A stretch of 64,000 nucleotides of DNA from an uncultured Verrucomicrobiae bacterium (GCA_963735805.1 CAVTMK010000002.1:64001-128000), one strand, 5' to 3'. Shown: positions 1-64,000, counted from the first letter of the stretch. Numbers and translations are program-made. Notes: generated by a model not told the origin, from the letters alone.

Positions 1-10
1 CGCCAAGATC

Positions 11-1234
11 ATGAAGGTCATGCGGGAGTCCGAGCTAAACCAACCACATCTACGACGGCTCGGAGATCAATTGGGAGCGATTTACACTCCAGTCGCAGTC
101 ACCATTGCGGTACTCGCGTGGGTCATCAGCGGCGAAGCCGTTCGCTTTCTCGCTGTACTCGTGATCGCCACACCCTGTCCGTTGCTGATTGCCATTCCGG
201 TTTCGATTATCGGCTCGATTTCTTTGGCCGCGCGACGTTCGATCATCATAAAAAATCCAGCGGTCCTTGAACAAATCACGAACTGTCGCACTGCAATCTT
301 CGATAAGACTGGAACACTCACGTACGGCGAGCCCAAGTTGACGGAACAATTTATCGCACCGGGTTTTGCACAGAAAGAAGTGCTTACGCTCGCGGCAAGT
401 CTTGAGTTGTATTCGAAACATCCGCTCGCTCGCGCCATTCTTGCCGCGGCGTCCTCCGAAGCGCTTCCGCTCCAGCAAGCGTCCCGGGTTAGCGAGCCTC
501 CCGGCCAGGGATTGCGAGGAACGGTCGGTGGTCATGAGGTTCAAATTACCAGCCGTGGCAAACTCATCACCGAAAAGGTACCGGGCTCCGAGCATCTTCC
601 ACCGATCGTTGGTGGACTGGAATGCGTCATCGTAATCGATGGGCGATTCGCAGCGGCTTTTCGATTGCGGGACGCGCCCCGCGCAGAAGGGCGTTCCTTT
701 ATTATGCACCTGGGACCGAAACATCAGTTCCAACGTGTCATGATCCTCTCCGGCGATCGGGAATCGGAAGTGCGTTATCTCGCGGAAGAGGTTGGTATCA
801 GCGAAATTCATGCGGAGCAAAGTCCGGAACAGAAGCTTACAATCGTTAGACAGGAAACTGCCCGCGCGAAGACCCTATATGTCGGCGATGGCATTAACGA
901 TGCGCCGGCAATGATGGCGGCTACGGTAGGAATGGCAATCGGGCAGAACAGCGATGTGACCGCAGAAGCCGCTGACGTTGTGGCAATGGAAAATTCGCTG
1001 AAGAAAGTGGATGAATTCATGCACATCAGCCGCAGGATGCGTTCTATTGCTTTGCAAAGCGCCGTCGGTGGAATGTTGTTAAGCTTTGGTGGTATGATGT
1101 TCGCCGCCGCAGGGTTTCTGACTCCGGTAGCTGGAGCTATCAGCCAGGAAATTATCGATGTGCTGGCGGTGCTGAATGCGCTGCGAGGTGCTTTCCCGCC
1201 AAAACTGATTTCGGATATCACAGAGGGCTCTTAG
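11..1234 (+). CDS. Heavy-metal P1B-type ATPase (5'-truncated by window), P1B-5-like
   Basis: TPCP transmembrane motif, DKTGT phosphorylation site, [11 protein letters not shown]-terminal QEIID. Confidence 0.92.
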
Positions 1235-1374
1235 GAAGAATGGACCATACACTGCCGTGCCGCCTATCCGGGTCGATCATGCTAGATATTTCCCCTTCAG
1301 CCACAGGCTTTCATCGCGAGCTCGCCGCAATCGAGCGAGCAGTGCCAGAAGGCCGATCTGCAGGTTTCTGCTAT

Positions 1375-1458
1375 TTACGCACCGCGTAAACAGCGCTCCA
1401 TAATTAAGACGTATAGCCCCATCATCGCGGCTACGCCGAATGCAATTACGTATTCCAT
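1375..1458 (-). CDS. Putative 27-aa single-TM small protein (MEYVIAFGVAAMMGLYVLIMERCLRGA)
   Basis: Read by hand; GAGGTGGAG RBS overlapping the upstream stop codon; hydrophobic helix; below the ORF-track cutoff. Confidence 0.45.
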   Translation of the reverse strand: MEYVIAFGVAAMMGLYVLIMERCLRGA

Positions 1459-1468
1459 TTTCTCCACC

Positions 1469-1669
1469 TCACTTCTTGGTCTCCGCACAACCAGGGCAGG
1501 GATGCCCCCAGCGGTCGCATCGGCAGCCATGCTTCTTAGGATGACGGTCAACAATATTCTCCGTTGTGATCGGAACGTGACGCGCGTCCTTGGCCGGCGG
1601 CTTTACACGTGGAGCGACACAGCAGGCATTAAGGTATTCATCCATCGTTAGAACCAGATCCGTTTTCAT
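1469..1669 (-). CDS. Small Cys-rich protein (66 aa, C-terminal CRCDRWGHPCPGC)
   Basis: GAGGA RBS before ATG at 1669; six Cys in clusters. Confidence 0.55.
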   Translation of the reverse strand: MKTDLVLTMDEYLNACCVAPRVKPPAKDARHVPITTENIVDRHPKKHGCRCDRWGHPCPGCAETKK

Positions 1670-1869
1670 AACCGTTTCCTCTTTTCGATCAGAGACTACG
1701 GTCACGATGAGAAAAGCACTCCTCCTGGATTGGCTTTTGCTTTGCAAAAATTGCCCAGGCTTTGGACAAACCAAGTGAGTCTTCGCCGTGACTTGGCGGC
1801 GGGCAATGCTAGAGCAACGCGATAATCCGTTGGCGAGAAAAGATGCGGTGCGCAGCTGGTGGGCGCCGA

Positions 1870-3009
1870 CTAACTGGGCACCGCGGCGTGTCCTGATACG
1901 TTGAGACCTTCGTACGTTTCCTCAACGATATGATCCACCACGGCCTTCATATCATGCGTACGTTCGAACGCAGCAAGTTGTCGGTCTGCGCCGGTGCCTT
2001 CACGCATGATGCGTTCGATATGCGCCATCTCACGATGGGTCCCGAGCTCGTCTGCCTCGCTGGCAACAAATTCAAGCAACTCGTTCAGCAACCTGCGCTC
2101 TTCTACTTCCGCTTCCCTGCCGAAATCGATCAGTTTTCCGTTGATGCCGTAGCGCGCTGCGCGCCAACGGTTTTCATCCAGAAGGCGACGACGGTAAATC
2201 CGGAAGGTAGTGTTTTGCCAGAGCAATTTGAAAAGCTTGGCAATGACTGCCTGGATCAGCGCTGCAATCGCGAGCGTGTCATCCACCCGGGTCTGGGCAT
2301 CGCACACGCGCACCTCCAGCGTATCGAAAAATGGATGCAGCCGAATGTCCCACCAGATTTTTTTCGCGTTGTCGACGCAGCCGGTCTTAACCAGCAGCTT
2401 GCAGTAGTCTTCATACTCCGACAGCGACTCGAATGCGTCGGGAATGCCGGTGCGCGGAAAACGCTCGAACACTTTGAGGCGATAACCTTTCAGCCCGGTA
2501 TCGTGCCCTATCCAAAACGGAGAGTTGACTGAAAGCGCGTAAATATGCGGCAAGAAATAGCGTGCTTGATTCATCACATGGATGGCGCTTTCGCGATCAG
2601 GCACTCCGACGTGAACGTGCAACCCAAAGATCAGATTTGCCCGTGCAAGCAATTGCATGTCTTCGATAATCTGCTTGTAACGTTCGCCCTCGGTGATGTG
2701 CTGATTGCGCCAATGCGAAAACGGATGCGTGCCAACTGACGCGATCTTTAATCCACTCCGACCGGCTAGCTCCGCCAGTCGGCTGCGCAATTCGATCACA
2801 TGCGCGCGCGCGCAATTGATGGAATCGCAAACCTCCGTGCCGAGTTCCACCACAGACTGGTGCATCTCGGGCTTGATCTGCTCTTTAAGGAGGATTTTTC
2901 CGCCTTCGAGAATTTCGTGAATATGCGACCGCAACTCACGCGTTTCCGGATCGATAATGGCGAACTCCTCTTCGATGCCGAGGGTGAATGTGTGCTCCTT
3001 CGCGCTCAT
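1870..3009 (-). CDS. Carboxylate-amine ligase (YbdK/GCS2 glutamate-cysteine ligase family)
   Basis: TLGIEEEF, GTHPF, FGLHVHVG, WWDIRLHP, LEVRVCD motifs. Confidence 0.92.
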   Translation of the reverse strand: MSAKEHTFTLGIEEEFAIIDPETRELRSHIHEILEGGKILLKEQIKPEMHQSVVELGTEVCDSINCARAHVIELRSRLAELAGRSGLKIASVGTHPFSHWRNQHITEGERYKQIIEDMQLLARANLIFGLHVHVGVPDRESAIHVMNQARYFLPHIYALSVNSPFWIGHDTGLKGYRLKVFERFPRTGIPDAFESLSEYEDYCKLLVKTGCVDNAKKIWWDIRLHPFFDTLEVRVCDAQTRVDDTLAIAALIQAVIAKLFKLLWQNTTFRIYRRRLLDENRWRAARYGINGKLIDFGREAEVEERRLLNELLEFVASEADELGTHREMAHIERIMREGTGADRQLAAFERTHDMKAVVDHIVEETYEGLNVSGHAAVPS

Positions 3010-3150
3010 TGAGGGGGGGCAAATCTCCGCCAAAAAGAGAGCGCTGTCATCCCGACCCGGTCACTTCGCGATGTTCCCTTGCAGAGATCGTCTTTTATAG
3101 CGCCGCAAGTTAGCTGAATCGGGCTGAGGAAGCGAAGTTGACTATAGCTC

Positions 3151-4116
3151 TTATGCGAGATCGCTAAGCGAGCGTTTCGTCACCGCAGCTTGCAGGAACT
3201 TGCCCCAGCTTAAGTTGTCGCGGCCTGAAACGTGTTCGCGCGCTTTACGGATCGCCATTTCCGAAACGGCTTCGACGACCCATTCAAAATTTGCCTGGCC
3301 TACCGATGCTGCTTCTGCATCTGGCGCAGGGTTACAAAAATCTATTGCCAGTGGCAGGCCGTCGCGCACGGCGAACTCCACGGTGTTCAAGTCGTAGCCA
3401 AGAAATTGATTCAACCGCAAAACACCTTCCTCAACTTTCTGTAGAACCTCTTTCGGCGTCTGCCACTCAGTTTGATATCTCAGGTGATAAGGATGACGCG
3501 GTTCATACGGCATGATCCGCACGTGGCGTTGATCGATCGAGTAACACCGGAAATACATTTCGAACTTTACCTCCTCTTGTAACATCATTACCAGTTGGCC
3601 GGTTTCGCTGTAGGCGCGGTAAAATTCGTCCGGATTGTGTAATCGGTAAACGTTCTTCCAGCCGCCGCCTGCGAATGGTTTGAAGAACGCAGGCCAGCCG
3701 ACGTAACTGAAAATGGCTTCCCAATTCAGCGGATACCCAAGATTGCGAAATGATTTATCGTTTGTGTCCGCCGGGGGTTGGTTGGACGGAAGTAACACGG
3801 TTCGCGGTACGGCGACGCCGATCTTTGTCGCTAGCGCGTTGTTGAAGAATTTTTCGTCCGCGCTCCACCAGAAAGGATTATTTACCACCGCTGTACCAGT
3901 GAGCGCTGCGTTTTTGAGCCAAGCCCGATAGAACGGGACATCTTGCGAAATGCGATCGATCACCACGTCGTAACCGCAAGGCTCGCCTTGAATCACCTTG
4001 TCGATTCTGACGAATTCCGCGACGATGTCCTTGCCGCCGGTTTTTTGATTCACCCTCTCGACAAATGCCGGTGGAAAACTGTGTTCCTGGCCAAAAAGAA
4101 TTCCGATTTTTTTCAT
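3151..4116 (-). CDS. ATP-grasp (RimK-like) ligase
   Basis: VVNNPF..DEKF, WPAFFKP..GGGWKNV, MLQE, VEFAV...IDFCNP. Confidence 0.85.
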   Translation of the reverse strand: MKKIGILFGQEHSFPPAFVERVNQKTGGKDIVAEFVRIDKVIQGEPCGYDVVIDRISQDVPFYRAWLKNAALTGTAVVNNPFWWSADEKFFNNALATKIGVAVPRTVLLPSNQPPADTNDKSFRNLGYPLNWEAIFSYVGWPAFFKPFAGGGWKNVYRLHNPDEFYRAYSETGQLVMMLQEEVKFEMYFRCYSIDQRHVRIMPYEPRHPYHLRYQTEWQTPKEVLQKVEEGVLRLNQFLGYDLNTVEFAVRDGLPLAIDFCNPAPDAEAASVGQANFEWVVEAVSEMAIRKAREHVSGRDNLSWGKFLQAAVTKRSLSDLA

Positions 4117-4127
4117 AACTGGATGTG

Positions 4128-4170
4128 TGTCATTTCGAGTGAAGCCAAAGGCGGAAGTCGAGAAATCTCT
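4128..4170 (+). repeat. REP-like repeat (GTCATTYCGAGCGAAGTCGAGRAATCTCT family), interrupted copy
   Basis: tgtcatttcgagtgaagc...ggaagtcgagaaatctct matches the copy at 36708. Confidence 0.75.
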
Positions 4171-4175
4171 TACGC

Positions 4176-4477
4176 TTACATGTCTTGCAGTACGTCAGCG
4201 GCGAAATCAAGCCAACTCGGATTCATGCGATTGATGAGAGCGCTTTTTTGGCGCGTGACCATTTCTTTAGCTGTGATTCACGGGCAATCGCGTCGCGAAT
4301 ACTCCTATAATGCTCATATTAGATGAGCTTTTTGCATTGATAACGGGCCACGAAATTCGCCCAATCCTTTTTCGGTGTTTCCATGTTCGCCGCGACAGGC
4401 TATTTGTGACGCCGATATATAAACCGGAATCGTTCGGTTAGTGACAATGTAACCCAGAAATCGTAATCGCGTGGCAT
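4176..4477 (-). pseudogene. GIY-YIG nuclease pseudogene
   Basis: Fragments MPRDYDFWV / YIGVTNSLSRRTWKHR / ARYQCKKLI*YEHYRSIRDAIARESQLKKWSRAKK / LINRMNPSWLD in different frames, one in-frame TAA. Confidence 0.85.
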
Positions 4478-4495
4478 CGCTGAAGATAAACAATT

Positions 4496-4524
4496 AGAGA
4501 TGTCTCAACTTTGATCGACATGAC
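4496..4524 (-). repeat. REP-like repeat, inverted copy
   Basis: agagatgtctcaactttgatcgacatgac closely matches 36765-36794. Confidence 0.75.
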
Positions 4525-4583
4525 GAGAAGGAAAACCCAGAGCGTGAGTTTGAATCCGCATCGCGCAAGAATAGCTTAAGCCT

Positions 4584-4967
4584 ATGGTCAAGAAATTGCT
4601 GCATACGCGCTATCGCGTCCACGACCTGGAGAAAACGGTTTCGTTCTACAAGGAGGTGCTGGGACTCGAGGAACTTCGCCGGCACACGTCCGGTCGCGGG
4701 TCGCAGCTTGTGTTTTTAAAGGCGCCCCATGGCGATGTGGAGATCGAGATTTGTAAATTTGACGAGAGCGGCCCGGTAACAGTTGGTCCCGATCTTACCC
4801 ATCTCGCATTTGAAGTCGACGATCTGGAAACGTTTGCCAAGCACGCGGAGGCAAAAGGTTACCCGCTGTCCGATGGACCTCATTCGAGCGGCACCGGTAA
4901 AATTGCATTCATCGACGCTCCGGAAGGCTACGAGATCGAATTGATCGAGCACGGGCGAAAATCATAG
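4584..4967 (+). CDS. VOC family protein / lactoylglutathione lyase-like
   Basis: LLHTRYRV.DL, FY..VLG, HLAFEVDD, FIDAPEGYEIELIE. Confidence 0.88.
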   Translation: MVKKLLHTRYRVHDLEKTVSFYKEVLGLEELRRHTSGRGSQLVFLKAPHGDVEIEICKFDESGPVTVGPDLTHLAFEVDDLETFAKHAEAKGYPLSDGPHSSGTGKIAFIDAPEGYEIELIEHGRKS

Positions 4968-5033
4968 ACACAAGACTAGCATTTGCGGTTCGGTGCTTGT
5001 GCCGGTAAAAGTTCTGTCACTAATTTCCAACCC

Positions 5034-6083
5034 ATGAAATTGTCGCGCAACTGGCTCTCGTTCCTTTGCGTTCTTATCCTGGCATCGGTTCCTAATGTAT
5101 GGGGCCAGGACGCCGCTGACTCCGACGCTGTACGACCGAGTGGAGTCTCAGGGCCAGTCCGCAAAGCGAAGACGGTTACAGATAAAGAGAAGGCGAACTC
5201 ATCCGATGGTGAACAGGACGCCGATGCCGAACCGAGTCCGACCCGCAAGGCAAAAGGCTCGAAATCGACCCATACCCGATCGCACCGGGCGCGGGTGAAA
5301 GCGAAAGAAACGTCGGAATCAATCGCTGCGCCGACCGATTACACGCCCGAGGGCATACCGAAGACCACCGCGGCGTCAGTGATTGTGGTAGATGCGAATA
5401 GCGGCAAAATCTTGTACGAAAAAAATGCGGACCAGTTCAGGGCCGCGGCAAGCACACAGAAACTGCTTACGGCGCTGATTGTGGCGGAGAGCGGCTTTCT
5501 TGATCGACAGGTCACAGTGCAACCGACAGATACAAACGCTGAGCCGGTGAAGTTGAACATCAAGGCGGGCGACACTTATCAGCGGATCGATCTTCTGCGC
5601 GCGTTACTGGTGAAAAGTCCTAATGATGTCGCTCGATGTCTGGCGCGAGATAATGCCGGCAGTATCGAAGCGTTTGCAGACGTCATGAATAGACGCGCCC
5701 AACAACTTGGAGCTGTGCACTCGCACTTTGTAAATCCGAACGGTTTGCCGATACCGGGCCAATATTCCACTGCACGCGACCTCTCGCTCATCGCGCGGGC
5801 TGCTTATGCAAATCCGACGATCCGGTCGATCGTTTGTCTACCGCAACTGGTTTTTCGATTCGCCAACGGCCGCACACGCGAGCTTGAAAACACCAACAGG
5901 CTTCTCAGGCGATTGCCGTACTGCAACGGGATGAAGACGGGTTACACCGAGGCTGCAGGCAAATGTTTAATCGCAAGCGGCACACGCCCGGGCAAGGATG
6001 TGATTGTTGTAGTCTTGGGCGACAGCTCAAGCCACGTGTGGCGCGATGCGTCCGCGCTACTCTCCTGGAGTCTCTGGTTGTAA
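5034..6083 (+). CDS. D-alanyl-D-alanine carboxypeptidase (peptidase S11)
   Basis: Signal peptide; STQK (SxxK), SPN (SxN), KTG motifs; F.NPNGL. Confidence 0.92.
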   Translation: MKLSRNWLSFLCVLILASVPNVWGQDAADSDAVRPSGVSGPVRKAKTVTDKEKANSSDGEQDADAEPSPTRKAKGSKSTHTRSHRARVKAKETSESIAAPTDYTPEGIPKTTAASVIVVDANSGKILYEKNADQFRAAASTQKLLTALIVAESGFLDRQVTVQPTDTNAEPVKLNIKAGDTYQRIDLLRALLVKSPNDVARCLARDNAGSIEAFADVMNRRAQQLGAVHSHFVNPNGLPIPGQYSTARDLSLIARAAYANPTIRSIVCLPQLVFRFANGRTRELENTNRLLRRLPYCNGMKTGYTEAAGKCLIASGTRPGKDVIVVVLGDSSSHVWRDASALLSWSLWL

Positions 6084-6117
6084 CGCTTCGACTGCGCCCG
6101 CTAGGTTTGCGTTTCCC

Positions 6118-6325
6118 TCAGTCCGCGAGACCGCCGCAGACGAGATGCTCAAACATGGCGCGCAGCCACCGAAAAAAAAATCGCTGCGCAACGGCAAAGG
6201 ACGTTTTCGATTTCCCGCGGACGTGCTCGCGAAAGGCGATCGAGACTTCACGTGCACGCGGCGTTCCTCCAGCGCGCACCATCGTTTTCGAAATCAATTT
6301 TTGAAACCGCTGGTTTGCGGCTCGA
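6118..6325 (-). pseudogene. C-terminal remnant of a GT2 glycosyltransferase (polyprenol-phosphate mannosyltransferase-like)
   Basis: TMVRAGGTPRAREVSIAFREHVRGKSKTSF resembles the E.PI.F..R..G.SKM tail of DPM1-like enzymes; no N-terminal part. Confidence 0.5.
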
Positions 6326-6386
6326 GTTCCAGTAACCGGGAACGACCGATGGCAAAGAAGCCGCACACCGAATCGGCAGTCCAAGG

Positions 6387-6462
6387 TGGAGCCGACGACG
6401 GGATTCGAACCCGTGACCTGCGGTTTACGAAACCGCTGCTCTACCAGCTGAGCTACGTCGGC
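6387..6462 (-). tRNA. tRNA-Thr(CGT)
   Basis: GCCGACGTAGCTCAGCTGGTAGAGCAGCGGTTTCGTAAACCGCAGGTCACGGGTTCGAATCCCGTCGTCGGCTCCA; cloverleaf, anticodon CGT, encoded CCA. Confidence 0.97.
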
Positions 6463-6513
6463 GTCGGCGGCGCAAACATTGCATCCCAATCCAGCATGAG
6501 CAAACCCACGGCC

Positions 6514-7437
6514 TCAGGGCAGAACGAACGTTTGGCCAATTTCGCGTAAGGCAATGCGTTCAGGAGTTTCGTTTAGAGCGGCCTGGAAGCGTTCGATCGG
6601 TTCCCGCGGTGGCTCGAAACTGAGACGGAACGTTTGGTGGTGCACCGGCATGATGAACCGCGCACCGGCTGCGGTTGCCATCGCCACTGCCTGTTCCGGC
6701 GAGCAGTGCGATTGGATCCAGGGATTGTACGCGCCTATCGACATGATCGCGAGATCGACGTCTCCATCGCGTCGTAGTTTTGCGAAGCTCTCCGTCATCG
6801 CGGTGTCGCCACCAAAAAGAATGCGCCGTCTCCCGCGATTATGGGATTCGATCAAATAGCCATTGTAACCGCGATGCATGTCCCGCTGGATTCGTGCTCC
6901 CCAATGTTTCACTTCAAAGGCGGTGAGGATGAGAGTGCCGGCAACCGTGTTAAGAGATTTCTGCTCGCCCCAGCGAAGCTCCGTGATGTCGCGGAGACGT
7001 GTCCATCTCAACAAGTCTGCCGTATTCGGAGCCGTTACTACGGCGGTGTTTTTGTCAAACCGGCGGAGGGTTCGCAAATCGAAATGATCGAAGTGCGCGT
7101 GGGATAGAAGAATGAGGTCAATTCGAGGCAGTTCATGAAATTGGAGCGCAGGCGCGGTCAATCGCTTCGGACCAATGGTAAATCCGGGCAGCCGAATCCC
7201 GATACGCGGGAAAAGCACCGGGTCGGTCAGAATTTTAATGCCGAAGAAATTGATGAGCACGGTGGCGTGACCGATCCAGGTCGCCGTCACCCGAGCATCA
7301 CTCCACTTCCAAGGCTCAGGCTTGGCGAAAGCGGGAGCGATTGGGCGCCAGCTTTCGATTGTCCATTCACGCCAAAGATGTGTCACCCAACGACGTACAC
7401 GCGCGCTGCGAAAACTTGGTTGGTCGGGTTGTTTCAT
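6514..7437 (-). CDS. MBL-fold metallo-hydrolase (NAPE-PLD/RomA-like)
   Basis: TWIGHAT, LTDP, SHAHFDHFD, FGGDT, IGAYNP, PVHH. Confidence 0.9.
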   Translation of the reverse strand: MKQPDQPSFRSARVRRWVTHLWREWTIESWRPIAPAFAKPEPWKWSDARVTATWIGHATVLINFFGIKILTDPVLFPRIGIRLPGFTIGPKRLTAPALQFHELPRIDLILLSHAHFDHFDLRTLRRFDKNTAVVTAPNTADLLRWTRLRDITELRWGEQKSLNTVAGTLILTAFEVKHWGARIQRDMHRGYNGYLIESHNRGRRRILFGGDTAMTESFAKLRRDGDVDLAIMSIGAYNPWIQSHCSPEQAVAMATAAGARFIMPVHHQTFRLSFEPPREPIERFQAALNETPERIALREIGQTFVLP

Positions 7438-7577
7438 TCAGCGGGCACACATGATTTGTGAAAGGGATGCGAAAAGGCATCGCACTCTGCAACACTTCGT
7501 GCGAAATGCATCGAGAGGCTGTTCTCTGGTTGGGAGGCTTCGAGGGAGGCCCGAGCGCGTCCTGGCGTGGTTTTTAA

Positions 7578-8456
7578 TTAGACTCTGCTGAATAGTCCTT
7601 TGAAGGCGTTCCAGAGAGTGCGGGTTGTTGCTGGCTTGCCGGCCCGAGCAACGAGTACCGGACAATTGGCGCGGTTCAAAATGCTCCGGGTAAGATCGCC
7701 CATGATATAGTGGCGAAACAACCCGCGCGCCTGCGAGGTGCCGGTCACGATCAAATCGTAATCGCCGGCGCGGACTTCTTCGAAGACCTGGTCGATTACA
7801 ATACCGTGCCTAAGGCGCACTTCAGCGGCAACACCAAAGCGTTCGAGCTGGGTTTTTTCAAGGCGCAGATTTGTTCCAAGCTCGGATTTCGATTCCAGCA
7901 ACTGATCAACGTTCTCCTCCAACTGTACGAGATCGACGTAGATAGCAGGCGGCTCGGCCATCACGTGGAGAAGCGTGACCGATGCGCCGACAGCGGCCGC
8001 AATTACGCCGGTAAGTTGCACGGCTTGTTCGATAAATTCCTTTCCGCCTGTGCAAACGAGAAAGCGTTTCAACTGTTTGCGTTGACCAATTGCCACCAAC
8101 ACTGGCGGCTGAATCGCTTTGATCACTTCGTATGTTCGTTCAGAGCGCCAGTAATGCCCAGTCGCTCCAGTCCATCGCGCGCCGACGACAACAAGATCGT
8201 AGCCAGTGTTTGACGTTTGATCGAGAATCTGGCGTACCGGTTCGCCTGAGCGCACCGCGATATCCGGGTGCGCATCCCGGTTCCGCAGGATTTGCGCCTG
8301 TCTTTCAAGCGTTTCGCGCAATGGGCGCTCATCGCTCGACTTTTCGGCGATACCAAGAAGAGTGATTTGAGCTCTTAACGGGCCGGCCAATAAGGCCGCC
8401 AGTTCGATCGCATTTTCGGAGGCCGGCATACCGTCGCTGCAAATCAAAATCTTCAT
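7578..8456 (-). CDS. Universal stress protein (tandem USP domains)
   Basis: KILICSDG, DLVVVG, PVLV repeated twice. Confidence 0.9.
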   Translation of the reverse strand: MKILICSDGMPASENAIELAALLAGPLRAQITLLGIAEKSSDERPLRETLERQAQILRNRDAHPDIAVRSGEPVRQILDQTSNTGYDLVVVGARWTGATGHYWRSERTYEVIKAIQPPVLVAIGQRKQLKRFLVCTGGKEFIEQAVQLTGVIAAAVGASVTLLHVMAEPPAIYVDLVQLEENVDQLLESKSELGTNLRLEKTQLERFGVAAEVRLRHGIVIDQVFEEVRAGDYDLIVTGTSQARGLFRHYIMGDLTRSILNRANCPVLVARAGKPATTRTLWNAFKGLFSRV

Positions 8457-8461
8457 TGCAT

Positions 8462-9388
8462 TTACAATTTATGTCCGCTGAACATTGTGTAGATGACAAT
8501 CACCGCGCCGATCAGCGGCAATGGAACGAAAGCGAGCCGAATCTTAGGACCGGCGAAGTATTGCGTTGAGATAGCGCCGATCTGCGCGCCAACGGCCGCG
8601 CCGGTGTGCATGACCAGCGCGATTAAGATGTCCACGTTGCCTTTCACTGCGTGACTAAAGGTGCCGTAACTGGCCGAGATGATGATTTCGAAAAGATCAG
8701 TGCCCACTGCGAGATGCGTGGGAACTCCGAGGACGTAGACCATGGACGGCATACGAATGTAACCGGCGCCGCCGCCGAGAAAGCCGCTGAATACTCCGCC
8801 GACAAAAGCGACCAAAAGAATTATCCAAAGTGAAATTTCCTTTATCCCGGACGCCGGGAGGGAAATCATGGGCCAAATCTTGAGGCGTTGAATCGCGCGC
8901 GTGACCGGACCGAATGCCGAATGATCCTTTTTTGATTTGGCTCCTTTTGCAGCGCCGCGCGACGATCGTCCCTTTGATGACGACAAGGTCTTTCGGCTTT
9001 CCCAGATCATGAAAGCCGAAATGCTCACGTAGACGACGATGGAGACAATGCTTACCACAAAATTGATATTCCCCGCGCGCTTCAGCATCTGAATCGCCTG
9101 AGCGCCGACTTCCGCGCCAACGATCGTTCCCATGGCCATGATCAGCCCGAGACGTAGATCGACGTTTCCCATGGCGCGGTGCCTTCTAACGGCTACCACT
9201 GACTTTCCGACGATATGCGCCAAATCGGTGCCAACTGCGAAATTCCAGTCCAACCCAGCCAGGCGCAGGGCCGGCCCTGCGATGAAACTTCCGCCGACTC
9301 CGAAGAAGCCGCCAAGAATACCGATAAGAAATCCGACCGTCACCAGATAGATAGGGCTGATGTGCGCGCCGGAAATTGGAAAAAACAT
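8462..9388 (-). CDS. Sulfite exporter TauE/SafE family membrane protein
   Basis: GGFFGVGG and GFLGGGAG repeats, AVGTDL twice, multiple TM helices. Confidence 0.9.
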   Translation of the reverse strand: MFFPISGAHISPIYLVTVGFLIGILGGFFGVGGSFIAGPALRLAGLDWNFAVGTDLAHIVGKSVVAVRRHRAMGNVDLRLGLIMAMGTIVGAEVGAQAIQMLKRAGNINFVVSIVSIVVYVSISAFMIWESRKTLSSSKGRSSRGAAKGAKSKKDHSAFGPVTRAIQRLKIWPMISLPASGIKEISLWIILLVAFVGGVFSGFLGGGAGYIRMPSMVYVLGVPTHLAVGTDLFEIIISASYGTFSHAVKGNVDILIALVMHTGAAVGAQIGAISTQYFAGPKIRLAFVPLPLIGAVIVIYTMFSGHKL

Positions 9389-9392
9389 AGGC

Positions 9393-9635
9393 TTACTCGG
9401 AGCGGCCTCGAAGCAGGCGGATCAGAAACGTGGTCAAACCTTCAAGGAGAACGGCCTGACCTACGATTAACAAAATCGCTAGTCCGGCGTAGAGATATCG
9501 ATGATGAATTTCGAGCTGATACAACCATTGTCCCAGGAAATGGAGCACCAGGAAAAAGTAGGCCGTGACAAGAAGCGCGTAGATTACGAGTTCAATCGCA
9601 AAGGCGCGGACAGTCTTGACAGTTTCTTTTTTCAT
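9393..9635 (-). CDS. Small 2-TM hypothetical protein
   Basis: Two hydrophobic helices; 4 bp upstream of the TauE gene. Confidence 0.7.
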   Translation of the reverse strand: MKKETVKTVRAFAIELVIYALLVTAYFFLVLHFLGQWLYQLEIHHRYLYAGLAILLIVGQAVLLEGLTTFLIRLLRGRSE

Positions 9636-9766
9636 CAGAAGCGGTCGATGCGCTATCTCTTAACGTGTCAGCGGCACCTGGTGGTTGCGTGCAATCACGT
9701 TAAGGCGCAAATTGTTTGCGCTGCGAGCGTTTCTTTCTAGCGTTCCACTCACTTTACGGGGAAACC

Positions 9767-10000
9767 ATGGCCGACGTCGCAAACAAATACGCCGAAAACG
9801 TACCGGGCAAATTCTACGTCGATGATCAATGCATCGATTGCGATTTGTGCCGCGAAACTGCGCCTGCCAATTTCAAGCGGAACGATGACGGCGGTCACTC
9901 CTATGTCTATAAACAGCCGGAGACACCGGAAGAAGAGGGCCTTTGCAAAGAAGCGATGGAAGGTTGCCCGGTAGAAGCAATCGGCAACGACGGCGCGTGA
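9767..10000 (+). CDS. Ferredoxin (single Fe-S cluster)
   Basis: CIDCDLC...CPVEAI. Confidence 0.93.
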   Translation: MADVANKYAENVPGKFYVDDQCIDCDLCRETAPANFKRNDDGGHSYVYKQPETPEEEGLCKEAMEGCPVEAIGNDGA

Positions 10001-10003
10001 ATA

Positions 10004-10028
10004 GTAGGGCGCGACCGATCGGCGCGCC
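10004..10028 (+). repeat. GTAG-type REP-like hairpin
   Basis: GTAG-GGCGCG-accgatcgg-CGCGCC immediately after the ferredoxin stop. Confidence 0.5.
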
Positions 10029-10032
10029 GCGA

Positions 10033-10896
10033 ATGCGTGTGAATGCGCAAGCAAAAGCCGAACGCCCAACGGCCAGGGCCCGACGCCCGACTAAAAACGT
10101 TCCAGTCGCACTAAGCATAGCGGGTTCCGACAGTAGCGCCGGAGCTGGTATTCAGGCTGATCTTAAAACCTTTTCGGCGCTCGGTGTTTATGGATTGACC
10201 GCCGTCACCTGTGTCGTAGCCGAAATTCCCGGAAAAGTTTCGCGAATTGAGCCGGTCACTGGAGAAATTGTTCGGGAGCAGACTGAAGTACTCGCAAAGA
10301 ATTTTCCGATTGCGGCAATAAAGACTGGTCTGCTTTGCTCCGGCGAAATCATTTCTGCTGTTGCAAGGGCAATACGGGACATAGCCAAGATGCCTATGCC
10401 GCGGATTCCACTGGTCATTGACCCGGTCTTTATCGCAACGAGCGGCGATCCTCTAATTGAACCGGCAGGTATCGAAACTTATGAAAAGGAATTGTTCCCA
10501 CTCGCCAACTTAATTACGCCAAATCTTGACGAAGCGGGGCGGTTACTTGGAAGGAAGATCAAAGATCAACAATCGATGCATATTGCGGGGAAAGAGTTGC
10601 AGAACAAATACGGAACCGGAATTCTTCTCAAGGGCGGTCACCTGCAGGGTGACTACGCGATCGATTTGCTCTTTGTCGAAGGAAAAGTCATCGAGTTTTC
10701 AGCCCCCAAAACTTCCGGGGTGGCAACCCATGGCACCGGCTGCATTTATTCTGCCGCGATCACGGCTGGTCTTGCCCTGGGCCGACCTCTCGAAAAAGCG
10801 ATCAGCGAGGCCAAGAAATTCGTGACCAAATCGATCCAGAATCATTTGCAATGGGGTGGCCTTCACGCGTTGAATCCAGGCATTGTAGAACTGTAA
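10033..10896 (+). CDS. thiD: Hydroxymethylpyrimidine/phosphomethylpyrimidine kinase (start uncertain)
   Basis: ALSIAGSDSSAGAGIQADLKTF, VIDPV, ITPNLDEA, LKGGH, THGTGC. Confidence 0.93.
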   Translation: MRVNAQAKAERPTARARRPTKNVPVALSIAGSDSSAGAGIQADLKTFSALGVYGLTAVTCVVAEIPGKVSRIEPVTGEIVREQTEVLAKNFPIAAIKTGLLCSGEIISAVARAIRDIAKMPMPRIPLVIDPVFIATSGDPLIEPAGIETYEKELFPLANLITPNLDEAGRLLGRKIKDQQSMHIAGKELQNKYGTGILLKGGHLQGDYAIDLLFVEGKVIEFSAPKTSGVATHGTGCIYSAAITAGLALGRPLEKAISEAKKFVTKSIQNHLQWGGLHALNPGIVEL

Positions 10897-10983
10897 TGGC
10901 AGGCATGTCGTATGCGGAAAACACAAGGGCGTGCGCGCGGCATGACGCTCCCTTCAAACGCGGCGCTGGCTACTAGGCAGTCC

Positions 10984-11682
10984 CTACTGGTCCTTCTTCT
11001 CTTCTTCCCAACGCTTTAACTGCATCGCTTCCAATGCGGCCACAGTTTCCGCTTGTTTTTTGCTGCGCCCGCTGCCCTGGCCCAGAACGATTCCCTCCCA
11101 AACAACCTGCGAGACAAATGTCTTCTCATGCTCTGGCCCGCTTTGTGAAACTAATTCATAAACCGGACTCCGCGGCGAGATGCTTTGGAGTAACTCCTGA
11201 AGCTGACCCTTTGGGTTTATGTCCACGGGTGTTTCCGCCAGTTGCTCGAGATCATCGCGGGTCTGCGTCAAAATGAACTCTTTCGCTGGCTCGAGACCGC
11301 CGTCGAGGTAGATGGCGCCGATGAGCGCTTCAAACGCGTCGGCCAATGTGGATGTGCGTCCCCGTCCGCCGCTGCTTTCTTCGCCGCGTCCCATTAGAAT
11401 GTAGCGCCCCAACTCGAGCGTGGCAGCATGCGCCCTCAACGCCTCGCGAGAAACCAGCCGCGAGCGTAGTTTCGTGAGTTGACCTTCGGCTTCGGCTCGA
11501 AAATGCCGGAACAGATACTCGGTAATAACAAGCTGCAGTACGGCGTCGCCCAAGAATTCCAACCGCTGATAATCAAAGTGGTGGCGTTGCGCTTCATGGC
11601 CGAGACTCGGGTGCGTAAGCGCCTCCGCCAGCAAAAGTGAGTTCCGGAATTTGTAGCCGATGCGTTCTTCGAGAGGTGTCAC
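10984..11682 (-). CDS. rnc: Ribonuclease III
   Basis: ALTHPS, RLEFLGDAVL, ADAFEALIGAIYLD, C-terminal dsRBD. Confidence 0.96.
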   Translation of the reverse strand: MTPLEERIGYKFRNSLLLAEALTHPSLGHEAQRHHFDYQRLEFLGDAVLQLVITEYLFRHFRAEAEGQLTKLRSRLVSREALRAHAATLELGRYILMGRGEESSGGRGRTSTLADAFEALIGAIYLDGGLEPAKEFILTQTRDDLEQLAETPVDINPKGQLQELLQSISPRSPVYELVSQSGPEHEKTFVSQVVWEGIVLGQGSGRSKKQAETVAALEAMQLKRWEEEKKDQ

Positions 11683-11687
11683 TTCTT

Positions 11688-11717
11688 TGCCATTCTGAGC
11701 GAAATCAAAAAATCTCT
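11688..11717 (+). repeat. Degenerate REP-like repeat copy
   Basis: tgccattctgagcgaaatcaaaaaatctct resembles 36708-36737. Confidence 0.55.
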
Positions 11718-11812
11718 CAACTCAGTATAACGGTTGCGGTTTGCCTGCGTGGAACAAGGCTCCCGGTAACGACAAAACCAATGGACAACCAGATCCTCGA
11801 AGATGTGGTTTG

Positions 11813-12937
11813 TTATCGCTTTTGATAAACCTCGAGCGAGGTGATCACATCCAATGCACGCTGTAACACCGGATCGTGCGCTGGGGACTTCTCCGGCGCG
11901 CGGCCGCGGCGTTGCTGCGCTGCCTCGGCTGCTTCGACCTCAGGATTTGTTCCGGCTAACAGTGCCGCCTCGTTCATGTGCGGCCGGCCCCCTTCGTAGA
12001 CAAAGGGCCCCATTCCTTTTTCGCCGCTCAGTTGGAAAATCTGTCGTTTGTCTGCTGTCGACATCTCCACCGGCAAATCGGGTTTCACGCCGTCGGGATA
12101 TAATGAACGGCCGTCAGGAGAAACCATTTCCGCTGCGGCAACGCGCAGAATCTTGCCACTCGGTAGAGACAAATCGGAATATTCAGCGGCGCGACCCGCA
12201 GTCGCTTGTCCGATGAGCAGCGCCCTATTGTAAAATCGCAGCGCAGCAGCGACCGCCTCGGCTGCACCAATCGTATCGGCGTCCGTAAGTACCATTACCA
12301 GGCCGCGAAATGCCGGGTCGCGATCCGAACTGAAGACGCGGTCCTGACGAGCGGCCGGCTTGTGCAAGGTGAAAAGCGTTTTGCCCTTTGGACAAAACCG
12401 TTTTGCAAATTCGGCCGCCAACGCCAAATCAGGTGTTGCCTGACTGGCGCGAAGATCCACAATGAGCGCGTCCACGTTTTTCGCAGCGAAATTGCCAAGG
12501 CTCTTGTCCAGCGCTTGGAGGTTGGCTGCATTGAATGAACCGACACGCACGTAGCCGACGTGCCCGCCGATAATCTCACTGTAAAAGACGCTCCCTGCTT
12601 CCGTAGGCGCGTTTTCCTTGGCGGGCAAAAGCGTCACGCCGCGCGGCAACCGCACCATGAGGCCCTCGACCGTCGCCCGATTCAATTCGGTGTCGGTCGT
12701 TGCATCCGGATTTGTAAAATTAGTTTTCAATAGCGTGATGACTGCCTGCAGGTCGGCCGGGCTTAACGAATTGACCAGGTCTTCTGCTGTCGGGCTGGCC
12801 GACGGCGAAGGCGACGCGGCGGCCGACGGTCCTGCCAGAGCTGGCTTGCCTGGAGCAACTACAGTCGGCGGAGTTTGCGCCACTGCGGTTATCGCCAGGA
12901 CGAAGCTAATGAAGGACAACGATGTGGTTTGATGCAT
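11813..12937 (-). CDS. S41 (tail-specific protease) family-like exported protein
   Basis: Signal peptide; VGYVRV, LIVDLR, LIGQATAG, GVKPDLPV, DPVLQRALD. Confidence 0.8.
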   Translation of the reverse strand: MHQTTSLSFISFVLAITAVAQTPPTVVAPGKPALAGPSAAASPSPSASPTAEDLVNSLSPADLQAVITLLKTNFTNPDATTDTELNRATVEGLMVRLPRGVTLLPAKENAPTEAGSVFYSEIIGGHVGYVRVGSFNAANLQALDKSLGNFAAKNVDALIVDLRASQATPDLALAAEFAKRFCPKGKTLFTLHKPAARQDRVFSSDRDPAFRGLVMVLTDADTIGAAEAVAAALRFYNRALLIGQATAGRAAEYSDLSLPSGKILRVAAAEMVSPDGRSLYPDGVKPDLPVEMSTADKRQIFQLSGEKGMGPFVYEGGRPHMNEAALLAGTNPEVEAAEAAQQRRGRAPEKSPAHDPVLQRALDVITSLEVYQKR

Positions 12938-13016
12938 CGAAAACTAGATGCCGACCTATAACGCATTTTCTAATTGTGCGAAAATTCGAAATCCGGATAC
13001 CGAAATAGGGATTCTT

Positions 13017-14285
13017 TCAGTTAGTTGCGCACAGAGCAATATCGCGGCGGTAGTGGGAGTTTTCGAAATGAATGCGGGAGGTGGCCTCATATGCGCGTGC
13101 GCGTGCGGCTTCCAGTGTCGATCCAAGCGCGGTAACAGCGAGAACGCGACCGCCAGCACTTTTAATTTCGCCATCGGCGCGTTTAGTGCCTGCGTGAAAA
13201 ATCTGAACGTTTTCGAGCTTTGCTGCATCGTCGAGACCCGAAATCGTTTTGCCAGTTTCGTATTTGTCAGGGTACCCGGCAGACGCGAGTACGACCGTAA
13301 CTGCGGTGCGCGTGTCCCATTCAATCGCACACTTGCCGAGATTTCCGTCAATTGTCGCTTCCAACAGCGGTAGGAGATCGGATTTCATCCGGGGCAAAAG
13401 CGCCTGTGTCTCCGGGTCGCCGAAACGGCAATTAAACTCCAGGACGCGTAGGCCATCGCCGGTAATTATCAAACCCGGGTAAAGAAGCCCGCGAAATGTG
13501 ATTTTTTCTTGTAGGAGCCCGCGAAGCACCGGTTGCATGATGTCCGCCTCGAATTGCGATTGCAGTTTCTTGTTCCAATTGTTGGCAGGGCTGAAAGCGC
13601 CCATCCCTCCCGTGTTGTCGCCCTCATCGCCATCCAGAGCGCGTTTGTGATCGCGCGCCGATTCCAGCAGACAGTAAGTGCTCCCATCGACCAGGGCGTG
13701 CAGCGAACATTCCGTTCCACTCAAAAAATCCTCGATCACGATACGCTGACCGGCGCCCGCAAAGCGACCTTGGTTCATCATTTCATCAACCGCGGATTTC
13801 GCGGCGGCAACATCGCTGGCGATGATTACTCCTTTTCCCAGGGCAAGGCCGTCTGCTTTGATTACAACAGGAAATTTTAGTCGTTCGCAATAATGCAGCG
13901 CTTCGCCGCTGTCGGAAAACGCCTTTGCCTGGGCGGTGGGGATTTTGTTCGCACGCATCAGTTCTTTCGCAAAAATCTTGGACGCCTCAATGCGTGCCGC
14001 CGACTTCGTCGGACCAAACACGCGCAATTTTTCACCAGTGAACAGATCCACAATCCCTGCGGCAAGAGGATCGTCCGGACCAACCACTGTCAGGTCGATA
14101 CGGTTTTCCTTGGCGAAACGAGCAAGCGCCTTCAAATCACCAGCGGGAATGGACACATTTTCAGCAATCTCCGCAGTGCCTGCGTTCCCCGGTGCGCAAA
14201 AAATGCGCTCGGTTTGCGGAGATTGCTTCAGTTTCCAAGTCAGCGCGTGTTCGCGTCCGCCGCCGCCAATAAGCAGAATTTTCAT
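13017..14285 (-). CDS. purD: Phosphoribosylamine-glycine ligase
   Basis: MKILLIGGGGREHAL, APGNAG, KADGLALGKGV, NTGGMGA, EFNCRFGDPETQ, GGRVL. Confidence 0.97.
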   Translation of the reverse strand: MKILLIGGGGREHALTWKLKQSPQTERIFCAPGNAGTAEIAENVSIPAGDLKALARFAKENRIDLTVVGPDDPLAAGIVDLFTGEKLRVFGPTKSAARIEASKIFAKELMRANKIPTAQAKAFSDSGEALHYCERLKFPVVIKADGLALGKGVIIASDVAAAKSAVDEMMNQGRFAGAGQRIVIEDFLSGTECSLHALVDGSTYCLLESARDHKRALDGDEGDNTGGMGAFSPANNWNKKLQSQFEADIMQPVLRGLLQEKITFRGLLYPGLIITGDGLRVLEFNCRFGDPETQALLPRMKSDLLPLLEATIDGNLGKCAIEWDTRTAVTVVLASAGYPDKYETGKTISGLDDAAKLENVQIFHAGTKRADGEIKSAGGRVLAVTALGSTLEAARARAYEATSRIHFENSHYRRDIALCATN

Positions 14286-14344
14286 GACGAAAAGTAGCGT
14301 AACCGTGTCGGTTACACTGCGAATTCGCAAGCCCCAAGGCGGTA

Positions 14345-15421
14345 CTATTCTTCCGATCGCGATTCAGCCGGTAAGATCGACAAGTCCAATTTCTCGGTGT
14401 GCCGGATGATAGTAAGCTTCGCGTTAACTCCAATTTGTTCGCTAACCAGAACCTTGTGCAGATGATGTACGCTCCCAATAGGCTGATCGTTGAACGCAAC
14501 AATCAGGTCCCCCTCGTGCAATGCGGCGCGCTCTGCAGGACTATTCTTTTCGACCGAAACGACAAGGACACCCGTCTCAAGGGGTAAACTATAAAATCGG
14601 ACGATTCTCCGGTGAAGCGGCACGTTCTGCCCTGCCACACCGATGTAACTGCGTCGGATCTTGCCCTCTTTGATCAGCCAGCCGGCTACAAATTTAGCGG
14701 TGTTACTGGCGATTGCGAAACAGATACCTTGCGCCGGTCGAATCATCGCGGTGTTTACGCCCACCACTTCACCGGCTGAATTGACCAGGGGTCCGCCGGA
14801 GTTGCCCGGATTCAAGGCCGCGTCGGTTTGGATAATGTTATCAATCAACCGGCCGGATTGCCCGTGCATCGAGCGGCCGAGCGCGCTGATTACGCCTGCT
14901 GTGACGCTCGCCTGGAAACCAAGGGGATTTCCAATCGCGATCACCAGCTGGCCAACACGCAAATGCTCCGAATCGGCCAGGCGCACGTGCGTAAGTTGAG
15001 GCGCATCGATTCGAATGACGGCGAGATCGGTGTCCGGATCGTCGCCGGTCAGTTGTGCCGGATATTCGCGGCCATCCGGCAAATTGACAGTGATCGAATT
15101 CGCCCCATGAACGACATGACTGTTAGTCAGAATGAATCCATCAGGGGTGATGATGAAACCCGAACCGTTTCCACTAAGCTCGCGCGCCCCGCGCCGGAGG
15201 TTGATGCGTTGTTTGATGTCGATGTTCACTACCGTCGGGGAAATCCGCGCGACAGCACTCACGACGGTCCGCGAGTATGCATCGAGCAACGCGGAATCGT
15301 CCTGTCCTGCTGCGTCGGCGTCGAGGTCCCTGATCGTTGGCGGTGAAGCACCAAAGTCCGTCTCGTTTAAAAGAAAATCTGTGGGAAGAGCGTTTTCCTT
15401 GGTAAGAGATGCAATTGTCAT
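14345..15421 (-). CDS. Trypsin-like serine protease with PDZ domain (HtrA/DegP-like, no signal peptide)
   Basis: GSGF, LTNSHV, DLAV, QTDAALNPGNSGGPL, C-terminal PDZ. Confidence 0.93.
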   Translation of the reverse strand: MTIASLTKENALPTDFLLNETDFGASPPTIRDLDADAAGQDDSALLDAYSRTVVSAVARISPTVVNIDIKQRINLRRGARELSGNGSGFIITPDGFILTNSHVVHGANSITVNLPDGREYPAQLTGDDPDTDLAVIRIDAPQLTHVRLADSEHLRVGQLVIAIGNPLGFQASVTAGVISALGRSMHGQSGRLIDNIIQTDAALNPGNSGGPLVNSAGEVVGVNTAMIRPAQGICFAIASNTAKFVAGWLIKEGKIRRSYIGVAGQNVPLHRRIVRFYSLPLETGVLVVSVEKNSPAERAALHEGDLIVAFNDQPIGSVHHLHKVLVSEQIGVNAKLTIIRHTEKLDLSILPAESRSEE

Positions 15422-15538
15422 AGCGTAAATTTCGGACTGGCAAACCCCCAGTCAACTACATATCCTTTCAGCTGGTACGGGCTTTCTCGCATGTTACTCT
15501 CCCCTTGCGCGTTACCGTGAACTGTTTTACACAGGAGC

Positions 15539-15925
15539 GTGGGAAAAGTTTCTATCCCTTCCGTTCTGGACGCGCAGTGTCCGTCCCGGCTGGTGCTCGA
15601 CCGAATCGCCGATAAATGGACAGCTCTTATTATTCAAATCCTGGCGCGCGGGACCATGCGTTACGCCGCCTTACAGCGCGAGATTGGCGACATTTCGCAA
15701 AAAATGCTCACGCAGACGTTGCGCAGTCTTGAGCGCGACGGCTTGGTGCAACGGACGGTCCACCCCGTTGTGCCTCCAAAAGTGGAATACTCCCTCACGC
15801 GACTAGGTCGCACCTTGATTGAGCCGTTGCACGCGCTTTGTCGCTGGTCGGAAAAGCATCTTGCTGAGCTTCAAGCGAATCGCGCCCGGGCGAAGACTGT
15901 AGCTGCGGTCGCTGACCGCGGCTGA
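15539..15925 (+). CDS. HxlR family winged-helix transcriptional regulator
   Basis: CP...LD.IADKW, ISQKMLTQTLRSLERDGLV, PPKVEYSLT; AGGAG RBS. Confidence 0.93.
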   Translation: MGKVSIPSVLDAQCPSRLVLDRIADKWTALIIQILARGTMRYAALQREIGDISQKMLTQTLRSLERDGLVQRTVHPVVPPKVEYSLTRLGRTLIEPLHALCRWSEKHLAELQANRARAKTVAAVADRG

Positions 15926-15985
15926 TGAAAGTATCGTTCGCGCCGGCCTGGCTAGTTAGGGCGGGCACAGCAATAGCCATCTGAT

Positions 15986-17569
15986 ATGCATCAAGCGGAA
16001 ATTATCGTTCTTCTATTCACGGTTGTCGCGGCATCGGTCTTTGTTGCGCGCAAGATGGCGCTGCCGTATCCGGTCGTGCTGGTGCTTGTGGGGTTGGTCT
16101 TGAGTTTCGTTCCACGTTTGCCCGAGGTGAAACTCGATCCAAACATCGTTTTCTATTTCTTTTTGCCGCCTCTGCTTTATCCAGCCGCATTGTTCACTTC
16201 GTGGCGCGATTTTCGGCGAAATCTGCGGCCAATTGTCATGCTCGCTATTGGGTTGGTGCTTTTCACGATGATCGTAGTCGCCTCCGTGGCGCACTCGCTT
16301 ATTCCATCCTTGCCGTGGGCGGCAGCTTTTGCCTTGGGCGCAATCGTTTCTCCTCCTGATGCGGTTGCGGCTACGAGTATAATTCGCCGGCTGGCGGTGC
16401 CGCACCGGACCGTCAGCATTCTGGAAGGCGAAAGCCTGTTGAACGACGCCACAGCGCTGGTGGCGTTGCAGTTTGCGGTGGTAGCGATGATGACAGGCAA
16501 ATTCTCACTTGGCCAGGCATCGTTGCGTTTCGTCTGGGCTGCGGCAGGCGGAATCGGACTCGGCTTGCTCGTGGGCGTGGCGATTCGATGGGTTCAGCGA
16601 CATCTTGACGATCCACCGGTCCAAATCACTATTTCATTGCTTACGCCGTTTCTCGCGTATTTGCCGGCAGAGCGCTTGCACGCCTCGGGCGTCCTGGCCG
16701 TGGTTGCCGCCGGAATTTATCTTGGCTGGCACTCCCCATTGATTGTGACGGCGCGATATCGTTTGCAGGCATTCGCCTTCTGGGAAATCGTGGTCTTCCT
16801 TCTGAACGGTTTTGTTTTCACGGCTATCGGTCTTCAATTGCCGGGAATTTTGAGATCGCTCGGAAGCGAATCTCTTCTTTCGCCCATTGAGAATGCGCTT
16901 CTCATTAGTGCTGCGGTTGTGCTGGTACGGATCGCGTGGGTTTTTCCAGGCGCATATCTGCCGTTTTTGCTGCACAAGAGAGTGCGTCGACGCGAGCCTC
17001 TCCCGGAGTGGCAAGATGTGACGGTCATGGCCTGGTCGGGAATGCGCGGGGTGGTCTCGCTGGCGGCCGCATTTGCTCTTCCCTATGTCTTACCGGACGG
17101 CAGCCCGTTCCCAGGAAGAAACTATATTTTGTTTCTGACGTTTGCTGTGATTTTAGTGACCCTGTTGTTCCAAGGTCTGACGCTACCGATCGTGATCCAA
17201 AAACTTTGCATCAAAGCCGATAATTCAACCGACGAAGAGGAGCGAACCGCACGGTTAAAAGCCAACCAGGCGGCAATCGAATCGATCGAACAGCTTCGTG
17301 TCAGCGGCGAGTTTTCTCCCGATACGGTGGATCGTTTGCGCGCCGAGTACGACGAACGCGTCGAGCAATTGCAACTTTGCGCCGAAAACCCCGACGATTG
17401 CCGCGGCGAAATCGCGACACCACAATATCAGCGTTTGCAACGCCGGGCCCTTCGTGTTGAAAGGCAAACCATCATTCGTTTACGAAACGAGCGCGTGATC
17501 AACGACGATGCATTGCGGCGTATTCAGCGTGACCTGGATCTTGCAGAAGCGCGCCTCACCGGAAGTTAG
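15986..17569 (+). CDS. Na+/H+ antiporter (CPA1 family)
   Basis: FLPPLLY, SPPDAVA, LEGESLLNDA, GMRGVVSLAAA. Confidence 0.93.
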   Translation: MHQAEIIVLLFTVVAASVFVARKMALPYPVVLVLVGLVLSFVPRLPEVKLDPNIVFYFFLPPLLYPAALFTSWRDFRRNLRPIVMLAIGLVLFTMIVVASVAHSLIPSLPWAAAFALGAIVSPPDAVAATSIIRRLAVPHRTVSILEGESLLNDATALVALQFAVVAMMTGKFSLGQASLRFVWAAAGGIGLGLLVGVAIRWVQRHLDDPPVQITISLLTPFLAYLPAERLHASGVLAVVAAGIYLGWHSPLIVTARYRLQAFAFWEIVVFLLNGFVFTAIGLQLPGILRSLGSESLLSPIENALLISAAVVLVRIAWVFPGAYLPFLLHKRVRRREPLPEWQDVTVMAWSGMRGVVSLAAAFALPYVLPDGSPFPGRNYILFLTFAVILVTLLFQGLTLPIVIQKLCIKADNSTDEEERTARLKANQAAIESIEQLRVSGEFSPDTVDRLRAEYDERVEQLQLCAENPDDCRGEIATPQYQRLQRRALRVERQTIIRLRNERVINDDALRRIQRDLDLAEARLTGS

Positions 17570-17651
17570 AGGTTGAGATTTAGGAGCAGGAATGCAGTGG
17601 GGCACAAGATCGCGACCGCGGGTTTAAACACTGGCCCTAACACCAGTCATA

Positions 17652-18536
17652 CTAAAAACCGTACCGTGTTGGCCAATCTTTGGCTGGTCCGCCCAGCTGC
17701 GTAGCACAGGTTTTCAGTTCTTTCTTGAAGACTTTAGCCAGGTGCGATCGTACGTTATCTGGCAGGGGCAGCTTCTCCATCCTTGTCCAACTGTTATAAT
17801 CCGCCGGCAATCGATTGCCTGGCTTGTCGGGATCAGCACCCAGGAAACGAACGATAGAGCGCCGCAGTTCAGCAGGATCGGTTTGCAGATCATCAAAGAA
17901 ATAGACCCGAAACTGCTCCGGATGGACACGGCGTTTCCAGCGCGCTACGACGGCACTCGGGTACGAACGCAACCGCATCCCGCGGCGGAACAAATTCCGA
18001 TCAACTTCGTCGATGTCAGATACATCGAACGGCTCAATCTGGCGGTAATGCACTTCCATGGACAAATGTGACCACACTCGCTCAACTGGATCGCGCGCCA
18101 AAAAAATCACCTTTAGGTCCGGGAAGTATCCGACAACTTGCCGAATGACGTCGTCACTGAGCGTCGAATAATTTGGCGAAATATCGCCTGAAAGATGCGA
18201 TGCCTTGGCTTCAAATAGGCGCCCATAATTCTCAAGGTCGATATCTGATTCAACGCTAAGGCTCTCGAGTTGCTTCAGAAATCGAAGATCGCGATCATCT
18301 CTGCAGCGTGGACGAGCTGCGCGTTGAACTCTGCTGAGCTGATCAAAGTAATGAAGTTCCTTAACAGGAGGCATCCAGAAATCAGGATGGGAATCGAGTT
18401 GCTGATAAAGCCATGTGGTTCCGGCTTTATGGGCTCCAATACACAAAAAATCGGGCGCCGCAGCGCTGGGAGACAAGTTCGCTTCCTTATTTCTTCCATT
18501 GCGACCGCGAGTATTGAACGGCCAGGCCCATCTCAC
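17652..18536 (-). CDS. Sulfotransferase family protein
   Basis: PDFLCIGAHKAGTTWLY (5'-PSB), KELHYFD, RDPVERVWS (3'-PB). Confidence 0.9.
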   Translation of the reverse strand: MRWAWPFNTRGRNGRNKEANLSPSAAAPDFLCIGAHKAGTTWLYQQLDSHPDFWMPPVKELHYFDQLSRVQRAARPRCRDDRDLRFLKQLESLSVESDIDLENYGRLFEAKASHLSGDISPNYSTLSDDVIRQVVGYFPDLKVIFLARDPVERVWSHLSMEVHYRQIEPFDVSDIDEVDRNLFRRGMRLRSYPSAVVARWKRRVHPEQFRVYFFDDLQTDPAELRRSIVRFLGADPDKPGNRLPADYNSWTRMEKLPLPDNVRSHLAKVFKKELKTCATQLGGPAKDWPTRYGF

Positions 18537-18563
18537 GTTTCATTCCCTCCCCGTTAAAGTTTA

Positions 18564-18578
18564 TGGCACGGACATTGC
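18564..18578 (+). promoter_or_regulatory. Sigma54-type -24/-12 consensus
   Basis: TGGCACG-GACA-TTGC, exact spacing; oriented antisense to both flanking genes. Confidence 0.4.
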
Positions 18579-18602
18579 GCCATGGTGAATCGCGTCGGCG
18601 TC

Positions 18603-19553
18603 TCACGTCATCCAATCGCACCAGAATAGAATGTCGAAGTCGTCCAGCACCTTAACGAAGAGGATGAGTAACGAAAAGCCGTATCGCGAGGGCCATTGTT
18701 TCGCCGGGCCGCCCAATTCTGCAGCGCAAGCTTTCAATTCCTGTTCAAAAAACTTCGCTACACGGGATCTGACTTGTTCGGTAAGCCGAAGTTTGACCCT
18801 GTTGGTGTCCTTGTTGTCGTCCACCTTCAATCGTCCACTGGGCTTGTTCGGGTCGGCATCCAGAAAAAGAAGGATCGAACGCCGCAGTTCAGCAGGATTT
18901 TTCTCAAGGTCATCAAAGAAATAAATTCGGAAAAGATCTGGACGAACGTAGCGTCTCCAGCGCGCGATGATCTTACTGGGATGTGAACGGAGGAGAACGC
19001 CTGGATTGAGCAAATTTCGGATCACTTCGTCAGCATCGGTGGCGTCAAATGGACTGATCATTCCGAGACGAATGCCCATCGACAATTGTGACCAGGCTCT
19101 CTCCACCGGATCGCGAGCTAGAAAGATCACCTTCAGATCCGGGAAGGAATTGACGACTCGCTGAATGATCTCATCGCTTACTGTCGAATAGGCTGGCGAG
19201 ATATCACCAGAGACAAGCGATCCCTTATGCTCGAACAGCCGCCCGTAATTCTCCAGATCGATGTAAGACAAAGCGCTCAGGTTTTTCATGCCGTCCAGAA
19301 AGGAAGCGTCGCGCTGGTCTCTGCATCTTGGAGGATGGAACCGTCTTGTTCGGTTCAGACTATTCAGATAGTGCAGTTCCTTTACCGGTGGCATCCAGAA
19401 ATCAGGATGTCGCTCAAGCTGCCGATAAAGCCACGACGTTCCGCCCTTCTGCGCTCCCACGCACAGGAAGTCGGGATAGGCATCGCCCAAGTGATTATCT
19501 CCTCCGTTGCGATTGTTACTTACGCGAGGTTTGAACGGCAAGGTCCAATGCAT
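18603..19553 (-). CDS. Sulfotransferase family protein (paralog)
   Basis: PDFLCVGAQKGGTSWLY, KELHYL, RDPVERAWS; N-terminus MHWTLPF aligns with MRWAWPF of the neighbour. Confidence 0.9.
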   Translation of the reverse strand: MHWTLPFKPRVSNNRNGGDNHLGDAYPDFLCVGAQKGGTSWLYRQLERHPDFWMPPVKELHYLNSLNRTRRFHPPRCRDQRDASFLDGMKNLSALSYIDLENYGRLFEHKGSLVSGDISPAYSTVSDEIIQRVVNSFPDLKVIFLARDPVERAWSQLSMGIRLGMISPFDATDADEVIRNLLNPGVLLRSHPSKIIARWRRYVRPDLFRIYFFDDLEKNPAELRRSILLFLDADPNKPSGRLKVDDNKDTNRVKLRLTEQVRSRVAKFFEQELKACAAELGGPAKQWPSRYGFSLLILFVKVLDDFDILFWCDWMT

Positions 19554-19668
19554 GGCCGCATTATTTTGCATCCCGCGGTCAAAAAGCAAGATCAGTCGCG
19601 GCTCGGTAGTTGCGAAGCGTGAATTGACCTGCTTGCACCGGTCGCGATGAATCGGGAAATTGTCACCA

Positions 19669-20328
19669 ATGAACGACACTGCCGGTCATCGCGTTTTTCT
19701 TCTTTCACCAGCGTATGCGGGCGGGGAACGAGCGCGAATGGTTCTGAGTGACCGGGCGGAATTCGAACTCGCGCGAAAATTGCGCGCCAAACGCGGCGCG
19801 CCAATTGGAGAGGTGTTCACCTTTCTCAGCGGCCTCTACTTTCGCGGTAAGATTGCATATGCAACGAAATTCGCCCGGCCTGTACCTGGAATACCTGGTG
19901 TGTTTGTGATCACGCCCACCCGGGGTCTGGTGGACGCCACAACTCGCATTCGTCTCGATGACCTGCGCGAGTTTGCAGCGGTCGATATTCACAGTGACGA
20001 CCCGCGTTTTCGAACACCGATTGAGCGAGACGCGCGTGTCCTCGAAAAAAAACTTCCCCGTCAGAGCGAGATAATTCTTCTGGGCAGCATCGCCACAGGA
20101 AAATATGTGAACGTCTTGCTTGCGACTTTTCGTGAGCGGCTTCGATTTCCGGTTGACTTTGTCGGGCGCGGCGACATGAGCCGCGGCGGATTAATGTTGC
20201 GCTGTGCAGCAGACCGACAGGAACTCCGATACATCGCGGTGGCAGGCGCGATTGTTAATGGAAAACGCCCGCCCAAGCTGGCGCCGCGCAGACATCAGAC
20301 TTCGTTGGGATCCGCCATCCGAACTTGA
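19669..20328 (+). CDS. Hypothetical protein
   Basis: Protein-like 219-aa ORF (FLSGLYFRGK, LLGSIATGKY, GRGDMSRGGL); no family recognised. Confidence 0.75.
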   Translation: MNDTAGHRVFLLSPAYAGGERARMVLSDRAEFELARKLRAKRGAPIGEVFTFLSGLYFRGKIAYATKFARPVPGIPGVFVITPTRGLVDATTRIRLDDLREFAAVDIHSDDPRFRTPIERDARVLEKKLPRQSEIILLGSIATGKYVNVLLATFRERLRFPVDFVGRGDMSRGGLMLRCAADRQELRYIAVAGAIVNGKRPPKLAPRRHQTSLGSAIRT

Positions 20329-20457
20329 ACCAGGCGGTCGATTCAAATGTAACGATTCCCGATGCGGTGTTCCCTGTCGATTTGTTTTGCGTCGCGGGCT
20401 GGTACTGTCTTATCTTAGAGTTCTTGCTGTTTTCCTCAGCAAAAATTCCTGGATGAT

Positions 20458-20910
20458 ATGGACGTTAGCGGCACCATCGGCGCGATTCTGAGACAGAAAC
20501 ACACCGATATTTTCTCAGTTCGCTCCGACGCAACGGTCTTTGAAGCGATTGAAATGATGGAGGAAAAGAATGTCGGCGCGTTGTTGGTAATGGATGGAGA
20601 GAAATTGAGCGGGATCATTTCCGAACGCGATTACACTCGCAAAGTGTTCCTCCGTGGTAAACGTTCCCGCGAAACGAAAGTTTCCGAGATCATGTCGACC
20701 AACGTGACCGTTACGCATCTGCGCGAACCGGTGGAGAAATGTCTGCGTCTGATGACGGACAAACACATTCGCCATCTGCCGGTGGTCGAAGGCGACCAAG
20801 TTGTGGGTGTGATCTCGATCGGGGACCTCGTCAAGCACGTCATTTCCTGCCAGCAGGCCGCAATCGCGCACTTGGAAAACTACATCCAGGGCGGATTCGC
20901 AACTGGGTGA
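20458..20910 (+). CDS. CBS-domain protein
   Basis: VGALLV, GIISERDY, IRHLPVV, GVISIGDLVK. Confidence 0.92.
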   Translation: MDVSGTIGAILRQKHTDIFSVRSDATVFEAIEMMEEKNVGALLVMDGEKLSGIISERDYTRKVFLRGKRSRETKVSEIMSTNVTVTHLREPVEKCLRLMTDKHIRHLPVVEGDQVVGVISIGDLVKHVISCQQAAIAHLENYIQGGFATG

Positions 20911-20968
20911 GCGCAGCTGCCTCGCTGTGTCGAGGCGTGGGTTTCGCCTCTGCCGCACGGTCCCGTGA

Positions 20969-22273
20969 CTACGCCTCCCAGACAGTTTTCCCGCCGACAA
21001 TCGTTCGCACCGCGCGACCTTTCAGTTTCCAGTCATCAAACGGCGAATTTCGGGAAGCCGATTGAAATTGATCCAGTCTAACAGTCCACTTTAAACCCGG
21101 ATCGATTAGCGTGATATCGGCGCGCGTCCCAGGCGACAACGTGCCCGCATCCAGCTTCAACAAACGCGCTGGCTCGACGGTGTACATTTCGATCAAACGC
21201 ACAATATCGATCTTACCGTGTTTATGCACGAGTAGATCGATGAAAAGGCCGAGCTCCGTCTCCAATCCAATGACACCGAATGGCGCGATGTCGAACTCGA
21301 CTTCCTTTTCGAAATCCGCGTGCGGCGCATGATCAGAACATAGGATCGACAATGTCCCATCGGCAATGCCCTCCAGCAGCGCATCCACATCTGTTTGCGA
21401 ACGCAGCGGAGGGTTCATTTTATGGTTTGTGTCGAAATTTTGGATCGCTTCGTCGGTTAACGCGATGTGATGCGGGCAAACCTCGCCGCTTATTTTTACG
21501 CCGCGCGCGCGCGCTTCGCGAAGCAATCGCACGCTTCCAGCTGTTGTGAGGTGTTGGCAATGAATCGGGTGTCCACAAAGCTCCGCGAGCAAAATGTTGC
21601 GCATCACCATCGCTTCTTCGCCCGCAGCGGGCCAGCCCGGTAAACCAAGCAGCGTGCTCCAGTAACCTTCGTGCACAACTCCGTTACCGACCAGGTTGTA
21701 ATCCTGACAATGGTCGAGAACCGGCACACCTACCATACGTGCATACTCCACCGCGCGCCGCATCACTTCATGGTTTTGAACGCAATGACCGTCATCGGTG
21801 ATTGCCACCACGCCCGCCGTTGCAAGGGATCCAATTGGCGCCAGCTCTTCGCCTGCGAGATTCTTTGAAATTGCACCAGTGGGCACAACGCTTACACAAG
21901 CCACTTCTGTCGCGCGATCTTTGATCCACGCAATTGTGCTTGGATTGTCCGCGGCCGGCGAAGTATTCGGCATGCAAACGATGGTGGTAAATCCTCCGGC
22001 CGCTGCCGCGCGGGCGCCCGATTCAATTGTTTCCTTGTAACTGAAACCAGGCTCGCGCAGATGCACGTGCATGTCGATCAAGCCGGGTGCAACGATCAAA
22101 CCTTTCGCGTCAATTTCCTCTACTTCGGATTTTCCGCCGCGGTGGATGAACTCCCTGCGGATTGCAGATTGAGCCGCAGCGATTTTTCCATCAACGATCA
22201 CAAGATCAGAAATTTCGTCCCTCTTGTTTGCGGGATCGACCACGCGGCCGTTTCGGATAATTGTCGTACTCAC
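20969..22273 (-). CDS. pyrC: Dihydroorotase
   Basis: [30 protein letters not shown] start overlapping pyrB stop. Confidence 0.95.
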
Positions 22274-23199
22274 GGCGAAATTCCTCCGCAGAGGTAGAGA
22301 ACGGCCATGCGCACTGCCAGACCGTTGGTCACCTGATCGAGAATGACGCTGTGCAATCCGTCGGCGACCTCGCTGTCGATTTCGACGCCACGATTGATGG
22401 GACCCGGATGCATGATCAGACAATCCGGCTTCAAGAGTTTTGCGCGTTCTTTAGTCAGACCGAACAAGCGAATGTATTCGCCGATGCCGGGAAAATATTC
22501 TCTGCGCTGCCGTTCGTGCTGGATGCGCAACAGATTCACCACGTCAGCTTTTGGGAGCACATCCTCGATCTTGTGCGAAATCTCGACGCCAAGTTTCTCA
22601 AACTCGCGCGGAACCAATGTGCTCGGACCGATCAGTGTCACGTGCGCCCCTAGCTTCAGCAGACCGAAAATATTCGAGCGTGCCACGCGACTGAATAAAA
22701 TGTCCCCGATGATGGCCACGCGCAGGCCTGCGATTTTTTGTCTGCGCTCGCGGATCGTGTAAAGATCGAGAAGCGCCTGTGTTGGGTGCTCGTGTGCGCC
22801 ATCGCCTGCGTTGATCACGCTCGCTTGAAGCCGGTTTGCCAGAAACTGCGGTGCACCAGCAGAACTATGTCGAAGCACCAGAATGTCTGTGTGGAGCGCT
22901 TCCAGATTACATGCAGTGTCCTTGAGGGTTTCGCCTTTGGTCAGGCTGGAGGTCGTTGCCGAGATATTGATCACGTCCGCGCTCAATCGAAGCGCAGCCA
23001 GCTCAAACGATGTACGCGTTCGCGTACTTGGTTCGACGAAGAAATTTACCAGCGTCTTCCCCCGCAGAGCGGGTACCTTTTTGATCTCGCGGGTACCGAC
23101 CTGTTTGAATGCGTCGGTGGTTTCGAGAATAAAATTGATTTCGTCGGCCGAGAGTTCGCGCAGACCGAGCAAATCTTTTCGTGTCCAGCGCGTCGTCAT
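22270..23199 (-). CDS. pyrB: Aspartate carbamoyltransferase catalytic subunit
   Basis: [37 protein letters not shown]. Confidence 0.96.
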
Positions 23200-23236
23200 T
23201 GGGTTTGGGTGCTTCCCGGAATCATTGTTTTCGCGC

Positions 23237-23800
23237 TCATGATTTTTCGAGGCCCACTTCGTCGGCCACGCCGTCGGTTTGCTCGAGCCGTACCCGTACT
23301 TTTTCATTGCCCGAAGTCGGCAGGTTCTTGCCAACGTAATCCGGGCGAATGGGCAGCTCGCGATGGCCGCGGTCAATTAGTACCGCGAGTTGAATTCGGG
23401 CGGGCCGTCCGAATGAATTGATGGCGTCCATCGCAGCGCGAACAGTGCGTCCGGTATAAAGAACGTCATCGACTACGACGACCGTGCGTTCCTCCAGCGG
23501 CAGTGGAAGTTTTGATTCGCGCACAATCGGCAATTCAGAGCGCGTTCCCACGTCATCGCGATGCATCGCCACGTCGATTACTCCGGTTTCAACACTGATC
23601 TTTTCGATCTCGTGAATGAAAGCCGCGATGCGTTGGGCGATCTCCACGCCACGCGACGGAATTCCCGCCAGCACAACGTGTGTCAATTGCGGGTTTCGCT
23701 CAATAATTTCGTGAGCGATTCGTCGAAACGCCCTGCGAATTGCCTCCGCGTCCATGATCGGGACGGCGGCATCAGATGTTTTTTGTTTTGTTTGGCTCAT
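23237..23800 (-). CDS. pyrR: Bifunctional pyrimidine regulator / uracil phosphoribosyltransferase
   Basis: [41 protein letters not shown]. Confidence 0.95.
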
Positions 23801-23847
23801 GCTTTTCCTTGGCGATCTCGCTGGATCGCATTAAAGGAACAAAAAAA

Positions 23848-24093
23848 TTAGGAGGCGGACTTTTCGGTGCGCGCCTCCTTTCTTCGTCGCTCTCGCCAGT
23901 TGGAGCGATGTTTGACGATCCAGTCCAGCAAGGCCTTTTCAAAGCCGATATCTTTTCCGGCTTTTTCGCTCTCAATCCACTTATGCTTCAGGATCTCAGC
24001 ACGTTCCGCGAGAAACTCCTTGTACAGGACCGAATTCCTAACAAATTGGGATTGAGCCTCCTCTGAAGATGGCATCTCTGGATTCTCTTTCAT
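23848..24093 (-). CDS. Small conserved protein (DUF4032-like)
   Basis: EILKHKWIESEKAGKDIG...ALLDW. Confidence 0.75.
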   Translation of the reverse strand: MKENPEMPSSEEAQSQFVRNSVLYKEFLAERAEILKHKWIESEKAGKDIGFEKALLDWIVKHRSNWRERRRKEARTEKSAS

Positions 24094-24193
24094 AAAATCT
24101 GGCACGAGTCAACAAAATCGAGCCAATTGGATTCGACGAAGGAAGCGCATTGTTTATTTAACTCTCATTCACGCCAGGGAGTTGCGGCTCTCA

Positions 24194-25234
24194 TTATGGC
24201 AGCGTCTTACGGAGCTTTTCGGCGATTTTCTTGAACTCTGCCGTGACCGGGGATTCTCGATCTTCTCCCACGATTGGGATCCCGCGATCGCCCGACTCGC
24301 GCGTGGCGATGTCGATGGGAATTTGACCGAGCAACGGGACGCGGAGTCGCTTCGCTTCGCGTTCGCCGCCGCCACTCCCAAAGATATGGTAGCGTTTACT
24401 GTCTGAGGGAGAGATGAAATAACTCATATTCTCGATCAGCCCGAGCACCGGCACGTTGACCTTGTCGAACATGGTGGCTGCTTTGCGGGCATCGATGAGG
24501 GCAACTTCCTGAGGTGTGGTGACAATAATTGCGCCGGACAGCGCGACTGTCTGTACGATGGTGAGCTGGATGTCGCCGGTTCCCGGAGGCAAATCGAGCA
24601 CCAGATAATCCAGTTCGCCCCATTCGACCTGTCGGAGAAATTGTTGGGTGTAGCGCGTCACCATTGGTCCGCGCAAGATCGCCGGCGAAGCATCGTCGAG
24701 CAGAAATCCCATCGACATCAGTCGCAAACCGTATTGCTCGATTGGGACAATCTTGTTTTCTTCAGTGGCCATTGGACGCTCGCGCGTACCGAACATCAAC
24801 GAAATGCTTGGTCCGTAGATGTCGCAATCGCATAGGCCTACACGCGCGCCGGTTTGCTCCATCGCGACCGCCAGGTTTGCCGCGACAGTCGATTTGCCGA
24901 CGCCGCCTTTACCGCTTGCCACTGCAATCACATGCTTGATTCCAGGGATTCGCGCTGCGTCCATGCCGGTGCCAGCGCCTGCTGGTGGCGCATGAATATC
25001 GATCAAGACCTTTGCGCGTTGAACGCCGGCGATCGTTCGCAGCGCTTTTTCGGCGTCGTCCTTAATCGCCGACGGAATATTCGGATCGTTCGTCGCCAAC
25101 GCGACCTGTACTTTGACCTCGCCATTCTCGATCTGGACCGATTTCACAAGGCCGAATGAAACAATATCGCGAGTAAACCCCGGATATTTCACCGACTTCA
25201 AAGCGTTCTTCACCTGCTCCTCAGAAATCGTCAT
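24194..25234 (-). CDS. Mrp/NBP35 (ApbC) Fe-S cluster carrier ATPase
   Basis: SGKGGVGKST, DIYGPS, RGPM, DLPPGTGD, ENMS; N-terminal DUF59-like domain. Confidence 0.93.
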   Translation of the reverse strand: MTISEEQVKNALKSVKYPGFTRDIVSFGLVKSVQIENGEVKVQVALATNDPNIPSAIKDDAEKALRTIAGVQRAKVLIDIHAPPAGAGTGMDAARIPGIKHVIAVASGKGGVGKSTVAANLAVAMEQTGARVGLCDCDIYGPSISLMFGTRERPMATEENKIVPIEQYGLRLMSMGFLLDDASPAILRGPMVTRYTQQFLRQVEWGELDYLVLDLPPGTGDIQLTIVQTVALSGAIIVTTPQEVALIDARKAATMFDKVNVPVLGLIENMSYFISPSDSKRYHIFGSGGGEREAKRLRVPLLGQIPIDIATRESGDRGIPIVGEDRESPVTAEFKKIAEKLRKTLP

Positions 25235-25323
25235 ATCAGAAACCTACGCGCGCCCGCGCTATAGGTAAACCGCGCTTACCAACGCGTTGAGGATAAAGCG
25301 TTCCACCCGCATGGCGCTCAACT

Positions 25324-26073
25324 TTATCGTTCCTGATAATCCACTTTGTAGCGAATCTGATACTCGCGTCCACCAGTGGGACGGGAAGGTTGCGCGCCTT
25401 CCTTCGCCACAAAATCCGGGCCCTGCCAGTCGGACCAGGCGCGGTATTTCTCCCGCATCGGGTTAGCCGGCAGTTTGAGACGGAAAATCCGATCTTCCTG
25501 GCCAGGAAATTTGAGGACGAAAAGACGCTGCGAAGTTCGGAAATAAAGTTCGACGTAACCGGCGCGCGCGGCTGGATCTTGAGGCGCGTCCGTATGCCAA
25601 TATCCCGGCATTGGCATCCGGTTGCGAGGTGTATCAAGTTCCGGTTGAACATCCCTGAGACTTTCGACGGACTGCCCAGCCGGCGTTTTTACTTCAAATT
25701 CCATGAGGGGCGTCGGCCCATTGATGTTTAGGACATGCGGTTGACCGGCATACCAAATTCCGAAACCGGACACCGCAATCATACCGAGCGATAAACAAAC
25801 CGTCATCAATCCGGCAAAAAGCCAAAGCCCGCGTATGCCGCGCCAGTAAAGCGTGAGCAGGATCAGACCCGGCGCGACGATGCACGTCACGATGATTGCG
25901 ACCGCAGCGGCAAAATAAGCCGCCTCACCTTCAAAGCTCGAGACATGAAACGCAGCAGCGAGAGCCGCGCCCAAAGCAAAGCCGAGAAATAATCCGGCCG
26001 CGATGCCGATAATCCCGGCAAGAATCCCGAAAAGAATGGCGCTGACGGAGAGTTTCTTCGTCGCGGGCTGCAC
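25324..26073 (-). CDS. Hypothetical membrane protein
   Basis: Three N-terminal TM helices plus soluble C-terminal domain. Confidence 0.7.
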   Translation of the reverse strand: MQPATKKLSVSAILFGILAGIIGIAAGLFLGFALGAALAAAFHVSSFEGEAAYFAAAVAIIVTCIVAPGLILLTLYWRGIRGLWLFAGLMTVCLSLGMIAVSGFGIWYAGQPHVLNINGPTPLMEFEVKTPAGQSVESLRDVQPELDTPRNRMPMPGYWHTDAPQDPAARAGYVELYFRTSQRLFVLKFPGQEDRIFRLKLPANPMREKYRAWSDWQGPDFVAKEGAQPSRPTGGREYQIRYKVDYQER

Positions 26074-26081
26074 GGGAATGA

Positions 26082-26534
26082 TCAGGGCGAATGTGCCGAG
26101 ACACGGCTCCGAAGAAGATCGATTCGCTCATGCGTCTTTTGGATTTCAACAACGAGACCAGAATAATTCCATTCACCGAGCGATTTAATTGCTGCCACAT
26201 AAATCGTTGCTTTTCCTTTCGGGCCGGAGATGGGGATGGAGAGGTTCGCTTCACCGGATGCGCCGTTAACGTTTGTGTTTCCAGAAACGAGAAACCCTTC
26301 TTTAATCGGTGATCCGAGGGCCTCGATTACAGAAGGGTGCGCTTCCACCCGGGCTAAGGCGTCTTTATAAACATCTGTCGATTTCATCGCACTGAACACG
26401 ACCAACGCGATTGAGCCAACAAAAGCGAAGAGTAACACGATCGTGCCTAAACAACCGACCGGAACGAACCATTTCCAATTTCGGGTCCACCAATTGAGTC
26501 TTAATGCTGAAGGAGCTGGCGATGTCTGTTCCAC
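26082..26534 (-). CDS. Coa1-like membrane-anchored protein
   Basis: WW.RNWKWFVP.GC, EALGSPI, A.LSIPISGPKG. Confidence 0.75.
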   Translation of the reverse strand: MEQTSPAPSALRLNWWTRNWKWFVPVGCLGTIVLLFAFVGSIALVVFSAMKSTDVYKDALARVEAHPSVIEALGSPIKEGFLVSGNTNVNGASGEANLSIPISGPKGKATIYVAAIKSLGEWNYSGLVVEIQKTHERIDLLRSRVSAHSP

Positions 26535-26696
26535 GGAGCTGTTTTACTTTAATCGCCAAACCTTTTGCAACCGATCTCTTTGCTGCGCTGCGATCTACGC
26601 TTGACGGACTCAGTCGCTGCAGGCCTGGCGTCACAAGTAGTCTCGGCAGTCGCAAGAGACAGGTAGGTAGCTGAATCAATATTTTCAGGGCCGCAC

Positions 26697-26930
26697 CTAG
26701 ACGCGGTCCTTTAGCTGCGTTTTGCCGGCAGTACGCGCACAATGAACGCAGCAGAAGATTTTCCCGTCTGCTTCTACGCCATGCCCCACAATCCGGCAGT
26801 TGCAGTGCGGGCAGACTGGCGCTAACGCGTGGATTGCACACTCGAAGCTATCGAATGTGTGGTGCTTCCCGGCTACTACCACTTCAAACGCCTTGTCATA
26901 TTCATTCTCGCAAACTTCGCATACAGGCAT
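26697..26930 (-). CDS. Small Cys/His-rich metal-binding protein (metallothionein-like)
   Basis: CEVC..FDSFEC..CPHCNC..FCCVHC. Confidence 0.8.
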   Translation of the reverse strand: MPVCEVCENEYDKAFEVVVAGKHHTFDSFECAIHALAPVCPHCNCRIVGHGVEADGKIFCCVHCARTAGKTQLKDRV

Positions 26931-27027
26931 ACATAATTCTTTCGCGCCTCGACAGCTTTGCGGCGGTGTCCATCCGGTTTTCGAGTGAGTAGAGATCACA
27001 CGGGAAAGTGTTACTTTTCGGTCGGAG

Positions 27028-27519
27028 GTGGCTATGGAAGCGCCAAGGCGGCTGATCGAGTGTTTAGATGAAAATAAGGTTCGCTACGAGGTTCTGCAGC
27101 ATCCCGAGGCAGTATCCGCCCAACGAATCGCCCAGGCCGAGCATGTAAAGGGCCGGCATCACGCTAAAGTGGTCATAGTCAGATCAGGTGACGCTCACCT
27201 GATGATAGTGCTGCCGGCGGATCACCATATTGATCTGAAGAAGGTCGAGAAAGCGGTCGGCAAAGCCGTGTCGCTGGATAAGGAACACGAATTCAAGTCA
27301 CTCTTTCCCGACTGTGTGATTGGAGCGATGCCGCCCTTCGGGAATCTCTATGGTTTGCCAACGTACGTGGACCAAAGTCTGGCCGGGCAAGACTACATTG
27401 TGTTTGAAGCGGGCACGCACACGGCCGCGATCAAAATGAATTATCGCGATTACGAGAAAATTGTGAAGCCAAAGGTGAACGACCTGGCCATCAAGCTCCA
27501 GCCGATGAAAGGAGCATAG
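27028..27519 (+). CDS. YbaK/EbsC family aminoacyl-tRNA deacylase
   Basis: AKVVIV, FPDC..GAMPPFG, FEAGTH; GGAGGT RBS. Confidence 0.9.
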   Translation: MAMEAPRRLIECLDENKVRYEVLQHPEAVSAQRIAQAEHVKGRHHAKVVIVRSGDAHLMIVLPADHHIDLKKVEKAVGKAVSLDKEHEFKSLFPDCVIGAMPPFGNLYGLPTYVDQSLAGQDYIVFEAGTHTAAIKMNYRDYEKIVKPKVNDLAIKLQPMKGA

Positions 27520-27557
27520 CTTTGCGCATACCAGCGCAGCGCTTAGGGAAAGGTCGC

Positions 27558-28853
27558 ATGACGAATGTGTTTGTGGGGCTTGCTTCCTGGCTCGCCTGTG
27601 CAATTGCTCCGACAGCTTTCGCAGCCGAGAAAGTTTCGTTTATCAATATTGACGGAGCGATCGGGCCAGCAACGGCAAGTTACATTTCACGAAGCATTGA
27701 CGAGGCCAAGTCGCAGAATGCCGAATGTCTGGTCATTCAACTGAATACGCCCGGCGGTTTACTCGATTCGACGCAAAAGATAGTGCAAAGCTTTCTTGGC
27801 TCTCCGGTGCCAGTCGTCGTTTACGTCGCTCCGACCGGCGCGACAGCGACCAGCGCGGGTTGTTTCATCACCATCGCGGCCAGCATCGCGGCGATGGCCC
27901 CGGCCACGACTATTGGCGCTGCGCATCCGGTCTCGATAGGTGGTTTTCCCAGTGGCGGAGAGGAAAAGACCGACGAAACGATGAAACAGAAGCTGGAGAA
28001 TTTTTCCGTGAGCTATATCGAAACGATCGCCGGCAAGCGCCAGCGTAACGTCGAATGGGCCAAGTCTGCCGTAAAGGAAAGCGCATCGATCACAGCTGAA
28101 AAAGCGCTCCAATTGAAGGTCATCGATCTAATCGCTACGGATATGTCAGATCTGTTACAAAAATTGAACGGGCGCGTCGCGGATGGAAAGACGCTCAAGA
28201 CAGCGGGCGCGGAGGTTTCAGAGATCAAGATGTCGGCCTCGGAACACGTCTTTCAAAAACTATGGCGACCAGAAGTGATGTTCGTTCTCATGCTCGTCGC
28301 GATCTATGGAATCATCGGAGAACTGACCACACCCGGCGCGATTCTTCCCGGAGTCGTTGGGGCGATTGCTTTAATCCTGGCCCTTTATCTGGCGGCGATC
28401 TTGCCGGTCAACGTCACGGGTCTGGTCTTGATCGCGCTCGCATTGATGCTCTTTATCTTCGACGTTTACGCGCCTACGCACGGCATACTGACGGTCGGCG
28501 GGATCATTGCTTTTCTGATCGGTTCGCTCATGCTTTTTAACCGCGCCGACCCGCTCTTTCGGCTGTCGCTCAGCTACATTATTCCGGCGACATTGGTCAC
28601 TGCGGCGTTCTTTATTTTCGTCATCGGAAAAGGTCTGCGAGCGCAACGGCTGCCTGTAAAGGTGGGAAAAGAAACGCTGATTGGAAAAACAGTGACGACG
28701 TTGACCCCAATCGACGCGCGCACCGGCCGTATTTTCGTTGAAGGCGAATACTGGAACGCCGTCAGCGATACGCCTATTGAAAAAGACGAACAGGCTGAGA
28801 TTACGGCGGTCCAAGGATTGACTGTAAAACTGCAACCCAAAAGGAAAATATAG
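27558..28853 (+). CDS. NfeD family membrane-bound serine protease
   Basis: LNTPGG, ATSAG, IGAAHPV, C-terminal OB fold (VEGEYWNA). Confidence 0.92.
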
Positions 28854-28855
28854 CC

Positions 28856-29641
28856 ATGCAATTAATTGAAGCATTGCCGCGATTGGTCGGTTGGGCCATC
28901 CCGATCGTTATTCTTCTCATCATCATTCTGCCGCAAGCCGTTCGCGTCCTGCGTGAATATGAGCGCGGCGTCATCTTTCGCTTGGGAAAACTAGTCGGCG
29001 CCAAAGGACCAGGATTGATTTTTCTCATCCCAATCGTCGATCGCATGGTGCGAATGGATTTACGCGTGGTTACCATTAGTGTCGAGAAGCAGGAGGTGAT
29101 GACACGTGACAACGTGCCGGTGACTGTCGATGCGGTTGTGTATTTCCGGGTGGTCGATCCGCAGGCCTCTGTCGTGAAAGTAGAGAACTTTCTCAAAGCC
29201 ACTTCGCTGATGTCGCAGACGACGCTGCGCAGCGTGCTCGGTCAGGCTCCCTTGGATGACCTGCTTTCGCAGCGCGAGTCGATCAATCAGAAATTGCAGG
29301 AGATCATCGACCGGCAAACCGAACCCTGGGGAGTCAAAGTCACAGCGGTCGAGGTGAAGGACGTCGCCTTGCCCGACACCATGAAGCGTGCGATGGCCAA
29401 GCAAGCCGAGGCCGAGCGCGAGCGTCGTGCCAAAATCGTTAATGCCGAGGGTGAATTTCAAGCTGCGGAAAAAATGGTACAGGCCGCCGCGATGATGAGT
29501 AAGGAGCCGATTGCGCTGCAACTGCGCTTCCTGCAAACGATGCGCGAAATTTCCAGCGAACATAATACCACCACCTTTTTCCCTCTTCCGATCGATCTCT
29601 TGACGTCATTGATCAAGAAGAACGAACCGCCCAATTCTTAG
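28856..29641 (+). CDS. Slipin/SPFH (stomatin-like) protein
   Basis: [35 protein letters not shown]. Confidence 0.94.
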
Positions 29642-29760
29642 GAAAAAGAAAACGTCCAACGCTCAAATCGAGAGGTTCTCCGCGCAATCGAATTCCAGTG
29701 GCAGGGCGCGACTGCTAGCACGCCGCAAGCGTTCATGGGGCGAAAAGATATAGTGAGAGC

Positions 29761-31404
29761 GTGAAGCGAAACGGAAAGTCCTTGGTAGCGTTTCTTTCGT
29801 CGCCTGAGTCGTATTTACACAGGCCAACCGAAGTTCACGCGATTCAAACCCACATCTCATGGGTTTTTATCGCGTCGCCCTTTGTCTTTAAGGTCAAGAA
29901 GCCGGTGGATCTCGGTTTTCTCGATTTTAGCACGTTGGAAAAACGCCAATATTTTTGCCAGCGTGAGATCGAATTGAACCGGCGACTCTGTCCAGAAATT
30001 TATCTCGAGCCTGTCCCAATTTACGAGAGTAATTCCGGTTTTTCGTTCGAGCCATCAGGCAAAATCGTTGAATACGCCGTAAAGATGAAAGAACTGCCGC
30101 ACGGCTCGTTCTTAGGCGAATTGCTTCAGAAAAATCTGGTCGGTAAAAAGGAGATCAACCGGGTGATCTCTACCCTGCATCGCTTTTACCAATCTGAAAC
30201 GCCGACGCCTGAGATCGAGAAGTGGGGCAAACCCGAAAAGTTAAAGATCAGCACCGACGAAAATTTCAGACAAGTTAAGCCATTTATTGGCAAAACAGTT
30301 TCCAAGGTTGCTTTCGAGGCTATTCGCCATTTCACCAACCGGTTTTACGTCGCAAATGAGAGCTTGTTTGACGAACGCATTGAGCAGCACCGGATTCTCG
30401 ATTGCCATGGCGATCTTCATCTCGATCACGTCCATCTGACTCCGGATGCGGTCACCATCTTTGATTGCATCGAGTTTAATGACCGGTTTCGTTTGATCGA
30501 TATCGCCAACGATCTCGCGTTTCTGGCGATGGATTTCGATTTCGAGAGCCGAAGCGACCTGGGAAACTTGTTTCTCCGAAATGCAGCGCGCGAATTAGAC
30601 GACGCTGGGATGCTGAACGTCGTGAATTTCTATAAGTGCTATCGCGCTTTTGTTCGCGGGAAGGTCGAAAGCATCCAGGCGACAGAGAAAGAAACGAAAA
30701 ATCCAAAGGAACACGAAACGCAAGCGCAGCGTTATTTTCGTCTTGCTTTGCAATATGCCATACGCGGCTCCGAACGATCGATTGTCGTGGTCATGGGCGG
30801 AGTTGGTAGCGGTAAGACCTCTGTCGCAACACAACTCGGCAGCGAGTTGGACTGGCCGATTTTTTCGTCGGACCAAATTCGCAAAACGCTCGCTGGCATT
30901 CCGCTGACTCAACGAACGCCAGCAGAGCAGCGCGGTGAAGTCTACTCGAAGCGAATGACTCGACGAACCTACGAGAAACTCGTGGCGGATGGACTTGCTG
31001 CTCTTGGTTCTTGTAGTCGAGCGCTCCGACCGCGGCCCGCAATGACTCGTGGCGGCGTCATTCTGGACGCGACGTTCTCGACGCGAACGTTGCGCGAACT
31101 TCTTCGCGACGAATGCAGCAAAGCAAATGTCCCGTTTCAGTTCGTAGAACTCGAGGTCGGTCCTGACGAAATCAAAGAGCGACTGAGGGCTCGGGATGAA
31201 AGAACGGACGAAACGTCCGATGCTCGTCTCGAAGACTTCGATAAGTTGAGTGTTACTTACGAGTCACCATCTGAGCTCGCGCCTGATTTAATCCGTGTTT
31301 CAACGACGAGTTTCGTCTCCGAGACCGTGAGAGCGATCCTGCTGCGCCTGGCCGATAAACAATCTGTTGTGACCAACAACCCGTCCTCCGCTGAACCTGG
31401 CTAG
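29761..31404 (+). CDS. Bifunctional aminoglycoside-phosphotransferase-like / P-loop kinase (AAA_33)
   Basis: THISWVF, CHGDLHL, FDCIEFN, GGVGSGKT, ILDATF. Confidence 0.9.
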   Translation: MKRNGKSLVAFLSSPESYLHRPTEVHAIQTHISWVFIASPFVFKVKKPVDLGFLDFSTLEKRQYFCQREIELNRRLCPEIYLEPVPIYESNSGFSFEPSGKIVEYAVKMKELPHGSFLGELLQKNLVGKKEINRVISTLHRFYQSETPTPEIEKWGKPEKLKISTDENFRQVKPFIGKTVSKVAFEAIRHFTNRFYVANESLFDERIEQHRILDCHGDLHLDHVHLTPDAVTIFDCIEFNDRFRLIDIANDLAFLAMDFDFESRSDLGNLFLRNAARELDDAGMLNVVNFYKCYRAFVRGKVESIQATEKETKNPKEHETQAQRYFRLALQYAIRGSERSIVVVMGGVGSGKTSVATQLGSELDWPIFSSDQIRKTLAGIPLTQRTPAEQRGEVYSKRMTRRTYEKLVADGLAALGSCSRALRPRPAMTRGGVILDATFSTRTLRELLRDECSKANVPFQFVELEVGPDEIKERLRARDERTDETSDARLEDFDKLSVTYESPSELAPDLIRVSTTSFVSETVRAILLRLADKQSVVTNNPSSAEPG

Positions 31405-32093
31405 TCCATTTCGTCCACAACTTTGGCGATTTGTTGACGGAAAAGTCTCGCACCGCCGGAAGCGGGATGACGAGCGCGATGGGGTTCGACATTCAGCTCC
31501 TCCAGTCGCGCTGCCGCGACGCTGCCAAGCGCGACGATTTCGTCGCATGGAAAAAGATCGAGGAAAGCCTTGAGCACCGACAGACCGGCGGATTGTTCCT
31601 TCTTCGCTGGCGTCCGGTTGCTCAACATGCCGCGACGTACATCGAATGAATGCCAGGGAAAGGCATTCCATAGCACGAATTGCTGCGGTTTTAAGCCAAG
31701 CTTGAGCAACGCGCTCCAGACGATCGTTGCTGTCGGCTCGGAAAAGCCATCCGCGCATTGTTCACGCTTGCTTGTTCGCGCCGGTTTGATGCTCGAAAAA
31801 ACATGTTCCGGGTGAATCCCGTCCTCTTTCTTCTTTCCCAGCAGGATACGCTCCGAGGTCATGGGGATTCCGCTGAAATGCCCGCCGCGGTAACCGAGCG
31901 CTTCACCAATCACAACGAGTTTCGCTTTGCCGAGTCGTTTGTGTAGATAAACGTGCAGATGTCTTCTTCGGATAGCGGGCGCCTTGCGGCCAATGTCGTT
32001 TTGTTTATCGACCCGCCACCACGGATTAAAGACCGCACCCGGTGGCGAGTGTTTCAACAACCCGATGAACTTCTCGATCGGCTCCATCGACAT
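31401..32093 (-). CDS. Uracil-DNA glycosylase superfamily protein
   Basis: IGEALGYRG..SGIPMTSE, SEPTATIVW, WNAFPWH, RHPA.GG. Confidence 0.82.
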   Translation of the reverse strand: MSMEPIEKFIGLLKHSPPGAVFNPWWRVDKQNDIGRKAPAIRRRHLHVYLHKRLGKAKLVVIGEALGYRGGHFSGIPMTSERILLGKKKEDGIHPEHVFSSIKPARTSKREQCADGFSEPTATIVWSALLKLGLKPQQFVLWNAFPWHSFDVRRGMLSNRTPAKKEQSAGLSVLKAFLDLFPCDEIVALGSVAAARLEELNVEPHRARHPASGGARLFRQQIAKVVDEMD

Positions 32094-32181
32094 AAAATTC
32101 CGAGAGCTCCAAATCCCATCATGCAATATCCACGTCCAGCACAAGGTCGCTGATTGCCGGAATTAGTCGTATCTAACGCCG

Positions 32182-32979
32182 ATGCCCGAGTTGCCTGAGG
32201 TTGAAATATTCAAACGGTACTTTGATGCTACCTCATTGCATCAGCGCATCGACGATGTCGATGTGCGAAAGACATATATTCTGAAGGGGACTTCAGCACG
32301 AGAGCTTGCGCGCGAATTGAAAGGCCGCCGCTTTGAATCAAGTCGCCGCCATGGCAAACATCTATTTGTTCGCGCCGGTGGCGGGATCTGGTTACGCCTC
32401 CACTTCGGAATGACCGGCTCGCTGCACTATTTTAAAAAAAACGAACAAGCGCCGCGACATACGCGTGTCCTCTTTGTTTTCGCTAACAACCATTGTCTGG
32501 CGTTCGAAGATCAGCGCCAGTTCGGCCAGGTCGGATTGGTTAGAGATGTCGATAAATTTCTGAAAAGGCGCGTACCGGGCCCGGATGCACTTGAGATCGA
32601 TCTCGGCGAATTCAAAAAAATAATGGGGAAACATCGCGGCGCTGTGAAGTCGATCTTGATGAACCAGCGCCTGATCGCGGGCATTGGCAATATTTACGCG
32701 GACGAAATTCTTTTCCGCGTACGCATGCATCCGGCGACAGAAATATCTCGCCTGGGCGGCAAAGCTCTCACAAAACTCTTCCAGGCCACGCATTACATTT
32801 TGGAGAGAGCGATCGCGGACAGGGCTGATGTGAACGAAGTGCCCAAATCGTGGCTTCTGCCGCATCGCGGAACACACGGAACATGTCCTCGGTGCGGACG
32901 CGAGTTGAAATCGTCGAGGATCGGCGGCCGCACCGCGTGGTTTTGTCCGCATTGTCAGAAGCGCCTATCCAAAAGTTAG
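32182..32979 (+). CDS. Fpg/Nei family DNA glycosylase
   Basis: MPELPEVE, RHGK, HFGMTG, GIGNIYADE, zinc finger CPRC..CPHCQ. Confidence 0.93.
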   Translation: MPELPEVEIFKRYFDATSLHQRIDDVDVRKTYILKGTSARELARELKGRRFESSRRHGKHLFVRAGGGIWLRLHFGMTGSLHYFKKNEQAPRHTRVLFVFANNHCLAFEDQRQFGQVGLVRDVDKFLKRRVPGPDALEIDLGEFKKIMGKHRGAVKSILMNQRLIAGIGNIYADEILFRVRMHPATEISRLGGKALTKLFQATHYILERAIADRADVNEVPKSWLLPHRGTHGTCPRCGRELKSSRIGGRTAWFCPHCQKRLSKS

Positions 32980-33023
32980 GCTTGTAGTCTGTCGCCCGGC
33001 ACGCTCGCTGCCATGAGCCTGCC

Positions 33024-33082
33024 ATGTAACGCCACCGTTACATCACTGCCATTTTCGTAACCGAATTATCACAAACGTCACG
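33024..33082. promoter_or_regulatory. Operator-like inverted repeat plus PHO-box-like direct repeats
   Basis: ATGTAACG-N4-CGTTACAT perfect IR; GTTA/GCCA/GTAA/ATCA/GTCA units at 9-11 bp spacing. Confidence 0.4.
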
Positions 33083-33139
33083 TTTACTTTGGTCGCGCGA
33101 GCGCGGAAAACATGAAAATCCACAACAGCTTAAAATACC

Positions 33140-34645
33140 ATGAACAAACAACTCCGTATCACTCGCCCAAACGACAATAATTACCTAAACAACGCAGCGG
33201 CATTCCCCGGTTTCGTGCTCGGAACAATCCGCCGACGAAGGGCCGCAATCCTCGCTAGCGTAGCAACCGCGGTTTTATTTGCCGCGCAAACGTCTCCAGC
33301 ACATCCGCCTCAAGGAATTGGAACTGTTTTCGTAATCGCGATGGAGAATCACAACTTCACGCAACCGCCCACGCAGATGAATCCGCAGCCGATCTTGGGC
33401 AATCCCGCCGCGCCGTTTATGAACAGCCTCATCACGCCGGGCAACCCGAACGCGGCGCAGGTTTCGTATGCCACGGCTTACTTCAACGCGGGCACTGGCG
33501 TTCATCCGTCCGAACCCAGTTACGTCTGGGCTGAAGCGGGGTCCGATTTCGGTGTTCACACCGACGCCGACCCCAATCCGGCCATCAATGTTTATGACGT
33601 TCCGCATTTGACCAGGCAGTTGAATGCTGCCGGTATTCCGTGGAAGAACTACCAGGAAGACGTTCAATTTGCGGCCAGCGCGATTCACAGCGCATCCGGG
33701 ACGAGCCCGACATTCATCAATCCTTATTACGGTACTGGCCAGTTCAATTACGCCGTGAAGCATAACCCGATGGCGTTCTTTGCCGACACGCAGCTCCAAA
33801 ATGTTTATCCGCTCGCGCAGTTATTCGACGACCTGGACAACAATGCAATCGGGCAATACAACTGGATCACTCCCAACCAATTTAACGATGCGCACAGCGC
33901 GCTGAGTGGTGGGTTTACTTATGGGGGCACGCATTACACCGGCGACCAGGCCGGCATCGCGCAAGGTGACAACTTCCTTTCAATCGTCGTTCCACAAATC
34001 ATGGCTTCGCCTGCATATCAAAACAACGGCGTGATCATCATTTGGTGGGACGAAACCGAAGGTGGCGACGACGCCAGCCGCACGATCCCTGAATTCGTCA
34101 TCTCGCCGTTGGCCAAGGGCAACGCTTATGCCAGCTCAGTGGTGTTCAGTCATTCTTCCGACCTCAAAACGATGGAAGAGATTTTCGGCCTGCCAAGCGT
34201 CAACAATCCCATTCCGACCGGCGAGACGAATAACTTCGGCGGTTTTAACAACGTCGCGACTGCAAATGACTTTAGCGACCTGTTTGTGCCTGGTGCGATC
34301 CCAGCTGCAGCAAGCGTATCGGTGACTGGCGAAGGGTTCGTGTTCCACCGTAACACCCAAACGTATTCCCAGGTGGTGCACATCAGGAACGACGGGACTT
34401 CGTCGATACCTGAGCCGTTGTGGCTGGCGCTGGATAATTTGGGCGCCAACGCCGCGCTATCCAATGCGGATGGAACGACCGCCGTGCTCGCGCCACTCGG
34501 CAGCCCTTATTTGAGCGTTCCAGTGGGTGGTGACGGCATTCTCCATCCTCACGAAGTCAAGACGGTGCACCTGGAGTTCTTCAACCCGAGCGGCGACCCA
34601 ATTACGTACGCCACGCGCGTCCTGGACGTCACGCCAGCGCCGTGA
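33140..34645 (+). CDS. Secreted phosphoesterase (acid phosphatase/phospholipase C family)
   Basis: VFVIAMENH, HPSEPSY, YAVKHNP, WITPN..NDAH, IWWDE; twin-Arg-like leader. Confidence 0.88.
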   Translation: MNKQLRITRPNDNNYLNNAAAFPGFVLGTIRRRRAAILASVATAVLFAAQTSPAHPPQGIGTVFVIAMENHNFTQPPTQMNPQPILGNPAAPFMNSLITPGNPNAAQVSYATAYFNAGTGVHPSEPSYVWAEAGSDFGVHTDADPNPAINVYDVPHLTRQLNAAGIPWKNYQEDVQFAASAIHSASGTSPTFINPYYGTGQFNYAVKHNPMAFFADTQLQNVYPLAQLFDDLDNNAIGQYNWITPNQFNDAHSALSGGFTYGGTHYTGDQAGIAQGDNFLSIVVPQIMASPAYQNNGVIIIWWDETEGGDDASRTIPEFVISPLAKGNAYASSVVFSHSSDLKTMEEIFGLPSVNNPIPTGETNNFGGFNNVATANDFSDLFVPGAIPAAASVSVTGEGFVFHRNTQTYSQVVHIRNDGTSSIPEPLWLALDNLGANAALSNADGTTAVLAPLGSPYLSVPVGGDGILHPHEVKTVHLEFFNPSGDPITYATRVLDVTPAP

Positions 34646-34674
34646 TTTAGGACTCGACTTCAAATTGCCATCGG

Positions 34675-34712
34675 GACAAGCGGCCTTCGGGAACGGAGGC
34701 CGCTTGTCGTTT
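34675..34712 (+). terminator. Intrinsic terminator-like hairpin
   Basis: GACAAGCGGCCTTCG-GGAA-CGGAGGCCGCTTGTC followed by a short T tract. Confidence 0.7.
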
Positions 34713-34894
34713 CGGAAATTTGAACCTTGGTTGTGTAGCGGCTGCTTGATCGTTAGACATTCGATCACTTCGGAAGCGGACCGCGATTTGTGACGAAACT
34801 CGATTTTGACGTATGCTGTTCCAACGGTTCAGGATGGAACTGACGACCCGGCACAATGGTGTTTTGCGTGTCAGCCAGGGCCGTCTGACATTCG

Positions 34895-36688
34895 TTACAC
34901 CATCGGTCGGAAACGACCGACCACTTCCTGCAGGCGGCCAGTGATTTGGCCTAACGAACAGACTTCCGCCGCTTCGAGCAACATTGGGAAACAATTCTCA
35001 CCGCGTTCGACAAATCTTGCCAGTCTGTCCAATGCGCCCTTGGCTTTCTCGGCATTTTTCTTTTTGAATTTCGCAAGTCGATCAACCTGCAGCTGCTGTT
35101 TTTTCCGTGGGGTGCGCACCAGTTTAACCTCTGGTATGCCTTCGTCGCCGTCGCGATAACGGTTGAGCCCGATGATCGGGCGCGTCCCATTGTAAATTTG
35201 CTGCTCGTAACGATGTGCAGCGTTCTGAATCTGGCTGCGTTGATAACGGTCTTCCACCGCCGCCAGCACGCCACCCAGGCGCTCGATCTCGCGGAATTCA
35301 TTGAGAATTGCCGCTTCTACCGAGCGCTCGACAGCTTTCATCCCGGGTGAACCGCTCAACATGTTCATGGTATGTTTGAAAATGCCGGATTCCTCTAGCA
35401 GGATCGCCTGCCCATGTGCGGCAAGGCGAATCCACTCTTCACTCGGCGTTGTAAACGGTTCGTCTGCGCTGTTGGAATGGGACGAATTCGTCGCGTTCAT
35501 GTAAGCGAGCATTAATTCCGCTGCAGTGCGGGTGAGATTATTTTTGAATTCCGCTGCGATAAGCGAGCGACCGCTGGTCTGAGTGTGCAATTTGAAAAGT
35601 TGCCCTCGTGATCCTGCGCCAAACACATCGCGCATTCCGATTGCCCAAATGCGCCGTGATACACGAGCCAGCGCGATATATTCGACGTCGAGACCGCAAT
35701 CGAGAAAGAACGAGAGGCGCGGCCCGAATTGATCGACCGGGATTCCCCGCGCTGCGAACATCTCCGCGTATGCGAAACCATTCGACAGCGTATAAGCGGC
35801 CTGTTGCACCGGCGTCGAACCCGCTTCGCCGATGTGGTAACCGCTGATAGAAATCGGATACCAGCGCGGCATTTCGCGCGTGGTGAACTCAACCATGTCG
35901 GTAAGAAAACGCAGGGAGGCCTCGATTGGGAATATCGTTTCGTTTTGCGCCTGGACTTCCTTAAAGATGTCAGCCTGGATTGTCCCGCGCAGTTGGGGAA
36001 CCACTTTCGGGCCGAACCTGCGCTTCGCCGCAGCGATGTACATTGCCATGATGATCGGCGCCGGACCGCTGATGGTCATCGACGCGGAAAAATTAGGAGA
36101 GCCCAGATTAAAACCATCGTAAAGCCGGACCATGTCTTCGACCGTGTCGATTGCCACGCCGCCCTCGCCGATTTTGCCGAAGACGCCATCAGCATCGCTG
36201 TCGATGCCGTAAAGGGTAGGCCCGTCGAACGCAGTGCTGAGTCGATGAGTGCGTTGATGCGCTGTGAGAAAATGGAATCGCTCGTTCGTATCCTCCGCGA
36301 GCATTAAACCGGAAAACAAGCGCGTCGGCTCCTCCGTTTGCGGCACTTTTTTGTCGATCTTGCCGTTCTTTTCTAGGCTCTCGACTTCACGGACCGGTTC
36401 GAGATACATTTCGCGATAGGCACCGTTGAGGTAAGGAAATTCGCCCGGCAATCCTTCGCCAAACAAATAGCGCGCGATTTCGCCGGGCTCATCGATTTCA
36501 GGCAACGCCAAACGTGGCAGCGCCAAGCCGGTCGGCGCGCGCGAGACCGGAATCTTGGCTTTGATGTCGTTCCAGCGACCCAGCAGGTCGCGCCCGAATC
36601 GTTCATCAGAGCGCGCGCGCTTTACCTGATCGAGAACGAATTTGTTGTACTTCTCAATCGACTCAACGACTTGTCCCAGTTTGCTCAT
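34895..36688 (-). CDS. Acyl-CoA mutase catalytic subunit (IcmF C-terminal-like)
   Basis: PGEFPY, PTRLFSG, LSTAFD, RGTIQADIFKE, ISISGYHI.EAG, HTQTSGRSL. Confidence 0.9.
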   Translation of the reverse strand: MSKLGQVVESIEKYNKFVLDQVKRARSDERFGRDLLGRWNDIKAKIPVSRAPTGLALPRLALPEIDEPGEIARYLFGEGLPGEFPYLNGAYREMYLEPVREVESLEKNGKIDKKVPQTEEPTRLFSGLMLAEDTNERFHFLTAHQRTHRLSTAFDGPTLYGIDSDADGVFGKIGEGGVAIDTVEDMVRLYDGFNLGSPNFSASMTISGPAPIIMAMYIAAAKRRFGPKVVPQLRGTIQADIFKEVQAQNETIFPIEASLRFLTDMVEFTTREMPRWYPISISGYHIGEAGSTPVQQAAYTLSNGFAYAEMFAARGIPVDQFGPRLSFFLDCGLDVEYIALARVSRRIWAIGMRDVFGAGSRGQLFKLHTQTSGRSLIAAEFKNNLTRTAAELMLAYMNATNSSHSNSADEPFTTPSEEWIRLAAHGQAILLEESGIFKHTMNMLSGSPGMKAVERSVEAAILNEFREIERLGGVLAAVEDRYQRSQIQNAAHRYEQQIYNGTRPIIGLNRYRDGDEGIPEVKLVRTPRKKQQLQVDRLAKFKKKNAEKAKGALDRLARFVERGENCFPMLLEAAEVCSLGQITGRLQEVVGRFRPMV

Positions 36689-36707
36689 AATTCCACTTTT
36701 ACATTTC

Positions 36708-36794
36708 TGTCATTCCGAGCGAAGTCGAGGAATCTCTAATTGTGTCCTCACATTCGAATTATCAAGAGATGTCTCGACTTCGCTCGACACGACA
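36708..36794. repeat. Inverted pair of REP-like repeats (REPIN-like doublet)
   Basis: tgtcattccgagcgaagtcgaggaatctct (36708-36737) and agagatgtctcgacttcgctcgacacgaca (36765-36794). Confidence 0.85.
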
Positions 36795-36801
36795 AGCCTG
36801 A

Positions 36802-37953
36802 TCATCCGCTGTTCGAAATTAGCTCGAATAATTCGTCCACGCCAGAGTCGCGATGCCGTTTTGCAACGGTATCGATCAGGCGCTGATTACGCCGGTTTTG
36901 TTCCAGTCGTTGTTCGATCTCGCTATGTGCGGTGCGGGCACGCTGAAGATCGCTTTTGTTGACCACCACGATGTCAGCAAGATCGAGCATCGCGATTTTT
37001 TGCAATTGCAGTCTGCTTCCGTAATCGGGATTCATCACCAATACAGTTTGATCGACGATGCCATTTTTTTGAAACGGCATTGCTTCCTGGCCGGTGCCGA
37101 CAGTTTCAATGATCACATAATCGAACGCCGATTGTGCGAGTAATGCCAAACAATCGTGCGTGGCGGGTGAAAGTCCCCCCGCCTGGCCGCGTGTCGCCAT
37201 GCTGCGCATGAAGACGCGATCATTTTGCGAATTGATCATGGTGGCCCGATCGCCGAGTAACGCTCCTTCGCCGACGACGCTCGGATCGTGCGACAAAATC
37301 GCGATCCGTCCCTTGGGATTTTGATTCAGAAAACGCAGAACTAGCTCGTCAATCAGCGTCGTCTTGCCAGCGCCACCGGGACCGGTGAAACCAATGACTT
37401 TTGCATTTCGGATTGTGGATTGCGAATTGCGCATTTTTGATTGGCGCTTGCGCGTTGAGCGTTTTCTTCCTGCCGTATAAGCGTCTTCAATCGCCGACAG
37501 CTTGTGGGCGAGCTCCTGGTCGGGCGATTTCGGACGCGACCTTTTTCCGCGCGGCTTTCCGTAGTGTTTCCGAACATAATCGATCATTTCTGCGAGTGAG
37601 GTCCCGGCAAAGAAAATGTTGTCCACGCCTTTGCGCTTCATTGCCACAGCGTCCTGGTGCGTGATTGTTCCGCCACCACCGCCAAAGACTTTGATGTCGT
37701 TGGCGCCACGCTTTCGCAAAAGAGCGATGACTTGCGCGAAGAATTCGATGTGCCCGCCATTGTAACTCGAGATGCCGATGGCGCGCACGTCCTCTTGGAT
37801 TGCGGCGCGCGCGATGTCGCCAACCGAACGATGATAGCCAAGATACACAACCTCGATGCCGTGCCGGATGAATTCCAGATTGATCGTGTTGATCGCGCTG
37901 TCGTGCCCGTCACAAATCGGGACCGCGGTTAGAATTCGTATGGGCGAAGCCAT
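36802..37953 (-). CDS. Cobalamin-binding domain fused to MeaB-type GTPase (IcmF N-terminal-like)
   Basis: DGHD B12 motif, SSYNGGH, GPGGAGKTT, ETVGTGQ, NKSD. Confidence 0.9.
   Translation of the reverse strand: MASPIRILTAVPICDGHDSAINTINLEFIRHGIEVVYLGYHRSVGDIARAAIQEDVRAIGISSYNGGHIEFFAQVIALLRKRGANDIKVFGGGGGTITHQDAVAMKRKGVDNIFFAGTSLAEMIDYVRKHYGKPRGKRSRPKSPDQELAHKLSAIEDAYTAGRKRSTRKRQSKMRNSQSTIRNAKVIGFTGPGGAGKTTLIDELVLRFLNQNPKGRIAILSHDPSVVGEGALLGDRATMINSQNDRVFMRSMATRGQAGGLSPATHDCLALLAQSAFDYVIIETVGTGQEAMPFQKNGIVDQTVLVMNPDYGSRLQLQKIAMLDLADIVVVNKSDLQRARTAHSEIEQRLEQNRRNQRLIDTVAKRHRDSGVDELFELISNSG
37401..37442. repeat. Six in-frame heptamer tandem repeats inside CDS
   Basis: ttgcatt tcggatt gtggatt gcgaatt gcgcatt tttgatt. 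Confidence 0.75.
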
Positions 37954-38003
37954 TTCCAGTTTCTTAAGGGTAGGGTGCGATGGTCGCAAATCGGAAGAAC
38001 TTT

Positions 38004-38041
38004 AACGTTGAAGGGTTGAACCGTTGAAGCGTTAAATTGTT
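38004..38041 (+). repeat. Octamer tandem repeat
   Basis: gttgaa/gttaaa recurring with period 8. Confidence 0.6.
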
Positions 38042-38044
38042 GGG

Positions 38045-38800
38045 ATGAGCGATCCATTGAATTTCACAGGCAAAGTAGTTCTTGTCACGGGTAGTTCGCG
38101 TGGAATAGGCGCGGAAATGATCGGGGCATTCGCAAAACGCGGTGCGCAATGCGTGGTGAATTATGTAGCTGATGCGCAGGGCCAAAATAAGGCCGACGCG
38201 ACGAATGTCGCGGCTGAACTCCATGAGCCGCTGGTCGTCGAATGCGATGTGACGCACCCGGCGCAGGTCGAGGCGATGATGAGGCAAATACAAGATCGGC
38301 ACGGCGGGCTCGACATTTTGGTAAACAATTCCGGGATCATTAATGATCGCACGATCAAGAAAATGTCGGTGGAGACCTTTGAGAGCGTGATCCGGGTAAA
38401 TCTCACCGGCACGTTTACGGTTACGCAAAAAGCCGGCGCGATTCTGCGGGACGGCGCCCGGATCATCAACATGTCGTCTGTCAGCGGCCAGCTTGGATTG
38501 TTCGGCCAGGCAAATTATTCGTCGAGCAAAGCGGCGATCATTGCATTTACGAAGGTTTCGGCACGGGAGTTTGCGCGTCAGAACATCACGGTGAATGCCA
38601 TCGCACCTGGCTTTATCGACGTCGGTATGAGCAAGGGCATGCCCGACGAAGTGACCCAGAACTTCATAAAGCAAATTCCGCTCGGTCGGCTTGGTGACGT
38701 AACTGAAATTGTAAACGCGGCGCTTTTTCTAGCCTCCCCGATGGCTTCATACATCACCGGACACGTCTTGAACGTGAACGGCGGCTTTTACATGGGCTGA
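38045..38800 (+). CDS. SDR oxidoreductase (FabG/acetoacetyl-CoA reductase-like)
   Basis: TGSSRGIG, LVNNSG, YSSSK, VNAIAPGFI. Confidence 0.9.
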   Translation: MSDPLNFTGKVVLVTGSSRGIGAEMIGAFAKRGAQCVVNYVADAQGQNKADATNVAAELHEPLVVECDVTHPAQVEAMMRQIQDRHGGLDILVNNSGIINDRTIKKMSVETFESVIRVNLTGTFTVTQKAGAILRDGARIINMSSVSGQLGLFGQANYSSSKAAIIAFTKVSAREFARQNITVNAIAPGFIDVGMSKGMPDEVTQNFIKQIPLGRLGDVTEIVNAALFLASPMASYITGHVLNVNGGFYMG

Positions 38801-38829
38801 TCCGCCTTTACCAAAATGACAGACAGGAA

Positions 38830-39045
38830 CTAGTCCAGCTTTTGCACGAGCAGCCAGACCAAGGCTGAGAGCATCGCCGCAAAAGTCGATAGCACGAATG
38901 TCGCGCGCTTCGTCTGGCGTATTTTGAAGGCCGGCTTGGGAATGTCGTCGTGAATATGACTGGCCTCGAACAGTTTCATCAGCGCAAACGCGACGATGAA
39001 ACCGACGGCAGCCCATTTCAGGCATCCCAAAAACAGGTCAAGCAT
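38830..39045 (-). CDS. Small 2-TM hypothetical protein
   Basis: Two hydrophobic segments; start uncertain. Confidence 0.45.
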   Translation of the reverse strand: MLDLFLGCLKWAAVGFIVAFALMKLFEASHIHDDIPKPAFKIRQTKRATFVLSTFAAMLSALVWLLVQKLD

Positions 39046-39258
39046 CCCGGCCGATTGTAGCGCAGGCACCGCCTGCGCTCAACAGTGTTTAAATTTCCGC
39101 TCGGACGGTCAATGTCGATTCTTGGTGCCGACAAATTCCATCACATTTGTGATTGGGATTTGTCCGTCTAGGGCGATCCTTCTGCTTTTCCGTGTCGAAG
39201 ATGGGTAACCACTGGAAATGGTTGACTGTACTCCCGCAGTTTGGTTAGGCTCGCTCGC

Positions 39259-39867
39259 ATGACTAAAAGATTCTTTGCTCTTTTCCTCGCAATTATTCTC
39301 GCCACTGTTTGCGCTATCCAGGCTCAATCGCCCAGCCCGGCTGAATCGCCTGCAAAGCATCGCGGGCATAAGAAAGCTGAAGCCACAGCGTCAGCCAGCG
39401 AAACCGCTGCGTCACCTGCCCCTGGCGAGTCGCCTGCCGGTGCACCAAAAGCGAAGCGCAGTCACAAAAAGGCGGAGACTGGCACGGCAGCCAGCCCGGC
39501 TGAATCGCCTGCTGCGTCGCCCGCAGCTTCACCCAAGGCCAAAGGCGGTCGGAAAAAAGTGGCGGCAGCAACGAGCCCCTCACCGTCACCTGCCAAATTC
39601 TCCCTTGGTGATTTGTTTAAGCCGAAAAGTTCAGCGGCAGCGAGTCCGGCTGCAGTCAGCAGTGTCTCTACAAAGAAGGCAGGAGCGGCAGCGGCAGCTA
39701 ACCCGCCAGCACCTGGCGGAGGCCACGGTCTGGTGTGGGTTAACACAGACTCGCATGTTTTCCACAGGGAGGGATCGCGCTTTTACGGCACAACCAAGAA
39801 GGGCAAGTACATGACTGAGGCCGAGGCGCTCAAGGAAGGAGCCAGGGCTGCTGGCAAGGGCGAATAA
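39259..39867 (+). CDS. Exported Ala/Ser/Pro/Lys-rich protein with small C-terminal domain
   Basis: Signal peptide; SPAESPA repeats; VWVNT.S.VFH..GSRFYG.TK.GKYMTEAEA. Confidence 0.82.
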   Translation: MTKRFFALFLAIILATVCAIQAQSPSPAESPAKHRGHKKAEATASASETAASPAPGESPAGAPKAKRSHKKAETGTAASPAESPAASPAASPKAKGGRKKVAAATSPSPSPAKFSLGDLFKPKSSAAASPAAVSSVSTKKAGAAAAANPPAPGGGHGLVWVNTDSHVFHREGSRFYGTTKKGKYMTEAEALKEGARAAGKGE

Positions 39868-39887
39868 ATCGGAGAAGTCAGCTGGAT

Positions 39888-39912
39888 CCGGCCCAACTCA
39901 GGCTTGGGCCGG
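39888..39912. terminator. Hairpin between convergent genes
   Basis: CCGGCCCAA-N7-TTGGGCCGG. Confidence 0.5.
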
Positions 39913-39954
39913 TGATAGTTGCGGTGCAAGCTATTCTCGCGCAGCCCTCGACGC

Positions 39955-40323
39955 TCATTGCTCCGTCAAACTTTGCAGAGCGTCAGCCAATGTTTCGAAG
40001 GTTGTGATTCCGACCTCGGGGCCATAATGGAATTGTGACAGAATGTTGAGACCAATATCTTTGTGTGGGTCAGGAATGACTCGGGTCACGGAGGCAACCC
40101 CTTTTTCAGTAAGCGCGTCCATGATCTCTGCAATGTAACGCGCTGCTGTCGAGTCCATTGATTCCAGCCAGCGAAAATCTGCGAGAACCTGGAAGCCCGG
40201 TGTAACGTCACCCAAAATGTCGCGCAATTGTTGCGCAGTCCGTTTTGCTTCTTCCGCGGTGACGTGTTGCACGGCACTAATCACCACCAGACGTTTCGAC
40301 CGATCGATCTCAACGGAATACAT
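39955..40323 (-). CDS. Hypothetical protein (STAS/SpoIIAA-like alpha/beta fold suspected)
   Basis: Protein-like 122-aa ORF, VLADFR..ESMD, F.TL.DA. Confidence 0.65.
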   Translation of the reverse strand: MYSVEIDRSKRLVVISAVQHVTAEEAKRTAQQLRDILGDVTPGFQVLADFRWLESMDSTAARYIAEIMDALTEKGVASVTRVIPDPHKDIGLNILSQFHYGPEVGITTFETLADALQSLTEQ

Positions 40324-40410
40324 CCTTGGTGATCAATCTACGATCTACACCAGGAATGTCATTCGTAGAGATGGGGTTGCCTTCGCTCTTTTCGCTTCTT
40401 TATTTCTGTC

Positions 40411-40626
40411 GTGAGCGCGACAGATATCACTGTTTGGGTCGTTTCTGTCCTTCTCGCGCTTGGTATCGGCTGTGGCAAGTACGCGAAATGGAAAACGCGG
40501 AACAAACTCGTGCGCGAGTTAGCCGCCATGGAACCCGAACGCCGGGAAAAAGTTCTAAGCCGTATGAGTCCCGAACTCGCGATGGAAGCCCGGCAGGAAT
40601 TAATGCGGCGATTTCACATGAGCTGA
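40411..40626 (+). CDS. Small membrane-anchored hypothetical protein
   Basis: N-terminal TM helix plus charged helical tail. Confidence 0.55.
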   Translation: MSATDITVWVVSVLLALGIGCGKYAKWKTRNKLVRELAAMEPERREKVLSRMSPELAMEARQELMRRFHMS

Positions 40627-40648
40627 GTTTTCGCTCTTAGTTTCGCCT

Positions 40649-41047
40649 ATGTCCTCTGCGCGTTTCGAAATGATTACTACGGTCCAGTCAGATGATATCG
40701 ACGAGCAAAATCACGTGAACAACACCGTTTACCTTCGGTGGGTCCAGGAGGTTGCCACAGCCCATTGGCGAGCCCTGGCCAGCCCGGAAGCACAGGAGGC
40801 CATTGGCTGGGTGGTGTTGCGACATGAGATTGACTACAAAACACCAGCCACGCTCGGCGAAGAGATTGTGCTTCGAACCTGGGTCGGCAAAGCTACTCGT
40901 CTGACTTTTGAGCGATTTACAGAAATCCGATGCAATGGTGATGGCCGACTATTGTCAACGGCTCGGACTCTTTGGTGTCCGATCAGTGCACAAACCGGTC
41001 GACCGGTCCGCGTACCAGCGGATGTGCGCGTACGGTTCTCGACCTGA
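40649..41047 (+). CDS. Acyl-CoA thioesterase (4HBT/YbgC-like)
   Basis: DIDEQNHVNNTVYLRW, HEIDYK.P. Confidence 0.88.
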   Translation: MSSARFEMITTVQSDDIDEQNHVNNTVYLRWVQEVATAHWRALASPEAQEAIGWVVLRHEIDYKTPATLGEEIVLRTWVGKATRLTFERFTEIRCNGDGRLLSTARTLWCPISAQTGRPVRVPADVRVRFST

Positions 41048-41077
41048 ATTGGATTTGAAGGAGTTGATCCTTAAGCG

Positions 41078-42265
41078 TTGAGCGTTGAGCGTTGGACGTT
41101 GGAAGCTCGATCCCCTGATTCACGCCCGGTCGTCGCTTGTTATTGCGCGACATTTCTGAAGCCAGAGATGTTGCATATCTATCGGCAAATCACAGCCCTG
41201 GAGCGATGCATTCCTGTTGTGATCGCGCAGAAACGCGAACAAGACGATCGCTATCCATTTGAGCGAATCCACATCGTTCCCAAACCGGCGACGCATTTCT
41301 TGCGGCGTTTTTGGTTCAGGCAATTGCGTGACGCACCGTGGCAGATTTCGAATGGAGAACTGTGCGCATTGCAGCGCATTCTAAGCGAGATCAATGCTCG
41401 TCTGTTGCATATTTACTTTGGGCAGATTGCTGTCCATCTTCTGCCGCTGATTCGCTCTTGGAAGAAACCGTCCATCGTTTCATTTCATGGGGCCGATGTG
41501 ACAGTTGATATGCACAGGCCGGCGTATCGCGAAGCCACACAGCAAATGCTTAACGCGGTCAACCTGGTCCTGGTTCGTTCCGAATCGCTGCGGCGCGCAA
41601 TTATTGGACTTGGCTGCGACGAGAAAAAGATCGAGATCCAGCGAACCGGCATTCCGCTGGATAAGTTTCCCTTTCGCGAACGGCGCTTTCCACAAGACGG
41701 AAAATGGCGATTCGCCCAGGCCGGCCGGTTAATCGAAAAGAAAGGTTTGCCAGTTACGCTGCGCGCCTTCGCAGTTTTTCTGCGTCAATATCCCAATGCG
41801 AATCTTACGATCGCTGGGGAAGGACCGTTACTGGGCCACCTTCAAGAATTATCGCGCGAACTAAATATCGACGGTCATGTTTCGTTCACGGGTTTCATTT
41901 CGCAGGAACAACTCCGCGAAATCTATTATACGTCGCATGTTTTTTTACATCCCAGCCAGACTGGGCGTGACGGAAATCAGGAAGGCATTCCAAACTCGAT
42001 ATTGGAAGCAATGGCCAGCGGCCTTCCGGTGTTAGCTACCAGGCATGGAGGCATTCCCGAAGCAATCGAGGACCGCGTGTCTGGCCTACTCGTGCCCGAG
42101 GGTGACCATGAAAAATTGACTGCTGCGCTTCTTGATGCAGCGAAAAATCCCGAATTCCTTTCGCGGATCGCGCGCAATGGTGCCGAGACCGTTCGAAGAA
42201 ATTTCGATCTACGCGCGCAAGCACGGCGACTGGAAGAGATCTATCTGCGAATGATACAAATGTAG
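41078..42265 (+). CDS. Glycosyltransferase family 4 (start uncertain)
   Basis: SFHGAD, GRLIEKKG, EGIPNSILEAMASGLPV..TRHGGIPE. Confidence 0.92.
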   Translation: MSVERWTLEARSPDSRPVVACYCATFLKPEMLHIYRQITALERCIPVVIAQKREQDDRYPFERIHIVPKPATHFLRRFWFRQLRDAPWQISNGELCALQRILSEINARLLHIYFGQIAVHLLPLIRSWKKPSIVSFHGADVTVDMHRPAYREATQQMLNAVNLVLVRSESLRRAIIGLGCDEKKIEIQRTGIPLDKFPFRERRFPQDGKWRFAQAGRLIEKKGLPVTLRAFAVFLRQYPNANLTIAGEGPLLGHLQELSRELNIDGHVSFTGFISQEQLREIYYTSHVFLHPSQTGRDGNQEGIPNSILEAMASGLPVLATRHGGIPEAIEDRVSGLLVPEGDHEKLTAALLDAAKNPEFLSRIARNGAETVRRNFDLRAQARRLEEIYLRMIQM

Positions 42266-42365
42266 GTCCGATTTGTCTGGAGTGCTGAGATCGCGCGCTC
42301 CTTGCAAAGGTTTTGGTGTATTGATGCGACTGGACTTATCCTGCCACGCGAAATAGAGATCTAAT

Positions 42366-42917
42366 ATGAACTCGTTCCAAACTTTATTGATTGCGCTGAT
42401 TTTCTTCCTGGTCGGCGGCTTCGCTGCGCGGGCTCAAACGCCGGAAGCAAAATCGTCCACCCCGTTGAAAGCCGTCGCGGTGCTTCAACCTACCGCAGGC
42501 AACAAGGTGAGCGGCACTGTTACATTCACCAAAGCAGCCGATGGGGTACAAGTTCGGGCGGAGATCACCGGCCTGACTCCTGGCAACCATGGTTTTCATG
42601 TTCACGAGTTCGGCGATTGCAGCGCAGCCGATGCGAGTTCGGCGGGCGCTCACTTCAATCCGACCCACAAACCGCATGCGGGACCTGAGGTACCTGAACG
42701 GCATGTGGGCGATATGGGAAACATCCAGGCGGATGCGTCGGGCAAGGCGAAGCTGGACTACGTGGATCATCAAATCTCGCTCACGAACGACGAACGCTCG
42801 GTGATTGGGCGTTCTGTCGTAGTTCACGCGAAGGCGGACGATCTCAAATCCCAGCCTTCTGGCGACTCCGGCGCCCGAGTTGCCTGTGGCGCGATTGGCT
42901 TGGCAAAAAGCCAATGA
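42366..42917 (+). CDS. sodC: Cu/Zn superoxide dismutase
   Basis: Signal peptide; HGFHVHE, HFNP, RHVGDMGN, VVH, ARVACG. Confidence 0.94.
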   Translation: MNSFQTLLIALIFFLVGGFAARAQTPEAKSSTPLKAVAVLQPTAGNKVSGTVTFTKAADGVQVRAEITGLTPGNHGFHVHEFGDCSAADASSAGAHFNPTHKPHAGPEVPERHVGDMGNIQADASGKAKLDYVDHQISLTNDERSVIGRSVVVHAKADDLKSQPSGDSGARVACGAIGLAKSQ

Positions 42918-43049
42918 TCGCAGATCGAAGAGACTGTTCATCCCAAGCCGCTTAGCACACGCAATCCCGGTAATTTTTTGTGAAATCTCTTTGCTCGACA
43001 GCACGGATTTCATCTGATCAAATTGGAAAAATCACTGCTGTCCACGCCT

Positions 43050-43448
43050 ATGCCACGAATACCCAAAACTGAATTGTCGCCGGATAACGGCTGCGTCATC
43101 GACATGAAATGGCAAATTGGTCCGCTGAGTTATCACGCTTCTGCGGCCGGGAAAGAGCCCGTACCGCTCGTGACGCAATCGACTCGTCTGCCGGAAATCG
43201 TGCTTTACGATCACGTTGGATTCAAAGGTGCCTACGCCCGCACCAACTTGAGTTTCCATTACGTCGGCGACTTTTGGAACGACCGCATCAGTTGTCTGAT
43301 CGTGGTGAGCGGCGTATGGCGATTTTATCGCGACGATTATTACAAAGGTCCATATTGGGATCTCGGCCCAGGCTATTACGAAAGCTTCTTTGCCGCAAAA
43401 GGCCCTGACGACGTCGTCAGCTCCTTTCAGTGTATCGCGCTGACGTAG
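43050..43448 (+). CDS. Beta/gamma-crystallin domain protein
   Basis: LYDHVGFKG, WNDRISCL.V..G.W..Y.D..YKG, DVVSSF Greek-key motifs. Confidence 0.8.
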   Translation: MPRIPKTELSPDNGCVIDMKWQIGPLSYHASAAGKEPVPLVTQSTRLPEIVLYDHVGFKGAYARTNLSFHYVGDFWNDRISCLIVVSGVWRFYRDDYYKGPYWDLGPGYYESFFAAKGPDDVVSSFQCIALT

Positions 43449-43568
43449 CCAGGGGCGGATTAGACCCGCTCTGTTCCGCTTGAAGTACATACGGTAAAGG
43501 TTTCGACTTGCAGCCATGCGCGCCTTCCGACGCAGACGCCGGTCTTGTGTCTCGCTAGAAGAAGAGAG

Positions 43569-44525
43569 CTAACCAGACGCTCTGCTGAGCCGAAGAATTT
43601 CTGCGGCACAGCCCCACGACAGCGTGAAGCCGGAACCGCCGTGACCGTAGTTATGGACGACAGCGCGGCCGTCGCGCAACCGAGCGCCCTCGACCCGCAC
43701 GCCTGATGTGCGAAATGGACGCAGCCCAACGCGCTCGACGAGCACATTCGGTTTCTCAATTTTCAACGCCCCGCTGCACTCCGCGACGATTCGAGCGGTT
43801 GCTTTGTAGTCAACCGCAAGATCGTCGCTGAGATCGTTTGTGCCTCCAAAGACGCAATCGTTCCTGCGCGGGATTGCGTACATGATCGGGGCGTCATCAC
43901 AAACGACGGCGTACGGAAGAGCTTTGATCCTCGGAACGATCGCGACCTGGCCGCGATGCGACTCAAGATCGGCATCGTGGACGAGTTCGCGAGCGCCGAT
44001 TCCGGCGCAGTTAATCACAAGATCGAATTTTGGATCGACGTCTTCGAGTTTTGCGAAATGTAAATTTTCCGTAATTGTGCCGCCTGCGCTGCGAAATCGG
44101 TTTGCGAGGTAATCGAGATAAATGGTTGTGTCCATCAGCGGAACGTTGATGGCAAAGCCGCTGATGAATTCGCGGGATTCCTCGACTTCGCTCGGAATGA
44201 CGGGATGCGCCCCCAACGGGCGCGCCCAATCTGGAATCTGAATTTCTTTAGTGCGCGAAAATTGGCGCAGCTCGATCATGGAAACGCCGCTCTCCGGACT
44301 GCCAGCAAGATCGATAGCTGCCTGGAAGGTCTTGAGCGCCCACGGGATAACTTTGTCCGCGGGTTCCACATCGTAAGGGAACCAGAGCGCCGCAGCGGCC
44401 GCCGAAGTTGTTTGCTGGCCAATTTCTTTGGCGAAGATCGCGACGCGATGCCCGCGCTCGACGAAAACGACGCCGCAGGTGAGACCGGAGACGCCCGCCC
44501 CGACGATTGCCACCTGATGAGTCAT
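43569..44525 (-). CDS. FAD-dependent D-amino acid oxidase family protein
   Basis: VGAGVSG, TTS.AA.A.W, INCAGIGA, RGQ, VGLRP, HNYGHGGSG. Confidence 0.92.
   Translation of the reverse strand: MTHQVAIVGAGVSGLTCGVVFVERGHRVAIFAKEIGQQTTSAAAAALWFPYDVEPADKVIPWALKTFQAAIDLAGSPESGVSMIELRQFSRTKEIQIPDWARPLGAHPVIPSEVEESREFISGFAINVPLMDTTIYLDYLANRFRSAGGTITENLHFAKLEDVDPKFDLVINCAGIGARELVHDADLESHRGQVAIVPRIKALPYAVVCDDAPIMYAIPRRNDCVFGGTNDLSDDLAVDYKATARIVAECSGALKIEKPNVLVERVGLRPFRTSGVRVEGARLRDGRAVVHNYGHGGSGFTLSWGCAAEILRLSRASG
44176..44201 (-). repeat. REP-like repeat inserted in frame in CDS
   Basis: Reverse complement GTCATTCCGAGCGAAGTCGAGGAATC is identical to 36709-36734; encodes VIPSEVEES. Confidence 0.88.
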
Positions 44526-44575
44526 CGGAATCATCTACGTGCAATGAGCCGCGGCGTCATATAAAATGCCGGGCA

Positions 44576-45667
44576 ATGGTTTCTTTAAACCGAGATGGAC
44601 TGACGGAGAAGGTGCTCGCGAGCGAACGAATTTCGATGGATGAAGCGCTCGAATTATACCGTCGCCCTCTGGAAGAATTGGGCGCGCTGGCGAATGCCAG
44701 GCGCGATTTGGCAAAGACGAAAAGCTACGACGGACACGGACACGAGATCGTCACCTACATTGTCGATCGAAACATCAATTACACGAATGTCTGCAATGTT
44801 TACTGCAAGTTCTGCGCGTTTTACCGAACGGAAAAAGAGGAAGATCATTACGTGCTTTCATTCGAGCAGATCGATCAGAAACTCGACGAACTTTCTTCCG
44901 TCGGGGGTGTTCAAATCCTGATGCAAGGCGGGCATCATCCGAAGTTGCCGTTCCAATGGTATATCGATCTCTTGCATCACATCCGCGAAAAATATCCGCA
45001 TATCAATATTCATGGATTCAGTCCCCCGGAGTTTCAGCATTTTGCGGAGACCTTCGGAATGCCGTTAAGCGAAGTAATTTCGGAATTCAGGAAGGCCGGG
45101 CTCGGATCAATTCCGGGCGGTGGCGGAGAAATTCTGGTGGACCGGGTGCGAAAGAAAATTTCGCCATTGAAGATTAACAGCGATCAATGGTTGGAGGTGA
45201 TGCAAACAGCGCACGAACTCGGATTGAAATCCAGCGCGACGATGATGTTTGGACATGTGGAAACCATTGAAGACCGGGTGGAGCATTTACGCCGCATCCG
45301 TGATCAACAGGACCGTAGCGGTGGATTTACTGCGTTCATCTGCTGGACATTTCAGCCGCAGCATACCGTCCTGAAGATCAAACATCCGACAGGCGTGGCG
45401 GAGTATTTGCGGATGCAGGCACTCGCCCGGATTTTTTTGGACAACATCGATAATGTGCAAAGCTCCTGGGTAACGCAGGGTCCGGAGATTGGCCAGATCG
45501 CGCTCAGATACGGCGCGAACGATTTTGGATCGGTGATGATGGAAGAGAACGTCGTCAGCAGCGCGGGAACAACATTTCGATTAGATGCCGGGCAAATTGA
45601 ATCGCTTATTCGTGAGGCAGGTTACGACCCCCGTCGGCGAAATAACTGGTATGAACTTTTGAATTGA
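44576..45667 (+). CDS. mqnC: Cyclic dehypoxanthinyl futalosine synthase (radical SAM)
   Basis: DRNINYTNVC.VYCKFCAF, QGG.HP, SIPGGGGEIL, ATMMFGH, GANDFGS.MMEENVV. Confidence 0.9.
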   Translation: MVSLNRDGLTEKVLASERISMDEALELYRRPLEELGALANARRDLAKTKSYDGHGHEIVTYIVDRNINYTNVCNVYCKFCAFYRTEKEEDHYVLSFEQIDQKLDELSSVGGVQILMQGGHHPKLPFQWYIDLLHHIREKYPHINIHGFSPPEFQHFAETFGMPLSEVISEFRKAGLGSIPGGGGEILVDRVRKKISPLKINSDQWLEVMQTAHELGLKSSATMMFGHVETIEDRVEHLRRIRDQQDRSGGFTAFICWTFQPQHTVLKIKHPTGVAEYLRMQALARIFLDNIDNVQSSWVTQGPEIGQIALRYGANDFGSVMMEENVVSSAGTTFRLDAGQIESLIREAGYDPRRRNNWYELLN

Positions 45668-45796
45668 ACCAACCCGCGCCGATGTCTAAACCAATTGCTG
45701 CCGTGAAAACTCACCTTGACGACTGACGCCTTCTTTCCGATATAGCCGCCTGTCCTGCGTGGGCTCGCTTACGCGGGGCCGCGCGCTTCTTAACCT

Positions 45797-48133
45797 ATGA
45801 GATATTTTTCTGGATGGATGCGCCCCCCGCCATTTGTAATCTGGGCCGCTTCGATTTGCGCGCTGCTCGGCGCCACGATGGCCCGCGCGCAGGCACCTCA
45901 GGGGGCGCCCCCGGCACCTCCCATCATCCGCTCAATTGATGTCGAATACACGGGGCCCGGCACCGTTAGCAAGGAACGAATTCTTGCGCAAATGCGGACC
46001 AGGGTGGGCCAGCCATATTCCAATGAGATAGTCGAGGACGACATCGCAGCGCTCTACAAGACTGGCGCGATTCAAAACGTTCGCATTTTTGCCCAGCCGC
46101 AAGGGGACGGAGTGAAAGTGATCGTCGCGGTGCAGACCCGTTCGATCCTCCGCGAAATCGTGATTGATGGAGCCGAGCGGGTAAAACCGCAGAGGTTGCG
46201 CAAAGAAATTAAATTGAAACTCAATCAGCCGGTTGACGAACAGCAGCTAGAACAGGCACGCCAGAAAATCATCGAGGTCTATCAGGGACGCGGCTATAAC
46301 GACGTCAGCGTTCAATTTCGAATAGATCCAATCGATGAGAAACGCGGAACGGCACGCGTTGTTTACACTATCACCGAAGGAGCGAGAGGGGCGGTCAGCC
46401 GGATTGAGTTCGAGGGAAATCAGCACATCAGCGCAAAAGTGCTACGCAAACAGATGAAGACGCGCGGCAGAACCCTCATCTATTTCATGGATAAGTCAGG
46501 GCGCCTGGACGAGGCCCAGTTGCAACAGGATCTCGACAAAGTCCGCGAATATTACCAGGACCACGGCTACATCGATGTCGAAATCAAAGACGTGCGCAGG
46601 GAACGCAAAGAGAAGGGTCCAATGATTCTCACCGTCGTGATTGCTGAAGGGCCGCAGTATCACGTTCGCAACCTGACCGTTACAGGTTTCCACGTTGCAA
46701 GGGAGGATAAGATTCGCGGTCTGCTAAAAATGAAGCAAGGCAGCGTCTATTCGCCGAAACAGCTACGGGATGACGCGAAGGCGATAGCCGATGCTTACGG
46801 CAGCGGTGGTTATGTCGATCTCGTGGTCCAGCCGGAAGGCGCGCCAGCCGGCCCTGCTTTGATCGATGTCCATTATAATATCGAGGAGGGCGTTCGATCG
46901 TTCGTAAATCGGGTTAACATCGAAGGCAATACACGCACCAAGGATAAGGTCATCCGACGCGAAGTGCTCGTTGCGCCCGGGGACGTATTTAACACGGTAC
47001 GGGTGGACATCACCAAAAAACGCCTGGAGAACCTGGGTTATTTCGCGAAAGTTGAAACTTATCCGGAGGATACCGACATCCCCGGACGCAAGGACCTCAC
47101 CATCCTGGTCCAGGAAAAACGGACCGGGTCGCTTAGCTTTGGCGGGGGATACAGCACAGTCGATCAGTTGGTTGGGTTCGCCGAACTGACCCAGGGCAAT
47201 TTCGATATCTTTAACTGGCCTTCTTTCACCGGGGGAGGCCAGAAATTCAGGCTGCGCATTCAATACGGCACGGAGCGGAAAGACATGGTCCTTCAAATAA
47301 CTGAGCCGTACTTTCTCGATCGACGACTGTCGTTGAGCTTTCAGGCATTCTATACGGAGGCAAATTACTTGAGTGCCCAGTATGACCAGCGCAATTACGG
47401 GTTCTCGTTTGAGTTGCGCAAGCCGATCAATAGCTTCACGTATGCGAGCCTCGGGTACATGCTTCAGGACGTAGACATTTTCAATGTGGATCCCAGCGCC
47501 GGTGATTTTATTTTGTCACAACAAGGCTCGACTGTGGAGAGCAAGATCTTTAGCAGCGTGGTATATGATACACGCGACAATCCACTGCTCTCCCGCAAGG
47601 GACAGCGCATTACCTTTTCACCTATGATAGCGGGGGGTTTTCTTGGAGGCGATACCCAGATTTACGGCATCGACTTGGAGGGATCGCAATACTTTCATCT
47701 GCCCTGGGACACCATCCTGCTGATCAATGGTGAAGTCTCGACCGTAAGCCAATGGGGCAGTGAAGGCGACGTGCCGATTTTCGAACGTCTTTTTCTCGGC
47801 GGCGCAAATAATCTTCGCGGATTTCCGTTTCGCGAGGTTGGTCCGCAAGACGAGAACGGCGAACCGGTCGGCGGAAAATCAATGTGGCGCACGACGATTG
47901 AATGGACTTTCCCGATCATCGAAAAGGCCAGAGGCGCAGTTTTTTACGACACTGGTTTTGTTAACACCAGCGAATGGTCGTTCGGTTTCAATCATATCGC
48001 CTCCGACATTGGTGTCGGACTCCGGCTCGATTTGCCGATCGGCCCGCTACGGCTCGATTATGGCTATCCGATACAGCGTGACGGATACAACGGCGGTGGG
48101 CATTTCAACTTCAGCGTAGGCTATCAATTTTGA
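45797..48133 (+). CDS. bamA: Outer membrane protein assembly factor BamA
   Basis: POTRA repeats, GNTRTKDKVIRRE, LRGF, GPLRLDYG, terminal Phe. Confidence 0.95.
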   Translation: MRYFSGWMRPPPFVIWAASICALLGATMARAQAPQGAPPAPPIIRSIDVEYTGPGTVSKERILAQMRTRVGQPYSNEIVEDDIAALYKTGAIQNVRIFAQPQGDGVKVIVAVQTRSILREIVIDGAERVKPQRLRKEIKLKLNQPVDEQQLEQARQKIIEVYQGRGYNDVSVQFRIDPIDEKRGTARVVYTITEGARGAVSRIEFEGNQHISAKVLRKQMKTRGRTLIYFMDKSGRLDEAQLQQDLDKVREYYQDHGYIDVEIKDVRRERKEKGPMILTVVIAEGPQYHVRNLTVTGFHVAREDKIRGLLKMKQGSVYSPKQLRDDAKAIADAYGSGGYVDLVVQPEGAPAGPALIDVHYNIEEGVRSFVNRVNIEGNTRTKDKVIRREVLVAPGDVFNTVRVDITKKRLENLGYFAKVETYPEDTDIPGRKDLTILVQEKRTGSLSFGGGYSTVDQLVGFAELTQGNFDIFNWPSFTGGGQKFRLRIQYGTERKDMVLQITEPYFLDRRLSLSFQAFYTEANYLSAQYDQRNYGFSFELRKPINSFTYASLGYMLQDVDIFNVDPSAGDFILSQQGSTVESKIFSSVVYDTRDNPLLSRKGQRITFSPMIAGGFLGGDTQIYGIDLEGSQYFHLPWDTILLINGEVSTVSQWGSEGDVPIFERLFLGGANNLRGFPFREVGPQDENGEPVGGKSMWRTTIEWTFPIIEKARGAVFYDTGFVNTSEWSFGFNHIASDIGVGLRLDLPIGPLRLDYGYPIQRDGYNGGGHFNFSVGYQF

Positions 48134-48188
48134 ACGAATATATGTGGTTGCAGTCTAACGCGATTCCAAGCACTGTATCCTCCATTTT

Positions 48189-48821
48189 ATGAAAAACTCT
48201 CTATCCATAATCTCTGCGCTGACGCTCCTATTTCCGATCGGTGCCTTCGCTCAAGGCACACTAAAAATCGGAACGGTTGATATGCAGCGCGCGTTTAAGG
48301 AATACAACAAGACCAAGGAAGCCGAATCAAAAATCAATGATGCTAAAAATTCCGCCAAGAAAGAGTACGATGATCGAGCGGAGGCATACAAAAAGGCGCT
48401 GGACGAAATCAATAATCTGAACAAGCAGCTCGAGTCAGCGGCCCTGAGCGCGGACAAGAAGACGCAAACCGCGAAGGAGCGGGACGACAAGATTGCCAAC
48501 ATCAAAAACATGGAGCGAGAGATCAGCGATTTCCGTCAAACCCGCGAGCGCCAATTACAAGAACAGTTGATGCGGATGCGAGAGGGAATCGTAAAGGAAA
48601 TCACCGATGTGGTGATGGAGAAAGTTAAAGCCAACAATCTGGATCTGGTTTTCGACAAGTCCGGTATGAGCATAAACGGTGTCCCCGTCCTGATGTACTC
48701 ACACGACAACATTGATTTTACGAACGACGTCATCGCAGTGCTCAACAGACCAGGCCGGGCTCCGAGCTCGACGGCGAAAGCAAATCCATCCGCCGCTCCG
48801 TCAAGACCCGCGAAGCCCTAA
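48189..48821 (+). CDS. skp: OmpH/Skp periplasmic chaperone
   Basis: Signal peptide, KIGTVDM, long coiled coil, DLVFDK, DFT..V; follows bamA. Confidence 0.9.
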   Translation: MKNSLSIISALTLLFPIGAFAQGTLKIGTVDMQRAFKEYNKTKEAESKINDAKNSAKKEYDDRAEAYKKALDEINNLNKQLESAALSADKKTQTAKERDDKIANIKNMEREISDFRQTRERQLQEQLMRMREGIVKEITDVVMEKVKANNLDLVFDKSGMSINGVPVLMYSHDNIDFTNDVIAVLNRPGRAPSSTAKANPSAAPSRPAKP

Positions 48822-48842
48822 TATTTACATTCGACAATTTGG

Positions 48843-48878
48843 AAATACACGCGAGCTAAACTCGCGTGTATTTTTTTT
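48843..48878 (+). terminator. Intrinsic terminator
   Basis: AAATACACGCGAG-CTAAA-CTCGCGTGTATTT followed by a T run. Confidence 0.85.
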
Positions 48879-48918
48879 CGTACGAATGAAAAGCAGCGAT
48901 CGATACAAAACGGAAACA

Positions 48919-49758
48919 ATGGCCGGGCGGTTGCTGCCCGCGAAAATATCGATTCTAATCAGACCTCGAATTCTGCCCGCGATTTTTGCATTTCTCGCGT
49001 TCGCCTCAAGCTCACTTGCGGAGAATTGGCAGGCGACGCTTAGCAAAGATCCGGCAGGAAATTTCCCGGAGCTGCGCCCCTTGCATGCGTCCTACCGCTT
49101 TGGGTGGTCTGGCCTTACCGCAGCTACTGGTGACGTCCACTTCTCAAAGCCATCAGAAAACAGGTTTCAATTGGACGGAACGGGTCGAACCATTGGGTTT
49201 GTTCGGGCGTTGTGGAAATTCGATGTGAATTATCAGGCAGTCGCCACGGCAGTGACATTGCGGCCCATCAAAACCGAGCAAACCGAAAATTACCGTTCGA
49301 AAAAAATTGGCACGCATCTCATTTTCACAAATGCGGGGGTGACTCGCACAAGAACAGAGGATAAAGGGCAAGCCGAAACGAAAACCCGCCAGTTCAATTT
49401 CCCGAATCTCTTCGATCTTTTCTCAGCCATGCTTTATTTGCGCAGCCAGCCGCTTAAAGATCACAGCGTCTATCGTGTCGTGGCCTATCCGGCGACCAAT
49501 GCTTACCTTGCTACTGTCACGGTGATTGGCCGGGAAAAAATGTCAGTGCATGCCGGGAGCTACAATGCGATCAAACTTGATTTGCAGCTCAAACGGATTG
49601 GCAAGCATCTCGAATTAGAACCGCACCGGAAATTTCGGCGCGCTACGATCTGGGTGTCGGATGATGCCGAGCGACTTCTGCTTCGCATCGAAGCGCAAGT
49701 GTTCGTCGGCACAGTCTTTGCTGAACTGCAATCAGTACGCTTTGACAATGCTAAATAG
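48919..49758 (+). CDS. DUF3108-like exported protein (start uncertain)
   Basis: Y.FGWSG, D..SA.LYLR, V.AG.Y.A, IWVSDD..RL.LRI. Confidence 0.75.
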   Translation: MAGRLLPAKISILIRPRILPAIFAFLAFASSSLAENWQATLSKDPAGNFPELRPLHASYRFGWSGLTAATGDVHFSKPSENRFQLDGTGRTIGFVRALWKFDVNYQAVATAVTLRPIKTEQTENYRSKKIGTHLIFTNAGVTRTRTEDKGQAETKTRQFNFPNLFDLFSAMLYLRSQPLKDHSVYRVVAYPATNAYLATVTVIGREKMSVHAGSYNAIKLDLQLKRIGKHLELEPHRKFRRATIWVSDDAERLLLRIEAQVFVGTVFAELQSVRFDNAK

Positions 49759-49805
49759 CGGATGCGTCTCGTCCTTGGCGACGATGCAGAGAAATTCGCG
49801 CAATG

Positions 49806-50549
49806 TCATTCGGGAACCCATTCACCGCGAACGGGCGGGCCAGGCGGGTGACGCCACCTTCTGCGTGAAGGATCGTAAAATGGTTGGCGTGGCCGCGGCA
49901 ACAGGCGAAGCGCGGCGAGAGTCTCCAAATCAAGCCGGCCCGTTGTGGGAATTTTAGTGCGCGCTTGATATGCCCGGAGGGAAAGCTCCATCGCGGGACC
50001 ATACACTCCGTTGATCTCTTCGTGATAGAGGTCGCTTCGGGCCAGCGCGATTTGAGCAGAAGCGATCACATTGCGTTGCACGTCGGGCGGGGCAGTTTCA
50101 AAAGGCGTTCGAGCAAGGACTCCCGACGGCACAGTATCTGGGGCCACAGGGGCCGATGGATACACTTGTTGGTGTTGTGGCGTATCCGGAAGAGGCCGAA
50201 CCGCTGTGGGCGTCCTATTCGCTTCTTCGGCCGGAGATTGTTCGCCACTCGTTGCTACAGCGGGGCTGGGTGACGCAGACTTTGTGGCAGGTTGTGCAGA
50301 GCCAGAAGAATTAAGTCCAAGAGATTGAAGTGTCTCACCGTTGAGCTGACCATTCACCTGCAGTCCGTTCCGAATTTGATAGCGGCGAACGGCCGCAGTT
50401 AAATCCGAACTCATCTGACCGGTGACCTCGCCATAGTAAAAGCCCTGGTCTTTCAACGCTTGCTGGACGCTCTGAATCATCTGGTCCGCTCGCGTCAGCG
50501 TGAGCGATCCGATGAAGATGAAGATCAGCAAAGCGATCTTGGCCTTCAT
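49806..50549 (-). CDS. Peptidoglycan-binding domain protein (2x PG_binding_1)
   Basis: VQQALKDQGFY.G.VTG...AVRRYQ..NGL.VNG.L; second copy near C-terminus. Confidence 0.88.
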   Translation of the reverse strand: MKAKIALLIFIFIGSLTLTRADQMIQSVQQALKDQGFYYGEVTGQMSSDLTAAVRRYQIRNGLQVNGQLNGETLQSLGLNSSGSAQPATKSASPSPAVATSGEQSPAEEANRTPTAVRPLPDTPQHQQVYPSAPVAPDTVPSGVLARTPFETAPPDVQRNVIASAQIALARSDLYHEEINGVYGPAMELSLRAYQARTKIPTTGRLDLETLAALRLLPRPRQPFYDPSRRRWRHPPGPPVRGEWVPE

Positions 50550-50586
50550 TTTGGTGCTATTTGGACGCGTTCGGTTTTCTGCCTAT

Positions 50587-51378
50587 TCAGCGTTTTCCCG
50601 GATCTGTCACCGCTAATGTTGGCTTACGCTGTCTGGCGTCACGAAAATGCAAAATTCCGTCGGCCACGGCTGCCGCAATCTGATCGCGGTAATCTTGGCT
50701 GGTGAGTTTGGAAATATCCTCCTTGTTAGTGAGAAATCCTCCTTCGATCAAGACGGCGGGAGAACTCACGTTTGCGATCACGAAAAATTGTCCGGGTTGT
50801 GTGCCCCGATTGATGGCCCTGGTGCGGGCAACCAGCGCTTCCTGAACAAGTCCCGCAAGTCTTTGACTTTCAGGATTCGGCGAATCGGAAAGAGGCCTCC
50901 ATAAAAAAGGCAACCAGGAAGCGACAAACGAGCCTGCGGTGATTTGATGTGCAGCGTAGTAAGTTTCCACCCCACTGGCGACGGGCTTGTTGTCTTCGTT
51001 GAAATGAATACTGACGAAAATGCAATTTCTGATCCGGTTAGCGAATGCCGCGCGATCTGCCAATGAAACATAAGTATCTCCAAGGCGAGTCATCACAGTC
51101 GCAATTCCTTCCGAGTCGAGCAATCGATCGATTCGTCGCGCCACGTCCAAAGTCAGATCTTTTTCGAGTAACCCTCCGCACATTGCGCCGGAATCCTGTC
51201 CGCCATGGCCAGGATCGAGAATGACCACGGCGAATGGACCAGGTGCAGCCGAGGGCTGCGCTAGCCTCGGTTCCAGGGGCGGCTTAGTTCTTTCCGTCTG
51301 GCGCAACTGCATCCAGACGAAAGACGCCGTCATCAGCAACAAGCCCGAGAGAGCCAGGATATTCCGAAGCGATTTCAT
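50587..51378 (-). CDS. N-acetylmuramoyl-L-alanine amidase (Amidase_3)
   Basis: ILDPGHGG.DSGA, EKDL.L, TR..D, FVSIHFN, VLIEGGFLTN. Confidence 0.93.
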   Translation of the reverse strand: MKSLRNILALSGLLLMTASFVWMQLRQTERTKPPLEPRLAQPSAAPGPFAVVILDPGHGGQDSGAMCGGLLEKDLTLDVARRIDRLLDSEGIATVMTRLGDTYVSLADRAAFANRIRNCIFVSIHFNEDNKPVASGVETYYAAHQITAGSFVASWLPFLWRPLSDSPNPESQRLAGLVQEALVARTRAINRGTQPGQFFVIANVSSPAVLIEGGFLTNKEDISKLTSQDYRDQIAAAVADGILHFRDARQRKPTLAVTDPGKR

Positions 51379-51414
51379 TTATAATCTCCGGACAATAATT
51401 TTTCCTCATATATA

Positions 51415-52194
51415 TTAGTCGCGGATCAGGGGACGTAATTCTTTGTCTGATAACGAACGATAGCGGATTGCCCTACCGGCGTCACGCTCAAGCACTGCCG
51501 CCTCTATTCCCGCAATGGCAAGCTGTTCCTGTCGATGTTTGGTGACGGCAGCTCGCTCTGGTGGTTCCTTTGTATCGCTGGTCTGTAAAGTCATGTGCCC
51601 GATGCTCCACGCGTCGAGCGCCGAGTTCAATGCCGTCTCAAGGTTTGCGTCCGGCGCGTGCCGAGCGCCGAGAAATGTTTCCATTAACTCCCTTGATTGC
51701 TGTGTCCCGCTGAGCGCCGCGAAGTTCTGCCGCGCTTCCGCGAACGTTGCACCATTCGTCGCGATCTCACCGTCATACTCGACGCGTATAAATAAATCGT
51801 CTTCGGGTCGCTCTCCCACTTCAGCGAACAGCATCCGGGCGAGGTACGGCGCGCCGTAGATCTGTTCAAACGCGCTCTTCATCACCGGACTGAGCGAGTA
51901 ATGCACCAGCCGCCGCAGTGAAACATCTGTGGAAGATCGGGTGAATCCTTCGGTGCTGGCCAGTTCGATCGCCGCCATTCGCAAGCGCTCGATATCTCCT
52001 GGATGACCAATCGCGCCCATGGCGATTCGGTCGTAGATCTCAAAAATTTTCTGCCGCGTCTGACCGAGAGTGAGAAACAAAACACCGTCGCGGTAACCGA
52101 GCGCAGCAATCGGGCTGCCCGGAGCAAGTTGCGATTCGATGTACTCGCGGCGATTGGCGATCGCCTCGACCCAACGATACGGTTCTTCAATCAT
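51415..52194 (-). CDS. prcA: 20S proteasome alpha subunit (UBact-associated type)
   Basis: EPYRW..A...RREY, KIFEIYDRIAMGAIG; 4-bp overlap with the beta gene. Confidence 0.85.
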   Translation of the reverse strand: MIEEPYRWVEAIANRREYIESQLAPGSPIAALGYRDGVLFLTLGQTRQKIFEIYDRIAMGAIGHPGDIERLRMAAIELASTEGFTRSSTDVSLRRLVHYSLSPVMKSAFEQIYGAPYLARMLFAEVGERPEDDLFIRVEYDGEIATNGATFAEARQNFAALSGTQQSRELMETFLGARHAPDANLETALNSALDAWSIGHMTLQTSDTKEPPERAAVTKHRQEQLAIAGIEAAVLERDAGRAIRYRSLSDKELRPLIRD

Positions 52195-53015
52195 GCAACC
52201 GTTTCCTTGAACACCGCCGCGATTTTAGCTTCAGGCAAAGTCGTGATGCCTTCGCTCGATACAATCTTGATAAGCGGATAAATTTTGCCACTGCGATCTA
52301 CGCCGCCTGTCGATGTGTCGGATTCCGCTGCGGTATCCAATGCGCGCAACGCAACCGTTACCGCTTCTTCTTCGTTCAATTCGTGCAGCGGCTTCGCGCC
52401 CCAATTGTTTTCGTAATAGAGAATGCCGCGGACCGCTGGCGATCCGGACCCCGTGGCCGCGTAATCCGTCACTTCAAATTGCGCTCCCATCGCATCATAA
52501 AAATAAAGGCGCGCCTCCGGCCTCGGATGAGGATTGTAGGTCGCGAAAATTGGCACAACTATTCCCACGCCCTGCATGACGAACCCGAAATTGTCACGCA
52601 ACAATTTGGATAGAGCGCGTACTTTCCCATCGACGCTCATTTCCTGTAGCTGCGTTCGGCGAAAATATTGGAACGAGTGTTCGAGCACGCGCGCCATTTC
52701 CCACGCAGTGGCTGGCACACCAGCAATGGCCATGATCGAATTCCGATCGATTTCCAAAACTTTGTCCGCGCGATCATATACAACGGTATTCCCAGCCGTG
52801 GCGCGGCGGTCGCCTGCTACCAACACGCCTCCGGAAAATTTGAAGGCGAGAATTGTGGTTGCCTCGGTTGGTTGCCAGATTTTTTGCGGGGTTTCCGTTT
52901 GCGGTAGCGGATTCGCAGCAGCCGGGGTCAGCAAACCTCTGCGACGCAACAGCGCAGGAAAATCGCCGGATGCGCCAGAAAAATTCTGGTCAAACGCCAC
53001 CGGGGAGCGCTCCAT
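52191..53015 (-). CDS. prcB: 20S proteasome beta subunit with propeptide
   Basis: A/TTILA catalytic Thr, GDRRATAG, DKV, TGSGS, D..TGG. Confidence 0.9.
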   Translation of the reverse strand: MERSPVAFDQNFSGASGDFPALLRRRGLLTPAAANPLPQTETPQKIWQPTEATTILAFKFSGGVLVAGDRRATAGNTVVYDRADKVLEIDRNSIMAIAGVPATAWEMARVLEHSFQYFRRTQLQEMSVDGKVRALSKLLRDNFGFVMQGVGIVVPIFATYNPHPRPEARLYFYDAMGAQFEVTDYAATGSGSPAVRGILYYENNWGAKPLHELNEEEAVTVALRALDTAAESDTSTGGVDRSGKIYPLIKIVSSEGITTLPEAKIAAVFKETVA

Positions 53016-53191
53016 TATTGGCCGGTGCGCTGGCGATAGCGCTTGGATTGGTTGGGATCCACCTTGCGCATCTTTTTTAAAAGATCCTTCGTGTCCGGCC
53101 GCGAAATGTCCGGTGAACGTGGACCGCCACCATCGCCTTGTTTTGGACCCCACGGGGCCGGTTCCACCGGCTTCTGAATGCGCTCAGGCAT
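53015..53191 (-). CDS. ubact: Ubiquitin-like protein UBact (58 aa, ends RYRQRTGQ)
   Basis: Disordered N-terminus, LLKKMRKVDP...RYRQRTGQ C-terminus; TAA overlaps ATG of the proteasome beta gene. Confidence 0.88.
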   Translation of the reverse strand: MPERIQKPVEPAPWGPKQGDGGGPRSPDISRPDTKDLLKKMRKVDPNQSKRYRQRTGQ

Positions 53192-53196
53192 AAAAA

Positions 53197-53224
53197 AATC
53201 TAAGAGCAAATATTGGAAAGGCAA
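53197..53224 (-). promoter_or_regulatory. Putative sigma70 promoter for the UBact operon (leaderless)
   Basis: TTGCCT-N16-TAGATT, 5 nt before ATG, no SD. Confidence 0.5.
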
Positions 53225-53367
53225 GCGGCGCGCCGCGTCGTGATTCGTAAGTGGTTCGACGGTTACATCGGATTTCGAATTCAACGATGGAATGCTGGAA
53301 CGATTTAACGGTGGCGAAACCGATGAGGCTTGCCAGATAAATCTGCTGATGGCAAAGTTTTGCCCCG

Positions 53368-53844
53368 ATGAAGTTCGCAGTAATTTTTTGTGCGATGTTC
53401 CTTTTCGGATTGCTTTGCGATGCATCTGCTCAAACGTCTGCGCAGAAGTCAGGCAAATCAGATGATTCCGCCGCTCAACTCGAAGCGCTGGCAAAAAAGA
53501 TTGACGACCAGAACGCGAAGATTGATGCGCTTTCTCAGGAGATCCTCAAGCTGGAACAGCAAATCGCGCACATTCGCCCGGGCGTAATGGTTGGAGAAAG
53601 TACGCCCTCGGCGACGACGTCTGTCACCACAGCCGGATCTACACCACACCTCGCAGGCACGAACACTCATATTGTCGCACGTGGTGAGACACTCACTTCC
53701 ATCGCGAAAATGTACAAGGTGACTGTGGACGAACTGCAAAACGCTAACCATATCGAAGATGGCCGTAAACTGCAGGCCGGACAAAGCATTATTATCCCGG
53801 TTGCTTCGCCGGCGGCTTCCGGTTCGCCATCACCGACAGAGTGA
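53368..53844 (+). CDS. Exported coiled-coil plus LysM protein
   Basis: Signal peptide; HIVARGETLTSIAKMYKVTVDELQNAN..LQAGQ. Confidence 0.88.
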   Translation: MKFAVIFCAMFLFGLLCDASAQTSAQKSGKSDDSAAQLEALAKKIDDQNAKIDALSQEILKLEQQIAHIRPGVMVGESTPSATTSVTTAGSTPHLAGTNTHIVARGETLTSIAKMYKVTVDELQNANHIEDGRKLQAGQSIIIPVASPAASGSPSPTE

Positions 53845-53854
53845 TACTGGGCTC

Positions 53855-54403
53855 GTGAATCAAAGCTGGTTTCTGCGCAAGCACGAAGATGGAAGCACCT
53901 TTGGGCCGGTGCGTTTTGATCAAATCGCACGCTGGGCAACTGCGGCGCAAATCGCACCGCACGATACGCTCTCCAATGACCGACACACCTGGGTGAAAGC
54001 GCCCATGCTGCCACAGCTCGGTATGGACTGGTTAGTCGAGATTACCAGCGAGCATTATTATGGCCCGACAACGCTCGGCGCCCTCCAGGAATTTATTCGG
54101 CTCGGGGAAATCGATGGTGAAACGCTCGTCATCAATACCCGGAACGGCGCTCGTTGCAAAATTCAGGAGATGCCGCAGTTGTGGGAAAGCGGCAAAGCCG
54201 ATGCCGGGGATGCCCAAACCGAAATTCAACTTGGCGATCCCGTAGGACCAGCGGTGGCGCGAATGTCGTTTCGCCTCCAGGAACAGATTCGTGGTCTCGA
54301 ACAAAGCTTGGAGGAAGAGAGGCGCGCACTAACGGAAGCCGAACGGCGATACGCTGATCTGAAAGAAAAGTACGATGCGGTCGTCCAGCGTGTCGACCCA
54401 TAA
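53855..54403 (+). CDS. GYF_2-like domain protein with C-terminal coiled coil
   Basis: WFLRK....FGPV...I..W...QI; second YYGP..L repeat. Confidence 0.7.
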   Translation: MNQSWFLRKHEDGSTFGPVRFDQIARWATAAQIAPHDTLSNDRHTWVKAPMLPQLGMDWLVEITSEHYYGPTTLGALQEFIRLGEIDGETLVINTRNGARCKIQEMPQLWESGKADAGDAQTEIQLGDPVGPAVARMSFRLQEQIRGLEQSLEEERRALTEAERRYADLKEKYDAVVQRVDP

Positions 54404-54486
54404 GCGTGCGATCTGCGTGTCAACGGAGTTGCACTCCGCTAAATAACGAGCAGACGAAAAGAGCCCTCACCACGGAAGCCTCGATA

Positions 54487-56298
54487 TCAGCAAACCGGCA
54501 GTTGTTCCTCTGTCTCGGTCGTCTGTGAAGCGCCAATCTCCGACGGCTGCTCGGTTTCCCGTGGCGGCGATGTTTGGAGCAAACTTTGCTGACATAGCCG
54601 CGCATATTTACCACCGAGCGCCAGCAATTGATCGTGTGTGCCGCGCTCGATGATCCTGCCATGATCGATTACCAGAATTTGGTCCGCATGCACAATCGTG
54701 GAAAGGCGATGCGCGATGACAATCGACGTGCGGTTCGCCATCAAGCGCTCCAGCGCTTCCTGGATTAAGCGTTCAGTTGCCGTGTCTACACTTGCAGTCG
54801 CTTCGTCGAGAATCAAAATCGGAGGATCCTTCAAAAGCGCACGCGCAATAGAGAGCCGTTGTTTTTCGCCGACGCTCAGTTTCACTCCACGCTCGCCCAC
54901 GACGCTTTCCAGTCCATCGGGCAAACGTTGAATAAATTGCTGGGCGTTTGCCGCAACCACTGCACGCCATAATTCACCGTCGGTCGCCTGCGGTTTTCCC
55001 ATGAGCAGGTTTTCGCGAATCGATCCATTAAACAAAAAGCTTTCCTGTGTGACTACGCCGATTGCTTCTCGCAACACATGCAGGTCATATTCGCGAATCG
55101 GTTTCGCATCGATATAGATTTGCCCAGTGGTGAATTCATAAAAACGCACGAGCAAATTCACCAGTGTCGACTTACCGGCGCCGGTTGCGCCCACCAGAGC
55201 GATAGTCGCGCCGGGCGGCGCGTGAAACGAAACATTCCTCAGCGCGGGCAATCCCTCCGCGTAACTGAAGCTCACGTTTTCGTAGCGAATGTCGCCTAGA
55301 ACTCGCCTGCCACCGCGGTCAACGCCCACGACTGCAAATCCGGGCTCCGCCGGTTCGTCGAGAATTTCAAATACGCGCTCGCCCGCCGCGCGTCCGGCTT
55401 GCACGAGTTGATTGAGCTGATGCAATCTGCCCAGAGGATCGTAGAGGAACGCAGTCAGGATTAGAAACGCGACCAGATCGCCGATTTGCATTGCACCCGT
55501 AAGCACTGCGTGACTGCCAAAGCCGAGTACCAGCAACGCGCCAATCGCTTCAAACAGCGACATCGACGGGCTGTAAATCGCCCATACCCGCATCACTACG
55601 AGTGTAGCCCGTCGCAAATGGTCGCTTACCCGATTAAACCGCGCGTGCTCCTCGTTCTCGCGTACGAAACTTTTGATCTGCCGGACGCCGGACAGATTAT
55701 CGTGCAATAGCGCGTTCATGTCTGACGAGGCCCGACGTTGCAAACGATACCGCCGATGCGCGGTTAGCGTGTACGTGAGCGTGCCGGCGATAAGCAGCGG
55801 GAATGGCGCGAGGGCGAGCATGGCGAGCTTCGCATTCAAATAAAACATCATGCCCACGACAATCAGGACCTGCAGAATGGCGACGACGCCTTGCTCGATT
55901 CCGTCGATCAAGACGCGCTCGACGGAGTTAACGTCCTCAATCACGCGCGTCATCAGATCGCCAGTGGCGCGATTGTCGAACCACCGCAAAGGCAGCAGCT
56001 GAATGTGAGAATACAAATCGCTGCGCAAATCGAAGATCACTTTTTGTTCAAACGTGTTGTTTAGGATGATGCGCAGCGCATTGAACCCGTGCTGAAAAAT
56101 AAATGCGATCCCTGCAAGAACGAGTAACGGCAGTAATTTGTCCGGCCGGTGCGCGCGTACAACGTCGTTAATGATCCATTTCGCTGTCGCAGGGAAGACA
56201 ATGACCATCAGCGTGCTCAAGACCGCGCAGCTCAATGTCCCTGCAGCCATCCAGGGATATCGCTTCAAATAAGCAAAAACGCGCCAGACAGTTCTCAT
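54487..56298 (-). CDS. ABC transporter ATP-binding/permease (MsbA-like exporter)
   Basis: TMD plus GATGAGKST, LSVGEKQR, ILDEATASVD, IAHRLST. Confidence 0.94.
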   Translation of the reverse strand: MRTVWRVFAYLKRYPWMAAGTLSCAVLSTLMVIVFPATAKWIINDVVRAHRPDKLLPLLVLAGIAFIFQHGFNALRIILNNTFEQKVIFDLRSDLYSHIQLLPLRWFDNRATGDLMTRVIEDVNSVERVLIDGIEQGVVAILQVLIVVGMMFYLNAKLAMLALAPFPLLIAGTLTYTLTAHRRYRLQRRASSDMNALLHDNLSGVRQIKSFVRENEEHARFNRVSDHLRRATLVVMRVWAIYSPSMSLFEAIGALLVLGFGSHAVLTGAMQIGDLVAFLILTAFLYDPLGRLHQLNQLVQAGRAAGERVFEILDEPAEPGFAVVGVDRGGRRVLGDIRYENVSFSYAEGLPALRNVSFHAPPGATIALVGATGAGKSTLVNLLVRFYEFTTGQIYIDAKPIREYDLHVLREAIGVVTQESFLFNGSIRENLLMGKPQATDGELWRAVVAANAQQFIQRLPDGLESVVGERGVKLSVGEKQRLSIARALLKDPPILILDEATASVDTATERLIQEALERLMANRTSIVIAHRLSTIVHADQILVIDHGRIIERGTHDQLLALGGKYARLCQQSLLQTSPPRETEQPSEIGASQTTETEEQLPVC

Positions 56299-56502
56299 TG
56301 CGCACTCAACCTCAACGCCCGCGTCATCGCGTCAAGCTAAGTACCCAGCATGCTTTGTGTGCGTGTCCTTCGATGCGCTTCGTACTGCTACTTGATACTG
56401 CTTGACCGGGCCTCTGCCATCAATTTACCTTCCAATTGCCGTGACGCGGTCGTTTCCTCTCGACGCCGCAGCAGCACACACTTTGTTAGATTGTCGAAAA
56501 GG

Positions 56503-58926
56503 GTGAACGCCCAAAGCACGTCCGCGGAGACTGAACCAGATCTTCCGCTTGAGATCGCATACTTATTGCTAATCGACGTTGTTGGTTACTCGAAATTGTT
56601 GGTCAATGAGCAGGTCGAACTGCTGCAGCAACTGAACCGGATCGTGCGGAGCACCGAATGTTTTCGCGCGGCGGAAGCAGTCGGCAAGCTCATCCGGGTG
56701 CCAACGGGCGATGGGATGGCACTTCTTTTCTTTCACAGTCCGGAGGAACCGGTGCGGTGCGCCCTCGAGATCAGCAAAGCGTTAAAGGGTCATTCGCAGA
56801 TCCAGGTACGCATGGGAGTTCACAGTGGTCCAGTCAACCCGGTGAAGGATGTTAACGACCAAACGAATATTGCTGGATCGGGGATCAATGTGGGGCAGCG
56901 GGTGCTGGACTGCGGCGATGCTGGACACATCCTTGTATCGGGTCATGTCGCAGAGGATTTGTCTCAGTATCGACATTGGCAGCCGTATCTAAGCAATCTG
57001 GGCGAGTGCCAGGTAAAGCACGGACTGCGCCTGCACGTGTTTAATCTGTGTAAAGATGGTCTCGGTAATCCGGAGGTTCCTGAGAAACTCAAGCGGCGAA
57101 GATGGACGCAGCAATCCGCCGCGATTCACCCAGTCGGTCCGTCTCGGTGGCCAAAGTTTCTATTGCCAGTCGCTCTAGCTGTGTTCGCCGTCGGGTTGGC
57201 GCTCGCCATTTCAGTCTTTCTTCGTCAGGGAACACATACTGGTAATTACTCGGACGCTACAACATCCATTGCCGAGAAAAGCGTCGCCGTGTTGCCCTTC
57301 GAAAATCTAAGTACGGATCGGGAAAACGCCTTCTTCACCGATGGTGTACAGGATGAAATCCTTACCGACCTCTCCAAAGTCGCGGACCTGAAAGTAATCA
57401 GTCGCACGAGTGTGATGCAGTACAGGAACGCCGCAGCGCGCAACCTCAGGGAGATTGCCCAGCAACTCGGCGTCGCGCACGTGTTAGAAGGAAGTGTGCA
57501 GCGTGCGGGGAACCGTGTCCGCGTAACCGCACAGCTGATTGACGCCAGGACCGACACGCATCTTTGGGCGGAACGGTACGACCGCGATCTAGCGGATGTC
57601 TTCGCCATTCAGAGTGAGATTGCCAAGAAGATCGCGGACCAGCTTCAGGCTAAAATTTCTCCCAGTGAAAAGGCGGCGATCGAGAAGGCACCTACCACCG
57701 ATCTTCTCGCATACGATCTTTATCTGCGCGCCGAGCTACTTTTCGCCGATACAACCGATCCGATTCATGCCAGGGAAAAACTGCCTCAGGCGGCGCAATT
57801 GTTAGATGAAGCGGTAACACGCGACCCGCGCTTCTTACAGGCTTGGTGCCTGCTGTCCAGAGTACATTGCGCCGCTTATTTTAGAGGTCATGACCATAGC
57901 ACGGCCCGTCTCGAGCTGGCCAATGCGGCCGTCCAAACCGCGTTGCGCCTTCAACCGGATGCCGGTGAAGCCCATCTTGCTCTGGCCATTTATTACTACA
58001 ACGGTTTTCGCGATTACCGCCGGGCCCGCAGCGAGCTCGCCTTTGCCAGACGGACATTGCCGAACAACTCCGATGTGTTCTTTTACACCGGCTTGATTGA
58101 TCGCCGCGAAGGTCGTTGGGAAGAAGCGACGCGCGACATGGAGCGCGCTCTTGAGCTGGACCCACGCAACTTCTTTATTTTACAGCAACTGGCTTTGACC
58201 TATCAGCCGCAGCGTCGGTATACCGACGAAGCTCAAACGTATGATCGTGCACTGACGATCATGCCGGCCGATCCCTATACTCGTATATCCAGAGCGTTGG
58301 TTGCCTTGGATTGGCGTGCAGACATCCAACCGTTCCAGACGACGCTGGCTACATTGATCACTGAAAATCCCAACGCTGCGCCCGATTTAGATGCTCCTCT
58401 TTATGCTCTGTGCGAGCGTACTGCGGCCGCCACTGACAGGACGCTGTCAAACTATCCGCGGGTGGGGGTCGTATACAACGGAGTCAACTACCCCCATGCA
58501 TATTGGGAGGGGGTCGTTGCTCGCTGCCAAGGCGATTCAGCCAAAGCGCGCGCTGCCTTTACCGCGGCGCGCAGAGAAGTCGCAAACACAGTGGAACAGC
58601 AGCCTGACTTCGCGGCCGCTCTTAGTGTGCTGGGCATGATCGATGCGGGCCTCGATCGTAAAGAAGAAGCACTAAAGGAAGGTCGACGCGCGTGCGAATT
58701 GTTGCCGGTCTCCAAGGATGCTATCGACGGTGCATCCCTGGCCATTAATCTGGCGCAGATTTACGCCTGGACTGGCGAGAAAGACCGCGCCATCGAGCAG
58801 ATCGCCGCCGTGGAGCGCGTCCCGAACACTCTCAGCTATGGCCTTCTGAAGCTGCATCCTTACTGGGATTCGCTGCGCGGCGATCCCCGCTTCGAAAAAA
58901 TTATCGCTTCTCTCGCGCCGCAGTGA
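56503..58926 (+). CDS. Class III nucleotidyl cyclase - TM - TolB-like - TPR protein
   Basis: IDVVGYSK, TGDG, RMGVHSGPV, GIN..QRV; SVAVLPFENLS, KVISRTSV; TPRs; LRGDPRF. Confidence 0.88.
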   Translation: MNAQSTSAETEPDLPLEIAYLLLIDVVGYSKLLVNEQVELLQQLNRIVRSTECFRAAEAVGKLIRVPTGDGMALLFFHSPEEPVRCALEISKALKGHSQIQVRMGVHSGPVNPVKDVNDQTNIAGSGINVGQRVLDCGDAGHILVSGHVAEDLSQYRHWQPYLSNLGECQVKHGLRLHVFNLCKDGLGNPEVPEKLKRRRWTQQSAAIHPVGPSRWPKFLLPVALAVFAVGLALAISVFLRQGTHTGNYSDATTSIAEKSVAVLPFENLSTDRENAFFTDGVQDEILTDLSKVADLKVISRTSVMQYRNAAARNLREIAQQLGVAHVLEGSVQRAGNRVRVTAQLIDARTDTHLWAERYDRDLADVFAIQSEIAKKIADQLQAKISPSEKAAIEKAPTTDLLAYDLYLRAELLFADTTDPIHAREKLPQAAQLLDEAVTRDPRFLQAWCLLSRVHCAAYFRGHDHSTARLELANAAVQTALRLQPDAGEAHLALAIYYYNGFRDYRRARSELAFARRTLPNNSDVFFYTGLIDRREGRWEEATRDMERALELDPRNFFILQQLALTYQPQRRYTDEAQTYDRALTIMPADPYTRISRALVALDWRADIQPFQTTLATLITENPNAAPDLDAPLYALCERTAAATDRTLSNYPRVGVVYNGVNYPHAYWEGVVARCQGDSAKARAAFTAARREVANTVEQQPDFAAALSVLGMIDAGLDRKEEALKEGRRACELLPVSKDAIDGASLAINLAQIYAWTGEKDRAIEQIAAVERVPNTLSYGLLKLHPYWDSLRGDPRFEKIIASLAPQ

Positions 58927-59986
58927 CAGGGAGACCGACTCCGGCAACGTAAAGTACCGACTCGCGGATCCCATCTATCCCCAGGTCCTTTTCGATTTGT
59001 GTGTCCTGCAGCGCCGCCGTGCAAAATGGAGCAAGCCCCAACCAGGTTGCTACCAGACAGAACGTCTGGCACAGGTGCCCCGCATCTAGGAGCACGACGC
59101 GATAAGCCCGAGGGTGGTGATACTTCCACATGGTACGCGGAAACACTGCCGTCATTAAAAATAAAGCAGCCGCTTTTCTGACGAAGTGTTGGCGTGCACA
59201 GTACAGCCATGCCTTTTCGTGTGAGGCGTTCGTGCTGATCGTCTCCAGACGGTGCGCTAACGGATGGTAGTGGTACAGACCTGCTTTCAGACCGTTGACG
59301 CGCAACGCCATTAAATACACTTCGCCCGCGTGCCGGGCACCACCCGACGGGCTGGTTTTATGAAATAACCTCCCAAACCGGGGAGAGTCCCGATAACCGG
59401 TAACACCCCAAACCAGTGAGAGAAGTTGGGATACGGTTTCAAGTGGCACTTTTTTATTCGAGAATCGCCGATAAGTCTTTCTTGCCATCAATACTCGGAC
59501 AAACTCGGAGTCTGGAAAAACGCGCTGTGGTAGCGATTTTCTTTTGGCGCCTCTGACAGTCTGGGAAAATTTAGGCTGCGGTGTCTTCGGTGCGATCGAT
59601 TTCAGCCTGCTGAGACTCCAATTAGTCCGGTCCAGGTACGGTGTATTCTTTGTGGAGAAATGGAAACTTCCTTCAGGCAGCCACGAGGCCCATGCCTGTG
59701 CGATCCGACTGTCGTGCTCTGCTTGGGGGGAGCCTTTCCGAAGGATCAGCCCATATCGGAGCAACTGAGAAAGCGCGGAACGCACACTCGCCTGGGTGTA
59801 ATCGGCAAAATGAGCGAATGTTTCCCGGGACGTTCGCCAACTGTCAAAGAACGAAAGAACTTCGCACGTAATCGGCTTCCCTAAGACGGTCAGACGTTTG
59901 GCGAAATTGTGAAAATGCAGCTGACCGTTCTGCCAGTAAACGAACAAGCACCTGGCTCGTCGTAAGGGGATCGTTTGCTCCCGCAT
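58901..59986 (-). CDS. SagB/ThcOx-type FMN-dependent peptide dehydrogenase with N-terminal RRE-like domain
   Basis: ARKTYRRF, KTSPSGGARH..EVY, GLYHY, MWKY (Lys-Tyr), YR..LLDAGHL.QT; N-terminal 3-strand/3-helix pattern. Confidence 0.88.
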   Translation of the reverse strand: MREQTIPLRRARCLFVYWQNGQLHFHNFAKRLTVLGKPITCEVLSFFDSWRTSRETFAHFADYTQASVRSALSQLLRYGLILRKGSPQAEHDSRIAQAWASWLPEGSFHFSTKNTPYLDRTNWSLSRLKSIAPKTPQPKFSQTVRGAKRKSLPQRVFPDSEFVRVLMARKTYRRFSNKKVPLETVSQLLSLVWGVTGYRDSPRFGRLFHKTSPSGGARHAGEVYLMALRVNGLKAGLYHYHPLAHRLETISTNASHEKAWLYCARQHFVRKAAALFLMTAVFPRTMWKYHHPRAYRVVLLDAGHLCQTFCLVATWLGLAPFCTAALQDTQIEKDLGIDGIRESVLYVAGVGLPVTAAREKR

Positions 59987-60041
59987 TCGTTTCGATTGAC
60001 GCAATAGAGCTACAGCAAAGCACTAAACTCGTCGTACAACT

Positions 60042-60218
60042 TCACTTCACATGATGCGGATCGCCAGCGATTTGACGAAGACACTCTTCAGCCTCGCACA
60101 CCAGCTTTGAAAGATCTTTTAATGGAGCTCGCTTAGCTTTCTCAAGATCCTTCAGAGCTTTTTTTGCGAGCGCGGTAATTTTCAACTTATTTTTACAAGA
60201 TTTTATATGCTTAGGCAC
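60042..60218 (-). CDS. Putative RiPP precursor peptide (58 aa, ends CEAEECLRQIAGDPHHVK)
   Basis: GTG start 7 nt after perfect AGGAGGT; directly upstream of and co-oriented with the RRE-SagB gene. Confidence 0.65.
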   Translation of the reverse strand: MPKHIKSCKNKLKITALAKKALKDLEKAKRAPLKDLSKLVCEAEECLRQIAGDPHHVK

Positions 60219-60243
60219 GGTTGTTACCTCCTGTCCGAGCAAC

Positions 60244-60314
60244 GAAGCTACTCTGGATATCCAGTGCTTCAGAGCTATTCTTGCAGCGTAATCGGTGAGC
60301 TAATTGAATGTCAA
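60244..60314 (-). promoter_or_regulatory. Promoter plus palindrome upstream of the peptide gene
   Basis: TTGACA-N18-TACGCT; perfect palindrome CTGGATATCCAG (60253-60264) inside a GAAGC...GCTTC stem. Confidence 0.55.
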
Positions 60315-60413
60315 CATCCATGCTCTTTCACTCAACAATTAATCGCCGCTTTCCATGGATCGCGCCTAACGAAACGAGTCTTGCTCTCAACGACAGTGCG
60401 CTAACCTTGCCAG

Positions 60414-60794
60414 ATGCCTAACGAACCAAATCCACTTTCCGATCGGATTCATATCGAGCAGCTCGAGATTTCTACTCGGATCGGCGTTCCGGAGAAGGAA
60501 CGTTCCACCCCCCAACGAGTAACGGTCAGTATTTCTTTCTGGCCGTATCACGACCAGCGGGACATGGCCGATAAGATCGACAACGCAGTCAATTACTCGA
60601 TTGTTGCTGAAGAAACGAAGAATTTTGTGAGGGATCAAACGACCAGTCTGATCGAGACGCTGGCCGATCGATTGGCAACGCACTTGCTGAAAACTTTCCG
60701 CATTCAAATGGTCACAGTCGAGCTGCGAAAATTTCCTTTGGAAGACGCCAAACACGTCTCTGTAACTGTAACGCGAACTGCGTCGGTGGGTTGA
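60414..60794 (+). CDS. folB: Dihydroneopterin aldolase
   Basis: IGV..ER..PQ, VNYS.V, LIETLA, VELRK. Confidence 0.88.
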   Translation: MPNEPNPLSDRIHIEQLEISTRIGVPEKERSTPQRVTVSISFWPYHDQRDMADKIDNAVNYSIVAEETKNFVRDQTTSLIETLADRLATHLLKTFRIQMVTVELRKFPLEDAKHVSVTVTRTASVG

Positions 60795-60864
60795 CAGTGC
60801 GAAAAAGAGCGATTCGATAAATCCGGCAATTGCCGCTGAGGAGACCGGCCACTACACTTCTGTC

Positions 60865-61443
60865 GTGATACAAGACAGCTGGGAAACCGTGTCGAGCGAG
60901 CCGCATTTCGCCAATGCGCATCTTCAAGTTGTGACCGACCATGTGCGAACGCCCTTGCGTTCGCTCCCACGGACTTGGACCATTGTGCACCGTAAAGCCG
61001 CCGTGATCATTGCGCCGGTGACACGGGACGACAGAATCGTTCTCATTCGCCAGGAACGCATTCCCATTCGTGTAGCAATTTGGGAAATGCCGTCGGGCCA
61101 GATTGACCGCCCCGCTCAGGAAACCGCTGAGCAAGTCGCCCTGCGCGAGCTTCGCGAAGAAGCGGGTTACGAGCTTGCCAGGGATGGCCAACTTATCGCG
61201 CTGGGTTATTACTTTACCTCACCCGGCTTCACCGACGAACGCGGTCATTTCTTTTTGGCGCGCCCGGTGGAGCGGTGCTCGAACTATGTGCCAGACGAAT
61301 CGGAATCGATTTTGGATTGCCGTGCCTTCACTATTGATGAAATTCGCCGCATGATCGCCGAGAACGAGATTTGTGATGCCAACACGCTGAGTTTGTGGAC
61401 GCGACTGTCAGCGCGCGACCTGCTTCCAGTTAAAAAGCGCTGA
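60865..61443 (+). CDS. NUDIX hydrolase (ADP-ribose pyrophosphatase-like)
   Basis: LIRQ.R, WEMPSG...ALRELREEAGY, SPGFTDE. Confidence 0.9.
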   Translation: MIQDSWETVSSEPHFANAHLQVVTDHVRTPLRSLPRTWTIVHRKAAVIIAPVTRDDRIVLIRQERIPIRVAIWEMPSGQIDRPAQETAEQVALRELREEAGYELARDGQLIALGYYFTSPGFTDERGHFFLARPVERCSNYVPDESESILDCRAFTIDEIRRMIAENEICDANTLSLWTRLSARDLLPVKKR

Positions 61444-61472
61444 TCGCTCGTAATTTGATTATTGGCGGTCGC

Positions 61473-61507
61473 TTCGAATTTCGGTATTCGGATTTCGGAT
61501 TTTGATC
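61473..61507 (+). repeat. Heptamer tandem repeat (TTCGGAT family)
   Basis: ttcgaat ttcggta ttcggat ttcggat tttgatc. Confidence 0.7.
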
Positions 61508-61509
61508 TG

Positions 61510-62292
61510 ATGACCCTGCGAGACATTTTCAAATTTCGCGAAGCGCCGACGACCGAAACGTCCAAGCCGTTCCTGGAGCACCTGGAAGACTTGCGGTGGA
61601 CGATTGTGAAGATGGCAATCACGCTCGCTGCGGCGATGATTGTTTGCTTCGCATTTCGCTCGACTCTGGTGCGGATATTGCAGGCGCCGCTACGCGATGT
61701 CGGATCGCAAATCGGAACGCTGAAAGCGCTAGGCATTACAGATTCGATCGTGATCTCGTTTCATCTGGCGTTTTACGCCGGCATCGTTCTCTCTTTTCCG
61801 CTGCTGCTTTATTTCATTGCGGAATTTGTTCTTCCTGCGCTTACCGCCGTGGAAAAGCGCTTCTTGCTTCCAGCTATAATAGTCAGCTTCGCGCTATTTC
61901 TTCTTGGTGTATCCGTCTGCTATTTTTGGTTGCTGCCCAAAACGATTCTCTTTTTCTTCCGGGACACGGAGTCGCTCGGCTGGGCGCCCACCTGGACGGT
62001 GCAACAATATTATTCGTTCGTAACGCGCTTCACGATCGGCTTCGGGTTGGCTTTCGAATTGCCGGTGGTAGTCCTGGCGCTGGTTCGATTTGGATTGATC
62101 ACCTACCGCTTCATGGCGCGTACACGACCTTACGCCTTGGTCCTGATCTTTATCCTGGCGACGATCATCACGCCCACACCAGACATCCTGACCCTGATCG
62201 CAATGGCGCTCCCGATGTGCCTGCTGTACGAAAGCTGTATCTGGATTGCATGGTTAATGGAGCGCCGCAAGGCACGATCAATTGCCGAATAA
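61510..62292 (+). CDS. tatC: Twin-arginine translocase subunit TatC
   Basis: PFLEHLEDLR, FVLPAL...EKR, GLAFELP, IITPTPD, LLYE. Confidence 0.94.
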   Translation: MTLRDIFKFREAPTTETSKPFLEHLEDLRWTIVKMAITLAAAMIVCFAFRSTLVRILQAPLRDVGSQIGTLKALGITDSIVISFHLAFYAGIVLSFPLLLYFIAEFVLPALTAVEKRFLLPAIIVSFALFLLGVSVCYFWLLPKTILFFFRDTESLGWAPTWTVQQYYSFVTRFTIGFGLAFELPVVVLALVRFGLITYRFMARTRPYALVLIFILATIITPTPDILTLIAMALPMCLLYESCIWIAWLMERRKARSIAE

Positions 62293-62297
62293 TCTGC

Positions 62298-63392
62298 GTG
62301 GATCATCCCGGTTACAAATTTCTCTTTAACGCGTTCGCCTTTGTGCTCGGTGCGGCGGTCGGATCGTTTTTGAACGTCTGCATTTATCGCTGGCCTGCCG
62401 ATCTTTCGATTAACAAGCCGCGCCGCTCTTTCTGTCCAGCCTGCAAACAGGCGATCCCATGGCACCAGAATCTGCCCTTGATCAGTTGGATTTTGCTCGG
62501 CGGTCGCTGCGCAAATTGCGGCGCGAAAATAGCCTTTCGCTATTTCGCGGTGGAACTGATCACCGCACTCCTTTTTCTTGCGATCTGGCAAAGCTTTCCG
62601 TGGCAGACCGCAATTTCGTACTGGATTTTCGTTTCGCTTCTGATCGTTGGAACGTTTATCGATCTCGAACATTTTATCATTCCAGATCGTGTTACCATTG
62701 GGGGAATTGTTGCGGGCGTGGTTTGCAGCGTAGCGGTGCCAGCTTTGATGGAGACGGATTCGCGGATCGCAGCATGCGTTCGCTCACTTCTTGCCGCGGC
62801 GCTTGGTTACGTAATCTTGTGGATTGTTCTTGAGGTGGGCAAAGTCGCCTTTGGAAGAAAGAGGATTCAATTCGACGCCCCAACAACGTTCACGTGGACG
62901 AAACGCGGAGACGACGCCGATTTTATCGTCGGCGCCGAGGAAAGCCTGTGGAGCGATTATTTTGCCCGGGAAAAAGATCGCTTATTGCTTGATTGTGATG
63001 AGGTCGTGGTCGACCACCGCCCTTATGGGAACGTGACCCTGGACTTCCGGTATGATCGCGTCACGGCTGAAGGACAGGTGACGATGCTGGACGATGTGAC
63101 GCAGATTTCCGGCGTGACGCGTGAACTTGTGATTCCTCGCGAGGCAATGGGCCGGGGCGACTTAAAGTTCCTCGCTGCGATTGGCGCGTTCCTTGGCTGG
63201 CGTGCGGTGCTGTTTAGTCTCTTCGCGGGATCGCTGGTTGGTTCGGTTGTCGGCCTGATCACGCTCCTCATCGGAAAACGGGTTTGGTCAGCCAAGCTGC
63301 CCTTTGGGCCTTACCTGGCGTTCGGTGCGCTAAGCTGGATGTTTTTTGGCGAAGTTTTTCTGAATTGGTACGCACGACTGCTGAGTCCCTAA
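62298..63392 (+). CDS. pilD: Prepilin peptidase (A24) with internal soluble insertion
   Basis: GSFLNVCIYR, SFCPAC, RCANC, IDLEH..IPD, MGRGD.K, PFGPYL. Confidence 0.9.
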   Translation: MDHPGYKFLFNAFAFVLGAAVGSFLNVCIYRWPADLSINKPRRSFCPACKQAIPWHQNLPLISWILLGGRCANCGAKIAFRYFAVELITALLFLAIWQSFPWQTAISYWIFVSLLIVGTFIDLEHFIIPDRVTIGGIVAGVVCSVAVPALMETDSRIAACVRSLLAAALGYVILWIVLEVGKVAFGRKRIQFDAPTTFTWTKRGDDADFIVGAEESLWSDYFAREKDRLLLDCDEVVVDHRPYGNVTLDFRYDRVTAEGQVTMLDDVTQISGVTRELVIPREAMGRGDLKFLAAIGAFLGWRAVLFSLFAGSLVGSVVGLITLLIGKRVWSAKLPFGPYLAFGALSWMFFGEVFLNWYARLLSP

Positions 63393-63422
63393 GTCATATG
63401 GAAGCGCACAGCGCGACCGCCA

Positions 63423-63452
63423 AATCCTACTCCTATTCCTAATCCTCTTCTT
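63423..63452 (+). repeat. Hexamer tandem repeat upstream of the four-helix-bundle gene
   Basis: aatcct actcct attcct aatcct cttctt. Confidence 0.7.
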
Positions 63453-63455
63453 CCG

Positions 63456-63955
63456 ATGCACACGTTGCTTGATCACGAAAAGCTGGAAGTTTATCAAACC
63501 TCGCTTGAGTTCATCACATGGACCGTCCATTTGTTGGAAGACTTGCCCGGGAAGGCTGCCGTTCGCAACCAGCTTGATCGTGCCTCGACGTCGGTTCCCT
63601 TGAACATTGCTGAGGGAAACGGGAAGTTCACGTCTCTCGATCGCTGTCGATTCTTCGATAACGCGCGCGGTTCCGCGCTGGAATCAGCCGGGTGTCTCGA
63701 TGTGATAGTCGCAAAAAAGTTCGTTAGTGCGACTGAAGTGCAAGTGGTAAGGCAATGCTCGTGAAAATTGTGTTAATGCTATTCGGACTGATTCGGGCAA
63801 ATTCTGACGTGCGGATTTTCGAAGAGCCAAGTCGCTATCGCCGCGCAATGTCACAGAAAAAGGAAGGTAAGAGCAGGAATAAGAATACGAATAGGAGGTC
63901 GGATCCAATCACCACTGAATTGCGCGCGTGCGGGTTGCGCTTCAAAGGTTGGTAA
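63456..63955 (+). pseudogene. Four-helix-bundle protein (23S rRNA IVS/Avd-like), frameshifted
   Basis: HEKLEVYQ, QLDRASTSVPLNIAEG, ARGSALE; final helix GKAMLVKIVLMLFGLIR lies in another frame near 63745. Confidence 0.8.
63869..63898 (-). repeat. Inverted hexamer tandem repeat at the 3' end of the four-helix-bundle gene
   Basis: aagagc aggaat aagaat acgaat aggagg. Confidence 0.7.
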
Positions 63956-64000
63956 CCTCGTCGAAAATGATCTTCATCAACACGCGCTTGATTTTTCCTG
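63942..64000 (-). CDS. Possible 3' end of a gene entering from the right edge
   Basis: ...GKIKRVLMKIIFDEVTNL* looks protein-like; too short to identify. Confidence 0.35.
   Translation of the reverse strand, partial: GKIKRVLMKIIFDEVTNL

Follow-up and report, generated by a model that had tools for sequence, protein, structure and literature searches.

What can a SagB-type oxidase do for a small peptide when no cyclodehydratase accompanies it? SagB-type flavoproteins are the textbook partners of YcaO cyclodehydratases, and the locus described here, from an uncultured soil Verrucomicrobiae bacterium, encodes such a flavoprotein next to a 58-aa peptide and no YcaO. An original prediction, made from the sequence alone, saw a candidate new RiPP system in which the oxidase may act alone on the peptide. 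Our analysis of the window (the whole stretch of DNA, 64,000 nucleotides) shows that this overlooked a conserved, convergent gene for a sensor-like membrane protein. The features of the locus are as follows.

56350..58926, plus strand: membrane protein with cyclase, transmembrane, TolB_N-like and TPR parts (Pfam and NCBIfam), convergent with the enzyme gene
58901..59506, minus strand: SagB-type FMN nitroreductase-fold oxidase domain, enzyme residues 161-361 and stop codon (PF00881, TIGR03605)
59507..59686, minus strand: conserved linker, enzyme residues 101-160 (W99, W102 and H109 kept in at least 93% of homologues)
59687..59986, minus strand: predicted RRE-like winged-helix domain, enzyme residues 1-100 (AlphaFold2: four strands, three helices, strand, helix)
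60042..60218, minus strand: precursor-like peptide gene, 58 aa (CDS 60218 to 60045, stop codon 60042-60044)
60226..60232, minus strand: Shine-Dalgarno sequence AGGAGGT, 7 nt before the GTG start of the peptide gene (direct reading)
60285..60314, minus strand: possible promoter TTGACA-18 nt-TACGCT (-35 TTGACA at 60314 to 60309, -10 TACGCT at 60290 to 60285; direct reading)

With a probability of about 0.62, we read the locus as a three-gene module for RiPP-like modification of a peptide that does not depend on YcaO, with the membrane protein as the third partner kept at the locus.

The convergent membrane protein

The membrane protein carries, in order, a class III cyclase-homology domain, one transmembrane helix, a TolB_N/FlgO-like domain and TPR repeats. 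Since alignments with homologues begin at residue 43-60, translation may really start some 45 codons farther downstream. A convergent orthologue is found in 67 of the 71 related loci that have at least 500 nt of downstream sequence, although the related loci are mostly close kin (enzyme identity 65-78%) and locus counts are therefore not independent. In some loci (L035, L045, L046, L052, L065, L067, L079 and L090) a Ser/Thr kinase replaces the N-terminal cyclase domain. The periplasmic TolB_N-like/TPR part would then be the constant half of the presumed sensor, and the cytoplasmic cyclase or kinase part the exchangeable one.

Is the membrane protein part of the system at all? It could be that the peptide and oxidase are the whole of it, with the sensor gene a mere neighbour that stays in place through common descent and because its 3′ end overlaps that of the enzyme gene by 26 nt. 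We lean against this reading, while giving it real weight. The genome (3.5 Mb) holds about 25 loci of membrane-protein paralogues, which makes adjacency to one such sensor less remarkable; the kinship of the related loci points the same way, and a Pseudomonadota subfamily with a 31-aa peptide has no sensor-like neighbour within 1.5 kb. However, the orthologue stays in place while both outer flanks vary among loci, and it is 73-84% identical in most loci, whereas the paralogues within one genome reach 31-60%. Gammaproteobacterial relatives are also flanked by sensor-like proteins, of the kinase/TolB_N-like/TPR and wHTH/kinase/TPR types, and the canonical cassette of NCBIfam models TIGR04509-04511 includes a cyclase, TIGR04510, with the identical domain order.

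The enzyme and its N-terminal domain

The open frame of the enzyme spans 58901..60004 on the minus strand. Homologues begin at the ATG at 59986 (MREQTI...), which gives a protein of 361 aa. It matches the Pfam Nitroreductase family PF00881 with an E-value of 3.5e-17 and the SagB model TIGR03605 with 122.7 bits, over the cut-off of 78.4. As was originally noted, the FMN-binding residues are intact and the MWKY motif (W287-K288-Y289) is present, along with R169 and an S-P-S-G-G motif. The Lys-Tyr motif lies near the flavin and is conserved in SagB-type azoline oxidases; across 98 diverse homologues of the enzyme, the Tyr is kept in 99% and the Lys in 66%. The FMN-binding residues and Lys-Tyr motif are shared with the azoline oxidases SagB, McbC, ThcOx and BmdC, and Foldseek and VIA structure matches place 3eo7, ThcOx, BmdC and McbC among the PDB relatives.

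The original prediction also proposed an N-terminal RRE. This holds for the fold: in the AlphaFold2 model (pLDDT 92.3 overall, 79-98 in the N-domain block), a domain of about 100 residues is RRE-like, with a three-stranded sheet followed by three helices. The modelled strands are at residues 8-10, 14-19, 22-27 and 32-36, and the helices at 38-46, 53-59 and 65-77. At the level of sequence profiles, residues 1-105 have no Pfam or PDB sequence match, including to any RRE family, and the Atlas leads for the domain (PF22767 ThcOx at 0.87, MftB at 0.82) both fall under the 0.9 mark. The whole model aligns to residues 109-473 of the ThcOx chain (Z 23.3) and to residues 2-324 of BmdC (Z 22.1), so that its N-domain is co-linear with the RRE-like N-domains of both. 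Fold and domain order (RRE-like domain, linker, FMN oxidase) are the same as in ThcOx (PDB 5lq4, 8pz5) and BmdC (7ly4), and by analogy the linker probably matches the wrapping loop of BmdC in position. The N-domain of BmdC has been termed RRE-like, and is described as a 'remnant' RRE that binds no leader (PMC8795117). For that reason the fold alone is no proof that the N-domain of our enzyme binds a peptide.

The peptide and its pairing with the enzyme

The peptide gene starts with GTG, read as M, and its product (MPKHIK...GDPHHVK) forms two amphipathic helices and ends in the tail I-A-G-D-P-H-H-V-K. Profile searches match it to no known protein family. In the whole genome there is one SagB-type gene and one peptide gene, side by side; when its 45,770 small ORFs are searched with the peptide HMM or with the tail motif, either search retrieves a single ORF, the peptide gene itself.

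Two checks proposed with the original prediction, for small ORFs upstream of homologous enzymes and for a conserved C-terminal (G)DPH-like motif, came out in its favour. In 78 of 79 related loci, a proximal small ORF immediately precedes the enzyme gene. The motif is kept in the form D-x-H, within the last 12 aa, in 68/79 loci, compared with 36 of 3973 control ORFs (0.9%). Of the 11 loci that miss it, three look frameshifted, one has the motif at a greater distance from the C-terminus, and in the others the tail is a different one. Some homologues of the peptide are 83-91% identical. Elsewhere the peptide bodies fall to 18-42% identity, yet the Asp and His are unchanged; D53 and H55 are the only invariant residues in 49 aligned peptides. 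The CxxxxC pair and duplicated LKDL, which had been singled out in the prediction, turn out to be confined to the window copy and its closest relatives. A second D-P-H peptide is encoded 350-550 nt upstream in 11 loci.

More distant relatives carry peptides of their own. In four gammaproteobacterial loci (enzyme identity 46-53%) there is a co-oriented upstream helical peptide of 63-74 aa. One of these can be aligned with the verrucomicrobial profile so that the His residues coincide (hhalign E 1.8e-4, probability 48%), and two of the four have no comparable His. Three Pseudomonadota loci have an upstream conserved peptide of 31 aa, ending GMHYNKR, and relatives of the TIGR04511 and Os1351 types adjoin NHLP-clan peptides. 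The module is found in the lineage of Candidatus Udaeobacter, which is among the most abundant soil bacteria. It is frequent in soil metagenomes, where at least 458 of 598 candidate stretches in one scan are relatives.

Is the small protein a substrate? It may instead be a genuine partner of the enzyme or sensor that serves the oxidase or the cyclase/kinase as an adaptor, or inhibits or regulates one of them, while the oxidase works on a small molecule or another protein. With its helical hairpin and heptad-like pattern of conserved hydrophobics, the peptide resembles a protein more than many RiPP leaders do. Profile and neighbourhood searches found no protease, exporter or cleavage motif within the module, and the ABC transporter that adjoins it in the window is present in 0 of 90 related loci. 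In addition, BmdC is an example of an RRE-like domain that has been retained although it binds no leader. We nevertheless consider this reading unlikely, as the tightest constraint is on the short C-terminal tail and not on the folded core, several peptide paralogues per locus and a separate peptide family for each enzyme subfamily are typical of precursor/maturase pairs, and a set of 98 homologues shows conservation of both the N-domain and the linker.

An ordinary thiazole/oxazole (TOMM) pathway, served by a YcaO cyclodehydratase encoded elsewhere, is very improbable. In favour of it, the enzyme scores above the cut-off of the SagB model, its Lys-Tyr motif is intact and the window's own peptide has three Cys. 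However, the tails of the 49 aligned peptides share no conserved Cys, Ser or Thr, unlike the Cys/Ser/Thr-rich core expected of such a precursor, and the genome-wide search that had been proposed gave 0 matches to YcaO (PF02624) in this genome (94.4% complete, 4 contigs), as well as none in five other carrier genomes. The prediction was also right that no maturase is next to the pair: a radical-SAM gene at 44.5 kb is 14 kb away and of the MqnC/CofH type, and the window genes from 43.5 to 64 kb are housekeeping. Since there is neither a YcaO cyclodehydratase nor a conserved Cys/Ser/Thr core, the substrate cannot be an azoline formed by the established route. TOMM, cyanobactin and NRPS azoline oxidases differ from the locus in both respects.

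The small ORF is a genuine gene that is linked with the enzyme. The perfect AGGAGGT ribosome-binding site, the low GC content (0.42-0.43, against about 0.50-0.60 in the surroundings) and the short spacing to a co-oriented nitroreductase-fold enzyme are all as originally described, with a gap of 55 nt to the ATG at 59986. The promoter fared less well. The TTGACA-N18-TACGCT sequence is present, with a perfect -35 element, whereas the -10 element agrees with TATAAT at only 3/6 positions; because the pair is absent from the promoter-scan listing and the scan returned 2 sites against 1.0 ± 1.0 in shuffled sequences, the candidate is no better than chance. An RNA-library contig spans 60041-60238, the whole peptide gene, with 0 differences, and a metatranscriptome contig (59914-60124, 0 mismatches) joins the 3′ end of the peptide gene to the 5′ end of the enzyme gene. 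These contigs come from a single study, and RNA libraries can contain DNA, so we take them as a hint that both genes are expressed. It is scarcely credible that the ORF is open merely by chance, as part of an AT-richer 5′ leader that belongs to the enzyme gene. Although it is short, starts with GTG and matches no protein family, its frame, M-P start and tail motif are kept in 68/79 loci, compared with 0.9% of control ORFs; a perfect Shine-Dalgarno sequence precedes it and RNA contigs lie over it.

Related systems and a possible function

Stand-alone SagB-type peptide systems are not without precedent, contrary to what was first proposed. NCBIfam contains a computationally defined cassette of TIGR04509 (NHLP-related RiPP peptide), TIGR04510 (putative peptide modification system cyclase) and TIGR04511 (putative peptide maturation dehydrogenase), for which we found no paper in the literature. 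Like our locus, it pairs a small peptide with a SagB-related dehydrogenase that is extended at its N-terminus, and adds a protein of the cyclase/TM/TolB_N-like/TPR type. The best NCBIfam match of the enzyme is TIGR04511, at 189.1 bits, under the cut-off of 240 (true members score 454-548 bits). TIGR04510 does not match the window membrane protein, and some relatives of that protein match weakly (about 32 bits against a cut-off of 400); the shared domain order comes with 24% identity over 339 aa. TIGR04509 has no match at E up to 10 among the window peptide and related peptides (17 in all). The canonical peptide is about 106 aa, NHLP-like, on the opposite strand and unrelated to ours (hhalign probability 0.7%), and the canonical cyclase is upstream and co-oriented, whereas the window membrane protein is convergent. 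As all three cut-offs are missed and the peptide family is unrelated, we set the locus apart from this cassette. It is probably a divergent, unannotated branch of the same family.

The tiarins are, to our knowledge, the first worked example of stand-alone RRE-fused SagB-type enzymes. The accessible part of the preprint defines this RiPP family, exemplified by trifolitoxin (TfxB-TfxC), by RRE-fused SagB-type FMN dehydrogenases, with YcaO as an accessory only, and, as in our locus, the precursor lies just upstream with a strong Shine-Dalgarno sequence (bioRxiv 10.64898/2025.12.02.691738). By that description tiarins need an adjacent TfxB and TfxC pair and a conserved core Gln, while our locus has one enzyme gene and no conserved Gln in 49 peptides. 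The Os1348-1351 cluster of Pseudomonas sp. Os17 likewise combines a small peptide with a SagB-type dehydrogenase-domain protein and, in the portion of the article available, sagC and sagD homologues were not found (PMC7726476). We find that a 650-aa Os1351-like protein beside a NodT-like gene matches positions 23-355 of the profile of our enzyme family. Unlike our locus, the Os17 cluster has a peptide (Os1348) of the NHLP clan (NF038399), additional GNAT and peptidase genes and a much longer enzyme.

How might the three-gene module work? The RRE-like domain would dock the helical leader part of the peptide, and the FMN domain would carry out a two-electron oxidation in the last eight or so residues, at or beside the invariant His/Asp. 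Our preferred guess is that the His is desaturated between C-alpha and C-beta, with an aromatic residue in its place in other subfamilies. Reactions of this type are performed by nitroreductase-fold cyclodipeptide oxidases. The convergent membrane protein may serve as a sensor or regulator of the module.

A bolder version is that the locus makes up a self-contained signalling circuit, based on the peptide, in abundant soil Verrucomicrobia. The oxidase would introduce a YcaO-independent modification of a kind not described before into the C-terminal tail, e.g. an alpha,beta-dehydro-histidine in Asp-x-His, and the modified peptide would be the ligand or regulated target of the adjacent sensor with its interchangeable cyclase/kinase outputs. 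This is speculative and we think it probably wrong. If true, it would establish a RiPP class and a peptide-sensor pairing that are both new, and explain the recurrent cyclase/kinase proteins beside NHLP-type peptide systems (TIGR04510, TIGR03903). The swapping of sensor output domains offers a concrete hypothesis for why such proteins accompany these systems. The module is also a clean minimal test case, with one peptide that has a two-residue invariant motif, one enzyme and no other maturase. Finally, one homologue of the enzyme is fused to an MFS transporter, which is a hint of export.

The peptide gene and its conserved tail

These genes are best read as a YcaO-independent pair of peptide and oxidase with a linked sensor, a branch diverging from the rest of the TIGR04511-type family. 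The original prediction described a small gene with a perfect ribosome-binding site, a 55-nt gap and a co-oriented SagB-type dehydrogenase gene, and all of these were found in place on the minus strand.

60218 (GTG) to 60042-60044 (stop), minus strand: peptide gene, 58 aa, MPKHIK...IAGDPHHVK
60232-60226, minus strand: ribosome-binding site AGGAGGT, ahead of the peptide GTG
59986 (ATG, MREQTI...), minus strand: enzyme start in all aligned homologues; the open frame extends up to 60004
60314-60285, minus strand: promoter-like TTGACA-18-TACGCT, with 3 of 6 consensus positions in the -10 element
56350-58926, plus strand: putative sensor gene, 858 aa, convergent on the enzyme gene with a 26-nt overlap

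Starting at 59986 the enzyme has 361 residues and the spacer is 55 nt. The proposed AT-richness of the peptide gene (about 42% GC) is borne out, with a GC fraction of 0.42-0.43 against about 0.50-0.60 nearby. The promoter fared less well. Its sequence exists, but its significance does not hold up: the -10 element is half-matched, the site is absent from the promoter-scan list, and the sites of that scan are not in excess over shuffled sequence.

Contigs identical to the window occur in two metatranscriptomic runs of one study. One covers the peptide gene from end to end together with its ribosome-binding site (60041-60238, word depth 12.6), and another runs from the 3′ end of the peptide gene across the spacer into the enzyme gene (59914-60124, word depth 52.5). 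The X20 contig (60261-60400) is uninformative. Because strand and ends are invisible in contigs, and DNA may be present in RNA libraries, these are a hint and not proof that the two genes are expressed. Parts of the window without such cover carry no meaning either way.

Is the peptide conserved? Loci from nine reference-genome contigs, 80 metagenome contigs and one genome of the same family were examined by script. Of 86 verrucomicrobial-type loci, 7 with less than 260 nt upstream were set aside, and four gammaproteobacterial loci were handled separately. In 78 of the remaining 79, a co-oriented small ORF has its end no more than 110 nt from where the enzyme gene starts. The predicted (G)DPH-like C-terminus is indeed conserved among them: D-x-H lies within the last 12 residues in 68 of 79 loci, compared with 36 of the 3973 remaining small ORFs in these loci, although these counts overstate independence because the verrucomicrobial loci are mostly close kin (enzyme identity 65-78%). 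At the middle position stand P (38 loci), N (20), H (6), R (2), D (1) and V (1), and K, H or R directly follows the histidine in 62 of the 68. The motif is retained in peptides whose bodies fall to 18-42% identity.

Eleven loci are exceptions. Three (L034, L047 and L063) carry apparent frameshifted copies of the same peptide, one (L090) has the motif 14 residues from the end, one (L010) has a D-P-H peptide in the distal position only, one (L045) is without a proximal ORF, and five (L035, L038, L079, L092 and L095) have other tails. In the shifted genes (L034:3833-3979, L047:2637-2801 and L063:35-238) the N-terminal part is normal and the C-terminal frame is displaced; these are either assembly errors or decaying copies.

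We aligned 49 peptides: that of the window, two database relatives, 43 of 62 distinct proximal peptides after reduction of redundancy, and three distal paralogues. No position is invariant except D53 and H55, with M1 and a heptad-like series of hydrophobic residues (A18, A21, L36, L40, L47 and I50) coming close. The CxxxxC pair (C40/C45) and the duplicated LKDL, which had been singled out as features, are not conserved. In eleven loci a further D-P-H peptide is encoded 350-550 nt upstream. When the 45,770 small ORFs of the window genome are screened with the peptide HMM or with the tail motif, either query picks out this ORF alone, and it adjoins the sole SagB-type gene of that genome. A word-index search with the peptide returned only three close relatives, and the YafQ/YoeB-type leads from an Atlas search were sub-threshold and unrelated.

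Family and fold of the enzyme

The enzyme matches Pfam Nitroreductase and exceeds the cut-off of NCBIfam TIGR03605 ('SagB family peptide dehydrogenase'), but falls below that of TIGR04511 ('putative peptide maturation dehydrogenase'; 189 versus 240 bits). At E <= 1e-3 a whole-library HMMER search returned 10,683 representatives; 509 passed E <= 1e-30, and many of these are full-length proteins with 33-51% identity. One homologue (P0164, 786 aa) fuses an MFS transporter to a counterpart of the whole enzyme, which hints that at least some products are exported.

A shallow alignment of 15 sequences gave a poor initial model (pLDDT 44.9 in the oxidase domain). It was superseded by a 98-row alignment of the window enzyme, 87 of 150 listed representatives that were near full length, five close homologues and five locus proteins, with which AlphaFold2 reached a pLDDT of 92.3. 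In this model four strands and three helices make up the N-terminal domain, and a linker leads on to the oxidase domain. In VIA-align searches with the whole model, where the oxidase domain dominates the signal, it matched ThcOx (Z 23.3, residues 2-361 on chain 109-473) and BmdC (Z 22.1, residues 4-355 on chain 2-324), while the McbC alignment begins at residue 91; the top ranks of Foldseek are the same entries. Exactly this architecture (RRE-like domain, wrapping loop, Ox domain) is set out in the BmdC paper (PMC8795117), which terms the RRE of BmdC a remnant and notes additional RRE copies in ThcOx.

The claim of an RRE-like domain at the N-terminus is supported by fold. In the model the fold is co-linear with ThcOx and BmdC, but sequence profiles do not recognize it: the domain alone had no Pfam match at E up to 10 and no phmmer match in the PDB, and the leads of a language-model look-up, to the ThcOx HTH family and MftB, stayed below threshold. 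The FMN site is well conserved among the 98 homologues (R169 in 100%, S-P-S-G-G in 84-100%), and in the W-K-Y motif Y289 is kept in 99% and K288 in 66%. A co-fold of the peptide with the enzyme dimer scored 0.10 (mark 0.32), a value that counts neither for nor against the pairing.

On the proposed mechanism, the leader of the peptide would dock on the enzyme, which would then oxidize the peptide. Our guess, by analogy with the nitroreductase-fold cyclodipeptide oxidases, is that the reaction may be a desaturation at or beside the invariant histidine. Such oxidases are among the structural matches of the model (8uc3, Z 17.0).

A convergent, putative sensor gene and the surroundings

The oxidase had been proposed to act alone on the peptide. 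This overlooked a third partner, the convergent gene, whose product combines a class III cyclase-homology domain, one transmembrane helix, a TolB_N/FlgO-like domain and TPR repeats. Where 500 nt or more are available downstream (71 loci), an orthologue, mostly of 73-84% identity, occupies the same convergent position in 67. The other four are the gammaproteobacterial loci, where an upstream gene codes for a kinase/TolB_N-like/TPR protein and a convergent one for a wHTH/kinase/TPR protein. Eight loci have a Ser/Thr kinase domain in place of the cyclase, ahead of the same TM/TolB_N-like/TPR part. Such a fixed ectodomain (about residues 295-858 in the window protein), combined with cytoplasmic outputs that can be exchanged, would be expected of a sensor. 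The outer flanks vary, with FolB upstream in 9 loci, a HIBADH-like gene in 23, and an FHA gene beyond the sensor in 15.

The first 45 or so codons of the sensor frame (56350-56490, plus strand) are without counterpart, and orthologues match from residue 43-60. Judging from this comparison, translation probably does not begin at the annotated ATG.

The window genome encodes sensor paralogues of 31-60% identity in about 25 loci, and the sensor is therefore only one member of a large family. At their N-termini these TM/TolB_N-like/TPR proteins carry cyclase or other domains, and some are arrayed in tandem; in a genome of 3.5 Mb this is an unusual expansion of one sensor architecture. Examples are:

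C2:562805-580334, window genome: sensor-paralogue locus
C2:449453-455370, window genome: sensor-paralogue locus
C4:272225-276857, window genome: sensor-paralogue locus

The expectation that no cyclodehydratase serves the pair is supported genome-wide: YcaO (PF02624) had no match in the window genome (3.52 Mb, 4 contigs, 94.4% complete), nor in five other carrier genomes, for which completeness was not given, and controls matched as expected. Nor does a radical-SAM maturase adjoin the pair, the MqnC/CofH-type gene lying 14 kb away. Within 15 kb are housekeeping genes for BamA, Skp, an amidase, proteasome-like subunits, FolB, NUDIX, TatC and prepilin peptidase. An MsbA-like ABC transporter (54487-56298) was rejected as exporter, having a counterpart in 0 of 90 related loci. 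Two adjacent genes at 51415-53153 (minus strand; 259 and 320 aa) match Pfam Proteasome subunit; on this match the Verrucomicrobium is predicted to carry bacterial proteasome-homologue genes. At 63456-63764 (plus strand) is a member of the '23S rRNA-intervening sequence protein' family (PF05635).

Known relatives and the peptides of other subfamilies

Systems of this kind are already known in outline, since papers on the tiarins (bioRxiv 10.64898/2025.12.02.691738) and the Os17 cluster (PMC7726476) describe SagB-type systems in which YcaO is dispensable or was not found, and NCBIfam models a related cassette. In two genomes canonical TIGR04511 genes accompany a TIGR04509 NHLP-related peptide and a TIGR04510 cyclase, whose domain order is identical to that of our sensor. 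There the peptide gene lies between cyclase and dehydrogenase genes on the opposite strand (L108:7303-7635, plus; L109:5597-5917, minus). The window module differs in missing all three cut-offs, in its unrelated, unmodelled peptide family with a D-x-H tail, and in a sensor that is convergent and has swapped outputs. What is new here is this peptide family and the output-swapping convergent sensor, in a SagB-type branch below the cassette cut-offs. A literature search, with subscription journals and supplements outside its scope, found no published account of the module.

The distribution across genomes is patchy, yet the module is frequent in soil metagenomes. In an order-level sample 5 of 101 genomes match the enzyme at E <= 0.001, near full length in one besides the window's own, and among 301 genomes of the phylum only the window's own has a full-length match. 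In Pseudomonadota, 15 of 401 sampled genomes pass a threshold of E <= 1e-45. Of the four best new full-length matches, three share a conserved upstream peptide, a candidate further precursor family, with an XRE-type HTH gene as its neighbour:

L141:1348-1443: 31-aa peptide MAKKV...FFSQGMHYNKR, directly upstream of the enzyme homologue
L142:1338-1433: the same
L143:1338-1433: the same

Another match is a 650-aa protein beside a NodT-like gene, the arrangement described for the Pseudomonas Os17 cluster (PMC7726476). Upstream of the enzyme in each of the four gammaproteobacterial relatives (enzyme identity 46-53%) lies a helical peptide of 63-74 aa. The tails are NIHNHKADPDDGK, NIHNHKPDP..., KIPWFKPYIDKK and IAAHLPTFSK; one of the peptides aligns with the verrucomicrobial profile, His on His (hhalign E 1.8e-4, probability 48%). 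From these, the 31-aa and the TIGR04509 pairings, each enzyme subfamily therefore has its own small peptide, as precursor-maturase pairs do. Across subfamilies the tails have little in common except for a His or aromatic residue with basic residues after it.
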